DNA of 10,380 nt. Origin: Calditrichia bacterium. Its GTDB lineage: Bacteria > Calditrichota > Calditrichia > RBG-13-44-9. The stretch is taken from NCBI GenBank assembly GCA_037381445.1, contig JARRQT010000221.1:1-10380 (forward strand). The letters are read 5' to 3'. A model generated the notes under the pieces. The model did no database searches. It saw only the letters and a program-made list of their open reading frames with translations, and was not told the DNA's origin. Of the stretch, positions 1 to 10,380 are shown piece by piece; position 1 is the stretch's first letter, and each line of letters opens with the position of its first letter. The position numbers were made by a program, and so were the translations under genes.

Positions 1-2
1 GT

Positions 3-407
3 TTTGTCCTGAGAAATCCGAGCAGTTATACGGAAGAACTCGCCCGTTTCCTTCTGATCTGGGTGGGATTGCTGGGAGCCAGCTATGCGGTCAGCAAGAA
101 ACTCCACCTGGCAATCGATTATTTCACGGGCAAAATTAAAGGGACCGGCCAGGTTTATGTTGAAATGTTCATCCAGTTTTGCGTCTTCAGCTTCGCACTC
201 TTTGTGATGGTGGTCGGCGGACTGCGCCTGGTGATCATTACCCTGACACTGAATCAGATCTCTGCCGCCCTTCAGATCCAACTGGGCTATGTGTATATGG
301 TCCTGCCCATCAGCGGATTACTCATCATGTTTTATTCGCTGCTTTTTATGATCGATCAGTTCCGGATTCTCTCCAACCGGAATGCCTCGGTCGAAAATCC
401 AAACTGA
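3..407 (+). CDS. dctQ: TRAP transporter small permease (DctQ family), 5'-truncated by the window edge
   Basis: The frame is open from base 3 (FVLRNPSSYTEELARFLLIWVGLLGASYA...HLAIDYF...SAALQIQLGYVYMVLPISG). EELAR, H-x-x-ID and the S-x-A-L/Y-x-x-x-P motifs are typical of DctQ. The protein is hydrophobic and lies directly upstream of a DctM gene. The ORF-track start at 63 is an internal GTG. Confidence 0.9.
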   Translation, partial: FVLRNPSSYTEELARFLLIWVGLLGASYAVSKKLHLAIDYFTGKIKGTGQVYVEMFIQFCVFSFALFVMVVGGLRLVIITLTLNQISAALQIQLGYVYMVLPISGLLIMFYSLLFMIDQFRILSNRNASVENPN

Positions 408-437
408 AACGAAAATTCAAAAACGTGAGCGTTCTCC

Positions 438-1736
438 ATGGAATGGATCGACGTTGTTGTTCTTGTCGCAAGTTTTGTGTTTCTCCTGATGGTCGGAGTT
501 CCCATCTCCTTCAGTATCGGCATCTCCACCATTCTCACCATGCTTCTGAGCATTCAGGCCATGCCGGCAGTCACCACGGTTGCGCAGCGCATGGCCACCG
601 GGCTGGACAGTTTTGCGCTGCTGGCAATCCCGTTTTTTATATTGTCCGGCCAGTTTATGAATCGGGGCGGAATTGCCCGGCGCCTTATTGATTTTGCCAA
701 GGTGCTGGTGGGCATGTTTCCCGGCGGTCTGGCATTCGTGAACATCATGGCCGCCATGCTGTTTGGCGCCATCTCCGGTTCTGCGGTGGCGGCGGCGGCG
801 GCGATTGGCGGATTCATGACCCCGCTGATGAAGGATGAAGGGTACGACCTGAATTACAGCGCCGCGGTCAATATCACATCCGCCACCACCGGCCTGATTA
901 TCCCCCCCAGCAATATTCTGATCGTATATTCGCTGGCCAGCGGCGGCGTATCCATCGCTGCGCTCTTCATTGCCGGTTACCTTCCCGGAATCCTGGTAGG
1001 GCTGGGGCTGATGCTGGTGGCCGGTTATATCGCCAAGAAAAAAGGCTATCCGGTCGGCGCGAGACTTAATCTCAAGGAAGCGACTCTCAGATTTCTGGAT
1101 GCCCTTCCCAGCCTGTTCATGATTGTGGTAGTAATCGGCGGAATTGTCGCGGGATACTTCACCGCCACGGAGGCTTCCGCCATTGCTGTCCTTTATACTT
1201 TCATACTTTCCGTCATTATTTACCGGGAAGTAAAGTGGAAAGAGATTCCCAAAATACTGCTGGACAGTTCGTCCACCACTGCTATCGTGATGCTGCTGAT
1301 CGGGACCTCCATGGGCATGTCGTGGATCATGTCCTACGAAAACATTCCCCAGAATGTGAGCGCCGCACTGCTGGCCCTGACCAACAGCAAAATCATCATA
1401 CTTTTGATCATTAATGTCATCCTTCTCATCGTGGGCACTTTCATGGATATGACCCCGGCGGTTTTGATTTTCACCCCCATCTTTCTGCCGGTGGTTATTC
1501 AACTGGGCATCAACCCCATCCAGTTCGGGATCATCATGGTGCTCAACCTCAGCATCGGACTGTGCACGCCGCCGGTGGGAAGCGTTCTGTTTGTGGGGAC
1601 CGGTATCGCGGGAACTACAATCACCAAAGTCATCAAACCATTGCTGCCGCTTTTCATTGCGATGATTGTGGCGCTGCTGCTCATTACCTATATCCCGGAA
1701 ATCGCCATGATACTGCCGAGATTGTTCGGCTATTAA
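438..1736 (+). CDS. dctM: TRAP transporter large permease (DctM family), probably for a sugar acid (uronate/aldonate)
   Basis: 432 aa, highly hydrophobic, with DctM motifs LLAIPFFIL, FGAISGSAVA, GLIIPPS, FTATEASAIA and GLCTPPVG. The substrate is inferred from the neighbouring genes only. Confidence 0.95.
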   Translation: MEWIDVVVLVASFVFLLMVGVPISFSIGISTILTMLLSIQAMPAVTTVAQRMATGLDSFALLAIPFFILSGQFMNRGGIARRLIDFAKVLVGMFPGGLAFVNIMAAMLFGAISGSAVAAAAAIGGFMTPLMKDEGYDLNYSAAVNITSATTGLIIPPSNILIVYSLASGGVSIAALFIAGYLPGILVGLGLMLVAGYIAKKKGYPVGARLNLKEATLRFLDALPSLFMIVVVIGGIVAGYFTATEASAIAVLYTFILSVIIYREVKWKEIPKILLDSSSTTAIVMLLIGTSMGMSWIMSYENIPQNVSAALLALTNSKIIILLIINVILLIVGTFMDMTPAVLIFTPIFLPVVIQLGINPIQFGIIMVLNLSIGLCTPPVGSVLFVGTGIAGTTITKVIKPLLPLFIAMIVALLLITYIPEIAMILPRLFGY

Positions 1737-1918
1737 AAATACCGGCACCGGGGGATCCCGGGGATTTTGGAATAGCAGCAAATATTTTGTCTGATACAAA
1801 TTGTAATTGAAATAGAATCGGGGAAGATGACCTGTCCTGAATTTGAATTCGCGATCGGATTTAGTGTAGCGGGTAATTTTGTTCTTCTTCTTGCAGAATT
1901 GGAAAAAGGAGTATTGAA

Positions 1919-2752
1919 ATGAATTTGTCAGAAATAACAAAAATGTATGATTTCACCGGCCGCACTGTTGTGGTGACGGGAGGCGCCGGTATTCTGGGCG
2001 GAGAGATGGCCTGTGCGCTGGCCGGATGCAATGCCAACGTCGTCATCCTGGACCGCGATCCGGCGCTGGCCGAACCCTTGCTGAAAAGAATTGGCGCTTG
2101 TGATGGCAGGACGATTGCGGTTTACGGCGATGTGCTGAAACCGGAAACGCTGCAACGGGCTGCGGAAGAGGTGGTCAAGACCTACGGTAGCATCGACGGT
2201 CTGATAAATTGCGCCGGGGGAAATCACCCCGATGCCACCACGGGACCGGACAAATCCTTCTTCGATCTGCCTCAGGATGCGTTTCGTTTTGTCTTCGATC
2301 TGAATCTGCTGGGGACCGTAACCGCCAGCCAGGCTTTCGGCAAATACATGGTGGAAAAGGGTGAGGGCGTCATTCTGAATGTGTCATCCATGAACGCATT
2401 CCGTCCGCTGACCAAAATTCCGGCCTATTCTTCCGCCAAGGCCGCGGTCAGCAATTTTACCCAATGGCTGGCGGTCCATATCGCCCAGGAATATTCGCCG
2501 AGCATCCGGGTCAATGCCATCGCTCCCGGTTTCTTTCTCACCAAACAGAACTATTTTCTGCTGAAGGACAAAGATACCGATGAACTGACGCCCCGGGGAC
2601 AGTCGATTCTGGCCCATACCCCCATGGGGCGCTTTGGCAAACCGGAAGATTTGCTGGGGGCTGTATTGTGGCTGCTCTCTCCGGCTTCCGCCTTTGTATC
2701 CGGCACGGTGCTGGCGATAGACGGCGGTTTCTCGGCCTACAGCGGCGTCTGA
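1919..2752 (+). CDS. uxuB: SDR-family D-mannonate oxidoreductase / fructuronate reductase (UxuB-like)
   Basis: Has the TGGAGILG Rossmann motif, an Asp at the end of beta2 (VILDRD, NAD-type) and the catalytic YSSAK. NVSSMNAFRPLTKIPAYSSAKAAVSNFTQWLAVH and HTPMGRFG resemble the Bacillus-type SDR mannonate oxidoreductases. RBS AAGGAG lies just upstream of the ATG. Confidence 0.8.
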   Translation: MNLSEITKMYDFTGRTVVVTGGAGILGGEMACALAGCNANVVILDRDPALAEPLLKRIGACDGRTIAVYGDVLKPETLQRAAEEVVKTYGSIDGLINCAGGNHPDATTGPDKSFFDLPQDAFRFVFDLNLLGTVTASQAFGKYMVEKGEGVILNVSSMNAFRPLTKIPAYSSAKAAVSNFTQWLAVHIAQEYSPSIRVNAIAPGFFLTKQNYFLLKDKDTDELTPRGQSILAHTPMGRFGKPEDLLGAVLWLLSPASAFVSGTVLAIDGGFSAYSGV

Positions 2753-4287
2753 TAATTTGTTGATCTGATCTTATACATCACTGGTTCGGGAAGTGGAATA
2801 ACTGGAAAGGGAATTTGGAGTGGAATTATCAACTGACTTGTCAAATATCGGCCGCTTGTCGGCCAATACCATTCGTCTGCTGGCCGCTGACGGCGTGCAG
2901 AAAGCCAATTCGGGACATCCCGGCATGCCCATGGGGATGGCGGACTGCGCCTATGTCCTGTGGACCCGGTTTCTGAAATTCAATCCGCAGGATCCGCAGT
3001 GGCCGGGCCGGGACCGTTTTATATTATCCGCCGGACACGGCTCCATGCTGCTGTATTCGCTGCTTCATCTCAGCGGCTATGGCGTCAGCATCGATGACCT
3101 GAAATCGTTCCGCCAATGGAACAGCCGGACCCCCGGCCATCCGGAATACGGCGGGCTGCCGGGCGTGGAAACAACCACCGGACCGCTGGGACAGGGTTTC
3201 GCCAACGGTATCGGGATGGCCATCGCGGCAAAGATCGCCGCTGAAAATTTTAACACCGGCGGGGTTCCCCTGTTCGGCAGCCATCATGTGTATGCGATTG
3301 TCAGCGACGGAGACCTGATGGAGGGCGTGTCCTCTGAGGCGGCTTCCCTGGCGGGACATCTGAAGCTGGGAAATATCATTTATCTCTATGATGACAACAA
3401 AATTACCATTGAAGGCAAAACCGACCTGGCCTTCACCGAAAGTGTCGCGCAGCGCTTTGAAGCATACGGCTGGCAGACCATCGCCGTCGACGGGCACAAT
3501 CAGGATGCCATTGAAGAGGCGATAAAAAAAGGAATTCAGGAAACCGGCAAACCGACCCTGATCCTGGCCAGAACGCACATCGGCTGCGGAAGCCCTCACA
3601 AACATGACACATCGGAAATTCACGGCGCGCCCATGGGACCGGAGGAACTCCGGGAAACGAAAATAGCCCTGGGTTTTCCGCCCGATGCCGATTTTCACGT
3701 TCCCGAAGAAGTGAAAAAACATTTCCGGGAGCGGGTGCAGACGCTGACCGCCGAATACGAGACGTGGCAGCAGCAGTTCATGGAGTGGCAGCAGAAAAAT
3801 CCCCAACTGGCTGAAAAATGGGAAGCGGCCCGGGACCGGAAAGTGCCCGGCGACATTGAGAAGTATCTGCTGGAAACAGTGAAAGACCAGAGCGGGGCGA
3901 CCCGTTCGCTGTCCGGCAAGGTGATGCAGAAAATAGCGGAAATGGTGCCTTCCTTTTACGGGGGGTCCGCGGACCTGGCGCCATCCACCAACACATTTAT
4001 GAAAAAATACGCCGCCATTTCTCCCGACGATTTTTCGGGACGCAATTTCCATTTCGGGGTGCGGGAACACGGCATGGGCGGGATTCTGAACGGCCTGGCC
4101 CTTTACGGCGGGTTCATCCCCTTCGGCGCCACATTTTTTGTGTTCTCCGATTATATGAGGCCGACCCTCCGGCTGGCGGCGATTTCCGGTCTGCAGGCGG
4201 TTTTTGTTTTTACCCACGACAGCATTTTTGTGGGGGAAGACGGCCCCACCCACCAGCCGGTGGAACAACTGGCGGCCCTGCGGGCCA

Positions 4288-4373
4288 TTCCCAACCTGAC
4301 GGTCATCCGTCCGGCAGACGGCCTGGAAACTTCCAAACCTGACGGTCATCCGACCGGCCGACGGCCTGGAAAC
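4288..4373 (+). repeat. 43-nt imperfect tandem duplication inside tkt causing a frameshift
   Basis: 4288-4330 is ttcccaacctgacggtcatccgtccggcagacggcctggaaac and 4331-4373 is ttccaaacctgacggtcatccgaccggccgacggcctggaaac. They match at 40 of 43 positions. Confidence 0.97.
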
Positions 4374-4832
4374 GGCCATGGCCTGGGGATACGCCCTGAA
4401 AAATCAGGACGCTCCCACGGCGCTGATTCTGACGCGCCAGAAGGTTGCGGAACTCAGGCGCGCGGATGATTTCGATCCTTACCTGGTGCAGAAAGGCGGC
4501 TACGTGCTCTCCCCGGAGAAGAATGCCGTGCCGGCGGTGGTCATCATTGCGACCGGCTCGGAAGCGGGGGTGGCGGTGCAGTGTCAGCAGATGCTGGAAG
4601 ATAACGGGATCTCCGCGCGGGTGGTTTCCATGCCCTCCATTGAGATTTTTAAGGCGCAGGACAGGAAATACCGGGACAGCGTGCTGCCCCGCGGGGACAG
4701 CATGTATGTGGTCATGGAAGCGGGCATCGCGCTGGGCTGGGGCGATCTGGTACGGGATGACTACCTGATGATCGGAATGGACCGCTACGGCGCTTCCGGA
4801 CCCTATACCATTCTGGCGGAACAGTTCGGTTT

Positions 4833-4860
4833 TACCGCGGAGAAGGTACCGCCGAGAAGG
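4833..4860 (+). repeat. 14-nt imperfect tandem duplication near the tkt 3' end causing a second frameshift
   Basis: 4833-4846 is taccgcggagaagg and 4847-4860 is taccgccgagaagg. They match at 13 of 14 positions. Confidence 0.9.
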
Positions 4861-4963
4861 CGGCCGGCAGAATCCTCGCCTGGCTGAAAACCGGCAATCC
4901 TGTTGTGAAAGATGAATAAGCGAAGACGGAAACGGAAAATATTGAATTCGAAGGAGAAATATC

Positions 4964-6373
4964 ATGCTGGATAAAAATATAGGAATCGTCGGCCTGGGCG
5001 TCATGGGACAGAACCTGGCGCTGAATATCGAGCGGAACGGCTACTCCGTGGCCGGCTTCGATCTGGATCCCAAAAAGGCGAAGCAGGCGGTGGATAAATT
5101 TAACGGCCGGGACATGGTGGTGCTGGCGACCATGGAAGAATTCATTCATAGCCTGGAAACACCCCGCAAAATTCTGATGATGGTGCCGGCCGGAAAAGCG
5201 GTCGATTCCGTGATCGGTGAGCTGAAGCCACACCTGCAGGCCGGCGATCTGCTGATCGACGGGGGAAACACCTATTTTGAAGACACCAACCGGCGCATTG
5301 AAGCGCTGAAAAGCAGCGGCATCCTCTATATCGGGACCGGCGTGAGCGGCGGCGAGGAAGGCGCGTTATGGGGCCCATCCATCATGCCCGGCGGGAATCC
5401 GGAGGCGTGGCCGCTGGTCAAACCGATCCTGCAGTCCATTTCCGCCAAGGTTGACGGCGATATTCCCTGCTGCGAGTGGGTGGGGAATGACGGGGCCGGC
5501 CATTTTGTGAAGATGGTCCATAACGGCATCGAATACGGCGACATGCAGATGATCTGCGAGGCCTACCTGCTGATGAAAAACATGCTGGGACTGACCCCGG
5601 ACGAGATGCACGACATTTTCGCGGAATGGAATAAAGGAGAACTGAACAGCTATCTCATCGAGATCACCAGCCAGATAATGGCCAAAAAAGATCCCGAAAC
5701 GGGCAAGCCGATGGTGGACGTGATACTGGACACCGCGGGACAGAAGGGGACCGGGAAATGGACCAGCCAGGTGGCGCTGGACCTGGGAATTCCCGCCCAG
5801 ACCATTGCGGAAGCGGTATTCGCGCGCATGCTGAGCGCCATCAAAGAAGAGCGGGTGGAAGCCTCGAAAATCCTGTCCGGGCCGGACAAAGCCTTTACCG
5901 GAAACCGGGAGGAATTTGTGGAGATGATCCGGCGCGCCCTGTACGCCTCCAAGATTTGCTCCTACGCCCAGGGATTTCAGCTCATGCAGGCCGCCAGCGA
6001 AGAATACGGCTGGAATATCAGTTTCGGGGACGTCTCCCTGCTGTGGCGGGGCGGCTGCATCATCCGGGCGCAGTTCCTGGGAAAAATCAAGGAAGCGTTT
6101 GAAGCGCAGCCCGAGCTTCCCAACCTGCTGCTCAATTCCTATTTCCGCAAGGCCATCGAGGCCAACCAGGAGGCCTGGCGGACGGTGGTGGCCGCCGCGG
6201 TGAGCCACGGCATTCCGGTGCCGGCTTTCAGCAGCGCGCTGTCCTATTATGATTCATACCGCACCGAGGTGCTGCCGGCCAATCTTCTGCAGGCCCAGCG
6301 GGACTTCTTCGGCGCGCATACCTACGAACGGGTGGACAGGCCGCGGGGAGAGTTTTTCCACACCGAATGGTGA
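4964..6373 (+). CDS. gnd: 6-phosphogluconate dehydrogenase, decarboxylating (long type)
   Basis: 469 aa with [61 protein letters not shown] and [29 protein letters not shown] lies upstream. Confidence 0.97.
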
Positions 6374-6387
6374 AAAAGTTTTGATTA

Positions 6388-6627
6388 AACGCGGATTCGA
6401 CATAACAAAGAAACCTATTAAATCATGTTAAAAACTCTTCTAAAACGTCATTCCCGCATGTCTCAAGCGGGAATCCACTCCAGCAGAATCGCAATTTGTT
6501 CTTCCCTGATCCGCTGGATTCTCCGGGATGGACCACTTTGTGGCGGCAATCCCCCGCAACAAGTGCGGGGCAGGCTCTGCCGGAATGACAATTAAACATG
6601 TGAGAGTTCTTGACTCGAATTCACGTT
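6388..6627. mobile_element. Putative non-autonomous MITE/REP-like element with 13-bp imperfect terminal inverted repeats
   Basis: The left end aacgcggattcga (6388-6400) matches the reverse complement of the right end tcgaattcacgtt (6615-6627), which is aacgtgaattcga, at 11 of 13 positions. The element contains internal REP-like palindromes, and its left end recurs at 10330-10380. No transposase is present in the window. Confidence 0.55.
6446..6589. repeat. Inverted pair of REP-like palindromes (CGTCATTCCCGC...GCGGGAATCCA / TGGATT...CCGGAATGAC) with a nested hairpin
   Basis: Stem attcccgc (6450-6457) pairs with gcgggaat (6467-6474). The opposing partial copy is tggatt (6515-6520) ... ccggaatgac (6580-6589). 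The nested hairpin is ccccgca-acaag-tgcgggg (6552-6570). The sequence resembles the widespread GTCATTCCC...GGGAATCC (CGTC-type/dRS3-like) repeat class. Confidence 0.7.
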
Positions 6628-6714
6628 AACTATTCATAAAGCTGTTTATCAAAGAAGGCTGTAAAAAAATGAAAGTTTTAAAATCGTATCGATGGGGCGA
6701 GGAGGAGGACTAAT

Positions 6715-7983
6715 ATGGTTATCGGAAACGGATCAACGGAGCGGCTGCTGACAGAACGGGAAGTTCTGGATTTATGCGGAGAAGCATTTGCGGGACGGAA
6801 ACTGGACGGAAAGCGGATACTGGCGATTATACCGGATCACTCACGCACCGCCCCCATCGATATGATGTTTCGAACGGTTTATAAACTGCTGGCGGAGCGG
6901 GCGGCGCGGCTGGATTTCATGGTGGCGCTGGGCACCCATCCGCCCATGAGCGATGAGGCCATCAACAAACGGGTGGGCATCACGCAGCAGGAGAGAAGCA
7001 CCAAATACCCTAAAGCCCGCTTTTTCAATCACCACTGGAAAGACCCCAACCAGCTCCGCAGCGCGGGAATCATTACGGAGGATGAGGTCGCCGAAATCTC
7101 CGGCGGGCGGATGCGCCGGGAAGTGAATGTCACCATCAATAAACAGGTATATGATTACGATATTCTCATGATCATCGGGCCGACATTTCCACATGAGGTG
7201 GTAGGATTCTCGGGCGGGAACAAGTATCTCTTCCCGGGAATCGCCGGCCAGGAAATCATCGACATGTTCCACTGGCTGGGCGCCCTCATCACCAATCCGT
7301 CCATTATCGGGACAAAATACACGCCGGTACGCAAGGTGGTGGACCGGGCCGCCGCCATGCTGCCCATGGAACGCCTGTGCCTGAGCCTGGTGGTCAAGGG
7401 AGCCGATCTGGCGGGGCTTTATATCGGGAGTCCGGAAGAAGCCTGGGAAGCGGCCGCCGGTCTGTCGGACAAGCTTCATATCACCTACAAGGACCGGCCT
7501 TTCCGCAAGGTGCTGTCCCGCGCGCCGGAGATGTATGACGATCTGTGGACCGGCGGCAAATGCATGTACAAGCTGGAGCCGGTGGTGGCGGACGGCGGGG
7601 AGCTGATCATCTACGCGCCGCACATTAAGGAAGTCTCCGTCACCCACGGGGAAATCATCGAGAAGATCGGCTACCATGTCCGGGACTATTTTGTAAAACA
7701 GATGGATAAATTCAGGGATATTCCGGGCGGCGTCATGGCCCATTCCACCCATGTAAAAGGCATCGGCAGCTACGAAAACGGCGTCGAAAAGCCGCGGGTG
7801 AAGGTGGTGCTGGCAACACAGATCCCGGAGGCGGTCTGCCGGAAAATCAATATGGGATACCGGGACCCCGCCACCATCGACATTGAGGAATGGAAAGACC
7901 GGGAAGAGGAGGGAATTCTCTACGTGCCCAAGGCCGGGGAGATGCTTTACCGGCTGAAGGACGATCCTTTCCGGCAGTCATGA
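6715..7983 (+). CDS. LarA-superfamily (lactate racemase domain, nickel-pincer nucleotide dependent) alpha-hydroxy-acid racemase/epimerase; candidate D-mannonate/D-gluconate 2-epimerase
   Basis: 422 aa with LarA-like motifs IIPDHSRT, VALGTHPPM, FFNHHW, FPHEVVGFSGGNKYLFPGIAG, DMFHW and VVADGGELII. Strong RBS GGAGGAGG. The family call comes from motifs and the substrate only from gene context. Confidence 0.85.
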   Translation: MVIGNGSTERLLTEREVLDLCGEAFAGRKLDGKRILAIIPDHSRTAPIDMMFRTVYKLLAERAARLDFMVALGTHPPMSDEAINKRVGITQQERSTKYPKARFFNHHWKDPNQLRSAGIITEDEVAEISGGRMRREVNVTINKQVYDYDILMIIGPTFPHEVVGFSGGNKYLFPGIAGQEIIDMFHWLGALITNPSIIGTKYTPVRKVVDRAAAMLPMERLCLSLVVKGADLAGLYIGSPEEAWEAAAGLSDKLHITYKDRPFRKVLSRAPEMYDDLWTGGKCMYKLEPVVADGGELIIYAPHIKEVSVTHGEIIEKIGYHVRDYFVKQMDKFRDIPGGVMAHSTHVKGIGSYENGVEKPRVKVVLATQIPEAVCRKINMGYRDPATIDIEEWKDREEEGILYVPKAGEMLYRLKDDPFRQS

Positions 7984-7991
7984 ACGAATCC

Positions 7992-8026
7992 GCGGACCGG
8001 TAGCCGCCGGCCTGCTTTAATTTTTT
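7992..8026 (+). terminator. Possible intrinsic terminator between the larA-like and pfk-like genes
   Basis: An imperfect GC stem gcggaccgg (7992-8000) / ccggcctgc (8007-8015), with one G-U pair and one mismatch, is followed by tttaatttttt. Confidence 0.4.
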
Positions 8027-8061
8027 ATCACGGGAGTTGATCAATATTTTGAGGTGCGCAT

Positions 8062-9354
8062 ATGCCGAAGAATAAGAATGTCATCATTGCCCAGTCGGGC
8101 GGGCCTTCTCCGGTGATTAATAATTCCCTTCGCGGGATTATTGAAACCTGCCGCATGTTCCCCGATAAGTTCGGGAAGATTTACGGCGGGTATCACGGTA
8201 TTGAAGGCATCTTAAAAGAAAATCTGCTGGACCTTTCCGCGCAGCGCGAAGAAGAGATTTCACTGCTGCGCACCACCCCCGCGGCCGGTTCCATCGGCAC
8301 CTGCCGCTACAAGCTCAAAGCCCACCAGACCGAAGATTTCCAGCGGGTGATCGAGGTCTTCCGGGCCCACGACATCGGCTATTTCTTCTACATCGGGGGA
8401 AATGATTCCATGGACACCGCCAACAAGATCGCCAAACTGGCCGGCGGGCAGGGGCTGGACGTGTCGGCGGTGGGCGTTTCCAAGACCATCGACAACGATG
8501 TGGGCGATTCGGAATTCAAACTGATCGATCACACGCCGGGATACGGCAGCGTGGCGCGCTACTGGGCCAACATTGTGCAGAATGTGAACGAGGAGAACGC
8601 GGGATCATCGCCGGCGGACCCGGTGCTGGTGCTGCAGGCCATGGGCCGGAAAATCGGCTTTATCCCCGCGGCGGCGCGGCTGGCGGACCCCGGGCGCAGC
8701 ATGCCGCTGCAGATCTACATGGCGGAATCCGGGGTGAGCATGCCGGAGCTGGCGGACAATGTGAACGACGAGCTGAAGCGCAGCGGCCGGGCGATTGTGA
8801 TTGTGAGCGAGGGCTTCAGCGTGGGGCAGATCGGGGAGGTGAAGGACTCCTTCGGCCATACCGAATTCAGCGCCAGCCAGATGACCGCCCAGCAGGCGGT
8901 GGTGAATTACCTGAACCAGGCCGGCATTCACGCGCGCGGTTCGGCCCGCGGCCAGACGCCCGGCACCGACCAGCGCGACACCATCATCTACGCCTCCACG
9001 GTGGACCTGGACGAGGCCTACAAGATAGGGCAGAACGCGGTGGTCATCGCGGTGGAGAACGGTTCGGGCTACATGTCCACCATTCTGCGGCGGCCCGGCC
9101 TGATCTACTGCGTGGATTACGACAAGGTGCCGCTGGACCTGGTGGCCAATTCGGAGCGGAAATTCCCGCGGGAGTGGCTGGCGCCCAGCCGCATCGATGT
9201 GACCGATGATTTCGTGCGCTACGCAAGGCCGCTGACCGGCGAGGACTGGGTGAGCGTCCCGGTTGTCAACGGGCGGCAGCGTTTCGCGCGCTTCGAACCC
9301 GTTTTCGCGGAGCGGACACTGCCCGCCTACGAACCGCAGGCATACAAAAAATAG
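8062..9354 (+). CDS. pfp: Phosphofructokinase A-family kinase, PPi-dependent signature (diphosphate--fructose-6-phosphate 1-phosphotransferase-like)
   Basis: 430 aa with AQSGGPSPVIN, IGTCRYKL, YIGGNDSMDT (Asp after GGx indicates PPi type), SKTIDND (Lys indicates PPi type), DHTPGYGS, MGR and VSEG. RBS GAGGTG. Confidence 0.8.
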   Translation: MPKNKNVIIAQSGGPSPVINNSLRGIIETCRMFPDKFGKIYGGYHGIEGILKENLLDLSAQREEEISLLRTTPAAGSIGTCRYKLKAHQTEDFQRVIEVFRAHDIGYFFYIGGNDSMDTANKIAKLAGGQGLDVSAVGVSKTIDNDVGDSEFKLIDHTPGYGSVARYWANIVQNVNEENAGSSPADPVLVLQAMGRKIGFIPAAARLADPGRSMPLQIYMAESGVSMPELADNVNDELKRSGRAIVIVSEGFSVGQIGEVKDSFGHTEFSASQMTAQQAVVNYLNQAGIHARGSARGQTPGTDQRDTIIYASTVDLDEAYKIGQNAVVIAVENGSGYMSTILRRPGLIYCVDYDKVPLDLVANSERKFPREWLAPSRIDVTDDFVRYARPLTGEDWVSVPVVNGRQRFARFEPVFAERTLPAYEPQAYKK

Positions 9355-9387
9355 TGAGAGACAGAAAGACAGTAAGGAGAAACAGAC

Positions 9388-10275
9388 ATGGTAGATCCAC
9401 AGCATGAGCTGAAAAATTTAGAACCCAGGCACCGCTTTCTGGTGGCCATCGACTCGGACGGCTGCGCCTTCGACAGCATGGAGATAAAGCACAAGGAGTG
9501 TTTCATTCCCAACATCATCAAGCACTGGGACCTGCAGCCGGTATCAAAATACGCGCGGGCGGCGGCGGAGTTCGTGAACCTCTACTCCAAATGGCGGGGC
9601 ATCAACCGCTTCCCGGCGCTGACCATGGTGTTCGATCTGCTGAACGACTGGCCGGAGGTGCAGAAGCGGGGCGTGAAAATCCCGGACGTGCCCGGCCTGC
9701 GGGAGTGGATAAAGCGGGAGACCAAACTGGGGAACCCCGCCCTGAAGGCCGAAGTGGGCCGCAGCGGGGATGAAGAGCTGACCCGGGCGCTGGCCTGGAG
9801 TGAAGCGGTGAACGCCACGGTGGCGGACATGGTGCGCGGGGTGCCGCCGTTTCCCTACGTGCGGGAGAGCCTGCAGAAGATTTCGGAGTGGGCGGACATC
9901 ATTGTCTGTTCCGCCACGCCCTACGAGGCGCTGCGCCGGGAATGGGAAGAGCACGGCATCGCGGGATACACGCGGGTGATAGCCGGGCAGGAGATGGGCA
10001 GCAAGAAAGAGCACCTGCAGATGGCCATTGAAGGCAAGTATGAGCGGGAGAACGTGATCATGATGGGAGACGCCCCCGGCGACATGAAAGCGGCGCGGGC
10101 CAACAACATCAAGTTCTTCCCCATCAACCCCGGGAAGGAAGAGGGCTCCTGGGAGCTGTTCTACAGCGAGGGAGCGGACAAGCTGCGCAGCGGCGGATAT
10201 TCGGCGGAATACGAGGCGGGGCTGATCGAGGCCTTCGAGGCGCTGCTGCCGGAGCTGCCGCCCTGGAAGCGGTGA
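9388..10275 (+). CDS. HAD-superfamily hydrolase (putative sugar-phosphate phosphatase)
   Basis: 295 aa with motif I IDSDGCAFD (DxD), motif II VCSAT, the motif III Lys in GSKKEH and motif IV MMGDAPGD. RBS TAAGGAG. Confidence 0.85.
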   Translation: MVDPQHELKNLEPRHRFLVAIDSDGCAFDSMEIKHKECFIPNIIKHWDLQPVSKYARAAAEFVNLYSKWRGINRFPALTMVFDLLNDWPEVQKRGVKIPDVPGLREWIKRETKLGNPALKAEVGRSGDEELTRALAWSEAVNATVADMVRGVPPFPYVRESLQKISEWADIIVCSATPYEALRREWEEHGIAGYTRVIAGQEMGSKKEHLQMAIEGKYERENVIMMGDAPGDMKAARANNIKFFPINPGKEEGSWELFYSEGADKLRSGGYSAEYEAGLIEAFEALLPELPPWKR

Positions 10276-10329
10276 AGCGCCGGCCGGAAGGACAGGCCGG
10301 AGACATTTAACCGGATATCATTTAAAAAT

Positions 10330-10380
10330 AGCGTGAGTTCGACATAATAAAAATGTCAATTAAATTATGTTGGAAGCTAT
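10330..10380 (+). repeat. Second, truncated copy of the left end of the 6388-6627 element
   Basis: 10330-10380 aligns without gaps to 6388-6438 at 36 of 51 positions, sharing ttcgacataa and attaaatYatgtt. It runs off the window edge. Confidence 0.65.

Follow-up and report, generated by a model that had tools for sequence, protein, structure and literature searches.

What does a phosphofructokinase (PFK)-family protein do in an apparent hexuronate operon, and how would the sugar acids reach the pentose phosphates with no mannonate dehydratase gene beside it? Both questions are raised by the window, the entire 10,380-bp contig, whose features are as follows (bit scores, where paired, are followed by the family cut-off):

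3..407, + strand: dctQ, TRAP small permease (Pfam DctQ, 81 bits), truncated at its 5' end where the contig begins
438..1736, + strand: dctM, TRAP large permease (TIGR00786, 451 > 268 bits)
1919..2752, + strand: short-chain dehydrogenase-type (SDR) fructuronate reductase/D-mannonate oxidoreductase of the UxuB/UxaD type (PRK08277, 357 > 281)
2820..~4900, + strand: tkt, transketolase, split (TIGR00232 on both pieces; 3' end at 4887 or ~4900)
4964..6373, + strand: gnd, long-chain 6-phosphogluconate dehydrogenase (TIGR00873, 735 > 427)
6386..6640, no strand assigned: interspersed palindromic repeat in the gnd-larA spacer (matched 23 times, over 22 contigs)
6715..7983, + strand: LarA-family nickel-pincer 2-epimerase, GntE type (best PDB match 4NAR, E 4e-71)
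8062..9354, + strand: PFK-family enzyme of the R-x5-T-D-Q-R subclade (PRK14072, 355 > 273)
9388..10275, + strand: C1-cap HAD phosphatase (Pfam HAD_2; HAD fold)

Profile matches confirm the co-oriented TRAP, uxuB-like, tkt, gnd, larA-like, PPi-pfk-like and HAD genes of the initial annotation, all on the + strand, as well as its observation that uxuA, kdgK and eda are missing from the window. The palindromic repeat has no Rfam match and is outside the pathway. The tkt gene is broken by a 43-bp tandem duplication (~4293-4378, copies at 4293 and 4336); since contigs from all three public runs examined skip those 43 bases and tkt is intact in two relatives, the frameshift most probably arose during assembly. 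A further 14-bp near-duplication at 4834-4861 alters the gene near its end. A second tkt lies elsewhere in the genome, on contig C4, and the window copy is accessory to the module. Another contig, C337, terminates in galU-uxaC-dctP and the start of dctQ, and is likely the upstream continuation of the window, placing uxaC-dctP directly before dctQ; we infer this join, as the two share no sequence overlap.

We propose, with a confidence that is evenly balanced, that this operon bypasses the dehydratase step in turning glucuronate or galacturonate, once imported, into 6-phosphogluconate, and that the PFK-like protein is its gluconate kinase, probably using PPi. The TRAP transporter would import the hexuronate, and UxaC, with UxaE in the case of galacturonate, would yield fructuronate from genes present elsewhere in the genome. 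The SDR, by its family match, would reduce fructuronate to D-mannonate, and the nickel-pincer enzyme would convert mannonate to gluconate, as shown for its homologue GntE2. The PFK-like enzyme, going by its gene slot, would then phosphorylate C6 of gluconate, and Gnd would decarboxylate the product to ribulose-5-phosphate, likely with NAD to judge from its motifs, offsetting the NADH consumed by the SDR; Tkt and transaldolase would take the pentose phosphates onward. This course from fructuronate through mannonate, gluconate and 6-phosphogluconate to ribulose-5-phosphate was already put forward in the initial annotation, and it is well supported by the presence of uxaC/uxaE, larB/C/E and the GntE2 residues, with UxuA and UxaA not found.

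As to the supply of fructuronate, DctM is 66% identical to its counterpart in Catenovulum adriaticum, encoded there in a uxaC-dctPQM-gntK-larA operon, and the transporter likely serves hexuronate uptake. The genome has uxaC (552 > 387 bits) and UxaE (459 bits), with eda-uxaE and kduI on contigs C297/C355. An Asp after strand B of the SDR fold goes with a preference for NAD(H), and Asp45 at this position suggests NAD(H) use by the reductase. Neither UxuA nor UxaA has a match in the 91.85%-complete genome, so the classical isomerase route (UxuB-UxuA-KdgK-Eda) is without its mannonate dehydratase here, and an adjacent uxuA-kdgK-eda set carrying the flux, the situation that was to speak against the proposed route, was not borne out. 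Among bacteria with this PFK, UxuA is found in one of seven genomes of the phylum (in two pieces), as a family match in 11 of 50 genomes (six full length) and within 4 of 48 loci; the GntE route can therefore coexist with the classical one.

The LarA-family protein keeps the catalytic and NPN-binding residues of GntE2, together with the E-V/S loop and the alpha-11 Trp signature of GntE groups 18-20 (D41, R44, H75, H160, E161-V162, K170, H186, W278, K282), and is predicted to be a mannonate/gluconate 2-epimerase, an activity shown for GntE2/LarAH20 in 2020 (Desguin 2020, PMC7583248; PDB 4NAR). Against NCBIfam NF052594 (group 18 putative hexonate epimerase) it scores 184.5 bits, below 500, and it sits in the other LarA clade than the group 18 type. 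The NPN biosynthesis genes are in the genome (LarB 283 > 175, LarE 324 > 150, LarC 201 > 90). In Gnd, Asp33-Leu34-Asp35 replaces Asn-Arg-Thr, on which basis the enzyme is predicted to prefer NAD; the NADP-type Arg is retained in 67 of 79 cluster Gnds, and NAD use would therefore be local to this operon.

This backbone of fructuronate reductase, nickel-pincer epimerase, kinase and Gnd is that of the published Thermotoga GntE route, the UxaR-regulated branch gnd-uxaE-uxaD-gntE-gntK of T. maritima (Rodionova 2012, as cited by later work; Rodionov 2013, PMC3750489). Both organisms have an SDR reductase, Gnd, genomic uxaE/uxaC and a GntE-type epimerase whose catalytic residues agree; the fructuronate source and the NPN genes that the route calls for are likewise found here. 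However, the T. maritima kinase at this slot belongs to COG1070 (FGGY type; Table S1), whereas the window has a PFK-family protein and a HAD in its place, and neither it nor its likely upstream contig carries a linked gluconate kinase of a known family. T. maritima also retains uxuA-kdgK-kdgA, and its Gnd is NADP-type where that of the window has Asp33. The gene combination was not recognised as a characterised pathway in the initial annotation, which stands for the kinase slot but not for the backbone, proposed earlier for T. maritima; the new part is a PFK where related operons have a gluconate or PfkB kinase. Among other relatives of the route, Lactobacillus suebicus likewise reaches 6-phosphogluconate and ribulose-5-phosphate from a hexuronate in a dehydratase-free, redox-neutral manner by its isomerase-phosphoketolase route, and a phosphorylated version of the backbone was shown in its extracts (Valk 2020, PMC6978723). 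Catenovulum adriaticum (NZ_CP109967.1) and Saccharobesus litoralis (NZ_CP026605.1) share uxaC, a group-18 hexonate epimerase and larB/larE, the former also TRAP and the latter uxaE and gnd, but their kinase is, by annotation only, a P-loop GntK/IdnK gluconokinase, adjacent to the epimerase in Catenovulum and fused to it in Saccharobesus; PFK and HAD of the window type are absent from their 17-kb stretches.

The association of this PFK with uronate genes is conserved across many phyla, as the proposed gene-neighbourhood check was meant to establish: at least one of larA, HAD, gnd and sdr lies near it in 46 of 48 motif-defined loci (larA 39, HAD 37, gnd 35, sdr 34), and in none of 15 sister-clade or 14 canonical PPi-PFK loci (0/29 together). 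With tkt and TRAP each in only 2 of the 48, these two fall outside the module's conserved core. Across 80 larA-anchored loci, with the kinase sought within 3.5 kb, this PFK occurs in 9, PfkB in 43 and both in none; the 28 with neither include many cut contigs, though not exclusively. On the LarA tree the label switches between PFK and PfkB at least eight times, and each of the two LarA clades has both kinases. Across 71 genomes of the phylum, PFK and HAD occur in the same seven, all with larA, and a larA-linked PfkB match (E<=1e-40) is found in none of these seven and in all 16 other larA genomes. PfkB, the alternative partner, is for its part an uncharacterised KdgK-like protein. A GntK/IdnK-type kinase is absent from all six relatives and all 50 further genomes with this PFK, and no FGGY gntK scores above the cut-off in the 71 genomes of the phylum, where weaker FGGY or other kinases may exist. 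The earlier statement that there is no gluconate kinase thus holds for the window and, as regards GntK/IdnK, for these 56 other genomes, but not for this genome, which has a stand-alone GntK/IdnK-type gluconokinase on contig C66 (182 > 114 bits). That enzyme could perform the same step as the proposed gluconate kinase.

The PFK-like protein itself retains the catalytic residues (T142, D144, D146, M194, R196, E250, R305). It also has D115/K141, equivalent to Asp104/Lys124, which we take to be the PPi-type signature; these are common to 14 of 14 canonical members, and the ATP-type PFK of B. stearothermophilus has Gly at both positions. The PRK14072 PPi-PFKs (3HNO, 3K2Q) share its fold (TM 0.85-0.86; 0.86 to the Nitrosospira enzyme), T-x-D-x-D, M-G-R, E250, R305 and D115/K141, but at 34-39% identity and with K/H/Y-L/R in place of P/R/T-D/R at the 6-phosphate site. 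By sequence-alignment mapping, not ligand docking, this site is remodelled to P187, R296, T302 and R305, with D303 in addition: in the window, as in every one of the 48 clade loci, the contacts R162/R243/H249/R252 become P/R/T or C/R; 13 of 14 canonical PFKs have K/H/Y/R. The change is mixed, with two contacts lost, one Arg gained and one Asp added, and every furanose-binding residue is retained. Their retention is more in keeping with a ring substrate than with gluconate in its open-chain form. The R-x5-T-D-Q-R motif that defines the clade corresponds to one side of a branch with support of 94; in the sister clade the site has changed too, yet without the cluster, and hexonate-type larA occurs elsewhere in 9 of its 15 genomes. 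On balance, we lean slightly towards the view that this widespread PfkA-fold subclade abandoned sugar phosphates to become a PPi-dependent kinase of unphosphorylated gluconate, mannonate or fructuronate, the fourth unrelated kinase family recruited to the nickel-pincer route.

An ordinary PPi-dependent kinase of fructose-6-phosphate (F6P) or sedoheptulose-7-phosphate (S7P), acting on Gnd/Tkt products while the stand-alone GntK or an unrecognised kinase serves gluconate, would fit the PRK14072 score, the fold and the GntK of this genome. Further, Elcheninov 2017 assigned the Thermogutta protein THTE_2629 a role in S7P phosphorylation from its homology to an enzyme of M. capsulatus, a PPi-dependent PFK as cited in PMC5673643. 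We nonetheless regard this as unlikely: it leaves the mutual exclusion with PfkB and the absence of GntK from the 56 other genomes unexplained, and the phosphate site differs from that of 14 of 14 canonical members, none of which shows the uronate-gene linkage. Moreover, this genome has two further PFKs and a transaldolase, so this PFK would be dispensable for glycolysis and S7P turnover, and a transaldolase-family gene is found in all seven PFK genomes of the phylum.

The order of two steps might also be reversed, with the PFK-like enzyme phosphorylating D-mannonate and LarA epimerising 6-phosphomannonate to 6-phosphogluconate. Both activities were shown in the L. suebicus extracts, the gene-slot evidence fits either order equally, and the window LarA has a His where GntE2 has N348. 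It is nevertheless improbable, given that GntE2 takes unphosphorylated mannonate (KM 17 mM), the Saccharobesus epimerase is fused to a gluconokinase-family enzyme, the E. coli gluconate kinase reportedly does not use mannonate, and LarA active-site motifs are alike in PFK-type and PfkB-type loci.

Fructuronate is a furanose mimic of F6P in which a carboxylate replaces the 6-phosphate. Were the PFK-like enzyme to act first, on fructuronate, with the SDR and LarA following on phosphorylated intermediates, the retention of ring-binding and catalytic residues and the confinement of change to the 6-phosphate site would be accounted for, as would the resemblance of the PfkB alternative to KdgK and IolC, both keto-aldonate kinases. 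We hold this to be quite improbable, since the motifs of LarA and SDR take no account of kinase type and point to a kinase acting after the SDR: no motif separates the SDRs of PFK-type and PfkB-type loci, and the same active-site motifs recur in the four loci with uxuA, whose product needs free mannonate. The gluconokinase-family enzymes of Catenovulum and Saccharobesus in this slot also oppose it. That the module serves another sugar acid or repair (e.g. erythronate/4-phosphoerythronate), with uronate catabolism secondary, is very unlikely, despite a pdxB-like gene in 16 of 48 loci and the lack of induction on xanthan versus trehalose of THTE_2629-2632 (fold change 0.87, 0.56, 0.94, 0.95), probable Thermogutta orthologues by gene order only, as pdxB is missing from the window and most loci, uxaE (13/48), uxaC (11/48) and a mannonate oxidoreductase (34/48) are present, and uxaC-dctP likely lies directly upstream here.

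Beside the proposed gluconate kinase, the HAD is predicted to be a repair phosphatase. Its motifs I-IV are intact (D22-x-D24, S175/T177, K206, D228/D232), with D22, D24, S175, K206, D228 and D232 invariant in 30 of 30 aligned HADs, and its model (pLDDT 94.9) matches HAD structures with a Rossmannoid core. It shares fold and motifs with the C1-cap HADs phosphoglycolate phosphatase (2YY6), CbbY (4UAV) and the BT pyrophosphatase (3QU4), but at no more than 18% identity, a query TM of ~0.4-0.5 and with a larger cap; structure and profile comparisons found no close solved or curated family relative. Its most likely role, which we hold at about even strength, would be to clear phospho-esters that are metabolic dead ends, for instance 6-phosphomannonate or 4-phosphoerythronate.

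We found no report in the literature of a PfkA-family enzyme with a free sugar acid as acceptor; if the proposal is true, the family gains these as an acceptor class, and many genes now called phosphofructokinase would be misannotated. A database search at E<=1e-100 returned 7,719 protein clusters, labelled PFK where named, a total not limited to the subclade. A PPi-driven gluconate kinase is a prediction testable on a single enzyme. With an NAD-type SDR and Gnd, hexuronate would be turned into pentose phosphate at zero ATP and zero net redox change, and the engineering value of redox neutrality has been pointed out before (Valk 2020, PMC6978723). Across many phyla, bacteria living in sediment and soil would thus have an ATP-sparing use of pectin- and xylan-derived uronates.

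The window, which makes up all of contig C221, carries a co-oriented series of genes, as the initial annotation described for its TRAP, SDR, tkt, gnd, LarA-family, PFK and HAD members:

dctQ, + strand, cut
dctM, + strand
1919-2752, + strand, SDR gene
tkt, + strand
4964-6373, + strand, gnd
6715-7983, + strand, LarA-family gene
8062-9354, + strand, PRK14072-type PFK gene
9388-10275, + strand, HAD gene

The closest named relatives of these proteins come from Calditrichia, KSB1 and Ignavibacteriaceae, and the SDR scores above the D-mannonate oxidoreductase cut-off. A 43-bp duplication splits tkt; we read this as an assembly error, and not as a true pseudogene, because contigs from all three public runs (two studies, one possibly the source of the window) skip the duplication and tkt is intact in the relatives L194 and L196. 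Another contig of this genome, C337, ends in galU-uxaC-dctP followed by the opening codons of dctQ, and is likely the upstream part of the operon, with no overlap between the two. Promoter and terminator scans of the window were near chance (10 against 5.8 and 8 against 11.0, respectively), and it matched no Rfam family. A palindromic interspersed repeat, itself with no Rfam match, lies at 6386-6640 and 10320-10380; it has 23 matches, spread over 22 contigs and often placed at their ends.

The PFK belongs to a distinct class with a recurrent neighborhood. It has 596 confirmed matches; of the best 80, 77 had an open frame long enough to be classed by motif, not by neighborhood (L050, L068 and L072 were left out), and on the tree a single branch separates each of the three resulting classes from the others (support values 94, 100 and a low 23). 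The R-x5-T-D-Q-R class comprises 48 of these loci, from Bacteroidota, Hydrogenedentota, Chloroflexota, Planctomycetota, Ignavibacteriota and others. Near its PFK we found larA in 39, HAD in 37, gnd in 35 and SDR in 34, followed by a pdxB-like gene (16), uxaE (13), uxaC (11), uxuA (4), tkt (2), TRAP (2) and PfkB (0). The combination first seen in the window is thus conserved across genomes, with at least one of larA, HAD, gnd and SDR in 46 of the 48 loci and all four in 24, many contigs being cut; tkt and TRAP, initially counted among the pathway parts, drop out of the core at two loci each. None of the four core genes lies near the 15 sister-clade or 14 canonical PFKs in the same best 80. Among 10 loci without a nearby larA, eight genomes encode it elsewhere, as do nine of the 15 sister-clade genomes for the hexonate type; the sister PFK may therefore serve the same job, unlinked. 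This sister type (T-G-Q-x-P-G-V-I-Q-R; L017, L021, L051-L053, L055, L057, L058, L060, L062, L065-L067, L070, L071) has lost the equivalents of both R243 and H249 and shows no conserved neighbors. In L018 and L019 (Bremerella, Pirellulaceae) the order pfk-HAD-gnd-sdr-zwf agrees with that of Thermogutta THTE_2629 (PFK), 2631 (gnd) and 2632 (SDR).

The predicted structure of the window PFK (pLDDT 89) superimposes on the PPi-PFKs of Nitrosospira and Marinobacter (TM 0.85-0.86). Its catalytic and ring residues are retained, as are the PPi-type residues D115 and K141, shared by all 14 canonical members among the best 80 of 596. The four 6-phosphate contacts, named in PMC7319554, were mapped through two intermediates, the other PFK of this genome and the B. 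stearothermophilus enzyme; where canonical members have K, H, Y and R, the window PFK has P187, R296, T302 and R305, along with a new D303. The 6-phosphate site is remodeled in a way that would fit a carboxylate acceptor, and we lean slightly towards this enzyme being a PfkA-fold sugar-acid kinase with PPi as donor. Several observations count against a gluconate kinase: the intact ring-binding residues, the genome's own GntK, and the coexistence of uxuA with this PFK in some genomes. Further, the probable Thermogutta orthologs, described in PMC5673643 as a PFK that phosphorylates S7P, next to gnd and an SDR, were not induced on xanthan, which also weighs against it. An S7P bypass for a missing transaldolase is dismissed as a need, since a transaldolase-family gene occurs in all seven of the 71 phylum genomes with this PFK.

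The distribution of kinases beside the epimerase bears on the same question. An epimerase query gave 570 metagenome matches; among the best 80, nine loci have the PFK, 43 a KdgK-like PfkB within 3.5 kb (e.g. L088:3763-4842), none both and 28 neither (Fisher p 5e-4, which overstates the significance, related loci not being independent). After dereplication at 90%, 119 epimerases (46 PFK, 50 PfkB, 23 none) were placed on a FastTree phylogeny, where at least eight changes of the PFK/PfkB label are needed and both major clades carry both kinases; the labels of 20 loci come from genome-level searches, two with the kinase on another contig, and one PfkB label rests on a protein just 36% like the query. 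Across the phylum, hexonate-type larA occurs in 23 of 71 genomes, and PFK and HAD co-occur in the same seven. The larA-linked PfkB is found at ≥73% identity in 13 of 71 genomes, none of them among the seven, and at E≤1e-40 it matches 16/16 larA genomes lacking the PFK versus 0/7 with it. In a further set we examined 50 of 51 candidate PFK genomes (L029 was dropped): GntK/IdnK was found in none, hits to the PfkB query (18 genomes) did not exceed 37% identity, and UxuA-family matches occur in 11, six of them full length. Since L113, L126 and L151 carry a second PfkB, the larA-linked one is probably not the KDG kinase. It likely acts on gluconate or mannonate as a kinase that has so far gone unannotated. 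A Catenovulum adriaticum plasmid has uxaC-dctPQM-gluconokinase-larA. On the Saccharobesus litoralis plasmid NZ_CP026605.1 (L269:7494-9263), a 589-aa protein fuses GntK/IdnK to a group-18 nickel-pincer hexonate epimerase, with larE, larB, uxaE and gnd downstream; both domains score above cut-off, and it is annotated merely as gluconokinase. No recognizable kinase lies within L106, L107, L122, L129, L137 or L138, or within L101, L104, L105, L110, L120, L121 and L123, whose clusters are of the type uxaE-sdr-pdxB-gnd-IMPase-sdr-larA-Gfo/Idh; such loci may use a further kinase type.

The 401-contig genome (91.85% complete) encodes uxaC, uxaE, eda, kduI, larB, larC and larE, two other PFKs, two transaldolase-family genes and another gnd, grouped with zwf and pgl. 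UxuA and UxaA domains had no match in this draft, nor did KdgK-like PfkB queries; none of its seven PfkB-family matches scored as KdgK, and at E≤1e-40 KdgK-like matches are missing from all seven genomes of the phylum that carry this PFK. The initial annotation saw no uxuA, kdgK, eda or gluconate kinase in the window; the first two were not found in the rest of the draft either, which in a draft is no proof that they are lacking, but eda is present elsewhere and a stand-alone GntK/IdnK gluconokinase lies on contig C66. Overlapping contigs C297 and C355 (119 bases; L190, L004) together carry kduI, LacI, eda, uxaE and SDR, and the PFK-like enzyme is a candidate for KDG phosphorylation. From C4:55529 onward, beside a second tkt, a transaldolase domain forms part of an open frame of 951 aa that probably encodes a fusion of transaldolase with phosphoglucose isomerase; several relatives have frames of similar length.

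As for the order of steps, the LarA motifs of the window are those of the Thermotoga maritima homolog GntE2, which epimerizes free mannonate (PMC7583248), and are the same in PFK and PfkB loci. Likewise, SDR motifs are identical across PFK loci, PfkB loci and four uxuA-containing loci, and no active-site residue in the motifs of LarA, SDR or Gnd tracks kinase type. On these grounds the kinase would act downstream of the SDR reductase and LarA epimerase, a placement to which we give roughly even credence. Phosphorylation of mannonate before the epimerase acts is unlikely, and that of fructuronate before the reductase slightly more so. With UxuA not found and the motifs matching GntE2, the reading of a hexuronate-to-pentose-phosphate route that dispenses with mannonate dehydratase gains support.

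The D33-L34-D35 loop of the window Gnd is NAD-type by the criteria in PMC5090862; Arg is kept in 67 of 79 cluster Gnds and in all four close relatives checked. Asp45 of the SDR presumably marks it as NAD(H)-type, and the operon would therefore be NAD-balanced. The genome's other gnd, a housekeeping copy adjoining zwf and pgl (L200:5632-7044, contig C99), also has an Asp-type loop, Y-D-K-D, and so both Gnds may prefer NAD.

The HAD, with all motifs intact, belongs to a large family (at least 8,000 candidates scored); it had no PDB sequence match or NCBIfam family, its fold matches and Atlas names are generic, and a plasmid match (H1) is unannotated. Among the best 80 of 570 larA-anchored loci it is present in seven of nine with the PFK versus one of 43 with PfkB; another HAD follows PfkB in 13, and an inositol-monophosphatase-family gene occurs in seven without a visible kinase. 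The recurrence of three unrelated phosphatases suggests a need for repair, for which 6-phosphomannonate, 4-phosphoerythronate and pentulose bisphosphates are conceivable substrates. 4-Phosphoerythronate inhibits Gnd, and the pdxB-like neighbors fit it as a candidate. These PdxB-like 4-phosphoerythronate dehydrogenases, in 16 of the 48 PFK loci (best 80 of 596; e.g. L038:6910-8049, L022, L040), score just below cut-off (416 versus 434 bits) and occur in Hydrogenedentota and Bacteroidales clusters.

The backbone of the route was reportedly proposed by Rodionova in 2012. GntE2 activity is demonstrated (PMC7583248), further homologs are GntE-active (PMC11770544), pectin induces the Thermotoga operon (PMC3750489) and L. 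suebicus has a variant of the route (PMC6978723). The combination was initially taken as uncharacterized: this does not hold for the backbone, already proposed and partly demonstrated, but it may for the PFK and HAD, which no paper we found ties to this route in a search with most subscription journals outside its coverage; a search of the Desguin 2020 supplements gave no COG0205 or COG0546 entry. In Thermotoga this place is taken by a COG1070 kinase, here by a PFK-family gene. Thus, with PFK, PfkB, gluconokinase (Catenovulum, Saccharobesus) and COG1070 found there, four kinase families share one slot, one of them a recognized gluconokinase family; the route is a known one with a published backbone, and its novelty would lie in the predicted PfkA-fold sugar-acid kinase.
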